This document shows positions 1 to 64,000 of a DNA stretch of 64,000 nucleotides, piece after piece (positions within the stretch are counted from its first letter, which is position 1; each line of letters begins with the position of its first letter). A program made the translations under genes and the position numbers. Where the stretch lies: NCBI RefSeq assembly GCF_048403405.1, contig NZ_CP183129.1; one strand, written 5' to 3'. Source of the stretch: Escherichia coli (GTDB lineage Bacteria; Pseudomonadota; Gammaproteobacteria; Enterobacterales; Enterobacteriaceae). The notes under the pieces are model-generated. The model was not told where the DNA came from. It searched no databases and was given only the letters and a program-made list of their open reading frames with translations.

Positions 1-148
1 CGCCATCCTCGATGCAGAATTTGGTCTGAAAGAGAAAGGCTACACCAGTCTGGTGGTTGTTCCGGTAGGTCATCACAGCGTTGAAGATTTTAACGCTACG
101 CTGCCGAAATCTCGTCTGCCGCAAAACATCACCTTAACCGAAGTGTAA
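1..148 (+). CDS. nfsB: 3' end of oxygen-insensitive NAD(P)H nitroreductase (partial, start outside window)
   Basis: Open frame from position 2 ending TAA 146-148; translated tail ...[29 protein letters not shown] matches recalled NfsB C-terminus; synteny with ybdG/pheP. Confidence 0.85.
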
Positions 149-207
149 TTCTCTCTTGCCGGGCATCTGCCCGGCTATTTCCCCTCAGATTCTCCTGATT
201 TGCATAA

Positions 208-1503
<1,296 letters not shown>

Positions 1504-1512
1504 TTAAAAAAA

Positions 1513-1539
1513 CCGCTCTCATCGAATGGATGAGAGCGG
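1513..1539. terminator. Bidirectional rho-independent terminator hairpin between convergent ybdG and pheP
   Basis: Inverted repeat ccgctctcatcgaatggatgagagcgg flanked by A-run upstream and T-rich tract downstream. Confidence 0.6.
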
Positions 1540-1570
1540 ACATCGTTTTGTCGGATGTAGCGTGAATGCC

Positions 1571-2947
1571 TTATTTCCGACGCAGCGTTTTAAATGCCAC
1601 AAACAGGAATACAATCCACACCGGCAGCAGGATCGCTGACAAGCGCATATCATCCATCGTGCACATCAGCAGCAAAATCATGCCGAGGAAGGCAATACAA
1701 AGATAGTTGCCGAACGGATAAAGCAGCGCCTTAAACTGTGTTTCACGTCCCTGACGTCGCATCGCCGCGCGAAAACGCAGATGCGCCAGGCAGATCATAA
1801 TCCAGTTCAACAGCAGCGTTGCTACCACCAGCGCCATCAGCAGACCAAACGCTTTTTGCGGCAGCAGATAGTTGATTAACACCACCAGCGAAGTGATCGC
1901 TCCGGAAAGCATCAGCGAGTTAATCGGCACGCCGCGACGGCTGACGCGAGTCAAAAACTTCGGCGCATTACCCTGCACAGAAAGGCCAAACAGCATGCGG
2001 CTGTTAGAGTAAACCCCGCTGTTATACACTGACAGCGATGCTACCAGAATGACGAAGTTCAGCGCAGAAGCTACCACGTTGCTGTCGAGATTATGGAAAA
2101 TCATCACAAACGGGCTACTGTTGGATTTCACTTCCACCCACGGATAGAGCGCCAGTAAAACTACCAGTGAACCGATATAAAACAGCAGGATGCGATACAC
2201 TACCTGATTTACCGCTTTCGGAATGCTTTTTTCCGGATCGCGCGCTTCAGCGGCAGTAATCCCAATCAGCTCCAGACCGCCGAAGGAGAACATAATCACC
2301 GCCAGCGACAAAATCAGCCCATTCCAGCCGGTGGCAAAGAAACCACCGTAGCGCCAGAGGTTGTCGATACTGGCTTTCTCGCCGCCGTGCCCAGAAAACA
2401 GCAGCCACAGGCCAAAGCCGATCATACCGATGATCGCCAGCACTTTAATCAGCGCAAACCAGAATTCGGTTTCGCCATATAAGCGCACGTTTACCAGGTT
2501 AACGGCGTTGATGATAATAAAGAAGGCGGCAGCCCAAATCCACGTTGGAACATCCGGGAACCAGTACTGCATATAGATGCCCGCAGCGGTCAGCTCTGCC
2601 ATTCCCACCAGCACGAACATCACCCAGTAGTTCCAGCCGGAGAGGAACCCGGCGAACGGTCCCCAGTATTTATAGGCAAAGTGGGCAAATGAACCGGATA
2701 CCGGCTCTTCGACCACCATCTCGCCGAGCTGGCGCATAATCAGGAAAGCGATGATCCCGGCGACGCCGTAGCCCAGTAATACAGCCGGACCCGCCATCTG
2801 AATCGCCGGGCCAATGCCAAGAAACAGACCAGTACCAATTGCGCCACCCAGCGCAATCAGTTGAATATGACGGTTATGTAATCCGCGATGAAGCGTCGGC
2901 TCTTGATTCGACGCAGTATCTTCCGATACGGTTGACGCGTTTTTCAC
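1571..2947 (-). CDS. pheP: Phenylalanine-specific permease
   Basis: ORF 1571-2983; recalled 458-aa PheP starts MKNASTVSEDTASNQ, which corresponds to the in-frame GTG at 2945-2947. Confidence 0.9.
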   Translation of the reverse strand: MKNASTVSEDTASNQEPTLHRGLHNRHIQLIALGGAIGTGLFLGIGPAIQMAGPAVLLGYGVAGIIAFLIMRQLGEMVVEEPVSGSFAHFAYKYWGPFAGFLSGWNYWVMFVLVGMAELTAAGIYMQYWFPDVPTWIWAAAFFIIINAVNLVNVRLYGETEFWFALIKVLAIIGMIGFGLWLLFSGHGGEKASIDNLWRYGGFFATGWNGLILSLAVIMFSFGGLELIGITAAEARDPEKSIPKAVNQVVYRILLFYIGSLVVLLALYPWVEVKSNSSPFVMIFHNLDSNVVASALNFVILVASLSVYNSGVYSNSRMLFGLSVQGNAPKFLTRVSRRGVPINSLMLSGAITSLVVLINYLLPQKAFGLLMALVVATLLLNWIMICLAHLRFRAAMRRQGRETQFKALLYPFGNYLCIAFLGMILLLMCTMDDMRLSAILLPVWIVFLFVAFKTLRRK

Positions 2948-3048
2948 GCCTTTCCCCTGTGTGTCTTTTTTGTTGAGGGGCACCTTTTAACATTTAGTGC
3001 CCATCGTCGCAAGACACAATCCACACGGTTAAACCGGGTATCCTGCTT

Positions 3049-6000
3049 TTATTTCCGTACCCGATGTCGGTGCAGCCACATCAGCTTATACGCCGCCGGG
3101 ATAATAAACAGCGATAGCAAAGGCGCGGTGATCATGCCGCCAATCATCGGCGCGGCAATCCGGCTCATCACCTCTGAACCTGCTCCCGTTCCCCACAGAA
3201 TCGGCAGCAGACCGGCGATAATCACTGCCACCGTCATCGCTTTCGGGCGCACGCGCAGGACCGCGCCGTGATACAACGCCTCATCCAGCTTCTGCTCGCT
3301 GAATGTTTGCGGATTATTCAACGACGGCTCGACCTCTATGGCGTGACGTAAATACATCAGCATCACCACGCCAAATTCGGCGGCGACTCCGGCGAGGGCA
3401 ATAAAACCGGTGCCCGTCGCCACGGAAAGATGAAAGCCCATCCACCACAGCAACCAGATGCCGCCCACCAGCGCAAACGGTACGCTGCTGATAATCAGCA
3501 ACGCTTCGCCCACCCGACGGAACGCCAGATACAACAGCACGAAGATGATCATCAGCGTCATCGGCACCATGAGTTTCAGCTTATGGTTGGCGCGCTCCAG
3601 TAGCTCGAACTGCCCGGAGAATGTCACGCTGGTGCCCGGTTTTAACTGCACTTTTTCAGCTATCGCTTTTTGCAAATCGTGAACCACCGACACCATGTCA
3701 CGATCGCGGGCATCGATATAAATCCAGCTCGTCGGGCGCGCATTCTCGGTTTTCAGCATCGACGGTCCGGTAGAGACTTTAACGTCGGCCACGTCTGCCA
3801 GGGTGATTTGCTGCTTCATCGGCGTCAGGATCGGCAACTGGCGCAGTGCCTGCGGACTATTGCGCCAGCTTTGCGGATAACGCAGATTAATTGGATAACG
3901 GGCAATCCCTTCCACCGTTTCGCCAACCATCGCCCCGCCCACCGCAGAAGTCACAAACAACTGCACATCCGCCACCGTCATACCGTAACGTGCGGCTTTT
4001 TCACGGTTAATCTCAACGTTGATATAGCGCCCACCTTCCAGACGCTCGGCAAGCGCAGAAGCCACGCCTGGCACCGTTCGTGCCACCTCTTCAATTTGCT
4101 CCGCCATCGCGTCGATATCCGCCAGCACAGTGCCGGAAACTTTAATGCCGATGGGGCTCTTAATGCCGGTTGAGAGCATATCGATACGGTTACGAATTGG
4201 CGGCACCCACAGATTCGCCAGCCCCGGCAGACGCACGGTGTTATCCAGTTCCTCAATGATTTTGTCCATCGTCATGCCTGGCCGCCACTGATCTTGTGGC
4301 TTAAGCTGGATGGTCGTTTCTACCATCTCCAGCGGAGCAGAATCGGTGGCGGTTTCCGCTTTCCCGGTTTTGCCAAATACCCGCGCCACTTCAGGTACGC
4401 TCATAATCAGCTTGTCGGTTTTTTGCAGCATACTCGCCGCCTCTGCTGCGGAAATCCCCGGCAGCGTCGATGGCATATACAACAAGTCGCCTTCATTGAT
4501 CTGCGGTAAAAATTCCCCGCCAACTTTATTGAGCGGCCAGAGAACCGTCAGCACCGAAAGCGCTGCCACCAGCAGCGTGGTTTTTGGCCAGTGCAGTACT
4601 TTCAGCAACAGCGGATGATAAGCACGAATCAAAAAGCGATTGAGCGGGTTACTGCTTTCTGGCGGAATTTTGCCACGGATCCAGTAACCCATCAGGATAG
4701 GGATCACTACGATCGCCAGCAGCGCCGCACCCGCCATCGCATACGTTTTGGTGAACGCCAGCGGGCCAAACAGACGCCCTTCCTGCCCTTCCAGGGTGAA
4801 GATCGGGATAAACGACAACGTGATAATCAGCAGACTGATAAACAGCGCCGGCCCCACTTCAACAGATGCATCGGTGATCACCTGCCAGCGCGTTTTATTA
4901 TCCAGCGTGGCGTCAGGATGCTGGTGCTGCCACTCTTCCAGTCGTTTATGCGCATTCTCGATCATGACGATAGCGGCATCGACCATCGCCCCGACGGCAA
5001 TCGCAATGCCGCCCAGCGACATAATATTGGCATTCAGCCCCTGGAAGTGCATGACAATAAAAGCAATACACAACCCCAGCGGCAACGAAATAATCGCCAC
5101 CAGCGCCGAGCGCACATGCCAGAGAAACAGCGCACAGACTACCGCCACCACAATAAACTCTTCCAGCAACTTGCCGCTGAGGTTGTCGATGGCGCGGTCA
5201 ATGAGCTGGCTGCGATCGTATGTTGTAACTATCTCCACGCCTTCCGGCAGACTGCTTTTCAGCGTTTCCAGTTTGTCTTTCACGGCGGCGATCACTTCTC
5301 GGGCGTTTTTGCCGGAGCGCAGGATCACCACCCCGCCCGCCACTTCGCCTTCGCCGTTCAGTTCGGCAATGCCCCGGCGCATCTCCGGGCCAATCTGGAC
5401 CTTCGCAACATCGCGCAGATAAACGGGCACGCCATTTTCACTGGCTTTTAAAACGATGTGATTAAAGTCGTCGAGCGTTTGCAGATAGCCGCTGGCGCGC
5501 ACCATATATTCCGCTTCCGCCAGTTCGATCGACGAACCGCCCGCTTCCTGGTTTGAAGCATCCAGCGCGCTTTTTACTTCGGCGAGACTGATGCCATATT
5601 GCGCCAGGCGCTGGGGATCGATAACCACCTGATACTCTTTCACCACACCGCCCACCGACGCCACTTCCGCAACGTCAGGGATGGTTTTTAGCTCATATTT
5701 GAGAAACCAGTCCTGCAATGAGCGTAAATCGGCCAGATCGTGCTTACCGCTGCGATCCACCAGTGCATATTCATAGATCCAGCCAACACCCGTGGCATCT
5801 GGCCCCAGCTCAGCGCTGACTCCCGCAGGCAGCTTACCCTGTACCTGGTTGAGGTACTCCAGCACCCGCGAGCGCGCCCAGTATGGATCGGTGCCATCTT
5901 CGAAAATGACATACACATAAGAGTCGCCAAACTGCGAGAAACCGCGCACAGTCTTCGCGCCAGGCACCGACAACATAGTGGTGGTTAGCGGATAAGTCAC

Positions 6001-6192
6001 CTGATTTTCAACGATTTGCGGTGCCTGACCGGGATAGCTGGTTTTAATAATCACCTGCACATCAGAGAGATCCGGCAGTGCATCCACTGGCGTGTTAATG
6101 ATGGTCCAGGTGCCCCAGATACTCAGAAACAACGCGCCCATCAGCACCAGAAAACGGTTCGCCACCGAGCGACGAATAATCCATTCAATCAT
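3049..6192 (-). CDS. cusA: RND copper/silver efflux pump, inner membrane transporter CusA
   Basis: 1047-aa ORF, RND transporter; synteny cusCFBA. Confidence 0.95.
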
Positions 6193-6203
6193 TGGTTATT
6201 CCC

Positions 6204-7427
6204 TCAATGCGCATGGGTAGCACTTTCAGAGCGCATCCGCTCCAGTGCGCCAGAAATATTGGCTTCGGAATCAATCAGGAACAGGCCGCTGGAAACCACC
6301 TTTTCACCTTCCGCCAGACCAGAGCGTAATGCGGTGACGCCTTGCGATGCCTGGAAAACGGCAACGCGTTTCGGTACAAAGCGCCCGTCGGCATCAACGG
6401 TAATCACCCGCTGTTCGCTGCCGGTATCAATCAGCGCTTGTGACGGAATGAGCAGCATCGGTTCGCTGGCGGTGTTGAGTTGCAACCAGGCGTTCATTCC
6501 CGGCTTTAGCGCCTCGTCGGTGTTGTCGACTTCCAGGCGCAGCTGCAGCGTGCGGGTTGCGGCATCCACGCCGGGTAGCAGCGTCCATTTGCGGATGGTG
6601 AGTGTTTTATCAGGTCGTGCCGGAACGGTGAGCGTAAACTGCGAGGCATCTTTCACCAGCCAGGCGATGGACTCCGGGATCGCGGCAGTGATCCACACCG
6701 GATCCATACCCTGAATTTTCGCGACCACGTTATCTTTGGCGATATTCATTCCCGCGCGCAGATCAAACGCGGTGATCACGCCATCAATGGGCGCTTTGAG
6801 CGTAAAGCGAGTCTGGATTTTTTGCGTGGCGATCAGGCGGCGAATATCCGCCTCCGGCATTCCCGCCAGTCTCAGCCGCTCAAGAATGCCTTCAGTCTGG
6901 GTCGCCGTACCGCCAGTTTCGCGCAGCAGTAAATACTCACTCTGCGCTTCCACCCAGTCGGGAATGGTCAGGTCGAGAAGCGGCGCGCCCTTTTGTACTT
7001 TATCGCCCACGGTAAGCGGATACACCTTGTCGATAAACCCGGCGGCGCGGGCCTGCACAATGGCATACTGATACTCGTTGTAACTGACATTCGCCGGGAA
7101 ACTTTGGGCAAAAGTCAGCGGCCCGCGCGTGACGGTCGCCGTTTTCACCCCCAGATTCTGCGTCTGAGTCGGGTCAATGCGCACACCAGACGCAGAACTC
7201 TCTTCATCGGCATATTTCGGCACCAGATCCATATCCATAAACGGCGATTTACCTGGTTTATCGAACCGCGTATTGGGATACATCGGGTCGTACCAGAATA
7301 AGATTTTACGTTCTGCGGTCGACGTTTTTTCTGCGGGCGGTTCCGCCTTTGCAAACCAGGTAAAACCTGCCGCAGAAATAATACCGCCCGCGATCATGCT
7401 GCCGATAATAAGCGCGATTTTTTTCAT
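6204..7427 (-). CDS. cusB: Copper/silver efflux membrane fusion protein CusB
   Basis: 407-aa ORF with signal/TM N-terminus; position between cusF and cusA. Confidence 0.95.
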   Translation of the reverse strand: MKKIALIIGSMIAGGIISAAGFTWFAKAEPPAEKTSTAERKILFWYDPMYPNTRFDKPGKSPFMDMDLVPKYADEESSASGVRIDPTQTQNLGVKTATVTRGPLTFAQSFPANVSYNEYQYAIVQARAAGFIDKVYPLTVGDKVQKGAPLLDLTIPDWVEAQSEYLLLRETGGTATQTEGILERLRLAGMPEADIRRLIATQKIQTRFTLKAPIDGVITAFDLRAGMNIAKDNVVAKIQGMDPVWITAAIPESIAWLVKDASQFTLTVPARPDKTLTIRKWTLLPGVDAATRTLQLRLEVDNTDEALKPGMNAWLQLNTASEPMLLIPSQALIDTGSEQRVITVDADGRFVPKRVAVFQASQGVTALRSGLAEGEKVVSSGLFLIDSEANISGALERMRSESATHAH

Positions 7428-7442
7428 CTCATTAAACCTGGG

Positions 7443-7775
7443 TTACTGGCTGACTTTAATATCCTGTAATAAAGAAAGGTTGCCCTGCTGGACAAAATTA
7501 AACGCCACTTTGTCGCCGGTTTTTATTTCGCCCATCTTCGTCTGCGGGGTGATGGTAAAGCGCATGGTCATCTCCGGCCAGTTCACGGCAGCAATCGGAT
7601 CGTGATGGATAGTGATTTTTTTGCTTTCCAGATCAATACCTTTTACCACCCCTGTGGCACTAATGACCTGCGGTTGTGCTTCGCTCATGGTTTCATGATG
7701 ATGTTCGTTAGCCTGGGCATTAAAGCCAATAACGGTAAACAGACTGAACATTGCGACTTGCAGTGCTTTTTTCAT
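7443..7775 (-). CDS. cusF: Periplasmic copper/silver chaperone CusF
   Basis: 110-aa ORF, signal peptide MKKALQVAMFSLFTVIGFNAQA. Confidence 0.95.
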   Translation of the reverse strand: MKKALQVAMFSLFTVIGFNAQANEHHHETMSEAQPQVISATGVVKGIDLESKKITIHHDPIAAVNWPEMTMRFTITPQTKMGEIKTGDKVAFNFVQQGNLSLLQDIKVSQ

Positions 7776-7798
7776 TTATTCTCTCCTGGAGTTAAAAA

Positions 7799-9175
7799 TT
7801 ATTGCTGCCAACCGCCACCAAGTGCGGTATATAAAGAAATTTCGTTAACCTGACGGGCATAATTCAGGTCAAGTAAAGTTTGTCGGGTTGCAAATAAAGA
7901 ACGTTCGGCATCCAGCACTTCCAGATAACTGACTGCGCCGTGCTGATATAATGCCCGCGCCCGTTGCAAAGTAATTTGCAGCGATGCCAGATAACGCTGC
8001 TGGGCGCTAATTTGATCGTTCAGGCTTTGACGTAATGCCAGCGCATCTGCCACTTCTTTAAAGGCATTCTGGATTTTCTGTTCATAATTCACCACCGACT
8101 GCTGCTGGCGAATTTCGGCGATATCCAGATTGGCCTGGTTGCGTCCGGCATTAAAAATGGGGATCTCAATTTTGGGAATAAAATTCCACATCCCGCTGCT
8201 GGCGTTAAATAAGGACGACAGATCGCTGCTGGCGGTCGATATTCCGCTGGTCAGACTGATAGACGGGAAAAATGCCGCGCGTGCAGCGCCAATATTGGCA
8301 TTAGCCGCCATCAACGCGTGTTCAGCTTCCATAATATCCGGGCGCTGCAATAAGATTTGCGACGACAAGCCCGCCGGTAATTTAACGCTTTGCAGGCTGT
8401 CGCTGTTTACTGTTTGCGCTTGCGGCAGCTTGCCGTAGCTTCCCAGCAACAGTTGCAATGCATTATTCGCCTGCGCCAGTTCCCCCTGACGTTTAGCGAT
8501 GTCGCTGCGGGTACTTTCTATCACCCCGCGAGCCTGTTCCAGCGCCAGAACATTGCTGCTACCGGTCAACAGTTGTTTTTCGACAAACGCATATGACTGC
8601 TGATAATTACGCAGCGTTTCTTCGGCTATTTGCAATTGCGCATACGCCAGTTGCTGATTGAAATAGCTTTGCGCGACATTAGAAACCAGCAGAATATGCA
8701 CCGCGCGCTGGGCTTCCTCAGTGGCTAAATAATTTTGGCGCTCGGCTTCGCTCATGTTCTTTAAGCGACCGAAAAAATCGAGATCAAAGCTGGCGTTAAG
8801 GCCGGTCGAAAACTCCCGTGTCGTGGCGGTATTCCCTTTAAGATTACCGCTCCAGCTGCCGCTGCCCTCGCCATTGAGCTGTGGGTAGCGGTCGGCATCG
8901 GTCAGACGATATTGCGCCCGTGCCTCCTGCACTTTCAGCGTCGCCATGCGCAAATCCCGGTTATTCACCAGCGCCTCGCTAATCAGCGTCTTCACCTGAT
9001 TATCAATAAAAAAGGTGCGCCAGCCCGCGTTCTGGTAGTTATCTGCTGCGTTAACCAGGCCGTTCTGGCTGAGTGAGAACTGCTTCGGTACGGGCATTGC
9101 CGGACGCTGATAATCCGGTGCCAATGAACAACCGGTTAGCGCAAGGGCCACACAAAATGGCAGAAGTTTAGGCAC
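7799..9175 (-). CDS. cusC: Outer membrane factor CusC, 5' end and promoter replaced by IS26
   Basis: 458-aa ORF whose first codon (GTG, complement of 9173-9175) lies inside the IS26 terminal repeat; recalled native N-terminus MSPCKLLPFCV is here (V/M)PKLLPFCV. Confidence 0.85.
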   Translation of the reverse strand: MPKLLPFCVALALTGCSLAPDYQRPAMPVPKQFSLSQNGLVNAADNYQNAGWRTFFIDNQVKTLISEALVNNRDLRMATLKVQEARAQYRLTDADRYPQLNGEGSGSWSGNLKGNTATTREFSTGLNASFDLDFFGRLKNMSEAERQNYLATEEAQRAVHILLVSNVAQSYFNQQLAYAQLQIAEETLRNYQQSYAFVEKQLLTGSSNVLALEQARGVIESTRSDIAKRQGELAQANNALQLLLGSYGKLPQAQTVNSDSLQSVKLPAGLSSQILLQRPDIMEAEHALMAANANIGAARAAFFPSISLTSGISTASSDLSSLFNASSGMWNFIPKIEIPIFNAGRNQANLDIAEIRQQQSVVNYEQKIQNAFKEVADALALRQSLNDQISAQQRYLASLQITLQRARALYQHGAVSYLEVLDAERSLFATRQTLLDLNYARQVNEISLYTALGGGWQQ

Positions 9176-9990
9176 TGTTGCAAATAGTCGGTGGTGATAA
9201 ACTTATCATCCCCTTTTGCTGATGGAGCTGCACATGAACCCATTCAAAGGCCGGCATTTTCAGCGTGACATCATTCTGTGGGCCGTACGCTGGTACTGCA
9301 AATACGGCATCAGTTACCATGAGCTGCAGGAGATGCTGGCTGAACGCGGAGTGAATGTCGATCACTCCACGATTTACCGCTGGGTTCAGCGTTATGCGCC
9401 TGAAATGGAAAAACGGCTGCGCTGGTACTGGCGTAACCCTTCCGATCTTTGCCCGTGGCACATGGATGAAACCTACGTGAAGGTCAATGGCCGCTGGGCG
9501 TATCTGTACCGGGCCGTCGACAGCCGGGGCCGCACTGTCGATTTTTATCTCTCCTCCCGTCGTAACAGCAAAGCTGCATACCGGTTTCTGGGTAAAATCC
9601 TCAACAACGTGAAGAAGTGGCAGATCCCACGATTCATCAACACGGATAAAGCGCCCGCCTATGGTCGCGCGCTTGCTCTGCTCAAACGCGAAGGCCGGTG
9701 CCCGTCTGACGTTGAACACCGACAGATTAAGTACCGGAACAACGTGATTGAATGCGATCATGGCAAACTGAAACGGATAATCAACGCCACGCTGGGATTT
9801 AAATCCATGAAGACGGCTTACGCCACCATCAAAGGTATTGAGGTGATGCGTGCACTACGCAAAGGCCAGGCCTCAGCATTTTATTATGGTGATCCCCTGG
9901 GCGAAATGCGCCTGGTAAGCAGAGTTTTTGAAATGTAAGGCCTTTGAATAAGACAAAAGGCTGCCTCATCGCTAACTTTGCAACAGTGCC
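9171..9990 (+). mobile_element. IS26 (IS6 family), copy 1, 820 bp
   Basis: 14-bp terminal inverted repeats GGCACTGTTGCAAA at 9171-9184 and complement at 9977-9990; internal tnp26 ORF. Confidence 0.95.
9234..9938 (+). CDS. tnpA: IS26 transposase Tnp26 (R29H variant)
   Basis: 234-aa protein MNPFKGRHFQRDIILWAVRWYCKYGISY(H)ELQ... matches recalled Tnp26; codon 29 is CAT here and CGT in copy 2. Confidence 0.95.
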   Translation: MNPFKGRHFQRDIILWAVRWYCKYGISYHELQEMLAERGVNVDHSTIYRWVQRYAPEMEKRLRWYWRNPSDLCPWHMDETYVKVNGRWAYLYRAVDSRGRTVDFYLSSRRNSKAAYRFLGKILNNVKKWQIPRFINTDKAPAYGRALALLKREGRCPSDVEHRQIKYRNNVIECDHGKLKRIINATLGFKSMKTAYATIKGIEVMRALRKGQASAFYYGDPLGEMRLVSRVFEM

Positions 9991-10439
9991 AATTTTACGC
10001 CGTCGGCGGTACGCAGCCAGCGCGGGGATTTGAGTCCTTCCGTGAAATTCCAGACCAGCTCACACAGCAGCCCGGTCAGGGTTTGCTCCATTTTTGGTTC
10101 CGCCGGACGTTCCAGCAGAAGCTGGAGTAGTGCGAGGCAGTATTCGCACAAGGAATCAGGTTCGGAAATAAAGTGCTCTGGTGTGGCGGGAAGGGTATCC
10201 ACGGTCAGGCTTTCGGTAAGATGCGGTGGGATGGGGTCGTGTAGTGTGGGTTGCAGTAGCGCAAGAGCCGCGTGAAGCCGCCCGCAGAGCGCCAGTCGTA
10301 GCGCTGGATCGTCGGTTTCAATCAGGGTTTCGGCAAAGCGGGCGCAGTAGTCAGCAAGGACAGTGAAATCCGTGGTGGCATTGAAGGGGACGGTCAATAG
10401 ATCGAGTAAATCGCTGTCAGTGGTGAGGATTGTAGCCAT
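9972..10439 (-). CDS. Hypothetical protein, 3' end truncated by IS26 (last ~5 codons and stop supplied by IS26)
   Basis: 155-aa ORF with GGAGG 8 nt upstream of ATG; acidic, Leu-rich product; reading frame runs into the IS26 end at 9990. Confidence 0.5.
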   Translation of the reverse strand: MATILTTDSDLLDLLTVPFNATTDFTVLADYCARFAETLIETDDPALRLALCGRLHAALALLQPTLHDPIPPHLTESLTVDTLPATPEHFISEPDSLCEYCLALLQLLLERPAEPKMEQTLTGLLCELVWNFTEGLKSPRWLRTADGVKLALLQS

Positions 10440-10785
10440 AGGGCAACCTCCGATAAGTGGGTGTTCAAGCCACCACCGGAGAGGCTAATCTCGCGGGTGG
10501 TGGAACCGGGCAGGGTTAGCCTTACCAGCCTTATCGGACACTGGCGCGTCTTGCGACGCCCCCGCCCGGCCCACCATTGAGATGTAACCGTGCGAACAAC
10601 ACAAAAAAAGACGCTGGCGCGTCATGTGTCGCCGATAAGATTTCTTCAGGAGGCTAATCCCGACGCCTGATTTTGCAGGCGCGGGAGAAAGATACTGCGA
10701 TTGGTCATGAGTGGCAAGGGCTACATCATGTTTACCGACATCTCACGCAAAAATACCCTGATTATTAATAGCGAAAATCAGTTTC
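10440..10785 (-). other. GC-rich, repeat-rich non-coding region downstream of the RT gene; candidate structured ncRNA
   Basis: No ORF of 60 aa or more; hairpin ccaccacc/ggtggtgg (10481-10503); inverted pair ccgataag/cttatcgg (10451-10458, 10530-10537); direct repeats gaggctaatc (10490-10499 and 10651-10660) and ctggcgcgtc (10541-10550 and 10611-10620). Confidence 0.3.
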
Positions 10786-13700
10786 TTATTTTGGCGGTAG
10801 CTTTTTGCGGTTCTTTGCCAACTGGAATCCTTCAGGTAACGGTTTGAATTTATCGCCGCCTTTAGGCCAGCGTTTTGCCCTGCTCTGAAATGCCCTTAAC
10901 GAGTCGATATCCAGCGTTGCAGCGACCACAAAGTCATTATCACCGCCCTTCACACGAGCAATATCACGCATAAAGGGTTCTTTTGCCGGGGAACGTACGC
11001 GACTATCGCCGTATTTTCGGTTATTCACTAAAATAGTATAGGCATGAATATCCAGCGCTGCTGATTCAATCAACGATGCAAACGTATCTAGATCTTTATT
11101 CCAGCTCAATACCATTAATGCATCGAGTGCGCCCTGAAAACGGATCCTCGCTTTACTATTCTGGAGTTCAGAGCAAATCATAACGCCAAAATTGACGCCG
11201 TGATGAATATATACCGGCTTACGTTGTTTAACATTAAGTGTCGAATCCCAAGACTTACCATAAGTTGAAAATAATGCCTCATCTTCACCTACGGCGGGTT
11301 CCAGCTTGGGTTGCCATATTTTGACACTCGCTGGATAGCCGAGTCTGTTATCTGAAAGGACAAGTACGGCCTCACTCTTCAGTTGATTATCGTCTAAGTG
11401 GCGGTATTCTGTTCCCGCAATTAGACTGATACCCGCCGAACTCAAACGATCAGCAATACTGTTAACCCAGCGTAACGGGATTGAAAGCTCAGGGAATAAA
11501 ACATAATCAGGTTTAGGAGATAGTTTCAATGTTGCATTAACCAGTTCAGAAATCCGCTGGTACCTTGAACGGGACAAGTTAGATTTATTGCAGGCCATTT
11601 TAGCCCAGTCGTCCTCCTCTGTTTTAATGCTGGTTAGCGCAACGACAACTTTATGTTTCCTGTCTGTGCCAATATGAATGAATTTCTTAGGCCGAGCTTT
11701 TTTTGTCGCTTCATCTGAGTCCTGCTCCGATGCTAGCAACGTCGGTTTGATCCATACTCCGCGTAATGCTTGAGTATATTTTGCCCAAATGGTGGACGGT
11801 CTCTCATCTGGTTTTTTGTCGGATGTGGAGGGTAATCCAACACATTCGGGGGCCAGTTCTGATATTTCAGCGGGTGTTAAAGGACGTGTAGGGAAAATGT
11901 AAGGTAGGTAACTTTCGTTTTTACGATTTCCTTTAGCCACTTTTTCCAGTCGGGTATTCTTGGTTGATTTCAAAAATAGCTTAATAACGTCAATATCAAT
12001 AAGCGATGAGTCGCTCATTAATTTCAGTATTTTAACTTCTTTTTTACTATCACGCTGATTAACAAGTTTTTCTGCCGACTGACTCTTTACGATCTGTTTA
12101 TAAGGTTCCTTTGCTAAATCAGCTCGAGCTACCAATGGCGCTTTTAAATAAAAATCTGCTGAATCAAAGCGAAGATCCAGTAAATCCTTTAGATTCGTCA
12201 GACTTTGTGAAATATGATTAAAAAATGTATCCGCAAGGCACTCTTCTTTCTTTGAACGTTTATCAAGAAATAATCTGTCAGGACTGTAATATCGTGTCGC
12301 TGCATCAACAAATAGCCAGCTTAATGTGCCTTTTATACAGCGCCAAAGATCATTTACTGCTCGAGTTTTGCAACCATTTATATTCACTTCCTTACCTGAA
12401 GTAATCACCGATGCCAACAGGTTGATGGATTCGTAAGCTTTAAGTACAATTTTTTCCGCGTGCTGCCATTCATTCATACTGATAGCAAAGCCAAGCAGCC
12501 TTGGCAGATAACTAAAATGTGCAAATAGATTATCAGCCCTAAGAATATGGTTGTAGGCAAACTGATAAAACTCTTCCCGCTGTTCTTTCCATTCACTTGG
12601 AGGCAGATCTCGTGCCAGTGTTTCAACGTAGCGTAATTGCAGTGACCAGCCCAAACGACGAATGGTTAATCCATCCGCACGGCGCAGAGTATCGGCATTT
12701 TCACCTACACTACCGGCAGCGGAAAGGACTTTAGCTGCGGTGGAGTGTTCCAGTTGATCCGGTGAAGGCATCAAGCGGTGTTCACTAGAAAGCTCGTAGA
12801 TCTCCTTTTCGATACTGTCGAGCAGGTCTATTCCAGCCCTCCCTTGAAGCACGAAAAGTTTTTGCTTATCGGATTGTAACTGGATGGTGGTCTTACCCTG
12901 GAAATGCTCGCCCTGCTGTATTTGCCATATTTGTTTTTGCTCGTTTTTCAAATAAACGCAATCATTGCCAAGCCTATCTTGCAGCAATAACATAAATTCG
13001 TGATTATTAGTAATTGTCCCTGTATCGCGTATTACAAGGAACATATCATCGACATAACGACCGTAGTGAATTGGTGATAGTTTTTCAATGACTAATTTAT
13101 CCCAATGGTGTAGCAATATATTTGAAATGATCCGACTGGCTGTTAATCCAATGACCAGACCACCATTAATAACAGGTGTTTTGTACGCTATTTTCTTTCC
13201 AAATGCCGCTGCGCCGTCAGACCAGTGCTTTAAGAATACTGCTAACTGTGCAGTAAACGCTTTTTCATCCTCAGTCAGTTTTATGTTTAGTGTGTTATAG
13301 AGATCATCAGAGGTTATAGCCAGTGGATCAATAAAATGATAGTAACTTTTTAAATCCAGTGAGGCGGCGATAATGTCACGATCTTTTTCCAACTCGTCAC
13401 GTATAGCTTTTAAGCCATCACCACGCCATTTTTGGTAGGGCTGGAAGTAGGGGCTAAAAGAACCCACGGCACTGATATGGAATGGATTATCCTGCTCATT
13501 GCTAAATAATTCATCATTACGAATACGCTTTAGCCGCGCGCCATAGCAACAGTTATCTAAGCTGGCATCAAATTTATGCCCGACCATGTTAATCCATAGT
13601 GCAGAGATAATGTGACTATCAACCGGGAAGTCACCAATAATACGAAACTCTGGTATCAGATCAAAATTATTAAATAAATGGTCGGCTGCTCGTTTAGGAT

Positions 13701-13995
13701 TAGAAAAGTGGACGTGTCCATTTTGGGATTCATGTTTTTTCTTTGTGGTTAATTTTTTCGGTAACAAACGAAATTTGCCAATCAACTTCTTATTGCTACT
13801 GAATCCATCTTCGCTCTGCAAAAGATCTAAGAGTTTTTGCAGGTTTTCAAGTAATTCCTGCTCATACTCGGCAAATTTGATAGCAACAGGAAATGTATTC
13901 TCAAAGAAGCTATCGGCTTTTGCTTTCCGGTAAGCGACCAGAAGGTCTTCAATCGTCAGATCATCCCAGCCAGTGAAAATTGCCTGATATGTCAT
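10786..13995 (-). CDS. Defence-associated reverse transcriptase fused to C-terminal nitrilase (CN-hydrolase) domain, DRT type 1-like (UG1-like)
   Basis: 1069-aa ORF with AAGGA RBS; RT motifs LDLKSYYHFID, GGLVIGLTASRIISNILL, YVDD (complement of 13045-13056); nitrilase triad context FPELS, VKIWQPK, GVMICSEL (Cys codon complement of 11173-11175). Confidence 0.75.
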   Translation of the reverse strand: MTYQAIFTGWDDLTIEDLLVAYRKAKADSFFENTFPVAIKFAEYEQELLENLQKLLDLLQSEDGFSSNKKLIGKFRLLPKKLTTKKKHESQNGHVHFSNPKRAADHLFNNFDLIPEFRIIGDFPVDSHIISALWINMVGHKFDASLDNCCYGARLKRIRNDELFSNEQDNPFHISAVGSFSPYFQPYQKWRGDGLKAIRDELEKDRDIIAASLDLKSYYHFIDPLAITSDDLYNTLNIKLTEDEKAFTAQLAVFLKHWSDGAAAFGKKIAYKTPVINGGLVIGLTASRIISNILLHHWDKLVIEKLSPIHYGRYVDDMFLVIRDTGTITNNHEFMLLLQDRLGNDCVYLKNEQKQIWQIQQGEHFQGKTTIQLQSDKQKLFVLQGRAGIDLLDSIEKEIYELSSEHRLMPSPDQLEHSTAAKVLSAAGSVGENADTLRRADGLTIRRLGWSLQLRYVETLARDLPPSEWKEQREEFYQFAYNHILRADNLFAHFSYLPRLLGFAISMNEWQHAEKIVLKAYESINLLASVITSGKEVNINGCKTRAVNDLWRCIKGTLSWLFVDAATRYYSPDRLFLDKRSKKEECLADTFFNHISQSLTNLKDLLDLRFDSADFYLKAPLVARADLAKEPYKQIVKSQSAEKLVNQRDSKKEVKILKLMSDSSLIDIDVIKLFLKSTKNTRLEKVAKGNRKNESYLPYIFPTRPLTPAEISELAPECVGLPSTSDKKPDERPSTIWAKYTQALRGVWIKPTLLASEQDSDEATKKARPKKFIHIGTDRKHKVVVALTSIKTEEDDWAKMACNKSNLSRSRYQRISELVNATLKLSPKPDYVLFPELSIPLRWVNSIADRLSSAGISLIAGTEYRHLDDNQLKSEAVLVLSDNRLGYPASVKIWQPKLEPAVGEDEALFSTYGKSWDSTLNVKQRKPVYIHHGVNFGVMICSELQNSKARIRFQGALDALMVLSWNKDLDTFASLIESAALDIHAYTILVNNRKYGDSRVRSPAKEPFMRDIARVKGGDNDFVVAATLDIDSLRAFQSRAKRWPKGGDKFKPLPEGFQLAKNRKKLPPK

Positions 13996-14289
13996 GCGTT
14001 ATCGTCCTTAGATTACAGTCTGTACAGAATTAGCCAGCCGTTTCATGCCCGAAGGGGGGCTCTTGACACCAGTAATCCATCAGTGAGGCTGGCAATAATT
14101 TTGATTTGTATCCATGTTACACGCTCCCCGCAACCAGTCCGAGCATATATTTGTCACATTTTTCCCGAAAGTGATTAAGTTTGAATTTTTTGTTTAATGT
14201 CGATTTTTAGTCGACAAAATGAGGAATAAGTAAACTATTTCTTGCTGTGGCGTATCCCTGAATCTACACTGGTTTAAATATTTGTACTA
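13996..14289. promoter_or_regulatory. Divergent promoter region between RT gene and abiEi, with palindrome gtcgatttttagtcgac (14200-14216)
   Basis: AT-rich 294-bp spacer between divergently oriented genes; inverted repeat is a candidate AbiEi operator. Confidence 0.35.
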
Positions 14290-15093
14290 ATGTCTATTCA
14301 GAGGCGACAGTTGCCAAACTATCTAAACTGGCTGATGCAGCACACGCTACCCGGCCAGGTGCTGCTCCAGTCATGGCTTACCCGCAACGGCATAGATCGT
14401 AAGCTCTCTTATCTCTATGTGAAGAATGGCTGGCTCAGGCGGATCGCTCACGGCGTATACTGCCGGACGGGCCGTGAGCCGGATTGGGTAGACGCGGTTT
14501 ACTGCCTTCAAACACAGTGGGAAAAGCCTGTTCGGGTGGCGGGGCTAACCAGCCTTGCGCTTCAGGGCCATGCGCACTATACCGAACCGGGTAAGCCGCA
14601 GGTCTGGCTCGCGCTTCCGGCTTACGTTAAGCTGCCGGGATGGTTTGCTGCCTTCGAACAATCTGCAACATTTATCACGCTGTATACATCGGGGCTTACC
14701 GTAGATGTAACGTCATTGACTACGGAACTGAAAATTGGCGACCGCCAGTTAGCAGGCAGTGCCCCGGAACTGGCCGCGTATGAGATCGCCTGCGGCGTTC
14801 CTTCGTTGATATCGTTCGAACATGCCGATGCTCTGTTTCAGGGGATGAATCTTCTCAGCCCACGCAAATTGCAGGCACTGCTTCGCGCCAGCCATTCGGT
14901 TAAAACCAACCGGGTGATGCTTTACCTTGCCCGGCGTAATGGACACCCTTATTTTCAGTATATTGATCAAAGCGGTATAGAAACAGGTACGGGAAAGCGG
15001 CAAATCATACCCGGCGGCTGGCTGGAGCCGGATTATCAAATTACTGTTCCACGCGCATTTAAACCGGAAGGAGTCGAAGATGGATCTGCGTGA
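14290..15093 (+). CDS. abiEi: AbiEi-family antitoxin/transcriptional regulator (type IV TA / abortive infection)
   Basis: 267-aa ORF, N-terminal motif ...GWLRRIAHGVY typical of AbiEi; overlaps downstream AbiEii gene by 14 nt. Confidence 0.7.
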   Translation: MSIQRRQLPNYLNWLMQHTLPGQVLLQSWLTRNGIDRKLSYLYVKNGWLRRIAHGVYCRTGREPDWVDAVYCLQTQWEKPVRVAGLTSLALQGHAHYTEPGKPQVWLALPAYVKLPGWFAAFEQSATFITLYTSGLTVDVTSLTTELKIGDRQLAGSAPELAAYEIACGVPSLISFEHADALFQGMNLLSPRKLQALLRASHSVKTNRVMLYLARRNGHPYFQYIDQSGIETGTGKRQIIPGGWLEPDYQITVPRAFKPEGVEDGSA

Positions 15094-16000
15094 TAGCTAT
15101 GCCCGGCAGGTCAAACTGTTGATGGCCGCTCTGCCGTATGTGGCGAAGGAGTCCTGTTTCGCGTTGAAAGGCGGCACCGCAATCAATTTGTTTGTGCAGG
15201 ATTTTCCCCGTCTGTCGGTGGATATTGATCTGGCGTACAAGAGCTTTGCGGATCGCGATACTGATTTGGCGGCTATCAACGACGCTTTGAAGAGGATTAC
15301 TGCATCGCTGAACGGCAGACCGGGGATCACCGCGATTCGGCAGGAAAATAAAGCGGATGAAAAGCGCATCATTGTGAATACCGCTGATGCAAAGATTAAG
15401 ATCGAGGTTAGCCCGGTCTGGCGCGGGCTGTTGTTGCCTCCGGCAGAAATGCCTGTGTGCGAACGTGTGGAAATGGAGTATGGCTTCACCACCATGAGTG
15501 TCGTCTCGCTGGCGGATCTTTATGGCGGTAAAATCTGCGCTGCGCTTGATCGTCAGCACCCGCGCGATCTGTTTGATGTGCTGAATATGCTGGAGAAACC
15601 GGGACTGATGCGGGAGATCTTTGACGGTTTTCTTTGTTATCTGGCAGGCCATCCCCGCCCCATCGCCGAGTTGCTGGCTCCAAACTGGGATACAGAGCGG
15701 ATCGCCACGTTGTACGCGCAGGAATTTTCGGGGATGACTCAGCAGGAAACGTCGCTGGAATCGCTGCTGTCAGTAACGACTTTGCTGCCGCAGGCGTTGA
15801 AGTCACATCTTACGGATCTGGATCGCGAGTTCTTGCTCAGTTTTAAGCAAAACAGCCCTGACTGGTCGCGGTATCGCTATCCTGAAATTCAGCATCTTCC
15901 GGCTATTCGCTGGAAGCAACGTAATCTGGCGGTGCTGAAAGATAAAAATCCGGCGAAGTATGTGGCGGCGGTGAATAAGCTAGAGAGGGTGCTGGCGTAA
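15080..16000 (+). CDS. abiEii: AbiEii/AbiGii-family nucleotidyltransferase toxin
   Basis: 306-aa ORF with SD GGAAGGA; motif ALKGGTAINLF...RLSVDIDLAY characteristic of AbiEii (DUF1814). Confidence 0.75.
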   Translation: MDLRDSYARQVKLLMAALPYVAKESCFALKGGTAINLFVQDFPRLSVDIDLAYKSFADRDTDLAAINDALKRITASLNGRPGITAIRQENKADEKRIIVNTADAKIKIEVSPVWRGLLLPPAEMPVCERVEMEYGFTTMSVVSLADLYGGKICAALDRQHPRDLFDVLNMLEKPGLMREIFDGFLCYLAGHPRPIAELLAPNWDTERIATLYAQEFSGMTQQETSLESLLSVTTLLPQALKSHLTDLDREFLLSFKQNSPDWSRYRYPEIQHLPAIRWKQRNLAVLKDKNPAKYVAAVNKLERVLA

Positions 16001-16364
16001 TCAATAGACCAGCATTAATCACGGATGATTACCAATCAGACAGATATGGTTAAATCATCGAATTCATAATTAATACTTTTTCTTACGCCGCTGAACAGCT
16101 TGAAAAGGATACATATTTTAAATATCAGTGAAGTGGACAGTTTATTGCCGTTATTAATAGAGATGGAGGAATAAATACGCGTATTCTACTATTGCAACAA
16201 AAACAACGATGATGATCAGTTTTCATAATGAAGTAACCTGACAGATATAAAAATGTTGATTGAGGCTCAATGCCCGGATGAAGGTTGTCGAGGGAGCCAG
16301 GTGGTTTTTTCTTTTGGGTGATCTCCATTGCTGGATAGTCCCCTCTTTCTCGCTCAAAGCAGAC

Positions 16365-16689
16365 TGTACTGCACCCATTTTGTTGGACGATGAAATGGAA
16401 TAGCCCCTAATATGTCAAAGCCAAAATACCCTTTTGAAAAGCGCCTTGAAGTCGTGAATCACTACTTCACAACTGATGATGGTTACAGGATCATCTCGGC
16501 ACGTTTTGGTGTCCCCCGAACCCAGGTCAGGACATGGGTTGCCCTCTATGAAAAACATGGAGAAAAAGGTTTAATTCCCAAACCTAAAGGCGTTAGTGCT
16601 GATCCAGAGTTGCGTATTAAGGTCGTGAAAGCTGTGATCGAGCAGCACATGTCCCTTAATCAGGCTGCTGCTCACTTTATGCTTGCTGG
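16365..16689 (+). mobile_element. IS150 (IS3 family) left-end fragment, truncated by IS26
   Basis: Begins TGTACTGCACCCATTTTGTTGGACG; encodes the N-terminal ~90 aa of InsJ/OrfA (MSKPKYPFEKRLEVVNHYFTTDDGYRIISARFGVP...) ending at the IS26 boundary. Confidence 0.8.
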
Positions 16690-17509
16690 GGCACTGTTGC
16701 AAATAGTCGGTGGTGATAAACTTATCATCCCCTTTTGCTGATGGAGCTGCACATGAACCCATTCAAAGGCCGGCATTTTCAGCGTGACATCATTCTGTGG
16801 GCCGTACGCTGGTACTGCAAATACGGCATCAGTTACCGTGAGCTGCAGGAGATGCTGGCTGAACGCGGAGTGAATGTCGATCACTCCACGATTTACCGCT
16901 GGGTTCAGCGTTATGCGCCTGAAATGGAAAAACGGCTGCGCTGGTACTGGCGTAACCCTTCCGATCTTTGCCCGTGGCACATGGATGAAACCTACGTGAA
17001 GGTCAATGGCCGCTGGGCGTATCTGTACCGGGCCGTCGACAGCCGGGGCCGCACTGTCGATTTTTATCTCTCCTCCCGTCGTAACAGCAAAGCTGCATAC
17101 CGGTTTCTGGGTAAAATCCTCAACAACGTGAAGAAGTGGCAGATCCCACGATTCATCAACACGGATAAAGCGCCCGCCTATGGTCGCGCGCTTGCTCTGC
17201 TCAAACGCGAAGGCCGGTGCCCGTCTGACGTTGAACACCGACAGATTAAGTACCGGAACAACGTGATTGAATGCGATCATGGCAAACTGAAACGGATAAT
17301 CAACGCCACGCTGGGATTTAAATCCATGAAGACGGCTTACGCCACCATCAAAGGTATTGAGGTGATGCGTGCACTACGCAAAGGCCAGGCCTCAGCATTT
17401 TATTATGGTGATCCCCTGGGCGAAATGCGCCTGGTAAGCAGAGTTTTTGAAATGTAAGGCCTTTGAATAAGACAAAAGGCTGCCTCATCGCTAACTTTGC
17501 AACAGTGCC
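16690..17509 (+). mobile_element. IS26, copy 2, 820 bp, same orientation as copy 1
   Basis: Terminal repeats GGCACTGTTGCAAA at 16690-16703 and complement at 17496-17509. Confidence 0.95.
16753..17457 (+). CDS. tnpA: IS26 transposase Tnp26
   Basis: 234-aa protein matching recalled Tnp26 (R29). Confidence 0.95.
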   Translation: MNPFKGRHFQRDIILWAVRWYCKYGISYRELQEMLAERGVNVDHSTIYRWVQRYAPEMEKRLRWYWRNPSDLCPWHMDETYVKVNGRWAYLYRAVDSRGRTVDFYLSSRRNSKAAYRFLGKILNNVKKWQIPRFINTDKAPAYGRALALLKREGRCPSDVEHRQIKYRNNVIECDHGKLKRIINATLGFKSMKTAYATIKGIEVMRALRKGQASAFYYGDPLGEMRLVSRVFEM

Positions 17510-19543
17510 AAACCGTTAGCGATTATGGTTCCGGCGTGGAATGAAACGGGCGTCATCGGCAATATGGCCGAGCTGGCGGCGACCACGCTCGACTATGAAA
17601 ACTATCATATCTTTGTTGGCACCTACCCCAACGACCCCGATACACAGCGTGATGTTGACGAAGTGTGCGCTCGCTTCCCGAACGTGCATAAGGTAGTCTG
17701 CGCGCGTCCTGGCCCCACCAGCAAAGCCGACTGCCTGAACAACGTGCTGGACGCCATCACCCAGTTTGAGCGTAGCGCCAATTTCGCTTTTGCTGGTTTT
17801 ATTCTGCATGACGCCGAAGACGTAATTTCACCGATGGAATTGCGTCTGTTCAACTATCTGGTCGAGCGTAAAGATCTGATTCAGATCCCGGTGTATCCGT
17901 TCGAACGCGAATGGACGCACTTCACCAGCATGACTTACATTGATGAGTTTTCAGAACTGCATGGCAAAGATGTTCCGGTGCGTGAAGCCCTCGCCGGACA
18001 AGTGCCCAGCGCAGGCGTCGGTACCTGTTTCAGCCGCCGCGCCGTGACCGCACTGTTAGCTGACGGTGACGGTATTGCTTTCGACGTGCAGAGTCTTACT
18101 GAAGATTACGACATTGGTTTCCGCCTGAAAGAAAAAGGTATGACGGAAATTTTTGTCCGTTTTCCGGTGGTGGACGAAGCCAAAGAACGCGAGCAGCGTA
18201 AATTTTTACAGCACGCGCGGACGTCAAACATGATCTGCATGCGCGAATATTTCCCTGATACCTTTTCGACTGCGGTTCGACAAAAATCTCGCTGGATCAT
18301 CGGCATTGTTTTCCAGGGCTTTAAAACCCACAAATGGACCTCCAGCCTGACGCTGAACTACTTTCTCTGGCGCGACCGCAAAGGGGCAATCAGTAACTTT
18401 GTCAGCTTTCTCGCGATGCTGGTGATGATCCAGCTTCTGCTGTTACTGGCGTATGAAAGTTTGTGGCCCGATGCCTGGCATTTCCTTTCTATTTTCAGCG
18501 GCAGCGCATGGTTAATGACCCTGCTGTGGCTAAACTTTGGTTTGATGGTTAACCGCATCGTGCAGCGGGTGATTTTTGTCACTGGCTACTACGGTCTGAC
18601 GCAGGGGCTGCTATCTGTCCTGCGTCTTTTCTGGGGCAACCTGATTAACTTCATGGCCAACTGGCGCGCGTTAAAACAGGTACTTCAACACGGCGATCCA
18701 CGTCGTGTCGCGTGGGATAAAACAACGCATGACTTCCCCAGCGTGACTGGCGATACCCGCTCGTTGCGCCCGTTAGGCCAAATTCTGCTGGAAAATCAGG
18801 TCATCACTGAAGAACAACTCGATACAGCACTGCGTAATCGCGTCGAAGGTCTACGCCTGGGCGGTTCAATGCTGATGCAGGGGCTGATTAGCGCCGAACA
18901 GCTGGCACAGGCGCTGGCAGAGCAAAACGGCGTGGCGTGGGAATCCATCGACGCCTGGCAGATCCCGTCCTCGCTGATTGCCGAAATGCCGGCCTCCGTG
19001 GCGCTGCATTATGCAGTGCTGCCGCTGCGTCTGGAAAATGATGAGTTAATTGTCGGCAGTGAAGATGGTATTGACCCGGTTTCGCTGGCGGCCCTGACGC
19101 GTAAAGTCGGACGCAAAGTGCGTTACGTCATTGTTCTGCGGGGACAAATTGTCACGGGGTTACGTCACTGGTATGCACGCCGACGCGGTCACGATCCGCG
19201 GGCAATGTTGTACAATGCGATTCAGCATCAGTGGCTCACGGAACAGCAGGCCGGTGAAATCTGGCGGCAATATGTGCCGCATCAGTTCCTGTTCGCCGAA
19301 ATACTGACCACGCTCGGTCATATTAATCGTTCAGCAATTAACGTGTTGTTATTGCGCCATGAACGCAGTTCTCTGCCGCTCGGCAAGTTTTTGGTCACCG
19401 AAGGCGTTATCAGCCAGGAAACGTTGGATCGCGTCCTGACAATTCAACGCGAATTACAAGTTTCGATGCAATCACTATTACTCAAAGCAGGTTTAAACAC
19501 AGAACAGGTTGCGCAACTGGAGTCCGAAAATGAAGGAGAATAA
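17510..19543 (+). pseudogene. nfrB: nfrB (c-di-GMP-controlled glycosyltransferase, phage N4 adsorption protein B), 5'-truncated by IS26
   Basis: Native reading frame begins directly at the IS26 right end (KPLAIMVPAWNETGVIGN...); ~70 N-terminal codons of the recalled 745-aa NfrB are missing; longest ORF 17525-19543. Confidence 0.85.
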
Positions 19544-22502
19544 CCTTAATCGCGTCATCGGATGGTCTGGTTTACTGCTGACGTCTTTATTGAGTACCAG
19601 CGCACTCGCAGACAATATCGGCACCAGCGCAGAAGAGCTGGGGCTGAGCGATTATCGCCATTTTGTTATTTATCCCCGTCTCGATAAGGCGCTGAAGGCA
19701 CAGAAAAATAACGACGAAGCAACCGCCATCCGCGAATTTGAATATATACACCAACAGGTGCCGGATAATATTCCGCTAACTTTATACCTTGCGGAAGCCT
19801 ATCGCCATTTTGGTCATGATGACCGGGCGCGGCTGTTGCTTGAGGATCAACTGAAACGTCACCCAGGAGATGCCCGACTTGAGCGCAGTCTGGCGGCTAT
19901 TCCAGTTGAAGTGAAAAGCGTTACGACTGTTGAAGAACTGCTTGCCCAGCAAAAAGCGTGCGACGCTGCGCCGACCCTGCGTTGTCGCAGTGAAGTCGGG
20001 CAGAATGCCCTGCGGCTGGCACAATTACCTGTCGCCAGAGCGCAACTGAACGATGCGACGTTTACTGCATCGCCGGAAGGAAAAACGCTGCGAACCGATC
20101 TGCTGCAACGCGCAATCTACCTGAAACAATGGTCCCAGGCAGATACGCTATACAATGAAACACGCCAGCAGAACACATTAAGCGCGGCAGAACGCCGCCA
20201 GTGGTTTGATGTGCTTCTTGCCGGGCATCTGGACGATCGGATCCTGGCGCTGCAATCACAGGGGATCTTCACCGATCCTCAGTCATATATTACTTACGCG
20301 ACCGCGCTGGCTTATCGTGGCGAAAAAGCACGCCTCCAGCATTATCTCATTGAAAATACGCCGCTATTTACCACGGACGCACAAGAGAAAAGTTGGCTCT
20401 ATCTGTTATCTAAATACAGCGCCAACCCCGTTCAGGCGTTGGCGAATTATACGGTACAGTTTGCCGACAACCACCAGTATGTTGTTGGCGCGACGCTACC
20501 GGTGCTGTTAAAAGAAGGTCAGTACGACGCAGCGCAAAAACTGCTCGCCACCCTCCCCGCCAATGAAATGCTTGAGGAGCGTTATACCGTTAGCGTGGCG
20601 ACCCATAACAAGGCTGAAGCTCTGCGTCTGGCACGATTGCTGTATCAGCAAGAACCGGCAAATCTTACCCGCCTGGATCAACTGACCTGGCAACTGATGC
20701 AGAACGAGCAGTCACGCGAAGCTGCCGATTTATTGCTGCAACGCTATCCTTTCCAGGGCGATGCGCGTGTCAGCCAGACTTTAATGGCGCGACTGGCGTC
20801 TCTGCTGGAAAGTCATCCTTACCTGGCAACTCCGGCGAAGGTGGCGATTTTATCGAAACCCTTACCGCTGGCGGAGCAACGTCAGTGGCAAAGTCAGTTG
20901 CCGGGTATTGCAGATAATTGCCCGGCAATAGTTCGCTTGCTGGGCGATATGTCGCCTTCCTACGATGCCGCCGCCTGGAACCGTCTGGCAAAGTGTTATC
21001 GGGACACGCTACCCGGTGTGGCGTTGTATGCATGGCTTCAGGCCGAACAACGACAACCGAACGCCTGGCAACATCGTGCGGTAGCCTATCAGGCGTATCA
21101 GGTTGAGGACTACGCCACCGCACTGGCGGCCTGGCAGAAAATCAGTCTTCACGACATGAGCAATGAGGATCTGCTTGCTGCTGCCAATACCGCCCAGGCG
21201 GCAGGAAATGGTGCGGCTCGCGATCGCTGGCTTCAGCAGGCAGAACAACGTGGGCTGGGAAACAATGCCCTCTACTGGTGGCTACATGCGCAACGTTACA
21301 TTCCTGGTCAGCCGGAACTCGCACTGAACGATCTCACGCGCTCAATCAATATTGCGCCTTCTGCCAACGCTTACGTTGCGCGGGCGACAATTTATCGCCA
21401 ACGTCATAATGTCCCGGCGGCGGTGAGTGATTTGCGCGCCGCACTGGAACTGGAACCGAATAATAGCAACACCCAAGCAGCGCTCGGTTACGCCTTGTGG
21501 GATAGCGGTGATATCGCACAGTCGCGGGAAATGCTCGAACAGGCGCATAAAGGGCTACCGGACGATCCGGCACTTATCCGACAACTGGCCTACGTGAACC
21601 AGCGTCTGGATGACATGCCTGCGACGCAGCACTACGCCCGGCTGGTGATTGATGACATTGATAATCAGGCGCTGATAACCCCACTGACCCCAGAGCAAAA
21701 TCAGCAACGCTTCAATTTCCGCCGTCTGCATGAGGAGGTCGGTCGCCGCTGGACGTTCAGTTTCGATTCTTCCATCGGCTTGCGTTCCGGCGCGATGAGT
21801 ACCGCTAACAATAATGTCGGCGGCGCAGCGCCAGGGAAAAGCTATCGTAGCTACGGGCAACTGGAAGCCGAGTACCGCATCGGACGCAATATGCTGCTGG
21901 AAGGCGACCTGCTCTCAGTTTATAGCCGCGTCTTTGCCGATACCGGAGAAAACGGGGTGATGATGCCGGTGAAAAATCCGATGTCCGGCACCGGTCTGCG
22001 CTGGAAGCCGCTGCGCGATCAGATCGTTTTCCTCGCCGTCGAACAGCAGTTGCCGCTGAACGGGCAAAATGGCGCATCCGATACCATGCTGCGCGCCAGC
22101 GCCTCATTCTTTAATGGCGGCAAATACAGCGACGAATGGCACCCGAACGGTTCAGGCTGGTTTGCCCAAAACCTGTACCTCGATGCGGCGCAATATGTCC
22201 GCCAGGATATTCAGGCGTGGACGGCAGATTATCGCGTAAGCTGGCATCAGAAGGTGGCGAACGGACAGACTATTGAGCCTTACGCTCACGTTCAGGACAA
22301 CGGTTATCGTGATAAAGGCACTCAGGGCGCGCAGCTTGGCGGTGTCGGGGTCCGCTGGAATATCTGGACCGGCGAGACGCACTACGACGCCTGGCCGCAC
22401 AAAGTCAGTCTCGGCGTCGAATATCAACATACCTTTAAGGCGATTAATCAACGTAACGGAGAGCGCAACAACGCGTTTCTCACCATTGGAGTGCACTGGT
22501 AA
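19530..22502 (+). CDS. nfrA: Outer membrane protein NfrA (phage N4 adsorption protein A)
   Basis: ATG at 19530 gives 990 aa with signal peptide MKENNLNRVIGWSGLLLTSLLSTSALA; TPR-rich. Confidence 0.9.
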   Translation: MKENNLNRVIGWSGLLLTSLLSTSALADNIGTSAEELGLSDYRHFVIYPRLDKALKAQKNNDEATAIREFEYIHQQVPDNIPLTLYLAEAYRHFGHDDRARLLLEDQLKRHPGDARLERSLAAIPVEVKSVTTVEELLAQQKACDAAPTLRCRSEVGQNALRLAQLPVARAQLNDATFTASPEGKTLRTDLLQRAIYLKQWSQADTLYNETRQQNTLSAAERRQWFDVLLAGHLDDRILALQSQGIFTDPQSYITYATALAYRGEKARLQHYLIENTPLFTTDAQEKSWLYLLSKYSANPVQALANYTVQFADNHQYVVGATLPVLLKEGQYDAAQKLLATLPANEMLEERYTVSVATHNKAEALRLARLLYQQEPANLTRLDQLTWQLMQNEQSREAADLLLQRYPFQGDARVSQTLMARLASLLESHPYLATPAKVAILSKPLPLAEQRQWQSQLPGIADNCPAIVRLLGDMSPSYDAAAWNRLAKCYRDTLPGVALYAWLQAEQRQPNAWQHRAVAYQAYQVEDYATALAAWQKISLHDMSNEDLLAAANTAQAAGNGAARDRWLQQAEQRGLGNNALYWWLHAQRYIPGQPELALNDLTRSINIAPSANAYVARATIYRQRHNVPAAVSDLRAALELEPNNSNTQAALGYALWDSGDIAQSREMLEQAHKGLPDDPALIRQLAYVNQRLDDMPATQHYARLVIDDIDNQALITPLTPEQNQQRFNFRRLHEEVGRRWTFSFDSSIGLRSGAMSTANNNVGGAAPGKSYRSYGQLEAEYRIGRNMLLEGDLLSVYSRVFADTGENGVMMPVKNPMSGTGLRWKPLRDQIVFLAVEQQLPLNGQNGASDTMLRASASFFNGGKYSDEWHPNGSGWFAQNLYLDAAQYVRQDIQAWTADYRVSWHQKVANGQTIEPYAHVQDNGYRDKGTQGAQLGGVGVRWNIWTGETHYDAWPHKVSLGVEYQHTFKAINQRNGERNNAFLTIGVHW

Positions 22503-23393
22503 ATGCGTAAGTTCATTTTCGTATTGCTGACACTGCTTTTGGTCAGCCCTTTTTCCTTTGCGATGAAAGGTATTATCTGGCAACCACAAAACCGTGATAG
22601 TCAGGTTACCGATACCCAGTGGCAGGGGCTGATGAGTCAGTTACGTTTGCAAGGCTTCGATACCCTGGTTTTGCAATGGACCCGTTACGGCGATGCATTC
22701 ACCCAGCCAGAACAGCGCGCGTTATTGTTTAAGCGTGCAGCAGCTGCGCAACAGGCTGGCCTGAAGCTGATTGTCGGGCTGAATGCCGATCCGGAATTTT
22801 TTATGCACCAGAAACAGTCATCCGCGGCGCTGGAAAGCTATCTTAACCGCCTACTGGCTGCCGATCTCCAGCAAGCCAGATTATGGAGCGCCGTACCTGG
22901 CGTAACGCCGGATGGCTGGTACATCAGCGCGGAAATTGACGACCTGAACTGGCGCAGCGAAGCCGCCCGTCAGCCTTTGCTGACATGGTTAAACAACGCG
23001 CAGCGGTTGATTAGCGATGTTTCAGCAAAACCGGTTTATATCAGTAGTTTTTTCGCCGGAAACATGTCGCCCGATGGCTATCGCCAACTGCTGGAACAAG
23101 TTAAAACAACCGGCGTTAATGTCTGGGTACAGGATGGCAGCGGCGTGAATAAACTTACCGCTGAACAGCGTGAACGTTATCTACAGGCCAGCGCCGATTG
23201 CCAAAGCTCCGCCCCAGCAAGCGGCATTGTTTATGAACTGTTTGTCGCCGGCAAAGGCAAAACCTTTACAGCGAAACCGAAACCGGATGCAGAGATCGCC
23301 TCGCTGTTAGCGAAACGTTCCTCTTGCGGTAAAGACACGCTCTATTTCTCTCTGCGCTATTTGCCCGTTGCGCACGGCATTCTCGAGTATTAA
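22503..23393 (+). CDS. ybcH: DUF4434 family protein YbcH
   Basis: 296-aa ORF with signal peptide; synteny. Confidence 0.85.
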   Translation: MRKFIFVLLTLLLVSPFSFAMKGIIWQPQNRDSQVTDTQWQGLMSQLRLQGFDTLVLQWTRYGDAFTQPEQRALLFKRAAAAQQAGLKLIVGLNADPEFFMHQKQSSAALESYLNRLLAADLQQARLWSAVPGVTPDGWYISAEIDDLNWRSEAARQPLLTWLNNAQRLISDVSAKPVYISSFFAGNMSPDGYRQLLEQVKTTGVNVWVQDGSGVNKLTAEQRERYLQASADCQSSAPASGIVYELFVAGKGKTFTAKPKPDAEIASLLAKRSSCGKDTLYFSLRYLPVAHGILEY

Positions 23394-23575
23394 ATCTCCT
23401 CCAGGTAAGTCGGGTACGACCTGGCTTACCTCTTTCGCTCTCGTCAGAATTCCATCAAGATTAATTGCTAAAAAGCGTGCTAAAGAAAGAAGATCGTTAT
23501 CGGCGAACGGGCCGATCACTCATGCAGGAAGCATAGATCCTTTGAGCGGAGTTTCTGATATCTGAGGAGTGCGAA

Positions 23576-24337
23576 ATGCAATTGAGCAGCAGTGAACCTT
23601 GCGTGGTGATCCTGACCGAAAAAGAGGTAGAGGTAAGCGTCAATAACCATGCTACGTTTACCCTTCCGAAAAACTACCTGGCCGCCTTCGCGTGCAACAA
23701 TAACGTCATTGAACTCTCAACGTTAAATCACGTATTAATCACCCACATCAACCGTAACATCATCAACGATTATCTGTTGTTTTTAAATAAGAACTTAACC
23801 TGTGTAAAGCCCTGGTCGCGGCTGGCTACCCCGGTTATCGCTTGTCATAGCCGTACACCGGAAGTGTTCCGGCTAGCCGCCAACCACAGCAAGCAGCAAC
23901 CCAGCAAACCCTGCGAAGCGGAGTTGACGCGCGCATTGCTTTTTACCGTATTGTCTAACTTTCTTGAGCAATCGCGGTTTATTGCCCTACTGATGTATAT
24001 CTTACGCAGCAGCGTCCGCGACAGCGTCTGCCGCATTATTCAAAGCGATATTCAGCATTACTGGAATCTGCGAATTGTCGCCAGTTCGCTATGTTTAAGC
24101 CCCAGCCTGCTCAAAAAGAAATTAAAAAACGAAAATACCAGCTATAGCCAGATTGTCACAGAGTGTCGTATGCGTTACGCCGTACAGATGTTATTGATGG
24201 ATAACAAAAATATCACTCAGGTAGCGCAATTATGTGGCTATAGCAGCACGTCGTACTTTATCTCTGTTTTTAAGGCGTTTTACGGCCTGACACCGTTGAA
24301 TTATCTCGCCAAACAGCGACAAAAAGTGATGTGGTGA
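23576..24337 (+). CDS. envY: AraC-family porin thermoregulator EnvY
   Basis: 253-aa ORF with C-terminal AraC HTH; synteny. Confidence 0.85.
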   Translation: MQLSSSEPCVVILTEKEVEVSVNNHATFTLPKNYLAAFACNNNVIELSTLNHVLITHINRNIINDYLLFLNKNLTCVKPWSRLATPVIACHSRTPEVFRLAANHSKQQPSKPCEAELTRALLFTVLSNFLEQSRFIALLMYILRSSVRDSVCRIIQSDIQHYWNLRIVASSLCLSPSLLKKKLKNENTSYSQIVTECRMRYAVQMLLMDNKNITQVAQLCGYSSTSYFISVFKAFYGLTPLNYLAKQRQKVMW

Positions 24338-24382
24338 AGGGCAAAGCGGAAACGGATAGGACGGGGATAAATGAAGAAGAAA

Positions 24383-24459
24383 TGGCGCGCCCTGCAGGAT
24401 TCGAACCTGCGGCCCACGACTTAGAAGGTCGTTGCTCTATCCAACTGAGCTAAGGGCGC
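24383..24459 (-). tRNA. argU: tRNA-Arg (anticodon UCU)
   Basis: Reverse complement reads GCGCCCTTAGCTCAGTTGGATAGAGCAACGACCTTCTAAGTCGTGGGCCGCAGGTTCGAATCCTGCAGGGCGCGCCA, 77 nt with CCA end. Confidence 0.95.
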
Positions 24460-24701
24460 GTTGATACCGCAATGCGGTGTAATCGCGTGAATTATACGGT
24501 CAACCCTTGCTGAGTCAATGGCTTTTGATCTGGTTGCTGAACAAGTGAACGACCGCGTCTGATTTTCTGATTTATTTCGCTATAGCGGCAAACAAACGTA
24601 CACCGCTGCGCGTCTGAATCAAGAAAACCCGTATTTTCATGTATCAAAGTACAATTTCCCGCCCTAACGGAAAATTGTCCGATCCTATGAGACTGGTAAC
24701 T

Positions 24702-25334
24702 ATGAAACCAACGTCGGTGATCATTATGGATACTCATCCTATCATCAGAATGTCTATTGAAGTTCTGTTGCAAAAAAACAGTGAATTGCAAATTGTCCTG
24801 AAAACGGATGATTATCGCATAACCATCGATTATCTCCGAACCCGTCCTGTTGATTTAATCATTATGGATATAGACTTGCCCGGTACAGACGGTTTTACCT
24901 TCCTGAAAAGGATCAAACAAATCCAGAGTACAGTGAAAGTATTATTTTTATCATCGAAATCAGAATGCTTTTATGCTGGCAGAGCGATACAAGCTGGTGC
25001 TAACGGCTTTGTCAGTAAATGCAATGATCAGAATGATATTTTTCATGCCGTTCAGATGATCCTCTCCGGATACACTTTTTTTCCCAGCGAAACGCTCAAC
25101 TATATAAAAAGCAATAAATGTAGCACGAATAGTTCAACGATCACTGTGCTATCTAATCGTGAAGTGACCATATTACGTTATCTGGTTAGCGGATTATCCA
25201 ATAAAGAAATTGCCGATAAGTTATTACTTAGCAATAAAACAGTTAGTGCGCATAAATCTAATATTTATGGCAAGCTAGGTTTGCATTCAATTGTAGAGCT
25301 TATCGACTATGCCAAATTATATGAATTAATATAA
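24702..25334 (+). CDS. fimZ: LuxR-family response regulator FimZ
   Basis: 210-aa protein from MKPTSVIIMDTHPIIRMSIEVLL; receiver plus LuxR HTH. Confidence 0.9.
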   Translation: MKPTSVIIMDTHPIIRMSIEVLLQKNSELQIVLKTDDYRITIDYLRTRPVDLIIMDIDLPGTDGFTFLKRIKQIQSTVKVLFLSSKSECFYAGRAIQAGANGFVSKCNDQNDIFHAVQMILSGYTFFPSETLNYIKSNKCSTNSSTITVLSNREVTILRYLVSGLSNKEIADKLLLSNKTVSAHKSNIYGKLGLHSIVELIDYAKLYELI

Positions 25335-25336
25335 TA

Positions 25337-25852
25337 TTAATTATAATTGATCATAAATATCGCATCCGCTTTCGCCACACCTGGCTGAACACCACTGGCT
25401 AACGCTCGATAATTGGCAAAAAAGTTTAGTGTGACATTGCCATTTGCATCTACTTCCTCAGTCGGGCTCGCCTCCCCCAGTGCGAGCCGGGAGCGATCGC
25501 TATTACGTAATTCGATGGCGACGGTTTGTGCCATTGCGGGATCATCCAGAGCCAGCAGGTTGGCATCAGATGCCGGCGTTCCCGTAAATAAAATTGCAAC
25601 TGAACCCGGAGGACATCCCTCCAGCCGCAGGCTAAAAGGGACGAGTGCCGTGGTATCGCCAGCGCTCAGTAATTGTGTCGTAGGCCATCTGCCTAAATCT
25701 ACTGTCTTATCCTTATCCGCTGTGTTTACGGTACAGGAGAAATCAACAACGTTACCGTGCAAATTGATATTAATCGTTCCTAAAGGGTCAACTGCCCATC
25801 CACTGGAACTCCACAGTAGCCCGCAGAAACAGCTAAAGAGTACTCTTCTCAT
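25337..25852 (-). CDS. sfmF: Fimbrial-like protein SfmF
   Basis: 171-aa protein from MRRVLFSCFCGLLWSSSGWA within the longer ORF 25337-26047. Confidence 0.85.
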   Translation of the reverse strand: MRRVLFSCFCGLLWSSSGWAVDPLGTININLHGNVVDFSCTVNTADKDKTVDLGRWPTTQLLSAGDTTALVPFSLRLEGCPPGSVAILFTGTPASDANLLALDDPAMAQTVAIELRNSDRSRLALGEASPTEEVDANGNVTLNFFANYRALASGVQPGVAKADAIFMINYN

Positions 25853-25862
25853 TCTCCGTACC

Positions 25863-26870
25863 TCATTGATAATCGACGCGTAAATACCCCAGCGCGCTAA
25901 ACGGCCCTTCGGTCGGTTTTTGACCGGTAATACTGATAGGCCAGGCGCGAAGTGTGACATTGGCTGCCGCAGCTGCATCCAGACGGAAAGGAATAACGCT
26001 ATTGAGATCGTTAGGCGTGATCGGCGTATCGTTCTGATCGGCGACAATAAAACCTAAATCCTGATTGTCCGACACCATCGCCTGACCAGAAACGGCACTG
26101 GCTTCCAGACGCATTGTTAAATAAGCCTGCGCAGCAACATTCGTACATTTGATCGCAATATTCCTGGTTTGCGGCATGACACCATTAGGTCGATTCCCCG
26201 GCCCTGCCGCACTAAATAACGATGCACCGATATCACCAAAATCAAATTCAACAATTTGCCCGGCATTTAATTCGCAGTTTTGCGGTACTTCAACCCGGCC
26301 ACCAAAACTAATGGTATAAACAGGTGTAACCAACGGATCGTAAGGCGTTGATGTCACATACACGGTAAACATCACCTGTCTGGGGATCTCCACCATGTTA
26401 ATAAAGGGACGAATAACCTTTAAACGAAATATTAAACGAGAATCCATCACCCCGAATGGAAGGTTTTGCGAAACGTTAGGATCTGTTCCCATCCGAATAT
26501 AATTTTGCGGGGGGAACTGAATATCCATCACACTATCAACCAGACTCATCGCACCTAATAGATAATCATTTAATTGCATATATTTATAATTATCGATAGT
26601 TTCCTGAACAATAAAGTTAGTGACATAACTACGGTATGTATAATTCACCAGCGTGCCGGGTGGACAAATTGCTGATACACCTACCCAGCCGGATTTTTCC
26701 GGTAAAACAACAATCTGCCCTGGCTGGTTATTGGTGCTATTAAAGACATTTGAGAGATCATAGTGTTCATCTTCTGCTACGCCAGTACTATTTGCACAAA
26801 CAGTAGCCCAGGATATGTTTGCCAGACACAAACATGCCATCGCCAATAATAATCTGCAGATTATCTTCAT
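25863..26870 (-). CDS. sfmH: Fimbrial adhesin-like protein SfmH
   Basis: 335-aa ORF with signal peptide; position in sfm operon; exact start not verified. Confidence 0.85.
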   Translation of the reverse strand: MKIICRLLLAMACLCLANISWATVCANSTGVAEDEHYDLSNVFNSTNNQPGQIVVLPEKSGWVGVSAICPPGTLVNYTYRSYVTNFIVQETIDNYKYMQLNDYLLGAMSLVDSVMDIQFPPQNYIRMGTDPNVSQNLPFGVMDSRLIFRLKVIRPFINMVEIPRQVMFTVYVTSTPYDPLVTPVYTISFGGRVEVPQNCELNAGQIVEFDFGDIGASLFSAAGPGNRPNGVMPQTRNIAIKCTNVAAQAYLTMRLEASAVSGQAMVSDNQDLGFIVADQNDTPITPNDLNSVIPFRLDAAAAANVTLRAWPISITGQKPTEGPFSALGYLRVDYQ

Positions 26871-26882
26871 TGATAATTTCCT

Positions 26883-29492
26883 TTATGAGCCAGAATGTGT
26901 GCAAACTGCCGAAATAACAGTGACGGCTTGCTGTAAGCTTTGCTTCGGCAATACATAGTGCGCAATGCAGCGTGAGTTCGCGCCGTCTCCCCACTGAACC
27001 AGTAATTCACCAGACAATGGCGCACCACTTAAATAAACTTGCCCGTCATCACCCACCATACTGGTTATTCCGGTACTGTTTTCCCGTACCAGTGATCCAA
27101 ACGGCACCGGTTTTCCGCCCTGGGTAACGGTAATGAGCGCCCGCACGCCTATGCGGGTGTCAAAATTGGCACGAACCAACGCGCCTTGCGTCGGCACAAC
27201 GCTGCTAATATTTTTTTCAACATCGATGGAATTCCCCATCGTATTGGTATCAAGCGCGATACGGTTATACCGATAAACCGTGGCATACGGCATCACCGCA
27301 TAGCCGCGCCAGTCGGTTAAAATTCCAGTTTGATTTTCAATGCGTACACCGCCTGCGCCTGGCGCTTTAATCAAAACATTGGTATCCCCTAAAGGCTGGC
27401 TCAGCGTTATGCCATTTTCATGTCCGACCACACCGCCAGACAGCTGCCAGTTAACGTCATGTTGATCGCGGTCGTAGTTATACCCGACCCCCAGCGTACC
27501 GTAAGCGGCCTGCCAGTTTGCCGTGGCGCTGCCCGTATACCCATTATTCGAGGTATCGCCCTGGCTTACGTGATAACTCAGGTTGTGGCCTTCCAGTAAG
27601 GTCCCACCAACGCCTGCCAGCCAGCTATTTTGCCCGTTGCTGTTACGGTTGGCGTTAAAGGAGGCATAAGCGCGGTCGAGCGCATTTTCCCGGGTGTAGC
27701 GACGTTTGGTCAAAACATTGAAAGGCACTGAAACATTAAGTCCGACAATACGTTCGTTATCGGGGATCCCTACAGATTCATTCCACGAAAATGAGAGTGA
27801 ATAACTGATGCCAACCCAGCTGCTGGTATACCCCACCTGATACCAGGTATCTGAATCCGAAGTATTCCAGTATTTTTGATGGGTACCAGAAATATAAAGC
27901 GAGCCAAAGTCATTAAGTGATTGTGAAATATTTAACTGTAAACGGTCTTTACGACTAAAGCGTAAATTGTGGTAATTCACGATTATCGGTTCATCGCGAT
28001 GCTCACCGTCATAATCGTAATCATATTCGTACCCCTCCATTCGACGATACGCAACATCATCAAGGGTATAAAAACCTTGTGTCGAATAGCGGTAACCCAT
28101 TAACTGAAAATTGGTGCCGAAAGTGTTCATTGATTTCGCATAGAGGAAGCGAATGGAATCCCCCTCATGACGACTGTCGTCGGCTAACTGACTGCGCGCA
28201 TGCGTTACATCCAGCGACACTGCGCCCCAGTTCCCGAGGTTGCGCCCCAACCCTAACAAAAAGGCGGTGTAATTTGCAGATAATTGCGTCCCGCCGTAGG
28301 CAGTAAATTCCTGTGGTAAACCGCCGAGTGCCGTGCCCTGAAAAAAGAAAGGCGACGATTGCTGACTATTACCGCTACGAAAATCACCCGCCGTCAGGTC
28401 AAATTTGAAACGCCCTTCGCGTTGTAAAATTGGCACTGTCGAATACGGAATAGTGTAATTCTGCTGATTACCATCGCGCTCGTCGATGGTGACGTCCAGA
28501 TCGCCATTTGAAGATGTCGGGTGTAAATCTGTAATTTCAAAAGCGCCGGGGGAAACATAGCTTTGATAGATAATAAAACCATTTTGCCGAATCGTTAGCT
28601 GGGCCGCCGTACGGGCAATCCCACGTACCGTTGGGGCAAACCCTTGCTGGCTATCAGGATACATATTATCGGAAGAATAAAGCCGTACACCTCGAAATCC
28701 GACGCCATCGAAAATATCACTCCCTGTATTACCGTCTCCCATTACCAGTTCACTTTTCAGCGGAATAATGGCGCGCTGTACCCAGGTGCCAATATTATTC
28801 CACTGTTCTGAATGATATCCATTTCCGCGAAAATAGTTCCAGGAACCATTGTTGCGTAAACGCCACGGGCCAATATTAATCCCGCTGAGTTCACTAAAAA
28901 AATAGCTATCGTTACCATTACCTCTGTTACCGGTGAAATTATAATTCAGGAGTAAAGCAGGAATACCTTCATCCCACTCTTCAGGCGGAATGTAACCGTG
29001 AGCGCTACTCAACAACGCTATCTGAGGAATAGTGATGTTCAGGCGCATCGCTGCAAAATCAAAGTTAATTGTGGCATCAGGTACAGCTTTCAGTAAATTA
29101 ATGCATTTATTATTTTGCTGCTGGGCTAACTCGGGGAATGCACTGCTATTAAGGCCAATTCGTTCAAGGAGTGCCTGATTAAAACAAGGCATTAACCCAC
29201 CTGATTTATCACCTGTATTTACTGTCGTCGATTCAAATACGATATCCTGTGAACCAATGAACTCATCATTACGCCAGAGATCCACCCGATACACACCCGC
29301 AGGTTGATGATTACCTCTCTCAAAGCGCGATAAATCAGCAACGGATGTGCCATTCTCTAATAAAAATGCCGGGTTGAAATAACTTTCCGCATAGCTTAAA
29401 AAGGAGGGTAAAATGGCAAGAGATGAATAACAAATTCCGGCCAGACACCAGCTATACCTCTGCGGAATATCCGTAGTAGTGGGTATTTTCAT
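26883..29492 (-). CDS. sfmD: Fimbrial usher protein SfmD
   Basis: 869-aa ORF typical of outer membrane ushers. Confidence 0.9.
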
Positions 29493-29522
29493 AATTAGCT
29501 CTGATATTGTCAGATGATTCGG

Positions 29523-30215
29523 TTAGTTTAAGTTCACTTCTCTGACCGGGGTTACTGAACCATAATCATTAACGGTCTGAAATTTCAGCTTTCCCTGCAC
29601 TCCTGAGGGTAAGGGAATTTGTGAATTAACTCTGGGTGCAGCCATAGCATTCCCCAGTTTTTGGCTGCCCACTTGCAAGTTAACCAGGGTGACATAAAAA
29701 GGTGATGGATTATGAACATTGATATAGTTACCGGATCGCGAAAACTTGAGTGTGTCCGGCGCTTCTGCGGGTAATTCTTGTAATTGAATTGGACGGAGAA
29801 ATAACTTCATGCGCGATAAAATCGCCAGTTGCAAAACATTCCTGCCGTTCAATGCATTTTTATCTACCGAAGGGATCGTCTTAACATTCATCCAGAACAG
29901 AGACTCACGATCTGCCGCCAGCGGTGGACCGGTGTAAATAATACGCAAGGTATTTTCGCTTTTGGGTTCACTAACAAACAGTGGCGGTGTAATGATGAAT
30001 GACTTTTCTTTTACACCGCTGCTGTTTTCAATCCACGAATTGACCAGAAAGCGCTCATTGGTATGGCTATTTCTAATCCATACCGCAGTCTGTTTAGCAT
30101 CAGCGGGATAAATAATACGCGTGGCACCTAATGCGATCCCTCCGGCAGCATGGGCGCTGGCCGAAATGATTAAATAAAATATAATGAGCATCAATAACTT
30201 TATTTTAGTCATCAT
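29523..30215 (-). CDS. sfmC: Periplasmic fimbrial chaperone SfmC
   Basis: 230-aa ORF with signal peptide, PapD-like. Confidence 0.9.
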
Positions 30216-30434
30216 AGTTAATACGCCTTGTGTATTCCTGACGGCAAAAATAAGGAGTATAAAGAAATGATTGCTTTGGTTTCTTACAACACATCATTCC
30301 CTTTTCATTTAATAAAGCGGCATGATACAAAGTGAACATGATTTCGATTTACATTGCCACCATACCGCTTCAGACAACCGGTACATTACTTTGTTATAAG
30401 ACGTGATATATAATTCAAAACAACGTGGTTTTGA

Positions 30435-30977
30435 TTATTCGTATCTCATAATAAAAGTCGCGTCAGCATTTGCTTGCCCTGCTGATGCACTTGTACCGGT
30501 GCCTTTATAACGTGCAGAAAAATGAAGAACGTTGGTCCCGGGGATCAAGTTCTGGTTGGTTGAGAAGCTATTCCCATCAGGTTTGAGAATTGCGGATGTA
30601 TTATCAAGTATTTCAATACCGACACCCGTTGCTGTTGTTGTATTAGTACTGGATGCAATGGCCAATAAATTATCATTGATTGCATCCGCCTGACCAGAAA
30701 ATGCAACGGCAGCATTAGCGGCAACGACAGGATCGCAGTCGTTCAACTGTATAGTGAATGGAATTAATGCAGAGGTATTACCAACAGCATTGAAAATATC
30801 GGTACGATATTGACCGAGTGTGACAACCTGGTCTGCCGAGTCAGTATTCACTGAACAGGCAGCATTCACCAGTTCGCCTTCAAAGTGAATTGTACCGCCA
30901 TCTACAACGGCAGCATAACTACCCGTAGCGGCGAATAGTGCGGCGGCCAGCGCAGACGAAATAAATCTTAATTTCAT
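30435..30977 (-). CDS. sfmA: Type 1-like fimbrial major subunit SfmA
   Basis: 180-aa protein from [22 protein letters not shown] within ORF 30435-31010. Confidence 0.9.
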
Positions 30978-31447
30978 ATATATTCCTTCAATCTCATTTA
31001 TCGACTCCACATCCGTATATAACCGATTACTTTATTTAAGACACTGATAGTAGTAAATTCCTTTTTATCCTCTAAGAATGTCTTAATTGAAAATATGCAC
31101 TCTATTCTAAAAAATAGAGAGCCCCGTTAGATGAATACTTCCGCGCAAAATATATTCAACACAAATATAGACCTGAAGCGGTAAATTACCAGGCTGAAAA
31201 TTCTTTTTATATTGTCAGGTATTTCTTAAATTATCTTAATCCTTTGACAAGGAAATAAGTCAGTTCCAGATTTACAACGCCATCATGGACGAAAAATGAA
31301 GCTTTCAATCTCAGCGACAGTGCGCCTCACCTTCGCACGAGGTCGCTTCACGCGATAAATCTGAAACGAAACCTGACAGCGCGCCCCGCTTCTGACAAAA
31401 TAGGCGCATCCCCTTCGACCTACGTAACAGATGGAATCCTCTCTCTG

Positions 31448-32314
31448 ATGGCAGCAAAGATTATTGACGGTAAAACGATTGCGCAGCAGGTGCGCTCTGA
31501 AGTTGCTCAAAAAGTTCAGGCGCGTATTGCAGCCGGACTGCGGGCACCAGGACTGGCCGTTGTGCTGGTGGGTAGTAACCCTGCATCGCAAATTTATGTC
31601 GCAAGCAAACGCAAGGCTTGTGAAGAAGTCGGGTTCGTCTCCCGCTCTTATGACCTCCCGGAAACCACCAGCGAAGCGGAGCTGCTGGAGCTTATCGATA
31701 CGCTGAATGCCGACAACACCATCGATGGCATTCTGGTTCAACTGCCGTTACCGGCGGGTATTGATAACGTCAAAGTGCTGGAACGAATTCACCCGGACAA
31801 AGACGTAGACGGTTTCCATCCTTATAACGTCGGTCGCCTGTGCCAGCGCGCGCCGCGTCTGCGTCCCTGCACCCCGCGCGGTATTGTCACGCTGCTTGAG
31901 CGTTACAACATTGATACCTTCGGCCTCAACGCCGTGGTGATTGGCGCATCGAATATCGTTGGCCGCCCGATGAGCATGGAACTGCTACTGGCAGGTTGCA
32001 CCACCACCGTGACTCACCGTTTCACTAAAAATCTGCGTCACCACGTAGAAAATGCCGATCTATTGATCGTTGCCGTCGGTAAGCCAGGCTTTATTCCCGG
32101 TGACTGGATCAAAGAAGGCGCAATTGTGATTGATGTCGGCATCAACCGTCTGGAAAATGGCAAAGTTGTGGGCGACGTCGTGTTTGAAGACGCGGCTAAA
32201 CGCGCCTCATACATTACGCCTGTTCCCGGCGGCGTTGGCCCGATGACGGTTGCCACGCTGATTGAAAACACGCTACAGGCGTGCGTTGAATATCATGATC
32301 CACAGGGTGAGTAA
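31448..32314 (+). CDS. folD: Bifunctional methylenetetrahydrofolate dehydrogenase/cyclohydrolase
   Basis: 288-aa [26 protein letters not shown]... Confidence 0.95.
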
Positions 32315-32315
32315 C

Positions 32316-32528
32316 ATGGCGACATTTTCTTTAGGTAAACATCCGCACGTTGAGCTGTGCGACTTGCTGAAACTGGAAGGCTGGAGCGAAAGCGGCGCGC
32401 AGGCGAAAATCGCGATTGCCGAAGGCCAGGTGAAAGTCGACGGTGCGGTTGAAACGCGCAAACGCTGCAAAATCGTTGCCGGGCAGACAGTGAGTTTTGC
32501 CGGTCACAGCGTACAGGTTGTTGCCTGA
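32316..32528 (+). CDS. ybcJ: Ribosome-associated S4-domain protein YbcJ
   Basis: 70-aa protein from MATFSLGKHPHVELCDLLK; ATG immediately after folD stop. Confidence 0.85.
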   Translation: MATFSLGKHPHVELCDLLKLEGWSESGAQAKIAIAEGQVKVDGAVETRKRCKIVAGQTVSFAGHSVQVVA

Positions 32529-32635
32529 TCCCTTTCCCGGCCTGTAACAACAGGCCGGTTCTCTTTTCAGACTTTTGCCCTCTACGCCCCGTTCATCCAT
32601 GCTGATAGCATCGACATTTTGCCGAAGCGACCATC

Positions 32636-33157
32636 ATGCCAACCGTTATTACGCACGCCGCCGTTCCCCTTTGCATTGCTTTAGGGTTGGGTTCGAAAGT
32701 CATCCCTCCGCGCCTGTTATTTGCCGGAATCATCCTGGCGATGCTGCCCGATGCCGACGTCTTGTCGTTTAAATTTGGCGTTGCTTACGGCAATGTTTTT
32801 GGTCATCGCGGGTTTACCCATTCGCTGGTGTTTGCGTTTGTTGTCCCGCTGTTATGTGTGCTGATTGGACGCCGATGGTTCAGGGCTGGGCTGATTCGCT
32901 GCTGGCTGTTTTTAACCGTCTCGTTGCTATCGCACAGCTTGCTGGATTCGGTAACCACTGGCGGTAAGGGCGTTGGCTGGCTGTGGCCGTGGTCAGATGA
33001 ACGCTTTTTCGCTCCCTGGCAGGTGATTAAAGTCGCGCCGTTTGCATTGTCTCGTTACACCACGCCGTACGGACATCAGGTGATTATTTCTGAATTGATG
33101 TGGGTATGGTTGCCGGGGATGCTACTGATAGGAATGTTGTGGTGGCGCAGACGATAA
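32636..33157 (+). CDS. ybcI: Inner membrane protein YbcI (DUF457)
   Basis: 173-aa hydrophobic ORF; synteny. Confidence 0.85.
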   Translation: MPTVITHAAVPLCIALGLGSKVIPPRLLFAGIILAMLPDADVLSFKFGVAYGNVFGHRGFTHSLVFAFVVPLLCVLIGRRWFRAGLIRCWLFLTVSLLSHSLLDSVTTGGKGVGWLWPWSDERFFAPWQVIKVAPFALSRYTTPYGHQVIISELMWVWLPGMLLIGMLWWRRR

Positions 33158-33192
33158 CCGGATGCGAAAACTCGCATCCGGCAATAGCGCAA

Positions 33193-34578
33193 TTACTTAC
33201 GACGCCAGGTGGTCCCTTGCGGGCCATCTTCCAGCACGATCCCCATCTCGTTAAGACGGTCACGCGCCGCATCTGCCGCCGCCCAGTCTTTCGCTTTACG
33301 GGCATCCAGACGCTGTTGAATTAACGCTTCAATCTCAGCCACTTCGCTGTCGTCTGCCTGCGCGCCGCTTTGCAGGAACGCTTCCGGTTCTTGCTCCAGC
33401 AGGCCCAATACGGCGGAAAGTTTACGCAGATGAGACGCCATTGCATTCGCCGCTGCCATATCTTCTGCTTTCAGACGGTTCACTTCACGGGCCATATCAA
33501 ACAGCACGGAATAGGCTTCCGGGGTGTTGAAATCGTCGTCCATCGCTTCAATAAAGCGCGCTTCAAACGCTTCCCCACCCGCAGGCGCAACGGTTTTATC
33601 TGTGCCGCGCAGCGCAGTGTAGAGACGCTCCAGCGCCGCACGCGCCTGCTTCAGGTTCTCTTCGCTGTAGTTCAACTGGCTGCGATAGTGCCCCGACATC
33701 AGGAAGTAACGCACGGTTTCGGCATCGTAGTATTTCAGCACATCGCGCACGGTGAAGAAGTTACCCAGCGATTTGGACATCTTCTCGCGGTCAACCATTA
33801 CCATCCCGGAGTGCATCCAGTAGTTCACATACTGACCATCATGCGCACAGGTGGACTGAGCGATTTCGTTCTCGTGGTGCGGGAACATCAGGTCTGAACC
33901 GCCGCCGTGGATATCAAAGTGGTTACCCAGCTGCTTGCAGTTCATTGCCGAACATTCAATGTGCCAGCCAGGACGGCCCGCGCCCCACGGAGACGGCCAG
34001 CTCGGTTCGCCCTCTTTCGACATCTTCCACAGAACGAAATCCATCGGGTTGCGTTTGTCGTCGACCACGTCAACGCGCGCGCCTGCCTGCAGCTGGTCGA
34101 GATCCTGACGCGACAGCACGCCATATGTCGGATCGGTCGGGACGTCGAACATCACGTCGCCGTTGTCCGCCACATAAGCGTGACCTTTGGCGATCAGTTG
34201 TTCAGTGAGTTCAATAATTTCGGCGATATGGTGCGTCGCACGCGGCTCCATATCCGGGCGCAGAATGTTCAAAGCATCAAAATCTTTGTGCATTTCGGTG
34301 ATCATGCGATCCACCAGCGCCACAAAGCTTTCGCCATTTTCATTGGCGCGTTTGATGATTTTGTCGTCGATATCAGTAATGTTGCGCACATACTTCAGCT
34401 TATAGCCGAGGAAACGCAGATAGCGCGCGACCACGTCAAAGGCAACAAAGGTACGCCCGTGACCGATATGACAGAGATCGTAAACGGTGATTCCACACAC
34501 GTACATGCCGACTTCCCCGGCGTGAATAGGCTTAAATTCCTCTTTTTGGCGTGTCAGAGTATTGAAGATTTTTAGCAT
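33193..34578 (-). CDS. cysS: Cysteine--tRNA ligase
   Basis: 461-aa ORF with HIGH-type motif ([16 protein letters not shown]) and KMSKS. Confidence 0.95.
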
Positions 34579-34751
34579 CGAAGATTCCGTTTAGACATGT
34601 GTGGGTAATTGAGTTGCGTATAATACCCATATTTCCCGCGCGAATCAGCATACATTGCGAGATGATCCGATCGTGCGGTTATGCTATAACACCACCCTAT
34701 ATATGACCCGAACCGGGTTGAAGCACCAATCAAACGGAACAGGATGCAAAA

Positions 34752-35246
34752 ATGGTTACTTTCCACACCAATCACGGCGATATTGTCATCAAAACTTTTG
34801 ACGATAAAGCACCTGAAACAGTTAAAAACTTCCTGGACTACTGCCGCGAAGGTTTTTACAACAACACCATTTTCCACCGTGTTATCAACGGCTTTATGAT
34901 TCAGGGCGGCGGTTTTGAACCGGGCATGAAACAAAAAGCCACCAAAGAACCGATCAAAAACGAAGCCAACAACGGTCTGAAAAATACCCGTGGTACACTG
35001 GCAATGGCCCGTACTCAGGCACCGCACTCTGCAACTGCACAGTTCTTCATCAACGTGGTTGATAACGACTTCCTGAACTTCTCTGGCGAAAGCCTGCAAG
35101 GTTGGGGTTACTGCGTGTTTGCTGAAGTGGTTGAAGGCATGGACGTGGTAGACAAAATCAAAGGTGTTGCAACCGGTCGTAGCGGTATGCACCAGGACGT
35201 GCCAAAAGAAGACGTTATCATTGAAAGCGTGACCGTTAGCGAGTAA
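34752..35246 (+). CDS. ppiB: Peptidyl-prolyl cis-trans isomerase B
   Basis: 164-aa cyclophilin-type ORF. Confidence 0.95.
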
Positions 35247-35248
35247 TC

Positions 35249-35971
35249 GTGGCGACACTCTTTATTGCAGATCTTCATCTCTGCGCGGAAGAACCGGCGA
35301 TCACCGCCGGTTTTCTGCGTTTTTTAGCGGGGGAAGCCCGCAAGGCCGACGCGCTGTATATTCTTGGCGATCTGTTTGAAGCGTGGATTGGCGACGACGA
35401 TCCCAACCCACTCCATCGCCAGATGGCGGCAGCGATCAAAGCGGTGTCCGATTCCGGCGTTCCCTGTTATTTCATTCATGGCAACCGTGATTTTCTGCTC
35501 GGCAAACGCTTTGCCCGTGAAAGCGGCATGACGTTATTGCCGGAAGAAAAGGTGCTCGAACTGTATGGTCGCCGGGTGTTGATTATGCATGGCGACACGC
35601 TGTGCACCGATGACGCCGGTTATCAGGCTTTTCGCGCCAAAGTCCACAAACCCTGGCTGCAAACGCTATTCCTCGCCCTGCCGTTGTTTGTGCGCAAACG
35701 CATTGCCGCGCGAATGCGAGCGAACAGCAAAGAAGCCAACAGCAGTAAATCGCTGGCGATCATGGACGTTAACCAAAACGCGGTGGTCAGTGCGATGGAA
35801 AAACATCAGGTGCAATGGCTGATCCACGGGCATACCCATCGCCCGGCGGTGCATGAACTTATCGCCAATCAGCAACCTGCTTTTCGCGTGGTACTCGGTG
35901 CCTGGCATACGGAAGGTTCAATGGTGAAAGTCACGGCAGATGACGTTGAGCTGATTCATTTTCCGTTTTAA
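35249..35971 (+). CDS. lpxH: UDP-2,3-diacylglucosamine hydrolase
   Basis: 240-aa ORF with metallophosphoesterase motifs; synteny. Confidence 0.9.
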
Positions 35972-36087
35972 ATACCCGCAACTTTGCTGATTTCACAGCC
36001 ACGCAACCGTTTTCCTTGCTCTCTTTCCGTGCTATTCTCTGTGCCCTCTAAAGCCGAGAGTTGTGCACCACAGGAGTTTTAAGACGC

Positions 36088-36597
36088 ATGTCTTCCCGCA
36101 ATAATCCGGCGCGTGTCGCCATCGTGATGGGGTCCAAAAGCGACTGGGCTACCATGCAGTTCGCCGCCGAAATCTTCGAAATCCTGAATGTCCCACACCA
36201 CGTTGAAGTGGTTTCTGCTCACCGCACCCCCGATAAACTGTTCAGCTTCGCCGAAAGTGCCGAAGAAAACGGTTATCAGGTGATTATTGCGGGCGCAGGC
36301 GGCGCAGCGCACCTGCCTGGCATGATTGCCGCCAAAACGCTGGTGCCAGTGCTGGGCGTGCCAGTACAGAGCGCCGCACTGAGCGGTGTCGATAGCCTCT
36401 ACTCCATCGTACAAATGCCGCGTGGCATTCCGGTGGGTACGCTGGCGATTGGTAAAGCTGGCGCGGCAAACGCGGCGTTACTGGCAGCACAAATTCTTGC
36501 AACTCATGATAAAGAGCTACACCAGCGTCTGAATGACTGGCGCAAAGCCCAGACTGACGAAGTGCTGGAAAACCCGGACCCGCGAGGTGCGGCATGA
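36088..36597 (+). CDS. purE: N5-carboxyaminoimidazole ribonucleotide mutase
   Basis: 169-aa protein from [20 protein letters not shown] within ORF 36061-36597. Confidence 0.95.
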
Positions 36598-37661
36598 AAC
36601 AGGTTTGCGTCCTCGGTAACGGGCAGTTAGGCCGTATGCTGCGTCAGGCAGGCGAACCGTTAGGCATTGCTGTCTGGCCGGTCGGGCTGGACGCTGAACC
36701 GGCGGCGGTGCCTTTTCAACAAAGCGTGATTACCGCTGAGATCGAGCGCTGGCCGGAAACCGCATTAACCCGCGAGCTGGCGCGCCATCCGGCCTTTGTG
36801 AACCGCGATGTATTCCCGATTATTGCTGACCGTCTGACTCAGAAGCAGCTTTTCGACAAGCTTCACCTACCGACCGCACCGTGGCAGTTACTTGCCGATC
36901 GCAGCGAGTGGCCTGCGGTGTTTGATCGTTTAGGTGAGCTGGCGATTGTTAAGCGTCGCACTGGTGGCTATGACGGTCGCGGTCAATGGCGTTTACGCGC
37001 CGATGAAACCGAACAGTTACCGGCTGAATGCTACGGCGAATGTATTGTCGAGCAGGGCATTAACTTCTCTGGCGAAGTGTCGCTGGTTGGCGCGCGCGGC
37101 TTTGATGGCAACACCGTGTTTTATCCGCTGACGCATAACCTGCATCAGGACGGTATTTTGCGCACCAGCGTCGCTTTCCCGCAGGCCAACGCACAGCAAC
37201 AAACACAAGCCGAAGAGATGTTGTCGGCGATTATGCAGGAACTGGGCTATGTGGGCGTGATGGCGATGGAGTGTTTTGTCACCCCGCAAGGTCTGTTGAT
37301 CAACGAACTGGCTCCTCGTGTGCATAACAGCGGTCACTGGACACAAAACGGTGCCAGCATCAGCCAGTTTGAGCTGCATCTGCGGGCGATTATCGATCTG
37401 CCGTTACCGCAACCGGTAGTGAATAGTCCGTCGGTGATGATCAACCTGATTGGTAGCGATGTGAATTATGACTGGCTGAAACTGCCGCTGGTGCATCTGC
37501 ACTGGTACGACAAAGAAGTCCGTCCGGGGCGTAAAGTGGGTCATCTGAATTTGACCGACAGCGACACATCGCGTCTGACCGCGACGCTGGAAGCCTTAAT
37601 TCCGCTGCTGCCGCCGGAGTATGCCAGCGGCGTGATGTGGGCGCAGAGTAAGTTCAGTTAA
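36594..37661 (+). CDS. purK: N5-carboxyaminoimidazole ribonucleotide synthase
   Basis: 355-aa ATP-grasp ORF overlapping purE stop by 4 nt. Confidence 0.95.
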
Positions 37662-37675
37662 CCTGGTGCTCATTT

Positions 37676-37762
37676 GATTGCCGGATGCGGCGTGAACGCC
37701 TTATCCGACCTGTGGAAACAGTGATATTTCCAGGTCGGATAATCAGCATCGCATCAGGCACA
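37676..37762. repeat. REP/BIME-type extragenic palindromic repeats
   Basis: gccggatgcggcgtgaacgccttatccgacc and an inverted partner aggtcggataa...gcatcgcatcaggc between convergent purK and ybcF. Confidence 0.6.
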
Positions 37763-37780
37763 AATACCGAATGCCTACGA

Positions 37781-38674
37781 CTACAGCGAAATACAGGTCC
37801 CCGCTTCGCCCGCCAGCGTCTCTTCAATCCGCGATAACGCCCCAATCCACGCAGGTTTACCACGGCTTCTGACATAGCCACTCACCGCAGTCACCTTCGG
37901 CCCCATCGAACCATCGGCTTTGGCAAATGGCGCTAACTCATCCGGTGTGGCATGGCGAATGGCACGTTGCTGCGGCGTTCCCCAGTTTTCATATACCGCA
38001 TCAGCATCGGTGAGGATCACCAGTCCATCGGCATTAATCTGCTCGGCAAGCAACGCAGCGGCGAGATCTTTATCAATCACCGCTTCACTCCCTGCTCCGT
38101 CATCCGTCACCGGCACACCGCCGCCGCCACTGCAAATTACCACATGCCCCTCTTTGAGCAACAACTCAATGGCTTCGCTGTCGAGAATTTTACGCGGTTG
38201 CGGAGACGCCACCACCCGGCGTAAATATTTACCATCACGTTTCATCTGCCAGCCATAAGCCGCTTCCAGTGCCTCTTGTTCTTCTGGCTGATAAACCGGA
38301 CCGATAAACTTCTCTGGCTGCAAAAACGCCGGATCATCAGGCGAAACTTCAATGCGCGTCAGCACCGTCGTGACAGGCGGCATCTGCGGCTGTGCGCCCA
38401 AACTCTGCGCCAGCATATAGCCAATCATCCCCTGGCTTTCCGCAACCAGCACATCCAGCGGATACGGTTCTACCTCTTTCCACGCCAGATTCTGCAATGC
38501 CAGCAGCCCCACCTGCGGCCCGTTGCCGTGAACAATCGCCAGCCGATAAGAACGGGCCTGGCGCGCCAGCGCGGGTACAGCACTGGCGATATTGCGATAT
38601 TGATTTTCTGCCGTCAGCGCCTCACCGCGCTGGAGTAAGGCGTTGCCCCCAAGAGCCACAACCAGTGTTTTCAT
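37781..38674 (-). CDS. ybcF: Carbamate kinase-like protein YbcF
   Basis: 297-aa [21 protein letters not shown]..., amino-acid kinase fold. Confidence 0.85.
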
Positions 38675-39486
38675 GGTTTTCCTTGTAATAATTGTTGGCC
38701 AAGCCAGAACCCCAGCAGCGTATCTGCCCCTGACGTATGCCCCAGCGCCAGCAGCGAATCAATCGCAACAGCGGTACGTTTCGGGCAACTCAGAGCATGA
38801 ACAAAGTGCAGGAGTGGCGAGGCGAAATATCCTTGCGCGGCATAACGTAAATAACTGACGCTCACCGCTGTGGTAACGAGTTGAAGATTGTCGGAACAGG
38901 CAAAAAACGGGCGACCGGAGCGCGCATCTAAAGCGCCATAATACCAGGCCGCCAGCAGCATTCCGCTCAGCGTGTCATCATGACTTGGCGTTAATCCGGG
39001 GCCTTTACCCAACCAGTGCCGCCAGTCGGTCTTAACGCCATTGAGCGCGGCCTGAAAACAGTGACGAAACTGGCGTAATTCAGCAGGCAGCGGATCGCTT
39101 GCCGCCAATGCCAGTGGCCCGAAAAGCCCGGTTTCCTCCGCGCGTTGCATCCATGCAACGGCAAGCGGTTGAGGATGCGCAGGCGGCGTAATACGCAGCA
39201 AACAATAACGCTGTGGCTGTTTAACCGTGAAACGCCCGAGGCGAATCCCTTGTGCCACAACCTGTGGTCGTTCATTGCCGCATAATCCACCGCATAACGC
39301 ATCGAATTGCGCGCGGCGAAGCACCCATCCTCCGGGGCCGAAACCACTACCCTGACGATGCAGTGTTAACAATTCACCGCTTTCCGTCATCAGGTTAATC
39401 GCCCGCCGCCACACGCCCGCTAACCGCCAGGACTGGCGATAATTCGGTGCACTACGGCTGGCAAGCAGAGGATGGATGATCGTCAT
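38671..39486 (-). CDS. ylbF: DUF2877 protein YlbF
   Basis: 271-aa protein from [10 protein letters not shown] within longer ORF 38671-39579. Confidence 0.8.
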
Positions 39487-39496
39487 TGTGCGTTCC

Positions 39497-40756
39497 TCAA
39501 CCAATCCCCATGCTTTCAGCCAGTGCTTCCAGCGCCTGTTCAAAGCACGCCAGCGGTGCCCGCACAGTGCCTGCGCCAATCTGCCCGATCCCCGCCTCTT
39601 TATGGGCGATACCGGTATTGATGAGTGGCGTAATGCCGGTTTCTACCACGCGACGAATATCCAGCCCCAGGCACGCGCCCTGAAAATCCCAGCCGGGGAT
39701 CTGCAACTGCATATTGCGTTCAAGGAAGATTTCCGCCATCTCTTCAGATACCGCTCTGGCCGCTTCCATGCCACCCGCACCGACAAAGCGCGTTACGCCA
39801 GGCGCTGCGATCATCGCCGCACCTCCGATACCAAAGGTTTCGGTAATTGCGCTATCGCCCATATCCGGGTTCGCCTGCTCCTGCGAGAAACCGGTGAAAA
39901 ACAGACCTTGGGGAGTGTTTACAGGCGCAGTAAACCAGCGTTCGCCCAGCCCGCTGACCCGAATCCCGAACATATTGCCGTTGCGGGTCATAGCCGTGAC
40001 GATGCTGCCTGCGCGGATCATCGCACCAGCATCCATCGCCGCCTTGCAGTAAGCCATCGCGAGGTTGAGGAAGAACTGATCGGTCACGCTGAGGAAATCC
40101 ATCACTTCCGCGATGTGCTGTTTATCATGATCGAGGCGAGCAATTTGTGGGGCCAGCGCACGCATTAACAGTGCTGAGGAAGCAATATTGCGTTGATGGA
40201 ACTCATCGCCCATGGTAATGCCCTGCGCCATCATCGCGGTAAGATCGATACCGTGCTCCATGCGCCCCAGCGCCGCGCTTAATACTGGCATTAACACATC
40301 GCGCATCCAGCGATGGCGAGTCAGGACATCTTCGCCGTAAGCGCCAAAACGCATCACTTTGCCGATACCTTCGTTGAGGTTGCAGTACGCCCGGTTGCCG
40401 TCGGTCACGTTCTCGACCACCAGCATCGGCATACTGGCAGAAGTAATGCCACCCATTGGCCCGACGGCATTTACATGGTGACAAGGAATGAAGTTCACTT
40501 CCCCCTGCTCCAGCATTGCCAGCGCCTGCGCTTCATCTTTCGCCCAGCCTTCGAACAGACATGCGCCCACGCACGCCCCTTTCATGGGTCCGGTCATCTC
40601 CTGCCAGCGCATTGGCGGCCCGGCGTGAAGCAGTGTTTTGCCCTCGTTTAGTTCGCTGATAAGTGAAGAAGCCGGTTGCACATCCAGCCAGTGTGGACGA
40701 GCACGACGAATTTGTTCGATAACCGCAGCATTGGCTTGCGCCACTGATGTAAACAT
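39497..40756 (-). CDS. ylbE: DUF1116 protein YlbE (intact)
   Basis: 419-aa uninterrupted ORF. Confidence 0.8.
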
Positions 40757-40765
40757 GGGAACCCC

Positions 40766-42433
40766 TTATTGCAAACGTTCTAATAAACGAGCCAGTTTTT
40801 TATTGCCGCCGGCGACTGGCGACCATTGGTAATGCACAACCGGTTTGCTGGCGCTTTGTAGCGCCAGCGCAAAGCTGCGTAATCCGATGTTAATCACGGC
40901 GACGTTTTCCAGTAATGACGGTGTGTGTTGCTGTGTGGCAGGCGAGAGCGGATGAATTAACGCTGCCGCCAGCAAGGTGGCTTCCGGCAGCGAACTCACG
41001 ACCGCGATCCCCGCATCTTCCAGCGTGGCGATTTGTTGCGAGCGGCATTGCGGGTCACGTTCGGTGCCTGTCACCGTGGCAATGGCATACAGTGGTTGAT
41101 TGTCTGGACGCGCGGCACAGGCTTTTTGCCAGGCGCTCACCAGCGAGGCGGCAGGATCGGCAGTCGCACCGAAGCCAATCACGACATCAAGCAGCAACAC
41201 GCGCACTTGCGGTTTAGCGCCGAGATCGGCAATTAACAGGTTGCGTAAGGTCGGGTCGATCATCGGATGGGGACGCCCGACGGTGTAAAAATCATCGCCC
41301 AGGTCGAGGATCTGATGTCCGTCGGCGTCGAGCATCATGCCATGTTGATGGGTATCGTCGGCTTCCACGCCAAGGTGTCCGGCAAGTAATCCCGCCGCTT
41401 CAGCAGCCAGCGTACCGCCGGTATACAAACCGCAAATAAATCCGCTGCTGACAGGTGCTATTGCGTTACGTCGCGCCGTGACGCGTGAAAGCAGGCAAGC
41501 CAGGCGTGCGGCCTCATCAAGCGAGGAGGCAAACCAGACATTCTCGTCGCGGGCCACCGCCGGGGTATAACCTAAAAACAGCGCCACCGTCGGTTTGCCA
41601 GTTGCTTTCATGGCATTAACAATTTTCAGACGCACAGCTTCGGCAGGTGGTTTTGAAACAAATGCCAGCACTTCGCTTTTCGCGTCGGCGCTTAACATTT
41701 CCAGCGCCGTTAGCGCACTGATGCCGCCCACTTCACGGCTGAGGTCGCGCCCGCCAAGACCAATCGCGTGAGTAATTCCCTCCTCTGCCAGCGCAATCTG
41801 TGAGCACAGCTCCTGAATCCCGGTACCGGAAGCGCCAATGACGCCAATGTTGCCTTCCGGCATCACGTTAGCAAAAGCCAGCGGCGTGGCGGCAATCATC
41901 GACGTACCGCAGTCCGGCCCCATCACCAGCAAGCCTTTATCGCGTGCGCGGGTTTTGAGTTGGATTTCATCTTCCAGCGTGACGTTATCGGAGAACATCA
42001 TCACGTTGAGGTTGCGATCCAGCGCCTGATTAGCCAGCTCCGCCGCATACTCGCCAGCCACTGAAATCAGCGCCAGACTGGCATCGGGTAATTTCTGACA
42101 GGCACTGTCCCAGCGACGCACCTGCGTCAACGCCTGGCTGCTGCCTGAACCCTGCGCCAGTTGTTTTAGCGCCTCTTCAAGCTGTTGCATAATCGCCTGC
42201 GCGATCCCCGCATCCGCCGCTTCGCTACGAATTGCCACGCAAATATCGTTCGGCGTGGCGTTATTAAAATCGTCATGCCAGAAACCTGTCGTCTCTAATA
42301 ACGCTTTATTGGCGGGCGTACCCATCATTACAGAAACATCATCAACATTTTCTGATTCGCTTAGTTTTCGTGAAATAATCATTAAACTGACCGAATCCTG
42401 AAAACACCCTTTTTTAATAAAGGCGTGGATCAT
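40766..42433 (-). CDS. fdrA: FdrA, CoA-binding/succinyl-CoA synthetase-like protein
   Basis: 555-aa ORF; synteny. Confidence 0.85.
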   Translation of the reverse strand: MIHAFIKKGCFQDSVSLMIISRKLSESENVDDVSVMMGTPANKALLETTGFWHDDFNNATPNDICVAIRSEAADAGIAQAIMQQLEEALKQLAQGSGSSQALTQVRRWDSACQKLPDASLALISVAGEYAAELANQALDRNLNVMMFSDNVTLEDEIQLKTRARDKGLLVMGPDCGTSMIAATPLAFANVMPEGNIGVIGASGTGIQELCSQIALAEEGITHAIGLGGRDLSREVGGISALTALEMLSADAKSEVLAFVSKPPAEAVRLKIVNAMKATGKPTVALFLGYTPAVARDENVWFASSLDEAARLACLLSRVTARRNAIAPVSSGFICGLYTGGTLAAEAAGLLAGHLGVEADDTHQHGMMLDADGHQILDLGDDFYTVGRPHPMIDPTLRNLLIADLGAKPQVRVLLLDVVIGFGATADPAASLVSAWQKACAARPDNQPLYAIATVTGTERDPQCRSQQIATLEDAGIAVVSSLPEATLLAAALIHPLSPATQQHTPSLLENVAVINIGLRSFALALQSASKPVVHYQWSPVAGGNKKLARLLERLQ

Positions 42434-42750
42434 AACAACTCCTTAAAAATTGCACCCATGGCAATTGCACGAGCAGTGTTAATGTGGCGATTACGGTATC
42501 GATGACAACGAGTAAATAAGGTGATGAATATCACACAGGGATTATTAACAAAAGAATTCAAATAACCGCCAGGCTATTACGTGTTATTTTTTTAATAAGC
42601 GTGGTTGTTTTAAAAACCAGGTTAAAAGCGAGCGGATTATCAAATAAATTCTAACTATATTTTTTTGCCTGTCTGGATCACATAATCCAGATATTTTCCC
42701 TGTATGTTAATTGCAGTCATGCTTCACACCGTCGTTAAAAAGGAAGACAG

Positions 42751-43800
42751 ATGAAAATCAGTCGGGAAACACTCCACCAGCTAATCGAGAATAAACTCTG
42801 CCAGGCTGGGTTAAAACGTGAGCACGCTGCAACCGTGGCTGAAGTATTGGTTTACGCCGATGCCAGAGGGATCCACTCTCATGGCGCGGTGCGCGTGGAA
42901 TACTACGCGGAACGCATTTCAAAAGGCGGCACCAACCGCGAACCGGAGTTTCGTCTTGAGGAAACCGGGCCGTGTTCGGCAATTTTACATGCCGACAATG
43001 CTGCCGGACAGGTCGCGGCGAAAATGGGTATGGAACATGCCATCAAAACCGCCCAGCAAAAAGGCGTTGCGGTGGTCGGTATCAGCCGGATGGGTCACAG
43101 CGGCGCAATCTCTTATTTTGTACAGCAGGCAGCTCGCGCCGGGTTAATTGGCATTTCGATGTGCCAGTCCGATCCAATGGTGGTGCCGTTTGGCGGCGCG
43201 GAAATTTACTACGGTACTAACCCACTGGCCTTTGCCGCGCCGGGAGAAGGCGACGAGATCCTTACCTTTGATATGGCGACTACCGTACAGGCATGGGGAA
43301 AAGTGCTCGACGCCCGCTCGCGTAATATGTCTATCCCGGATACCTGGGCGGTCGATAAAAACGGAGCACCAACAACCGATCCATTTGCAGTTAACGCCCT
43401 GCTCCCTGCCGCCGGACCGAAAGGGTATGGCCTGATGATGATGATTGACGTCCTCTCAGGCGTCTTACTCGGCTTACCGTTCGGGCGACAGGTTAGTTCG
43501 ATGTATGACGATTTACACGCCGGGCGTAATTTGGGGCAATTACATATCGTTATTAACCCGAACTTTTTCTCCTCCAGCGAACTATTCCGTCAACATCTTA
43601 GCCAGACCATGCGCGAATTAAATGCCATAACCCCCGCGCCCGGTTTTAACCAGGTTTATTATCCCGGACAGGATCAGGATATTAAACAACGCAAAGCCGC
43701 CGTCGAAGGCATCGAAATTGTTGATGATATTTACCAGTATTTAATTTCTGACGCGCTTTATAACACGTCATACGAAACGAAAAATCCCTTTGCGCAATAA
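42751..43800 (+). CDS. allD: Ureidoglycolate dehydrogenase
   Basis: 349-aa ORF MKISRETLHQLIENKL...; Ldh_2 family. Confidence 0.9.
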   Translation: MKISRETLHQLIENKLCQAGLKREHAATVAEVLVYADARGIHSHGAVRVEYYAERISKGGTNREPEFRLEETGPCSAILHADNAAGQVAAKMGMEHAIKTAQQKGVAVVGISRMGHSGAISYFVQQAARAGLIGISMCQSDPMVVPFGGAEIYYGTNPLAFAAPGEGDEILTFDMATTVQAWGKVLDARSRNMSIPDTWAVDKNGAPTTDPFAVNALLPAAGPKGYGLMMMIDVLSGVLLGLPFGRQVSSMYDDLHAGRNLGQLHIVINPNFFSSSELFRQHLSQTMRELNAITPAPGFNQVYYPGQDQDIKQRKAAVEGIEIVDDIYQYLISDALYNTSYETKNPFAQ

Positions 43801-43821
43801 TTATTGAGACAGGACTTTCTT

Positions 43822-45057
43822 ATGATTACACATTTCCGTCAAGCCATAGAAGAAGCGCTGCCCTGGCTTTCCTCTTTTGGCGCTGACCCAACGGGTGGGA
43901 TGACCCGTTTACTTTATTCGCCGGAATGGCTGGAAACCCAGCAGCAATTTAAAAAAAGAATGGCAGCAAGCGGGCTGGAAACACGTTTCGATGAAGTGGG
44001 GAATTTATATGGTCGCCTGAGTGGCACCGAATATCCACAGGAAGTGGTTCTGAGCGGTTCGCATATCGATACCGTGGTTAACGGCGGTAACCTCGACGGG
44101 CAATTCGGCGCGCTGGCGGCGTGGCTGGCAATTGACTGGCTGAAAACGCAATACGGCGCGCCGTTACGTACGGTCGAAGTGGTGGCGATGGCAGAAGAAG
44201 AAGGCAGCCGCTTCCCGTATGTCTTCTGGGGCAGTAAAAATATCTTTGGGCTGGCGAATCCTGACGACGTGCGGAATATCTGTGATGCCAAAGGAAATAG
44301 TTTTGTCGATGCGATGAAGGCTTGCGGATTTACTCTGCCGAACGCCCCACTAACTCCGCGTCAGGATATTAAAGCCTTTGTCGAACTGCATATCGAACAG
44401 GGCTGTGTGCTGGAAAGTAATGGTCAATCAATTGGCGTGGTGAATGCAATTGTCGGGCAACGTCGCTATACGGTGACGCTGAACGGCGAATCAAACCATG
44501 CAGGCACCACGCCGATGGGTTATCGTCGTGATACGGTTTACGCTTTCAGTCGCATTTGCCATCAGTCGATCGAAAAAGCGAAAAAGATGGGCGACCCGCT
44601 GGTGCTGACCTTTGGTAAGGTGGAGCCGCGCCCGAATACGGTGAATGTGGTGCCGGGTAAAACCACGTTCACCATTGATTGTCGTCATACCGATGCTGCC
44701 GTGCTGCGCGATTTCACCCAACAGTTAGAAAACGACATGCGGGCGATTTGCGATGAAATGGACATTGGTATTGATATCGATTTATGGATGGACGAAGAAC
44801 CCGTGCCGATGAACAAGGAACTGGTCGCCACCCTGACAGAATTGTGTGAACGCGAAAAACTGAATTACCGGGTGATGCACAGTGGTGCCGGGCACGACGC
44901 ACAAATTTTCGCGCCGCGCGTGCCGACCTGCATGATTTTTATCCCCAGCATCAACGGGATCAGCCATAACCCGGCAGAACGCACCAATATTACCGACCTT
45001 GCCGAAGGGGTCAAAACGTTGGCACTCATGCTTTATCAACTTGCCTGGCAGAAATAA
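43822..45057 (+). CDS. allC: Allantoate amidohydrolase
   Basis: 411-aa protein from MITHFRQAIEE within ORF 43804-45057; M20 peptidase family. Confidence 0.9.
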   Translation: MITHFRQAIEEALPWLSSFGADPTGGMTRLLYSPEWLETQQQFKKRMAASGLETRFDEVGNLYGRLSGTEYPQEVVLSGSHIDTVVNGGNLDGQFGALAAWLAIDWLKTQYGAPLRTVEVVAMAEEEGSRFPYVFWGSKNIFGLANPDDVRNICDAKGNSFVDAMKACGFTLPNAPLTPRQDIKAFVELHIEQGCVLESNGQSIGVVNAIVGQRRYTVTLNGESNHAGTTPMGYRRDTVYAFSRICHQSIEKAKKMGDPLVLTFGKVEPRPNTVNVVPGKTTFTIDCRHTDAAVLRDFTQQLENDMRAICDEMDIGIDIDLWMDEEPVPMNKELVATLTELCEREKLNYRVMHSGAGHDAQIFAPRVPTCMIFIPSINGISHNPAERTNITDLAEGVKTLALMLYQLAWQK

Positions 45058-45067
45058 GGAGTTATAA

Positions 45068-45853
45068 ATGGGATATTTAAATAACGTCACCGGTTACCGC
45101 GATGATTTACTGGCTAACCGTGCGATTGTGAAACACGGTAATTTCGCGCTGCTAACCCCGGACGGTCTGGTAAAAAATATTATTCCGGGCTTTGAAAATT
45201 GTGACGCGACAATCCTCTCCACGCCAAAGCTGGGTGCCTCTTTTGTTGATTATCTGGTCACACTGCATCAAAACGGTGGCAACCAACAGGGCTTCGGGGG
45301 CGAAGGCATTGAAACGTTCCTGTATGTGATCTCTGGAAATATCACTGCCAAAGCCGAAGGTAAAACATTTGCCTTAAGCGAAGGTGGCTATCTTTATTGC
45401 CCACCAGGCTCCTTAATGACGTTTGTTAACGCCCAGGCCGAAGACAGCCAAATCTTTTTATATAAGCGTCGCTATGTTCCGGTAGAAGGTCATGCGCCGT
45501 GGCTGGTTTCTGGCAATGCCAGCGAACTCGAACGCATTCATTATGAAGGCATGGACGATGTTATTCTGCTGGATTTTCTGCCCAAAGAGTTAGGTTTTGA
45601 TATGAACATGCATATCCTCTCTTTTGCGCCAGGTGCCAGCCACGGTTATATCGAAACTCACGTCCAGGAACACGGTGCCTATATTCTTTCCGGTCAGGGG
45701 GTTTATAACCTCGACAATAACTGGATCCCGGTGAAAAAAGGCGATTACATCTTTATGGGCGCTTATTCCTTACAGGCCGGTTATGGCGTAGGGCGTGGTG
45801 AAGCGTTTAGTTATATTTACTCAAAAGATTGCAACCGCGACGTAGAGATTTAA
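45068..45853 (+). CDS. allE: (S)-ureidoglycine aminohydrolase (cupin)
   Basis: 261-aa ORF; synteny. Confidence 0.85.
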   Translation: MGYLNNVTGYRDDLLANRAIVKHGNFALLTPDGLVKNIIPGFENCDATILSTPKLGASFVDYLVTLHQNGGNQQGFGGEGIETFLYVISGNITAKAEGKTFALSEGGYLYCPPGSLMTFVNAQAEDSQIFLYKRRYVPVEGHAPWLVSGNASELERIHYEGMDDVILLDFLPKELGFDMNMHILSFAPGASHGYIETHVQEHGAYILSGQGVYNLDNNWIPVKKGDYIFMGAYSLQAGYGVGRGEAFSYIYSKDCNRDVEI

Positions 45854-45895
45854 GTCATACCACTCGCCTGATTATTTTTAGCTATGTTGGATTTT

Positions 45896-45922
45896 GCCAC
45901 GGTTTATACCGTGGCTTTTTTT
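45896..45922 (+). terminator. Rho-independent terminator after allE
   Basis: Hairpin gccacggtttataccgtggc followed by TTTTTTT. Confidence 0.6.
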
Positions 45923-45982
45923 GCGGTAAATTCAGGTAAAAAACGGATGCGGGATAAAATGCATCCGCTCTAATGGCAAGAG

Positions 45983-47128
45983 TCAGTTTTTAATTCCCTG
46001 ACCTATTTTAATGGCGCAGGCAATATTTCGTGCGCTGTTGAAGAGATTGGTTTCACCGCTGGCGAGCACTTCGGCTAAAGGTGCCAGACGTGGCAAAATG
46101 CTGAACACCGCGTCAATGCCGTACTGGTGCACCACTTCCACGCCATCACCCAATACGCCAGCAATCCCAATCACCGGGACATTAAACTGCTTCGCCACCG
46201 ACGCCACGCCCAGCGGCGCTTTACCACCTGCCGTTTGCGAGTCGATGCGCCCTTCCCCGGTGATCACCAGCGCTGCGCCCTGCACCGCCTGCTCCAGGTT
46301 GACCGCCCGCAGTACAATCTCAATACCCGGTTTAATATCCGCATTGAGGAATACCGCCGCCGCAATACCCATCCCGCCCGCCGCGCCGCCGCCCGCCATC
46401 TGGCAGACATTAATTTCAGTTTGCTGTTGTAAAACACGGGCGTAATTTTGCAGCCCCTGTTCCAGCTCTTCGACCATTTCCGGTGTTGCCCCTTTTTGCG
46501 GGCCAAACACCGCCGCCGCGCCGCGTGCCCCTACCAGCGGGTTATCAACGTCACATGCTACTTCAATATGGCAGTTCGCCAGACGCGGATCGCATTCCTC
46601 CATCTCAATGCTTGCCACGCGCGCTAAATTGCCGCCGTTAGCCGCCAGCACCTGGCCGTCGGCATCAAGGAAACGCACACCAAGCGCCTGCGCCATGCCC
46701 ATACCGCCGTCGACCGTCGCACTGCCGCCAATGCCGAGAATAATATGGCGAATACCGTTATCCAGCGCATGACGAATTAACTCCCCCGTACCAAAACTGG
46801 AGGCCAGCAACGGATTACGCTTTTCAGGCGCGACCAGCATCAGGCCGCTTGCCGCAGCCATCTCAATCACCGCTGTTTTCCCGTCGCCGGTAAGGCCATA
46901 AAAAGCATTCACTGTTTCGCCCATCGGCCCGCAGACTTCAAGCGTCACGATGTTGCCGCCCGTCGCGGCGACCATCGCATCCACCGTCCCTTCGCCGCCA
47001 TCCGCTATCGGCAAACAGATATAGTGCGCATCGGGAAAGAGGGTCGAAAACCCGGCTTTAATTGCCTGACAACATTTTTCTGCACTTAAGCTCTCTTTAA
47101 ACGAGTCTGGCGCAATGACAATCTTCAT
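45983..47128 (-). CDS. glxK: Glycerate 2-kinase
   Basis: 381-aa protein from [16 protein letters not shown] within ORF 45983-47134. Confidence 0.9.
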
Positions 47129-47149
47129 TATCAATCCTTTTTCAACAAA

Positions 47150-48457
47150 TTATTCGATGCGTTCCCACGGAATAAGATTATCCATAAGAACAGCCAGTAA
47201 AATCCCGACCAGTAAGCCGTTACTGAGCAGAGGACGCAGCGTTAATGGAAGGTCTTGCAGATACACAGGCGGTAATGCCATTAAAAATATGCCGACAAAT
47301 AACGGCAATGCGAGTCGATAAATATTGCGAGCGGTAAAGGTTATTTGCTGGCTAAACACCAGCGCCGAAAAGAGTAAAGGCAGATAAGAAACCAGCATGA
47401 CCGCGCTACTCACTGGTAAGGGGATACTGCAAAACAGACGCGTGAGTGCCGGAACCAGCGCCACCAGCAGGCAAATAACGCTGCCATAAATAAACGAACG
47501 CCGCGTGTAATCGCCAGTCTGGGTTAATAAACCAATGGATGAAACAAACGGTGAAAATGGAATTACCGCCAGCGGTACGGTTATCAGCGTCATAAATCCG
47601 GTCGCCACAAAGCTACGACGATAACGCGTATTCCCCGCGCCCTGCTGCGGATAAAAAACATCCGTGCCCCGAATCGCACCGTAGGTATTGCTGATATTAA
47701 CCAGACCTGTAATCACCGCCGTCAGAATAATCCCCGGCGACAAAGCACCGCCACTGCCGAGCGGGAACCACTGCCAGTGCAACTCACCGGAGAGCGAATG
47801 CGAAGAAGGAAAGCAAAAGTACCACAACAACCAGCCGGTTATCGTACCGACCAGCAGGCCATAACGGGCAAAACGTTGCGGCAGAAAGATAATCATCGCC
47901 AGTACCAGGCACATCACCGCGACCGAAAGCGCGAACGGCGGTAACTGAATTTTAAAATTCGGGTCGGCTATGCCAAACGGCAGCCCGAGCATACCTTTGA
48001 AAAAGATAGTGGTCAGCTGCGCGCCCAGCATCAACATAAACAAGACCATCACCGACGGCGTAAATAACCGCGCCAGACGATGACCTAATCCGCTAAAACC
48101 AATCAACATCGTCAGCACGCCAGAGAGCGCAATTCCCACCGCCAGGCTGGTAGCGATATCGTTGATCGGTGTCCCGCGCGATGCTTCGCCAAGGGTGATA
48201 GTAAGGATGGTTCCCCACCACAGGCCACCCGGCCCTTCCATAATAGCGCGACGATGACCGCAGAACGCCTGAGCGAAGCAGGCCAGTGCAGTAGCAAGAA
48301 AAGCATATTGCGTGAGCGTAAGCAGGCTACTTTGCGGCAACTGAAAAGCAGAAAGTAGCGTAGGAGGAACCACAACCGTGTTGCAAAAAATAAAGAAAAA
48401 CCACTGAAATCCTGATAACAGGCTTTCGCGGCTGACTGCAAAATTGAACATAAACAC
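47150..48457 (-). CDS. ybbY: Putative purine/uracil permease YbbY
   Basis: 435-aa polytopic membrane ORF; synteny. Confidence 0.85.
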   Translation of the reverse strand: MFMFNFAVSRESLLSGFQWFFFIFCNTVVVPPTLLSAFQLPQSSLLTLTQYAFLATALACFAQAFCGHRRAIMEGPGGLWWGTILTITLGEASRGTPINDIATSLAVGIALSGVLTMLIGFSGLGHRLARLFTPSVMVLFMLMLGAQLTTIFFKGMLGLPFGIADPNFKIQLPPFALSVAVMCLVLAMIIFLPQRFARYGLLVGTITGWLLWYFCFPSSHSLSGELHWQWFPLGSGGALSPGIILTAVITGLVNISNTYGAIRGTDVFYPQQGAGNTRYRRSFVATGFMTLITVPLAVIPFSPFVSSIGLLTQTGDYTRRSFIYGSVICLLVALVPALTRLFCSIPLPVSSAVMLVSYLPLLFSALVFSQQITFTARNIYRLALPLFVGIFLMALPPVYLQDLPLTLRPLLSNGLLVGILLAVLMDNLIPWERIE

Positions 48458-48507
48458 ACCTTAACCGGAGAATGCCCGCCGCAAGGACGGGCATTGCAGG
48501 GGCCAGA

Positions 48508-49869
48508 TTACTGCTGATGTTTAAGGATAAATTGACCTTTCGGCGCAACAGGGAAGCCCTGTTCAATGTCGTAAATCACATCACCACGTAAGATGGTTTT
48601 CGTGATACGCGCGCCAATGGTACGGCCAACATACGGGCTGACTTTGTGGCGATATTCCAGATCGTCATTGGTAAGAACATAGCTGCTATTCGGCTGAATG
48701 AAGACGAAGTCGGCATCTTTTCCTGGGGCGATACGGCCTTTTTGCTGCAGACCGAAAATATCTGCTGCGTTAGTCGCCATTAATTTGCCGAACATTGGCA
48801 GAGACATTCCGCGTTTCTGTACCGCTTCATCGAACATCACGTCCATGCAGCTTTGCAGACCGGCGATACCGCCCCATGCTTTCATGATGTTACCGGCTTT
48901 CATTTCCGGCGGGCATGGAGAGTGGTCGGAAACCAGGCAGTCGATTTCACCGTTAAACAGTTTTTCCCACATGCCTTTCTGGTTTTCCAGATCGCGGATC
49001 GGCGGTGAACACTTCGCCAGAGTACCGATTTCTTCGAACTGATCGGTATCCAGTACAAAGTAATGCGGGCAGGATTCACAGGTAACATCCTGGCCTTCCT
49101 GACGTGCACGAGTCACTTCCTCAACACCTTCCGGGCTGCTGATATGGCAAACGTGCAGACGGCAACCAGCAACTTTCGCCAGGTACAGCACGCGGCGAAT
49201 CGCTTCCACTTCGGTAAATACCGGACGCGAAGCCACATAGTCATGTGCGGTTACGCGACCTTCACGCTTCGCTTCTTCGCCCAGTTCGTCACAGATCAGC
49301 GCGTTTTCGCAGTGCACCAGCACCGGCTGACCCAGTTCGCCCAGCTTCTGCGCACCTTTGAAGAACTGCCAGTCGTTTACATCACGGAAGTCGTTGTCGA
49401 TACCGCGATCGCCACAGGTCGCAACGAAGCATTTGAAGCCGACAACGCCCACTTCATCCAGCTCATGCAGACGGTCGATGTTGTAAGACACCAGGCCACC
49501 GAGTTGCGCCGCATCGATAGTCAGCTTGCCTTTAGCGGCATCAAACTTCAGTTCAATCGATGCGCGGTCAACCGTTGCAGGCAGCTGGTTGAGCGGCATT
49601 TCGATCATGGTGGTGATACCGCCTTTTGCCGCTGCGCGAGTACCAGTTTCATAACCTTCCCAGTGGCTACGACCCGGTTCAGAAATATGGGTGTGCGCAT
49701 CAACCATGCCCGGCGAAACCACCAGACCAGACGCATCCATAACTTCTTTTGCATCGCCCAGATCCTGACCGATAGCAGCAATTTTCCCGCCTTTAACGGC
49801 GATATCTACAACGCGAGCTTCGTTTTCTAAAATAACGGTGCCGTTTTTAATGATTAAATCAAAAGACAT
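48508..49869 (-). CDS. allB: Allantoinase
   Basis: 453-aa amidohydrolase ORF with metal-binding His motif ([12 protein letters not shown]). Confidence 0.95.
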
Positions 49870-49928
49870 AACAAACTCCTTGTAAAATACAGATTGTTTT
49901 TTAACTCAATGTTCAATATCGGGATTAA

Positions 49929-51383
49929 TTAACCTATGGTTTTTTGCTCTCCTGTTTTTTCTGCTGTTGTACGTTTCTTTAATAAGGCGTAGGCCGCAAA
50001 GGCGACGATGACGCCGACAAACCATGAAACACGAGATAACGGTTCCATAAAGGGAATAAACTTACCGCCAAGAGATAAAATAACGGCGACCAAAGTTACT
50101 GAGAACGCGGTAAGGTTAAAGCCGTTATCGTAATATTTGAAATCCCCTGCTGCGGTATACAGTTCATCAAGATTAATTTGTCCGCGCATTACCACAAAAT
50201 AATGCGCCATCATGACACCAATTACCGGACCCAGCATTCCGCCAATAATATCGAGGAACAGATAAATACTGTCCTGATTTTCCATTAATTTCCACGGGCA
50301 GATCAGCAGGCTGATAATACTGGCAATCAGTACGCCGTTTTTATAGGTCAGTTTCGTCGGTGCAATAGCGGCAATCTGATAACCGGCCGGAATAATATTA
50401 CCGGTGGCGTTAGTGGAGATAGTTGTCATCAGAATAACCAGTACCGCAAAGAACGAGGCGAACAGGCTGTCCCAACGCTGAACAATATCCAGCACGTTCC
50501 AGGTATCAGCGCCGTAGTGAATACTGGCTCCGGCAATAATACATACCCCGGCGACCGCAAACAGAATATAGGCCACAACTAAACCCAGCGTTTGCCCCAG
50601 CGCTTGCTCACGAAACGAGTGGGCGTTTTGCGTAAAGTCGGATGCGCTCACCGCCGGTGCCGCCCAGACCGCAACTACCGCGTTAATCACCACCAGGAAC
50701 AGGAAGCCACTGTTTTCTGCTTTCTGAATACCGCTCGGAATGTAGTCAAAGATTGGACCGAGCCCGACCAGCGAAATCGCCCAAATCGCCATACCGCCGA
50801 AAACGATATAGATGCACGGGTTAAGAATGGCAGTGAATTTATTTAAAACTTTGCCACCGCCAAAACCTATACCAACGTTGACCAGCCAGAAGAGTAAGAA
50901 AGTAATTAAGCCCGGTAGAGAAAGGCCTAACAGAGTGAAATCATCACCGAGAGTTAAAAATCCCGGCCAGATTTTGCCAATCAGGATCAAGCAGGCCAGC
51001 GATCCAGCGTAACATTGCAGGCCAAACCACATAATGGCAGCAATCCCGCCTCTTAATAATCCGGGAAACAGTGCACCACGTACGCCGTAAGAAGCACGCA
51101 GGATCATGGCAAAAGGCACACCGTATTTACTGCCCGCAGCACCGTTTAATACCATTACCGCGGCAATGAAAAAGGCGCTGAGGATAATTGCCAGCATAAT
51201 ACTAAAGGTAGACAAGCCGAGAATAAAAAAGCCGCCGACCATCACATAATTGGGAACGTTATGAACCGAACCCATCCATAAGGTAAAATAGTTAAATGTT
51301 TTCCAGGTCCGCTGGCTTTGCGTTTTCGGCAATAGATCTTCGCTATAGCCGCGTTGCTGGAATAGTTTTCTCTGATGTTCCAT
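49929..51383 (-). CDS. ybbW: Allantoin permease (NCS1 family)
   Basis: 484-aa membrane ORF; synteny. Confidence 0.9.
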   Translation of the reverse strand: MEHQRKLFQQRGYSEDLLPKTQSQRTWKTFNYFTLWMGSVHNVPNYVMVGGFFILGLSTFSIMLAIILSAFFIAAVMVLNGAAGSKYGVPFAMILRASYGVRGALFPGLLRGGIAAIMWFGLQCYAGSLACLILIGKIWPGFLTLGDDFTLLGLSLPGLITFLLFWLVNVGIGFGGGKVLNKFTAILNPCIYIVFGGMAIWAISLVGLGPIFDYIPSGIQKAENSGFLFLVVINAVVAVWAAPAVSASDFTQNAHSFREQALGQTLGLVVAYILFAVAGVCIIAGASIHYGADTWNVLDIVQRWDSLFASFFAVLVILMTTISTNATGNIIPAGYQIAAIAPTKLTYKNGVLIASIISLLICPWKLMENQDSIYLFLDIIGGMLGPVIGVMMAHYFVVMRGQINLDELYTAAGDFKYYDNGFNLTAFSVTLVAVILSLGGKFIPFMEPLSRVSWFVGVIVAFAAYALLKKRTTAEKTGEQKTIG

Positions 51384-51552
51384 AAATCCCTCTTAATTTC
51401 ACGTATCGAATAACGTCTTTTTAATCTAGCTATGAGGAACAAATAAAATAAAAATATTATTTTTAATACTGAAGCAACATCTTTGGCTGCTTTCTTTTTT
51501 TAATATTGCTGGCCGATTCATTTTCTGATATCGGCCATTTTTATTGCGGGTA

Positions 51553-52431
51553 TCAGGCCAGTTTATGGTTAGCCATTAATTCCAGCGCCTGCACTAACGC
51601 AGAGTGATCCAACTGGCTGCCACCGTTTGCCGCACAGGTATTAAACAATTCCTGGCAGGTCGCGGTGTTTGGCAGGTTCAGCGCCAGTGCTTTCGCACTT
51701 TGCAGTGCCAGGTTGAGATCTTTCTGGTGCAGCGCAATTTTAAAACCTGGATTAAAGGTGCGTTTAATCATGCGCTCACCGTGAACTTCCAGAATACGTG
51801 AGGAAGCAAAGCCGCCCATCAGCGCCTGGCGCACACGTACCGGATCTGCACCGGCTTTTGAAGCAAACAGCAGGGCTTCAGAAACCGCTTCAATATTGAG
51901 CGCCACGATAATCTGATTTGCCACTTTGCAGGTTTGACCGTCGCCGTTACCGCCCACGAGGGTGATATTTTTACCGAGCAGTTCAAACAGCGGTTTAACA
52001 CGTTCAAATACCGCTTCGTCACCGCCAACCATAATCGACAACGTCCCTTCACGCGCGCCGATTTCACCGCCGGAGACGGGCGCATCGAGATAATCGCCGC
52101 CCAGTTCATTCACCTGACGAGCGAAACGCTTAGTTTCAATCGGGGAAATGGAGCTCATATCAACAATGGTTTTGCCCTTCAGCGAGGCTTTGGTACAACC
52201 ATTTTCACCGAACAGAACTTCTTCAACCTGTGGCGTATCCGGCACCATAATAAAAATGATGTCCGATGCTTCCGTTACCTGGCGCGCAGTTTCAACACTG
52301 ACGGCACCCAGTGACAGTAATTCATCAGCAACCGGACCAATGGTTGTGACATGCAGTTGATGACCGGCACGCGACAGATTAATGGCCATCGGTGTACCCA
52401 TAATGCCTAAGCCAATAAATCCCAGTTTCAT
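51553..52431 (-). CDS. glxR: Tartronate semialdehyde reductase
   Basis: 292-aa ORF with N-terminal NAD-binding GLGIMG motif. Confidence 0.95.
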   Translation of the reverse strand: MKLGFIGLGIMGTPMAINLSRAGHQLHVTTIGPVADELLSLGAVSVETARQVTEASDIIFIMVPDTPQVEEVLFGENGCTKASLKGKTIVDMSSISPIETKRFARQVNELGGDYLDAPVSGGEIGAREGTLSIMVGGDEAVFERVKPLFELLGKNITLVGGNGDGQTCKVANQIIVALNIEAVSEALLFASKAGADPVRVRQALMGGFASSRILEVHGERMIKRTFNPGFKIALHQKDLNLALQSAKALALNLPNTATCQELFNTCAANGGSQLDHSALVQALELMANHKLA

Positions 52432-52530
52432 AATTAACCTCTTTTAAATTTCGCTTTTCCTGAATTCAGACAACACGATCCCCTGCCAACTTAGCGGCCT
52501 AAAAAAGCATTGTCTGAATAGCGTTACGTT

Positions 52531-53307
52531 TTAACGGTACGGATCCATCCAGCGTAAACCGGCTTCCGTGGTGGTTTGGGGTTTATATTCACACCCAACC
52601 CAACCGTTGTAGTCAGAATTTTCGATTACCTTAAAGAGATAATCATAATTAATTTCTCCGGTCCCCGGTTCGCCGCGATGCGGATTATCGGCAATTTGCA
52701 GGTGACCAATTTTATCGGCCCATTGCGTCATAGTGTTGGTTAATTCACCTTCCATCCGCTGCATGTGATAAATGTCATACTGAATTTTCAAATTGCAGCA
52801 ACCAACATCATCAATCAATTTCAGCGCCTGCCGAGTTCCGGTGAGATGGAAACCAGGAATATCAAAATGGTTAATAGGTTCAATCAGTAATAAAATATCT
52901 TCTTTCATCAGCATATTCGCGGCATAACGCAGGTTTTCTACAAGCGTTGCGTGAATCTGTTCACTGCTGAAACCAGCCGGCGTTTTACCGACCAGACAGT
53001 TAATTTTTTTATTACCCAGCGCACGAGCATAACGAATCGCTGCTGCTACGCCATCCCGAAACTCTTCTTCACGACCAGGAATACAAGCAATACCCCGCTC
53101 GCCCGCCGCCCAGTCACCTGCCGGTAAATTGTGCAACGTATGTTCGAGTTTATTACTCGCCAGCACCTGTTTTAATTCTTCAATGTCATAGTCATAAGGG
53201 AACATAAATTCAACGCCGCGAAAACCACACTGCGCAGCTTTCTCAAAACGGGCGAGAAAATCATATTCACCAAATAACATCGATAAATTAGCAGAGAAAC
53301 GTAACAT
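52531..53307 (-). CDS. hyi: Hydroxypyruvate isomerase
   Basis: 258-aa TIM-barrel ORF; synteny. Confidence 0.9.
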   Translation of the reverse strand: MLRFSANLSMLFGEYDFLARFEKAAQCGFRGVEFMFPYDYDIEELKQVLASNKLEHTLHNLPAGDWAAGERGIACIPGREEEFRDGVAAAIRYARALGNKKINCLVGKTPAGFSSEQIHATLVENLRYAANMLMKEDILLLIEPINHFDIPGFHLTGTRQALKLIDDVGCCNLKIQYDIYHMQRMEGELTNTMTQWADKIGHLQIADNPHRGEPGTGEINYDYLFKVIENSDYNGWVGCEYKPQTTTEAGLRWMDPYR

Positions 53308-53319
53308 TATTTATCTCCC

Positions 53320-55101
53320 TTATTCATAGTGCATGAAGCAGGTTTCAGTTGGTGCATCCACTGCGTTATCGGCGATATCTTCAAATTCCATGACATTATC
53401 CAGTTCGCTGCCCATCGAAATATTGGTCACACGCTCGAGAATAACTTCCACGACTACCGGTACCCGATATTGCGCCATTAAGGCTTTCGCCTGTTCAAAG
53501 GCTGGTGCTATATCTTCCGGTTTGAAAACGCGAATCGCTTTACAACCCAAACCTTCCGCTACTTTTACGTGGTCGACGCCGTAACCGTTCACTTCGCTGG
53601 AGTTAATATTTTCGAACGCGAGCTGTACGCAGTAATCCATATCAAACGCGCGCTGCGACTGGCGAATCAGACCCAGATAGGCGTTATTGACCAGTACATG
53701 GATGTACGGAATGTTGAACTGTGCGCCAACGGCTAATTCTTCAATCAGGAACTGGAAGTCGAAGTCACCGGAAATCGCCACCACATTGCGCTCTGGATCA
53801 GCGGCACACACGCCCAGCGCCGCCGGAATGGTCCAGCCCAACGGGCCTGCCTGCCCACAGTTGATCCAGTGGCGGTCTTTAAAGACATGTAGCATTTGTG
53901 CCGCAGCGATTTGTGACAGGCCAATGGTGGTGACATAACAAACATCGCGACCAAAGGCTTTGTTCATCTCTTCATACACGCGCTGCGGTTTCACCGGCAC
54001 ATTGTCGAAGTGGGTTTTGCGCAGCAAAGTGCGTTTGCGCTGCTGGCAGTCGGCGACCCATTCTTTACGACACGGCAGACGACCCGCTTTTTGCATCTCC
54101 TGCGCCACTTCAACCAGCAGCGTCAGCGCCGCTTTAGCATCAGAGACAATGCCCAGATCCGGACACAGCACGCGGCCAATTTGCGTCGGCTCAATATCGA
54201 TATGAACGATTTTGCGCCCTTCGGTGTATTTCTCTACCGAACCGGTATGACGGTTCGCAAAACGGTTACCGATACCAAACACCATGTCGGACGCCAGTAA
54301 CGTTGCGTTACCGTAACGATGCGCGGTTTGCAGACCCACCATCCCGGCCATCAGTTCATGATCGTCCGGGATACAGCCCCAGCCCATCAGCGTTGGGATC
54401 ACCGGAACGCTGGTCAGTTCAGCAAACTGTTGTAACAGTGCAGCTGCGTCAGCATTGATTACCCCGCCCCCGGCAACAATCACCGGACGTTCGGCCTGAA
54501 TTAACATTTCTACCGCTTTTTCGATCTGCATACGGCTGGCAGCAGGTTTGTAGACCGGCAGCGGTTCGTACATGTCAGGATCAAACTCGATTTCCGCAAC
54601 CTGAACGTCGAACGGTAAATCCACCAGTACCGGACCCGGACGACCAGAACGCATCAGGTGAAATGCCTGTTGCAGCACGCGAGGCACCAGCGCCGCTTCA
54701 CGAACTGTAACCGCCATTTTGCTGACCGGTTTAGCAATTGCTTCAATATCTACGGCCTGAAAATCTTCTTTATGCAGACGGGCGCGCGGAGCCTGGCCGG
54801 TAATACACAGAATAGGAATGGAATCAGCAGAAGCGGAATAGAGCGCGGTGATCATGTCCGTGCCTGCAGGACCGGAAGTCCCCAGACATACGCCGATATT
54901 CCCTGCCGTTGCGCGGGTATAACCTTCCGCCATGTGCGAAGCACCTTCCACATGACGCGCCAGAATGTGACGAATACCGCCGTGCTTACGCATCGCTGAG
55001 TAGAACGGATTGATTGCAGCTCCCGGAACGCCGAAGGCGGTGGTGATACCTTCTTTCTCCAGCACATACATTGCCGCGTCAACGGCTCTCATTTTTGCCA
55101 T
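53320..55101 (-). CDS. gcl: Glyoxylate carboligase
   Basis: 593-aa protein from [18 protein letters not shown] within ORF 53320-55191; ThDP enzyme. Confidence 0.95.
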
Positions 55102-55190
55102 TTTATTCCTACCTCTATTAATTGGAAAAATTTTCCAACTTTCAAATTTTGTCAAAAAAACCCGCTCCGCAGAGCGGGATGCGACAGACA

Positions 55191-56006
55191 CTATGGATGT
55201 GCTTTCAGTCCCAACGCCGTGCTGATATCGCGGGCGGTGTCTCTGACCAGCTCACCCTGACTGACAAAACGATCTTCTGTCAGTCTTGATGAAGGCCCGG
55301 AGATGGAGATAGCGGCAACAACACTACCTACATCATCGTAAATTGCTGAAGCTATGCAATTCAGGCCTACAACATGCTCTTCTTTATCTACGGTATAGCC
55401 CAGTTCACGCGCTTGTTCCAGGTCCTTCAGCAAGGTGGGCATATCCACAAGCGTCGTTGGCGTAAACTGCTGCAAACCGGTTTGCAGAATGATGCTCATC
55501 AACTCCTCTTCCGCCAGCGGATAAAGCAGCGCCTTGCCCGCACCAGAAGCATGCAGCGGCAGACGACTGCCCAGCGGCGCACACATCCTGACCATCGATT
55601 TACACTCTAACTGACCAATTAATACTGCTTCATTGCCGTTACGAATCGCGACATTGACCGTTTCGCCGGAAAGTAACATCAGGCGGCGCATAAACGGCCC
55701 GGCTACGGAGAGGACATCGCGGTTATGGATGTACGCCGCACCGACGTTAAAGACACCTAATCCTATATGCCACCAGCCTAACTGACTGTCCTGATAGACA
55801 AAATCCGCTGCCTGTAAAACCTTCAGCAAGCGAAAGGTCGTGGAGAGCGGCAAATCCAGATTGAGAGAAATATCGCTAACCGATGAACTTCCCCCACTTT
55901 TTTCCAGATATTGCAGAATCGCAATTCCCCGCTCTAACGCCTGTGCGCCCTTCTGTGCCACAGGCTCCGCCTGTCCTGGCCTGCCGCGCCGTCTAACTTC
56001 CGTCAT
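55191..56006 (-). CDS. allR: IclR-family repressor of allantoin regulon
   Basis: 271-aa ORF; synteny. Confidence 0.9.
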
Positions 56007-56083
56007 ACCTACGTTAACTCCGACCTACAAGTGAGCATAAACAATGAACAATTAGTTTATCTTATGCAAGTCGGTTGCAGGCG

Positions 56084-56566
56084 TCACGCAAAACAGAGTT
56101 CCTGTTCAGGAATACTTTCAACATCACAGTTGTCACTGCCGCCGCGATCGATGGTCAGAAAATCGGTGACGCGCTGCCAGGCGAAAAGTGGGTGATGCCA
56201 GACGTTACGATGGTAATTCACCCCCTGTTCACCGTTGGTGATAAACGCCCGCAGCGTTGACAGGTCTGGTTTGTCGTCACCTAACGCCACGACCACCACA
56301 AACACTTCACCTTTCATCGGGATAAAGGCCTGAGTGCCCAGCGGATGACGTTCGAGTTCGTGAATGGTCAGCGGCAGATTCGCCGGTTGCGCGCGGTTAA
56401 TGCTGATGAGCGTACGGTCTTGCTCAAGAATCTCAACCAGCGCCAAATCGTGGTAACGCTCTACCAGACCATTGTTAATATGGAAAAAATCCCGTTGCTG
56501 CGTTTCGATTACATCGCCATAAGCACTAAAGGCTTCCTGACTTAACGGTAATACCTGAAGTTTCAT
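56084..56566 (-). CDS. allA: Ureidoglycolate lyase
   Basis: 160-aa [24 protein letters not shown]... Confidence 0.9.
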
Positions 56567-56795
56567 CTTTTTGTCCTTGTAACATAATTCCGTTCAACCA
56601 CCGCCGACCGGTCAGCTTGGTTTCAATAACAGGCAATCTAAAACCTTAAGAGAACAACATCAACACAAAAGTTGGAATATTTTTCCAAAACTAGATTTAG
56701 TCCACAAATTGAACAGGGTTATCATGTAAAAATACTGATAAATCAGAGGATAAGAAAATCACGCAACTTGCGGATTTAAAAGGGGATACCTGAAG

Positions 56796-57722
56796 ATGTT
56801 CGATCCAGAAACCTTGCGGACTTTCATTGCGGTTGCTGAAACAGGAAGTTTTTCAAAAGCGGCAGAACGATTATGTAAAACCACGGCGACAATCAGTTAT
56901 CGCATTAAACTTCTGGAAGAGAATACCGGAGTAGCGCTGTTTTTCCGCACGACTCGCAGCGTGACATTGACAGCGGCTGGCGAGCATCTACTTTCCCAGG
57001 CCAGAGACTGGCTGAGCTGGCTGGAAAGTATGCCCAGCGAGCTGCAACAGGTGAATGATGGCGTGGAACGCCAGGTGAATATTGTCATCAACAACCTGCT
57101 CTACAACCCCCAGGCCGTCGCCCAGTTGCTGGCGTGGCTGAATGAACGTTACCCCTTTACCCAGTTTCACATCTCCCGACAAATCTATATGGGCGTCTGG
57201 GATTCGCTATTATACGAAGGTTTTTCACTGGCTATCGGCGTCACGGGAACCGAGGCGCTGGCAAATACCTTTAGTCTTGATCCCTTAGGATCGGTGCAAT
57301 GGCGCTTTGTCATGGCGGCGGATCATCCGCTGGCGAACGTTGAAGAGCCGCTAACAGAAGCGCAGTTGCGGCGCTTTCCGGCGGTCAATATTGAAGACAG
57401 CGCCCGCACACTAACCAAACGCGTCGCCTGGCGATTGCCGGGGCAAAAAGAGATTATTGTTCCCGATATGGAAACGAAAATCGCCGCCCATCTGGCGGGC
57501 GTTGGCATTGGTTTTTTGCCAAAATCACTTTGCCAGTCAATGATCGATAATCAACAACTGGTCAGCCGGGTAATCCCAACGATGCGCCCTCCTTCGCCAT
57601 TGAGTCTGGCATGGCGCAAATTTGGCAGCGGCAAAGCGGTAGAAGATATTGTGACCTTGTTTACCCAGCGCAGGCCAGAAATCAGCGGATTTTTAGAAAT
57701 TTTCGGCAACCCACGCAGTTAA
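56796..57722 (+). CDS. allS: LysR-family activator of allD
   Basis: 308-aa ORF with N-terminal LysR HTH. Confidence 0.9.
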
Positions 57723-57775
57723 AAATCAAGTTTCCTTGCGCGTTGGCGCGTAAAATAGCGCGCAAGCTGATTTGA

Positions 57776-58885
<1,110 letters not shown>

Positions 58886-58964
58886 TGAGGGACGTATTTG
58901 TATTAGTCGCGACTTGATCTGACACATGGCCTTGAAAGGTTGAGAGTTACCGGTTTTGATATGA

Positions 58965-59372
58965 GTGTCGAATCCTTATCCAAAACAAGAGGTAACTCTC
59001 ATGCTTCATACTGCCAATCCCGTCATCAAACACAAAGCCGGTTTGCTCAATCTGGCTGAAGAACTCAGCAACGTATCAAAAGCCTGTAAAATCATGGGCG
59101 TTTCGCGTGAAACGTTTTATCGTTACCGCGAACTGGCCGCTGAAGGCGGTGTGGATGCGCAGATTAATCGTAGTCGCCGCGCTCCTAACCTTAAGAACCG
59201 TACCGATGAGGCAACTGAACAGGCTGTTGTTGATTACACCGTCGCTTTCCCGACACATGGTCAGCACCGGGCCAGCAACGAGCTGCGTAAACAGGGGGTT
59301 TTTATCTCCGACAGTGGTGTCCGTTCTGTCTGGTTACTCCATAACCTTGAGAATCTCAAAAGACGATACTGA
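58965..59372 (+). pseudogene. Transposase N-terminal HTH fragment (ybbD-like remnant)
   Basis: 135-aa ORF containing ...KIMGVSRETFYRYRELAAEGG..., typical transposase HTH; no catalytic domain follows. Confidence 0.5.
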
Positions 59373-59886
59373 ACAAATTTTATCAGGTGACGTTCCGTAA
59401 AAAGTTGTATGGAGTTCTCGATGCAGTCGGCGCGACTATCAGTACCCCCGCTGAACCCTGGACTATCGGGCCGCCGTACTGGGGCATGTCACCCTGGCGT
59501 GCCGCTGGTTTTCCGCTAATGGTTTATTTCCTCTTTCTTTCCCGGCGAGAATTTATTTTAATCCGGAAGGATTATTTATTTTCAGATAGGGACTCACATT
59601 AAACACGAAACATTTTAATTAATGCATGGCTGAATATGTATTACACAATGTCAGATATCGTAAAAGACCAGTGCAATTCTATGTAAACTCTCTGACTGTT
59701 CATTTTATTTGTTGTTTCAGGGTCGGAACTCACCCTCAATAAACAACTGAATACGAGTAGATATTCATCGTCTGAGCTATATGGCTTTACACAATAGCCG
59801 ACATGTCTTTTCTCAGTCAGGGATTTTACTTTTCCTCACTACGAAGTTGACGACTTCGATATGGGATAGACTCTTAATTCAAGCAA

Positions 59887-60378
59887 TTACTCTGCACAAG
59901 CATCAGGCAATCCAGCTCCAATATTTGTTATAAAATAATGCGCAACATTAATTTCACCAACAAAAAAAAGGTTTACGCTATCCCCTTGCCCTGGTATTTT
60001 ACCATATTTACACCACACTTCTTTTGTATCTGGATCATTCTCTGATACGATTTTCGCCACTTGTTCCCTGGCCCTCACCGTCAATGTTTTCTTAAACCTC
60101 CCCCCATCATCGATTGTTAGGGAAAAATAAGAAAAAAAATAATCATCTTCTACATTTGTGGATATTGATATATCCACCGCTACATGCGGAAAAAAATCTG
60201 GGAGCCATGTAAAAACCCCATCACTTTCTGGTATTGCCATATAGTTTATGTAATGCTTACTTACAAGAGATTCATCTTTGTGTAAATAAAGATAAGTAGT
60301 CACGCATAAAAAAACAACGATTATAATAGCAAAAATAAATATTACCATCTTTGAGATGTTACTTGAGATAGCCAGCAT
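59887..60378 (-). CDS. Small membrane protein immediately downstream of Rhs toxin tip; candidate cognate immunity protein
   Basis: 163-aa ORF (alternative start MVIFIF...) with N-terminal TM helix; AT-rich; overlaps rhs stop; does not match my recollection of K-12 YbbC. Confidence 0.5.
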
Positions 60379-63300
60379 CTTGTAAAGCCTTTATCGTTTT
60401 TTTATGCTCTGGATTAATATAATTAATACATCTATTTGAGCAATCTTGTGTTAATGGACATGTCAACCCATGTTCATTTACAGCCAAGTCTTTTTTATTA
60501 TCTTCAATCATCTCAGAATGGGATAACTTTACTTTTCTGCCGTACATACCGAACATATTTAACCCGTAATCTCTAATCTCTTTTTCATAACCCAGCCCTT
60601 TCGCTGATCGGCTAACACCAGCGTCATTTAATTTAGACACTCGACAAAATGCCATACAATGGAAAAATTGATCAGTCCCACCTAAATTTAATCTCTTCAT
60701 ATCATCATAAGTATCAGATAATATATCCCATGCTCTTTGATGGTTTAGTTGTTCTTTTTTTCGCATTAACGCTACATCTGCAGGACTTAACCCTAATGGA
60801 TCAATACCATTCACCGGATTCAGCGGATACGCATACAGACTCCATCCCCCCGCCAGCCCAATCGGGTCCTGAGTAATATATCGTCCCAGCAACGGATTGT
60901 AGTACCGGTTCCGGTTATAATACAGCCCTGACTCCTCATCGTGTTGCTGCCCTGGCAGACGGTACGGCTGGTGCAGGTGATGCGGGTTTTCCTCATTCAG
61001 CAGGTTTCCCCACTCATCATACTCCCCGCTCCACGCCGTATTGCCGTCTTCGCTGATGAGCGCCAGCGGCAGCCCCCGGTGGTCACAGTGATAAAGATGA
61101 ATTTTTCGCTCAGGTAAATAAACCGGCTCTATCTGTGTCGCCAGCCGCTCCACCGTCAGCCCGCACTGTGCCAGCCACTGGCGGCTTTCACTGCTCACGC
61201 GGTCTGCCCGGATTTCCCCCTCCAGCCTGTCCAGCAGCCGCACCAGTTCAGCCGGGAACACCACGCCGTGTCCGTCCTCGCTCCCTTCCTGCTGGAGCTT
61301 CTCCGCCAGGCTCCGCCGCTGCGTTTTCTCCCGCTCGCCGTTGTCTGTTTCGATGCGGATGAGCGGTGTGAAGCTTCCCGGCTCGTATACCGTCTGGATA
61401 CGTGTGCTGTCGGTCTGCACCGTCGTCAGGTGGTCGCCGTCCCAGCCGTACCACGTCACCTCCGGTTTACGCGACAGCGACATCCACCCCGTCAGGTCAC
61501 GCTCCCGCCGCCATACCCGTTTCGCCATTCGCCGTCCCAGCGGGTCGTAGAGGTAGCGGCTCTCGACCAGTGGCTCGCCATGCTGTATCCGCGTGTAGAA
61601 CTCCAGGCGGTGCTGGCTGTCGTAGTGGTAGTGGTGGGTCCGCTCGTCGTCCGTCCGTATCACACCCGCCGGGATGCGGTCCGTCTTCTCCGTCAGCCTG
61701 CCGTATTCATCGTGGCGGTAGACATAGTGCGCATCCTCCGCGATGCGGTTATCCGGCCACGCCGTGAGTGTACTGTCCGGGTGCAGCTCCGGGTCCTGCA
61801 GCCGGTTGCCCGCCGGGTCCGTGGCATACGGGATGCGGATGTCCAGGTCCGGTGCGAGGGTGCGTACACTCGCCAGCCTGCCCGTGGCACTGTAGCCGTA
61901 TTCCCGCGTCTGTCGCGGGCCGCTGATGCGCACAAGGTCGCCGTTGTCATTCCACCCGTAGTCACGGTCATACACCAGGCTGTTCAGGTGCTGGCTCTGT
62001 AACTGGCCTGCAGGGGTGTATGTGCTGGTCAGTTCGTATGCGGCATTACTGCCTGCCATGCTGCCAAAGCTGCGCACCGTTTCTCTGTGCAGGCGGTCGC
62101 GCGCGTACTCCAGCAGCGGCGTGTCGCCCAGCTTCATGCCCGCCAGATAACCGCTACCGTAGGTCAGCCACTCCACCGGCGGCAGGCTGTCCGGCGTGAC
62201 GCGGTTTGCCAGCCCCTGTTCGTTGTATGCCTGTTTCGTCTCATGCTGCCACAGCAGTTCCCCCGTCTCCGGGTTCTCCACCGTCTGGCGCTCCCCGGTC
62301 AGACGGCCCTTATCGTCATAGCCATAGTGGACGGCAACACGGTGGCCTTCGCTCAGGTGGCTGATTTCTCTCAGCCAGCCGTGGCCATCATACCGCCACT
62401 GTTCTGCCGGTTCGCCGTTCACCGTGCGGTGAGTGATACGGTCCGATTCGTCGTAGTGCCAGAGGGTGACAAGCCCCTCATCTTCACTCTGCGTGAGTTT
62501 TCCGGTCAGGTCATAGTGGTAACGTTGCGTCCGCCCGTCAAAGCCGCGCTGCTGTACCAGCCGGTCCAGCGCATCGTAGCTGAAGTCGCTGTGACTGCCG
62601 TTCTCGTTGGTCAGGCTGATGACACGTCCTGCCGCGTCATACTCCATACTGCGCGTCAGCCCGCCCTGTGTGGTGCTGACCGCCTTTCCCCACGCATCGT
62701 ACTGTGTCTCGCTCCGGTTGCCGTCCGGGGTGATAACGGCAGTCAGGTCGCCTGCGGCGTTGTATTCATACCGCGTTTCACGGCCCTGTGCGTCTTTCAC
62801 CGAGGTTAACCGGCCACGGTTGTCATAGCGGCGGTAACGGCTGATACCTTCCTCGCGGTGAACCGCCGTCATCTGGCCGAAGCGGTCGTATTCATAACGG
62901 GTCTGGTAGCCCGAGCAGTCAGTGAACGCCAGCAACTGCCCGTAGCGGCTCCACGTCATCTGCCGGGTGCTGCCCGTCGCATCCGTTGTCGTCGCCGGTA
63001 ACTCACTGTGCGCGTCATCGTAGCGGTAGCGTACTGTCTCCCCGCTGCGCGATGTCTCCGATACCAGCCTGTCCCGCTCATCATACGCCCGGCGGCTCTC
63101 CAGCCCGTCCGGGTACACCACCGCCGTCAGCCGGTTCCCGTCGTTATAGTAAAATTTCGTCTCCCGCCCGTCCGGCGTGGTGATGTCCGTGATGTCGCCT
63201 GACACCACATTCAGACCGTACTCTGTCCGCCGTCCCGCCGCGTCCGTCTGCGCCGTGAGCCTTCCTGCCGCGTCATACCCGCTGTGCGTGACGCTGCCGT

Positions 63301-64000
63301 CCGCCAGTTCTTTTTTCACCACCCGCTTCAGCCCGGCCCCGCCTTCTGTATGCAGCACCTCTCGCCGGTTCAGGCTGTCGGTGACGGTGATGCGGTCCTG
63401 CTCATACTGGTAGCGGTAACTCAGGCCTGCCGGGTTCAGCTGCTCCACCACCCGCCCCGCATCGTCGTAGCGGTAGCGCATCTCCGGCCTTCCCGCATAA
63501 CGGTGCCCCACCATCCGGCCCGGGTGCTGCGGGTCATACGTGAAAGCGCGCACCTGTGTCCCGCTGCGGTCATATACCGCCAGCAGTTCACCGGCTTCCG
63601 TATACGTGTACCGCACCAGTGGCGCACCGGGCAGATTCTCCGGGTATGCCGGGTCGTGCATCAGCCACACCGCCGAAAGGCGGATACCCCTGTCGGGGCC
63701 GTATTCCGTACCGGGCAGTGTGTCGGGGAACGCTGAGGCTGAGAGAGGGCGGGAACGGTCAGAAGAAGATAGCGAAGAGGTGCGGGCCTCTTCCGCACGC
63801 TGCGCCTGTGTGGTCAGCACCAGACGGAACTCCCGCCCGGCACCGTCCGTCACGCCGGTGATTTCCCCGGCCAGGTCACCGGCGGCCTCACGCCGGTACG
63901 TCAGCGTCTGCCCGAAGCGGTCCGCCAGCCCGGTAAGCACCCGGTACGGCGGCAGCGGCGCTGGCAGTACGTCCTCAGTGCCCGGCACCCGCTCTGACCA
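60359..64000 (-). CDS. Rhs family protein (RhsD locus position), partial, with variable C-terminal toxin domain
   Basis: YD-repeat-rich ORF running off the window; core ends ...DPIGLAGG...[11 protein letters not shown], followed by ~140-aa low-GC C-terminal extension. Confidence 0.85.

What the first reader, a model, noticed from the sequence alone, without database searches (positions are those of the whole stretch)
58965..59886. Transposase remnant and AT-rich spacer between selU and the Rhs immunity gene
A 135-aa ORF retains only a transposase-type N-terminal HTH (KIMGVSRETFYRYRELAAEGG) with no catalytic domain, followed by about 500 bp of AT-rich non-coding DNA. In K-12 this position holds degenerate elements and orphan Rhs fragments. 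The region looks like debris from past Rhs tip-exchange events and could hide orphan toxin or immunity fragments below ORF-calling thresholds.
Basis: partly seen in the sequence, partly recalled or inferred. Interest (0 to 1): 0.2.

Follow-up and report, generated by a model that had tools for sequence, protein, structure and literature searches.

The report
Decayed IS481 and Rhs start fragments
This stretch of E. coli DNA holds a broken insertion-sequence gene, a 32-codon stump of an Rhs toxin gene and an AT-rich spacer, all already annotated in E. coli K-12 (ylbG, ylbI), so it is ordinary.

Summary
The window is the E. coli allR-allA-allS-selU / Rhs / ybbP region. The finding covers K-12 ylbG (b0502), ylbI (b4632) and the ybbD-ylbI spacer, at 99.4% identity to K-12.

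- **Transposase remnant: real.** An IS481-family element starts at its intact left inverted repeat (58899). It runs 95% identical to an intact 1.2-kb copy up to 59365. It then has a ~464-bp internal deletion that creates the stop codon, followed by a 60-bp out-of-frame piece of the transposase C-terminal region (to 59425). The right end is missing. The likely ORF is 123 aa starting at ATG 59001, not 135 aa.
- **The 500 bp is not all AT-rich or featureless.** On the minus strand, 59425-59520 (64% GC) encodes the first 32 codons of an Rhs protein (PAAR-like, ATG changed to ATT), with its ribosome-binding region up to 59540. Only 59521-59886 is AT-rich (36% GC).
- **No toxin or immunity fragment was found.** The hidden Rhs piece is an N-terminal stump, so it is not debris of tip exchange.
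- **Part of the spacer recurs.** 59569-59755 also occurs downstream of an unrelated ORF in an RhsE-type locus.
- **Evolution looks neutral.** Substitutions in ylbG fit neutral drift, and the region is absent from about 38% of E. coli genomes.

Verdict: already known, low interest.

The parts
58899..58925 (+). Left terminal inverted repeat of an IS481-family insertion sequence (TGTATTAGTCGCGACTTGATCTGACAC). It lies 6 bp from where homology to the empty selU-ybbP site ends (58892), so it forms the selU-side edge of the island.
   Evidence: Alignment to the IS copies in L003 and L011. IR pair of the intact copy read. Empty-site comparison.
58941..58999 (+). Leader hairpin of the IS (GAGAGTTACCG...GGTAACTCTC). 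It pairs across the Shine-Dalgarno region immediately before ATG 59001.
   Evidence: RNA fold -28.8 kcal/mol, z = -4.27, 0 of 200 shuffles as stable. The same stretch gives a sub-threshold Rfam psRNA2 match on the opposite strand (30.9 bits against a gathering score of 65).
59001..59372 (+). ylbG ORF: 123 aa, the HTH-only N-terminal third of the IS481-family transposase, ending in 3 foreign residues and a stop created by the internal deletion.
   Evidence: Pfam HTH_29 E 3.6e-19. NCBIfam transpos_IS481 positions 2-112 of 284. K-12 b0502 has the same length and position. 95% DNA identity to an intact 346-aa transposase gene.
59357..59372 (+). Internal deletion junction (~464 bp of the transposase gene lost) at imperfect direct repeats (AAAA[G/A]ACG..CTGAA / AAAACAAT[A/C]CTGAA).
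   Evidence: The two blastn segments 58895-59365 and 59357-59425 map to L011 1497-1967 and 2431-2499. Sequences are shown side by side.
59366..59425 (+). Out-of-frame 3' piece of the same transposase gene (KTILNKFYQVTFRKKLYGVLD, corresponding to residues ~276-297 of the intact protein). The IS right end and right IR are absent.
   Evidence: 81-84% identity to L003 4930-4997, L004 2485-2553 and L011 2431-2499. Translation.
59424..59430 (.). Junction between the IS481 piece and the Rhs 5' fragment. CAGTCGG is shared by both parents, a microhomology that suggests an illegitimate deletion.
   Evidence: Read from the aligned sequences. Inference, not a statistical test.
59425..59520 (-). ylbI: the first 32 codons of an Rhs protein (ISGKPAARQGDMPQYGGPIVQGSAGVLIVAPT), PAAR-like N-terminus. 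ATT replaces ATG at 59520-59518. Same orientation as the resident Rhs gene.
   Evidence: 79-82% DNA identity to the 5' ends of Rhs genes. Translation. Pfam PAAR_motif E 1.9e-4, 22 bits, below the cut-off of 27. PGAP partial pseudogene. K-12 b4632.
59521..59540 (-). Ribosome-binding / upstream region that belongs to the Rhs 5' fragment (AAGAAAGAGGAAATAAACC).
   Evidence: Homology to Rhs starts extends about 16-20 nt upstream of the start codon.
59521..59886 (.). AT-rich non-coding spacer (36.1% GC). It has the same composition as the adjacent immunity-position ORF and Rhs tip (35%), and is the 3' flank of the tip cassette.
   Evidence: Composition. No protein-family, Rfam or paralogous coding similarity.
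59569..59755 (.). Segment X: about 185 bp shared at 85% (with a 52-nt invariant block) with DNA downstream of an unrelated 150-aa ORF in an RhsE-type locus next to ISEc1.
   Evidence: The neighbouring proteins are unrelated. About 81 E. coli records carry only this copy.
59823..59853 (-). Promoter-like sequence TCGTCA-19-TAAAAT pointing towards ylbI. It is listed as a constitutive RpoD promoter of the ybbD-ylbI spacer in K-12.
   Evidence: Single exact match in the window. Table entry in PMC3946193. The 19-nt spacer is atypical, and function was not tested here.
59887..60378 (-). Context: intact 163-aa ORF in the immunity position downstream of the Rhs gene. It is the full-length form of the split K-12 pseudogene ybbD.
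   Evidence: NCBIfam NF011298, 369 bits, full length. K-12 has two fragments at this place.

Best explanation
The region is inert debris at the selU-proximal edge of the RhsD-type island of E. coli. It has three parts. (1) A dead IS481-family insertion sequence, which is K-12 ylbG. Its left inverted repeat, leader hairpin and the HTH-encoding first third of the transposase gene survive. About 464 bp of the catalytic region were lost by a deletion between short imperfect repeats, which also created the stop codon. Only 60 bp of the C-terminal region follow, and the right end is gone. (2) The ribosome-binding site and first 32 codons of an Rhs gene, which is K-12 ylbI. This stump points the same way as the resident Rhs gene, has lost its start codon (ATG to ATT), and is fused to the IS piece at a 7-bp microhomology. 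(3) A 366-bp AT-rich non-coding flank of the Rhs tip/immunity cassette. Part of it (segment X) is a module shared with RhsE-type elements. Inferred history: a second Rhs gene (or at least its 5' end) once lay downstream of the tip cassette. An IS481-family element landed next to selU or in that gene, and illegitimate deletions removed the rest of both. Nothing here makes a working transposase, toxin or immunity protein, and the DNA now drifts neutrally and is further eroded by IS1 and IS3. Shown: the identity, limits and orientation of each fragment, and the K-12 equivalence. Inferred: the order of events and the former tandem Rhs gene.
For: The region is identical or 99.4% identical to the E. 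coli locus annotated ylbG plus a partial pseudogene. The MG1655 record lists ylbG b0502 and pseudogene ylbI b4632 at the matching positions. An intact 1,207-bp copy with a 346-aa transposase occurs at 7 places in one genome. The Rhs 5' fragment is supported. The catalytic domain is absent. Neutral drift is supported in two ways. Comparing ylbG with the intact transposase gives 12 nonsynonymous against 4 synonymous codon differences, pN/pS 0.91. The three window-versus-K-12 differences in ylbG are all nonsynonymous, and K-12 keeps the state of the intact IS at each. Dispensability is supported by several observations. The 1001-bp stretch 58886-59886 gave no megablast match in 2,068 of 5,426 complete genomes. 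An empty site has only 58 bp between selU and ybbP. IS3 and IS1 deletions cut into the region. The K-12 ybbD-ylbG intergenic locus is used as a landing pad for reporter libraries. The spacer shows no coding or RNA-family signal.
Against: ylbG keeps an open 123-codon frame with a Shine-Dalgarno sequence in nearly all carriers sampled, and MG1655 RefSeq currently lists it as a CDS ('putative DNA-binding transcriptional regulator YlbG'). The substitution counts are small (16 and 3 changes), so weak constraint cannot be excluded. An RpoD-binding site has been reported in the spacer. Segment X contains a 52-nt block invariant between two otherwise unrelated loci, which could reflect function rather than recent exchange. 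No genome with the presumed ancestral intact second Rhs gene was found.
Confidence: 0.85

Rival explanations
1. YlbG is a working protein. Under this reading the HTH-only stump of the transposase has been retained as a DNA-binding regulator, or as a trans-acting inhibitor that binds IS481-family ends and damps transposition of incoming copies. N-terminal transposase fragments of IS1 (InsA) and IS911 (OrfA) behave this way (established knowledge, not tested here).
For: The 123-codon frame is intact with an SD and a start codon. The HTH_29 match is strong. The left IR and leader are retained. Intact related IS copies circulate in E. coli chromosomes and plasmids. MG1655 RefSeq names it a putative DNA-binding transcriptional regulator.
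Against: pN/pS is 0.91 against the intact transposase, and there are 3 nonsynonymous against 0 synonymous changes within E. coli. The gene is frameshifted in strain TH9F11. The region is absent from about 38% of genomes. PGAP treats it as a partial pseudogene. The leader hairpin occludes the SD.
Confidence: 0.08
2. The AT-rich spacer hides degraded orphan Rhs toxin or immunity fragments left by tip exchange.
For: The composition (36% GC) equals that of the Rhs tip and the immunity-position ORF. K-12 does carry an orphan tip (ylbH/ybbD) nearby. A 64-codon stop-free stretch exists on the Rhs strand at 59644-59835.
Against: Sensitive blastn against 5,426 E. coli genomes finds no paralogue of 59541-59886 other than the non-coding segment X. 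tblastx against the fetched Rhs loci finds only the N-terminal fragment. Pfam finds nothing in the spacer ORFs. The 64-codon stretch has no relatives in 5.8 billion or 1.84 billion proteins apart from spurious calls at the same locus and a chance hit to a eukaryotic repeat protein.
Confidence: 0.03
3. The spacer, and especially segment X and the TCGTCA-19-TAAAAT site, is a functional cis element of Rhs cassettes. It could be a promoter or leader that once drove the downstream Rhs gene, or a 3' UTR or small RNA of the tip/immunity operon, kept because it travels with tip cassettes.
For: X lies downstream of unrelated ORFs in RhsD-type and RhsE-type loci and contains a 52-nt invariant block. RpoD holoenzyme SELEX assigns a constitutive promoter to the ybbD-ylbI spacer. 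The spacer folds modestly better than shuffles (z -2.0 to -2.45).
Against: There is no Rfam match. The consensus scan finds no promoter-like site in the spacer, and the terminator count is at chance level. The one local hairpin in X is not kept by compensatory changes in the second copy (read). Only two sequence versions of X were seen, so conservation cannot be separated from recent exchange. The K-12 intergenic locus that includes this spacer is used as a reporter landing pad.
Confidence: 0.12

Closest known systems
E. coli K-12 ylbG (b0502) and ylbI (b4632), with the ybbD-ylbI intergenic region
   Same: Same locus, same lengths (372 bp and 96 bp), same order and orientation relative to selU and the Rhs element. 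99.4% identity over 58886-59886.
   Different: Six substitutions, three of them amino-acid changes in YlbG. Upstream context also differs. Here the Rhs gene itself carries the ylbH-type tip and the 163-aa ORF is intact, whereas K-12 has an extra rhsD tip + ybbC and a split ybbD.
Intact IS481-family insertion sequence of E. coli (for example strain Z1323CEC0019, transposase WP_024236841.1, 1,207 bp, 7 places in that genome)
   Same: Left IR, leader and first 121 codons are 95% identical. A further 69 bp is 81% identical to the region after the catalytic E.
   Different: The window copy lacks about 464 bp of the catalytic core, the last ~200 bp and the right IR, so it cannot encode a DDE transposase or be mobilised as a unit.
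Orphan Rhs tip modules (K-12 ylbH-ybbD; Salmonella orphan rhs)
   Same: Rhs-derived debris lying downstream of a full-length Rhs gene, in the same orientation.
   Different: Orphans keep the 3' end of the core plus a CT toxin and an immunity gene. The fragment here is the 5' end (32 codons plus RBS), with no core, CT or immunity gene, so it cannot arise by C-terminal displacement.
N-terminal transposase fragments that regulate transposition (IS1 InsA, IS911 OrfA)
   Same: An HTH-only N-terminal product encoded next to the left IS end. This is a resemblance from established knowledge only.
   Different: In those elements the short product is a designed part of a live IS. Here it results from a deletion in a dead copy and shows no sign of purifying selection. 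Activity was not tested.

Membership tests
IS481-family insertion sequence | N-terminal HTH DNA-binding region of the transposase | tested here: met
   NF033577 positions 2-112 of 284, E 8.4e-25. HTH_29 E 3.6e-19. 95% DNA identity to an intact copy.
IS481-family insertion sequence | DDE (rve) catalytic domain in one open frame; whole-protein score above the NCBIfam cut-off | tested here: not met
   87.8 bits against a cut-off of 224, and no rve match. About 464 bp are deleted, and the remaining 60-bp piece is out of frame.
IS481-family insertion sequence | Two terminal inverted repeats flanked by a target-site duplication | tested here: not met
   The left IR is present at 58899-58925. The right IR is absent, because the IS sequence ends at 59425 inside the gene, so no target duplication can be assessed.
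Rhs protein gene | PAAR-like N-terminus (MSGKPAARQGDM...) | tested here: met
   32 codons, 79-82% DNA identity to Rhs 5' ends. About 29 of 32 residues identical to the best non-self Rhs N-termini (91% over 71% of the 45-aa query). Pfam PAAR_motif E 1.9e-4, below the gathering score.
Rhs protein gene | Start codon, YD-repeat core and C-terminal toxin | tested here: not met
   ATT replaces ATG. Homology stops after codon 32 at the IS junction.
Orphan Rhs tip / immunity module | 3' core fragment with the conserved core end, a CT toxin and a cognate immunity ORF | tested here: not met
   No such similarity in any frame of 59373-59886.
E. coli K-12 pseudogene set ylbG / ylbI | Same chromosomal position between selU and the Rhs element, with near-identical sequence | tested here: met
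Rfam psRNA2 (RF02349) | Score at or above the family's gathering threshold | tested here: not met
   30.9 bits against 65. The match is carried by the IS left-end hairpin.

The most novel reading that the evidence does not exclude
The HTH-only YlbG stump, which keeps its left IR, SD and open frame in thousands of E. coli genomes, might act as a trans-dominant inhibitor or regulator that binds the ends of circulating IS481-family elements. Separately, the shared segment X of the spacer might be a functional cis module that travels with Rhs tip cassettes.
Probability: 0.1. Interest if true: 0.4.

Novelty: already known. Interest (0 to 1): 0.08.

Why it matters
It matters little. The result removes a candidate from the list and corrects two details: the hidden Rhs piece is an N-terminal stump rather than a toxin or immunity orphan, and the AT-rich part is 366 bp rather than 500 bp. 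It is a clean worked example of how IS insertion plus microhomology deletions erode the edge of an Rhs island. This strain also preserves the pre-displacement state of the K-12 ylbH/ybbD orphan, which may help anyone reconstructing Rhs tip exchange at this locus.

Tried and rejected
- **Orphan toxin or immunity in the spacer.** Tested by tblastx against the fetched Rhs loci and the rest of the window, sensitive blastn against 5,426 E. coli genomes and against plasmids, Pfam on all spacer ORFs, and two large protein searches with the 64-codon open stretch. Nothing was found. The two E. coli 'proteins' that matched are spurious calls at ends of draft contigs of the same locus. The 3,584-aa hit is a eukaryotic mucin-like repeat protein that scores through 14 repeats.
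- **Small RNA.** Rfam at permissive E-value gave only the sub-threshold psRNA2 match, which sits on the IS left end.
- **Promoters and terminators.** Counts were at or below chance.
- **ISEc1 (H-repeat) remnant in the spacer.** Only an 8-nt GGGAAAGA coincidence with the ISEc1 end was seen. Rejected.
- **Ancestral intact version.** An exact 25-nt scan of 100,044 species-representative genomes with the invariant block of X returned one contig. It is K-12-like E. coli DNA binned as Alistipes.
- **Partial-match genomes as possible ancestral states.** All three examined were secondary IS3 or IS1 deletions.

Full report
**Where we are.** The ORFs around the finding are allR, allA, allS and selU (mnmH) on one side. 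On the other side are a 163-aa ORF and a large Rhs gene on the minus strand. A megablast of 58886-59886 against 5,426 complete E. coli genomes found the whole stretch in 2,726 of them, mostly at 99% identity or more. PGAP annotates it as 'ylbG: helix-turn-helix domain-containing protein (partial, missing C-terminus)' plus a 96-bp partial 'hypothetical protein' pseudogene. The curated MG1655 record lists, in the same order, ybbD (pseudogene), ylbI (b4632, pseudogene, 96 bp), ylbG (b0502, 372 bp) and selU. The finding therefore equals K-12 ylbG + ylbI + the ybbD-ylbI spacer, in reverse orientation.

**Checking the observation.** The 135-aa ORF and the quoted HTH peptide are present.
- It matches HTH_29 (E 4.6e-19) and only the first 112 of 284 positions of the IS481 transposase model (87.8 bits, cut-off 224). 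No catalytic domain is detected.
- The GTG at 58965 is only a mechanical start. ATG 59001 follows AAGAGGT and gives the 123 aa of K-12 YlbG.
- The '500 bp AT-rich non-coding' description is only partly right. 59373-59520 is 54.7% GC and made of gene fragments, while 59521-59886 is 36.1% GC.

**Anatomy of the IS remnant.** An intact relative is a 1,207-bp element with a 346-aa transposase and IRs TGTATTAG...CTGATCTGACA. It occurs at 7 places in strain Z1323CEC0019.
- Window 58895-59365 aligns to the first 471 bp of that element at 95%, starting at the left IR (58899).
- Window 59357-59425 aligns at 81% to positions 2431-2499 of the locus, which encode KTILNEFYQVTFRKKLYGDLD.
- The two segments overlap by 9 bp at imperfect repeats, so about 464 bp of the catalytic core were deleted. 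The frame shift produces ...KRRY-stop at 59370-59372.
- The IS sequence stops at 59425, so there is no right end.
- The leader forms an 11-bp-stem hairpin that covers the SD (z -4.27). A sub-threshold Rfam psRNA2 hit on the other strand is carried by this hairpin.

**The hidden Rhs fragment.** A sensitive blastn of 59373-59886 gave a median of 6 places per genome. These extra matches cover 59426-59540 at 75-82% identity, and in the records listed they fall in genes annotated RHS core, RhsB, RhsD or DUF6531 proteins. They lie at the 5' ends of the Rhs genes in the loci examined.
- The minus strand of 59425-59520 reads ISGKPAARQGDMPQYGGPIVQGSAGVLIVAPT, the PAAR-like Rhs N-terminus, with ATT where the start codon should be. 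Pfam PAAR_motif gives E 1.9e-4. The best non-self Rhs N-termini are about 29 of 32 residues identical.
- Homology continues about 20 nt upstream through the RBS.
- The fragment is 64% GC, like the Rhs core. It points the same way as the resident Rhs gene.
- It meets the IS piece at CAGTCGG, a sequence present in both parents.
- This is K-12 ylbI.

**The AT-rich spacer.** No frame of 59521-59886 resembles a toxin, an immunity protein or any other protein family. There is no Rfam family, and promoter and terminator counts do not exceed chance.
- One sub-segment, X (59569-59755), is 85% identical to DNA in the RhsE-type locus of strain 142 and includes a 52-nt invariant block. There it lies 44 nt downstream of a 150-aa ORF unrelated to the one here, and abuts ISEc1.
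- About 81 records carry only that copy.
- A published RpoD-holoenzyme SELEX study lists a constitutive promoter, TCGTCA-19-TAAAAT, for the ybbD-ylbI spacer (PMC3946193). That sequence is at 59823-59853 on the minus strand.
- The K-12 ybbD-ylbG intergenic locus, which includes this spacer, is also used as a landing pad for reporter libraries (bioRxiv 10.1101/2020.01.04.894907).

**Context and history.** The selU-ybbP gap is a variable slot.
- It holds 58 bp in an APEC B2 strain, a dinQ-like type I toxin allele in another strain, an Hcp/DUF2931 island in a third, and the ~6.1-kb Rhs island here.
- Homology to the empty site ends at 58892, 6 bp before the IS left IR, so the IS forms the island's edge.
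- Window and K-12 differ by 0.6% across the region but by 2.6% in selU.
- In this strain the main Rhs gene ends in the tip that is the orphan ylbH in K-12 (96.5% identity over 2.8 kb). The 163-aa ORF is intact (NF011298, 369 bits), whereas K-12 has it split as ybbD. So this allele looks like the state before the K-12 tip displacement, and it contains no displaced tip.
- A 5' Rhs stump cannot be produced by C-terminal displacement. The simplest account (an inference) is that a second Rhs gene once lay downstream, and that it was destroyed together with the IS by microhomology deletions.

**Is anything still functional?** The evidence points to neutral decay.
- Against the intact transposase, ylbG has 12 nonsynonymous and 4 synonymous codon differences (pN/pS 0.91).
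- The three window-versus-K-12 differences are all nonsynonymous and derived in the window lineage.
- One strain has a frameshift plus an IS3-mediated deletion, and two others have IS1-mediated deletions into the spacer.
- The sample sizes are small, so a weak regulatory or inhibitor role for YlbG, or a cis role for X, cannot be excluded. I put these at roughly 0.1 each.

Noticed in passing
window 58886-58898 and beyond the window end (L001 6008-12103); loci L007, L008, L009: The selU(mnmH)-ybbP intergenic site is a hypervariable slot. It holds an empty 58 bp in an APEC B2 strain, a dinQ-like type I toxin allele, an extended-Hcp (tssD) + 3x DUF2931 island, or the Rhs island.
   Followed up: partly
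window 59887-61067 (minus strand): The resident Rhs gene ends in the tip that is the orphan ylbH in K-12, and the 163-aa downstream ORF is intact (it is split as ybbD in K-12). This allele looks like the state before the K-12 C-terminal displacement.
   Followed up: partly
window 58941-58999 (+) / 58827-58998 (-): A strong hairpin in the IS481 leader (z -4.27) pairs across the SD of ylbG. The same stretch yields a sub-threshold Rfam psRNA2 match on the opposite strand, which suggests that family may partly model IS481-family left ends.
   Followed up: partly
window 59569-59755; L005 5001-5185: Segment X contains a 52-nt block that is invariant between the RhsD-type spacer and an RhsE-type locus, where it follows an unrelated ORF and abuts ISEc1. 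Its function is unknown.
   Followed up: partly
window 57791-58885 versus 58886-59886: selU differs by 2.6% between this strain and K-12, but the adjacent island edge differs by only 0.6%. This suggests the island is younger than, or has been exchanged more recently than, the flanking core gene.
   Followed up: no
L016 (CASFSC010000074.1): A 3,995-bp contig in an 'uncultured Alistipes sp.' MAG used as a GTDB species representative is 99.6% identical to K-12-type E. coli DNA (ybbC-ylbH-ybbD-ylbI-ylbG-selU). It is probably a binning contaminant.
   Followed up: yes
L013, L014, L015: Independent IS3 and IS1 insertions with adjacent deletions have removed parts of the spacer, or the whole Rhs gene, in other strains, while leaving ylbG and ylbI behind.
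   Followed up: yes

What the first reader, a model, noticed from the sequence alone, without database searches (positions are those of the whole stretch)
59887..60830. Rhs C-terminal toxin tip with adjacent membrane-protein gene differing from the K-12 module
The Rhs core ends at the conserved DPxGL-type motif (...[11 protein letters not shown]). It is followed by an extension of about 140 aa ([46 protein letters not shown]...HSEMIEDN...) that I cannot assign to a known toxin family. Composition drops sharply to AT-rich at about 60900. A 163-aa ORF with an N-terminal transmembrane helix overlaps the rhs stop, in the position of a cognate immunity gene. Neither the tip nor this downstream protein matches my recollection of K-12 RhsD-CT/YbbC, consistent with tip replacement.
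Basis: partly seen in the sequence, partly recalled or inferred. Interest (0 to 1): 0.45.

Follow-up and report, generated by a model that had tools for sequence, protein, structure and literature searches.

The report
Serum-amyloid-A-like Rhs toxin tip with immunity gene
This is a common, already catalogued E. coli Rhs toxin tip that resembles serum amyloid A, followed by its membrane-anchored immunity gene; K-12 carries the same pair as a decayed "orphan" copy, so it is ordinary but biochemically untested.

Summary
On the minus strand an Rhs gene runs off the window at 64000 and reaches the cleavage motif [10 protein letters not shown] (60788-60817). A 142-aa AT-rich tip follows (60362-60787, 35% GC against 64% in the core). 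A 163-aa ORF (59887-60378) with one N-terminal membrane helix overlaps the rhs stop by 20 nt.

The tip can be assigned to a family. It is a bacterial serum-amyloid-A-like ("prok-SAA", Lipocone superfamily) toxin domain:
- A family profile hits SAA structures at E=3.6e-21.
- The AlphaFold model (pLDDT 94.7) has SAA1/SAA3 as its seven best Foldseek matches in the PDB.
- His43, Glu70, Asp96 and Asp100 are conserved.

The 163-aa protein is YbbD (NCBIfam NF011298, Pfam YbbD_head). YbbD-like genes follow SAA-like Rhs tips in six independent contexts.

However, it is K-12's orphan rhsH(ylbH)/ybbD module (96.8% nt over the aligned block), here fused to the full-length core with ybbD intact. About 964 of 5426 complete E. 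coli genomes share this arrangement.

The SAA resemblance of the RhsD tip in EHEC (enterohaemorrhagic E. coli) was published in 2020, and the toxin family in 2025. The mechanism is inferred, not shown: most likely an attack on the cell envelope from the periplasm.

The parts
60803..64000 (-). 3' part of the full-length rhs gene (RhsD-locus core: YD-repeat shell plus RHS core domain). About 191 N-terminal codons lie beyond the window edge.
   Evidence: The ORF is uninterrupted to the edge. It is 94.2% identical in nucleotides to the K-12 rhsD core. The 1400-aa ortholog in ST2747 (99.7% identical to the window in nucleotides over 10.6 kb) has RHS_repeat in 13 stretches (E=1.2e-79), RHS core (E=6e-17) and DUF6531 (E=9.5e-18).
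60788..60817 (-). [10 protein letters not shown], the PxxxxDPxGL motif that ends the conserved core. In other Rhs proteins this is the autoproteolytic release site.
   Evidence: Sequence and coordinates. Similarity to the K-12 main core ends at 60816. The cleavage function is inferred from established knowledge of Rhs proteins.
60362..60787 (-). 142-aa toxin tip: a bacterial serum-amyloid-A-like (prok-SAA, Lipocone) domain. Stop codon at 60359-60361. Conserved polar residues: D39 (60671-73), H43 (60659-61), E70 (60578-80), D73 (60569-71), D96 (60500-02), D100 (60488-90), N104 (60476-78), G107 (60467-69). Cysteines at 44, 48, 110, 116 and 120.
   Evidence: Pfam SAA, single sequence, E=1.6e-4. 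A 47-sequence family profile hits SAA PDB chains at E=3.6e-21. 40 of 47 members hit PF00277. AF2 pLDDT 94.7, six helices. The top 7 Foldseek PDB hits are all SAA1/SAA3, TM 0.70-0.75. Residue conservation.
59887..60378 (-). 163-aa YbbD-family protein, the presumed immunity protein. One N-terminal transmembrane helix (residues 8-26), then an alpha/beta domain predicted to face the periplasm. Conserved W58, F63, P64, C123, C161.
   Evidence: NF011298 E=2.5e-111. Homologs carry the precomputed Pfam family PF26610 YbbD_head. Alignment A4. AF2 pLDDT 70.5. YbbD-like genes lie directly after SAA-like Rhs tips in the window, L004-6, L007, L008, L010 and L021.
60359..60378 (-). 20-nt overlap between the end of rhs (…DAGYLK*) and the start of the immunity gene (MLAISS…). 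An AAGG sequence lies 9 nt upstream of the ATG.
   Evidence: Sequence read directly. Translational coupling is an inference.
60816..61036 (-). 221-bp 3' core segment that is present twice in K-12: at the end of the main rhsD core and at the head of the orphan rhsH. It is the homology that links the one-tip and two-tip arrangements.
   Evidence: This stretch aligns to both L001 7416-7636 and L001 8612-8832. The window copy is 91% identical to the orphan copy and 84.6% to the main copy, with a mosaic of informative sites.
59373..59886 (.). Spacer of 41% GC between the immunity gene and the IS remnant. In the nearest genome RefSeq marks a pseudogene fragment at a position equivalent to about 59425-59520.
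   Evidence: Nothing functional was shown here.
58965..59372 (+). ylbG': an N-terminal fragment (helix-turn-helix) of an IS481-family transposase. It marks the outer edge of the rhs element, next to mnmH.
   Evidence: Pfam HTH_29 E=4.6e-19. NCBIfam transpos_IS481 E=8.4e-25, covering positions 2-112 of 284. Annotated as ylbG pseudogene.

Best explanation
The region is an intact toxin-immunity module at the 3' end of the RhsD-locus Rhs protein of E. coli.

**Shown**
- The tip is a member of the bacterial serum-amyloid-A-like (prok-SAA) family of the Lipocone superfamily.
- The next gene is the YbbD-family single-pass membrane protein, which recurs after such tips.
- The pair is the same module that K-12 keeps as a decayed orphan (rhsH/ylbH plus a frameshifted ybbD). 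Here it is joined directly to the full-length core.

**Inferred mechanism**
1. The Rhs shell encloses the tip, and the tip is released by autoproteolysis at DPLGL.
2. The N-terminal 'PAARQGD' stretch and DUF6531 head mount the protein on a type VI secretion spike, which delivers it into a neighbouring cell.
3. The tip acts in the periplasm at the outer face of the inner membrane. Two things suggest this. Four near-invariant cysteines suggest disulfides. The immunity proteins are always membrane-anchored or lipoproteins.
4. Most likely the tip uses the conserved His43/Glu70/Asp96/Asp100 pocket to cut or exchange phosphate-linked head groups of lipids such as lipid II or other undecaprenyl-linked carriers. 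The related toxin TelC does this. The result would be a collapse of cell-wall synthesis.
5. YbbD would bind and block the tip in sibling cells.

**Confidence by step**: module identity and family about 0.9; immunity role about 0.75; periplasmic site about 0.7; lipid head-group enzymology about 0.4.
For: **Family of the tip**
- Pfam SAA, single sequence, E=1.6e-4.
- Exhaustive profile search: 130 representative clusters at E<=1e-3, many at the C-termini of proteins of 570-1935 aa.
- Family profile against the PDB: only SAA chains are significant, best E=3.6e-21.
- 40 of 47 family members hit PF00277, best E=1.4e-25.
- AF2 model pLDDT 94.7. Its seven best Foldseek PDB hits are SAA1/SAA3, probability 1.0.
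- Conservation: D39, H43, E70 and D100 in 47/47; D96 and G107 in 46/47; N104 in 45/47.
- This matches the His(H2)/Glu(H3)/Asp(H4) site and the NxxG motif that PMC12419801 describes for Lipocones.
- That paper's prok-SAA dataset contains the Kluyvera sequence identical to my P0018, which is 54% identical to this tip.

**Periplasmic action**
- C44, C48, C116 and C120 are conserved in 43-45 of 47 sequences.
- YbbD has a transmembrane anchor, and C123 and C161 are conserved.
- Relatives have lysine-rich N-termini before the helix. One tip (L009) is followed by a lipoprotein with a lipobox.
- PMC12419801 reports that all Lipocone-toxin immunity proteins are membrane proteins or lipoproteins, and that TelC is toxic only outside the cytoplasm.

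**Pairing of tip and YbbD**
- Tip followed by a YbbD-like gene in six non-redundant contexts, down to about 35% toxin identity.

**Relation to K-12**.
Against: - No experiment exists on this tip, on YbbD or on any prok-SAA toxin.
- The single-sequence Pfam score (22.5 bits) is below the gathering threshold (30.8).
- The arginine of the published sNxxGR motif is leucine here (VNEHGL). Only 17 of 47 family members have R at that position.
- YbbD matches none of the immunity folds listed for prok-SAA toxins in PMC12419801. The 4-Cys domain described there has four conserved cysteines, whereas YbbD has two.
- YbbD-like genes also occur without an adjacent SAA-like tip (L015-20).
- The authors of the BteO study assign it a non-enzymatic, OmpA-binding mechanism.
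- Whether this strain has a type VI secretion system is unknown. The Rhs N-terminus is outside the window, and no Pfam PAAR hit was found in the ortholog.
- In K-12 the equivalent AT-rich DNA is bound by H-NS/StpA (PMC9948719), so expression may be low.
Confidence: 0.7

Rival explanations
1. The tip is a non-enzymatic envelope toxin. [quoted passage not shown] The conserved His/Glu/Asp groove is then a binding surface, and YbbD competes for it.
For: - The BteO authors show OmpA-C binding and find no peptidoglycan hydrolase or amidase activity. Groove mutants lose both OmpA binding and toxicity.
- Human SAA is reported to bind E. coli OmpA, as cited in PMC12419801.
Against: - BteO was not assayed on lipid-linked substrates.
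- Its essential residues coincide in spacing with the predicted Lipocone catalytic residues. This is my inference from residue numbers.
- D39, H43, E70 and D100 are invariant across 47 very divergent sequences (29% mean column identity). That pattern is more typical of catalysis than of a binding surface facing a variable target.
Confidence: 0.2
2. The tip is a host-directed mimic of serum amyloid A, delivered to modulate inflammation or chemotaxis. This was suggested for the RhsD protein of EHEC (enterohaemorrhagic E. coli).
For: PMC7216683 modelled the EDL933 RhsD (z0651) C-terminus on human SAA1 (TM 0.623) and proposed a role in the immune response.
Against: - The tip is followed by an overlapping, co-conserved membrane protein in the immunity position. 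The pairing recurs in metagenomic and other enterobacterial relatives.
- The module also occurs as orphan copies in rhs arrays, and in laboratory K-12.
- The family's invariant residues are those of the predicted enzyme site, not SAA's receptor-binding features.
Confidence: 0.04
3. The module is a silent relic in this strain. The toxin is not expressed or not deliverable, because of H-NS silencing or the lack of a matching type VI system. Only the immunity gene matters, protecting against neighbours that do fire this toxin.
For: - The equivalent K-12 region is bound by H-NS/StpA and is free of transposon insertions (PMC5821084).
- The module is 35% GC.
- YbbD-like genes persist alone in immunity arrays (L015-20).
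- The promoter-like site count is at chance level.
Against: - Both reading frames are intact here, unlike in K-12.
- The tip is fused to a complete 1400-aa Rhs in the nearest genome.
- This fused form is kept in about 964 complete genomes.
- This rival concerns expression, not what the genes encode.
Confidence: 0.1

Closest known systems
E. coli K-12 orphan module rhsH (ylbH) - ybbD, downstream of rhsD-ybbC
   Same: Same locus (between ybbP and mnmH/allS), same tip and same downstream gene. The aligned block is 96.8% identical in nucleotides, and the K-12-type tip (P0003) is 92-93% identical in protein.
   Different: In K-12 the tip is a 687-bp fragment with no start and no delivery domain, and ybbD is split by a T8->T7 frameshift. 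Here the tip is in frame with the full core and ybbD is intact.
RhsD of EHEC O157:H7 EDL933 (z0651), reported as SAA1-like in PMC7216683
   Same: The same fused arrangement (core directly joined to this tip) is found in O157:H7 genomes, at 91% nucleotide identity across the junction. The paper reports the SAA1-like model and PF00277 hits in 7 PAAR-Rhs proteins of O157:H7.
   Different: It is a different allele. The paper read the domain as host-directed and did not discuss the downstream gene as an immunity gene.
prok-SAA family, SAA-Wnt clade of the Lipocone superfamily (Burroughs, Nicastro, Aravind 2025, PMC12419801)
   Same: Helical SAA-like fold, His/Glu/Asp polar site, NxxG motif, low hydrophobicity, use as an RHS/T6SS toxin tip, and membrane-anchored immunity. 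Close relatives with the FCRVSK signature are in their dataset.
   Different: The R of sNxxGR is L here. The immunity protein (YbbD_head, two conserved Cys) does not fit the immunity types described for prok-SAA, namely the 4-Cys 'Imm-SAA' and the lipoprotein BamE-like type.
TelC-TipC of Streptococcus intermedius (lipid II phosphatase toxin; Whitney et al. 2017, as summarised in PMC12419801)
   Same: Placed in the same superfamily by PMC12419801. Toxic only outside the cytoplasm, and its immunity protein acts outside the cytoplasm. It is the template for the proposed chemistry.
BteO-BtiO of Bacteroides fragilis (PDB 9UU0; PMC12541434)
   Different: No detectable sequence similarity. BteO has its own N-terminal TM helix and is not an Rhs tip. 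Its immunity protein is an OmpA-C mimic with a signal peptide. Its authors assign it a non-enzymatic OmpA-binding mechanism.
K-12 RhsD-CT / YbbC
   Same: Same locus and same kind of element: an Rhs tip plus a small downstream gene.
   Different: Unrelated tip sequence (…DPMGLLQTWDDARSG…) and an unrelated 122-aa YbbC/YhhH-family protein.

Membership tests
Rhs polymorphic toxin (C-terminal tip + immunity module) | YD/RHS repeats and RHS core domain upstream of the tip | tested here: met
   In the 1400-aa ST2747 ortholog: PF05593 in 13 stretches (E=1.2e-79) and PF03527 (E=6e-17). The locus is 99.7% identical to the window in nucleotides over 10.6 kb. The same repeats are visible in the window ORF.
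Rhs polymorphic toxin (C-terminal tip + immunity module) | PxxxxDPxGL motif marking the core/tip boundary, with abrupt loss of similarity and a change in composition after it | tested here: met
   [10 protein letters not shown] at 60788-60817. Alignment to the K-12 main core stops at 60816. GC drops from 0.64 to 0.35.
Rhs polymorphic toxin (C-terminal tip + immunity module) | Small gene immediately downstream that protects against the tip | not testable with these tools
   Position, a 20-nt overlap and recurrent pairing in six contexts support this role. Protection itself needs an experiment.
Rhs polymorphic toxin (C-terminal tip + immunity module) | N-terminal PAAR-type domain or linkage to a type VI secretion system | tested here: inconclusive
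   The N-terminus is outside the window. The ST2747 ortholog starts MSGKPAARQGD… and has DUF6531 (E=9.5e-18), but no Pfam PAAR hit at E<=0.01. No T6SS genes were examined.
prok-SAA (Lipocone superfamily, SAA-Wnt clade) | Sequence homology to serum amyloid A (PF00277) | tested here: met
   Alone, the tip scores 22.5 bits (E=1.6e-4), below the Pfam cutoff of 30.8. The family profile hits SAA chains at E=3.6e-21. 40 of 47 relatives hit PF00277, best E=1.4e-25.
prok-SAA (Lipocone superfamily, SAA-Wnt clade) | SAA-type helical bundle (four core helices plus a fifth) | tested here: met
   [not shown]
prok-SAA (Lipocone superfamily, SAA-Wnt clade) | Conserved polar site: His on H2, Glu on H3, Asp on H4 | tested here: met
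   H43, E70 and D100 are invariant in 47/47, D96 in 46/47 and D73 in 44/47. The assignment of residues to helices comes from the model.
prok-SAA (Lipocone superfamily, SAA-Wnt clade) | sNxxGR motif in H4 | tested here: inconclusive
   The sequence here is VNEHGL: N104 and G107 are present, but R is replaced by L. In the 47-sequence alignment that position is R in 17 and L in 11.
prok-SAA (Lipocone superfamily, SAA-Wnt clade) | Soluble domain of low hydrophobicity | tested here: met
   The most hydrophobic 19-mer of the tip has a mean Kyte-Doolittle score of 0.55.
prok-SAA (Lipocone superfamily, SAA-Wnt clade) | Cleavage or exchange of phosphate-linked lipid head groups | not testable with these tools
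   This activity is only predicted for the family. No prok-SAA member has been assayed.
YbbD family (NCBIfam NF011298 / Pfam PF26610 YbbD_head) | Full-length match above the curated cutoff | tested here: met
   NF011298 scores 369.4 bits against a cutoff of 326, covering 1-163 of 163. PF26610 is not in the local Pfam copy, but it is precomputed for homologs at 71-98% identity and named.
Imm-SAA (4-Cys alpha + 4-beta immunity domain of PMC12419801) | Four absolutely conserved cysteines stabilising a small alpha+beta domain | tested here: not met
   Only C123 and C161 are conserved in the 29-sequence YbbD alignment. The predicted domain is larger, with about eight strands and three or four helices.
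BamE-like lipoprotein immunity (PMC12419801) | Two-helix hairpin followed by three beta-strands; lipoprotein | tested here: not met
   [not shown]
K-12 RhsD-CT / YbbC module | Sequence identity of the tip and the downstream protein | tested here: not met
   The tip and the downstream protein are unrelated to RhsD-CT and YbbC. The window lacks the 1196 bp that carry them in K-12.

The most novel reading that the evidence does not exclude
The tip is a catalytically active SAA-fold enzyme that cuts phosphate-linked lipid carriers (lipid II or other undecaprenyl-linked intermediates) in the E. coli periplasm. YbbD represents an immunity fold not yet described for this toxin family.

If so, this E. 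coli pair would be the most tractable system for finding the long-unknown biochemical activity of the serum amyloid A fold. K-12 is naturally ybbD-defective, which helps.

It would also prompt a re-examination of the 'non-enzymatic' B. fragilis effector BteO. Its essential R143-H144, H167-E168 and D187 have the same spacing as the RH…HE…D motif of Min-Wnt Lipocones.
Probability: 0.3. Interest if true: 0.6.

Novelty: already known. Interest (0 to 1): 0.25.

Why it matters
As a genome feature it is ordinary. About half of complete E. coli genomes carry this tip and ybbD, about 18% in exactly this fused form. The SAA resemblance and the toxin family are both published.

Its value is practical:
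- It shows that K-12's cryptic rhsH/ybbD pseudogene pair is the remains of a working toxin-immunity module that is intact in other strains, including EHEC.
- It provides an easily manipulated bacterial member of the serum amyloid A fold, with clear predictions to test: periplasmic toxicity, His43/Glu70/Asp96/Asp100 mutants, YbbD protection, and lipid II versus OmpA as the target.
- A positive result would bear on what the SAA fold does chemically, which is still unsettled for the human acute-phase protein.

Tried and rejected
- **Weak Pfam hits.** Peptidase_C7 on the tip (E=0.03) and Ac76 on the ORF (E=0.36, transmembrane segment only) were treated as noise.
- **Word-indexed homolog searches.** With the single sequences they found only close enterobacterial relatives. 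The exhaustive profile search was needed to reach the family.
- **afdb50 library.** It was unavailable.
- **Paralog behind NCBIfam NF007301 (E=8e-16).** I looked for it but did not identify it. K-12 YdcD, next to rhsE, does not match the YbbD profile. My fetch aimed at the rhsC locus missed it.
- **P0044** had no contig on record.
- **Promoter and terminator scan of 59300-61200.** Counts were at the level of shuffled sequence, so nothing was concluded.
- **Sequence-level link from the family profile to TelC or BteO in the PDB.** None at E<=10.
- **Direction of the rearrangement.** The 221-bp repeat is mosaic. The window copy is 91% identical to the K-12 orphan copy and 84.6% to the main copy. 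This does not distinguish a gain in K-12 from a loss here.
Full report
**1. What is in the sequence**

The end of the window is the E. coli gcl-allR-allA-allS-mnmH region, followed on the minus strand by an rhs element. The nearest complete genome is strain ST2747. It is 100% identical over 59400-61100 and 99.7% identical over 10.6 kb.

The rhs reading frame is open from the window edge (…[10 protein letters not shown]…) to a stop at 60359-60361. The start listed at 63988 is an edge artefact: the ST2747 protein is 1400 aa.

The core ends with [10 protein letters not shown] (60788-60817). After it come 142 codons (60362-60787) at 35% GC, against 63.6% for the core.

A 163-codon ORF (59887-60378) begins 20 nt before the rhs stop. 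Residues 8-26 form its one strongly hydrophobic segment. Beyond it lie a 41% GC spacer and ylbG', a fragment of an IS481-family transposase.

**2. Relation to K-12**

K-12 (strain DH1, locus L001) has rhsD with a different tip, then ybbC, then a 687-bp rhs fragment with no start, then two short ORFs, then ylbG. The window aligns to K-12 in two blocks:
- 58800-61036 matches the orphan fragment and everything downstream of it at 96.8%.
- 60816-64000 matches the main rhsD core at 94.2%.

The 221 bp from 60816 to 61036 match both K-12 copies of the core end. K-12 thus carries 1196 extra bp between the core and this tip: RhsD-CT, ybbC and a repeat of the core end.

The two short K-12 ORFs are ybbD split by loss of one T from a run of eight. 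The window has the intact run and an intact 163-aa protein.

But the module is K-12's own orphan, called ylbH or rhsH, with ybbD. The 221-bp repeat in the window is closer to the orphan copy (91%) than to the main copy (84.6%) and is mosaic. This does not reveal whether K-12 gained a tip or this lineage lost one.

**3. How common it is**

Counts are out of 5426 complete E. coli genomes.

| Feature | Genomes |
|---|---|
| At least 80% of the tip-plus-ybbD stretch | 2726 |
| Junction of full core to this tip, as in the window (includes O157:H7) | 964 |
| K-12-type junction of ybbC to the orphan | 1845 |

**4. What the tip is**

- *Single sequence.* The tip gives a sub-threshold Pfam hit to serum amyloid A (E=1.6e-4, 22.5 bits against a cutoff of 30.8). 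It also gives weak phmmer hits to SAA structures.
- *Family search.* An exhaustive profile search of 1.84 billion representative proteins found 130 clusters at E<=1e-3. Many sit at the C-terminus of long proteins.
- *Conservation.* A 47-sequence alignment of the domain has only 29% mean column identity. Even so, D39, H43, E70 and D100 are invariant, and M30, C44, C48, D73, D96, N104, G107, C116 and C120 are nearly so.
- *Link to SAA.* That profile hits SAA chains in the PDB at E=3.6e-21 and nothing else significantly. 40 of the 47 sequences hit PF00277 individually.
- *Structure.* The AlphaFold model is confident (pLDDT 94.7) and has six helices. Its seven best Foldseek matches in the PDB are SAA1 and SAA3.

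This is the 'prok-SAA' family of the Lipocone superfamily, defined by Burroughs, Nicastro and Aravind (PMC12419801). They list it among the toxin tips of polymorphic toxins. They describe an ancestral His/Glu/Asp site and an sNxxGR motif. Their dataset contains sequences with the same FCRVSK signature, including one identical to my 54%-identical Kluyvera relative. The one departure here is Leu in place of the motif's Arg. That position varies in my alignment.

Independently, an in-silico study of EHEC (enterohaemorrhagic E. coli) had already modelled the RhsD C-terminus of EDL933 on human SAA1. It also noted PF00277 in seven PAAR-Rhs proteins of O157:H7, and read the domain as host-directed (PMC7216683).

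**5. What the 163-aa protein is**

It is YbbD: NCBIfam NF011298 at E=2.5e-111, and homologs carry Pfam PF26610 'YbbD_head'.

A profile search recovered a family of proteins of roughly 150-180 aa. Each has an N-terminal membrane helix, a conserved W…FP motif and two conserved cysteines.

Looking downstream of SAA-like Rhs tips of decreasing similarity, a YbbD-like gene follows directly in five further contexts besides the window:
- L004-6, about 50% toxin identity
- L007
- L008, where the gene was uncalled in the record
- L010, about 35% toxin identity
- L021 (Pseudocitrobacter), where the gene is frameshifted

In L009 the tip is followed instead by a lipoprotein with a loosely similar motif. 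In two metagenomic contexts YbbD-like genes sit alone in rhs orphan or immunity arrays, as orphan immunity genes often do.

The YbbD structure model is only moderately confident (pLDDT 70.5) and has no convincing structural relative. It does not fit the immunity types described for prok-SAA toxins, namely a four-cysteine alpha+beta domain and BamE-like lipoproteins.

**6. How it most likely works**

*Shown:* a complete Rhs with this tip, and an intact gene in the immunity position that overlaps the rhs stop.

*From established knowledge of Rhs proteins:* the shell encloses the tip, which is released by autoproteolysis at the DPxGL motif. Delivery is usually by type VI secretion. The ortholog's N-terminus (MSGKPAARQGD…, DUF6531) is consistent with that, but Pfam PAAR gave no hit, and the N-terminus is outside the window.

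*Inferred site of action:* the periplasm. The toxin family keeps four cysteines. The immunity family is membrane-anchored, or a lipoprotein, with two conserved cysteines. The published pattern for all Lipocone toxins is the same.

*Inferred chemistry:* attack on phosphate-linked lipid head groups, with lipid II or other undecaprenyl carriers as the leading candidates. This rests on analogy with TelC and on the invariant His/Glu/Asp residues.

**7. A lead from structure**

BteO is toxic only in the periplasm and causes elongation, blebbing and lysis. It binds OmpA-family C-terminal domains and is described as non-enzymatic. R143A, H144A, H167A, E168A, D187A and D191A each abolish its toxicity (PMC12541434).

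This supports periplasmic envelope toxicity for this fold, and it supplies the main rival mechanism. Human SAA is also reported to bind OmpA.

**8. Verdict**

The feature is a known, widespread module whose family assignment is already in the literature.

What I did not find stated in the papers I read:
- the explicit link between K-12's rhsH/ybbD pseudogene pair and intact prok-SAA modules in other strains;
- the recurrent pairing of YbbD_head proteins with SAA-like tips.

No biochemical function has been demonstrated for any member of the family.

Noticed in passing
L001 6488-6978 (K-12 DH1), equivalent to window 59887-60378: K-12 ybbD is split into 86-aa and 57-aa ORFs by loss of one T from a T8 run; the window has the intact run. 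A TraDIS study found the 5' part of K-12 ybbD free of insertions and suggested essentiality (PMC5821084). A later study attributed the transposon-free ybbC-rhsH-ybbD stretch to H-NS/StpA binding (PMC9948719).
   Followed up: yes
L014 10085-12587 (K-12 DH1 rhsE-ydcD locus): The K-12 RhsE C-terminal tip (…GAADAMRHCYLMCRMTK…NHEAAG…MDLKNN…) weakly hits my SAA-like profile (15 bits). Its sequence type is listed in the Min-Wnt dataset of PMC12419801. E. coli therefore carries two different Lipocone-type Rhs tips at two loci. YdcD does not match the YbbD profile.
   Followed up: partly
[not shown]
   Followed up: partly
P0004 (ENA metagenome protein, 183 aa): A predicted protein joins the first ~46 residues of AllS in frame to this tip from about residue 8 (…[20 protein letters not shown]…). 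It is either a deletion removing mnmH, ylbG, ybbD and part of the tip region in some strain, or a chimeric assembly.
   Followed up: no
L009 3039-3626: Downstream of a 35%-identical SAA-like Rhs tip there is no TM-anchored YbbD. Instead there is a putative lipoprotein (…FSFALLALSGC…) with two cysteines and a loosely YbbD-like central motif. It did not reach E<=1e-3 against the YbbD profile.
   Followed up: partly
L015-L017 3001-3513 and L018-L020 3001-3486: YbbD-like genes occur without an adjacent SAA-like tip. One case is downstream of a 1982-aa VgrG-Rhs fusion protein with another tip. The other is inside an array of rhs fragments, ankyrin and Imm15 genes. Both look like orphan immunity genes.
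   Followed up: partly
L021 2998-3508 (Pseudocitrobacter corydidari): The YbbD-like gene after an orphan SAA-like rhs fragment is split between two frames. This is a second, independent case of decay of this immunity gene, as in K-12.
   Followed up: no
window 58965-59372 (+): ylbG': only the N-terminal helix-turn-helix part of an IS481-family transposase remains, between mnmH and the rhs element. RefSeq also marks a ~96-bp pseudogene fragment at a position equivalent to about 59425-59520, and a terminator-like hairpin lies at 59483-59503.
   Followed up: partly
window 1-24400: Only window 24381-49938 is collinear with the ST2747 stretch fetched as L012, which runs from allW/allB through the argU tRNA into a lambdoid prophage. 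The first 24 kb do not match that prophage. Instead they match cus and nfr genes and glycosyltransferases in other strains, at only 73% coverage. More than half of all matching places (20,297 of 37,906) lie on plasmids, which suggests insertion sequences. I did not examine this further.
   Followed up: no
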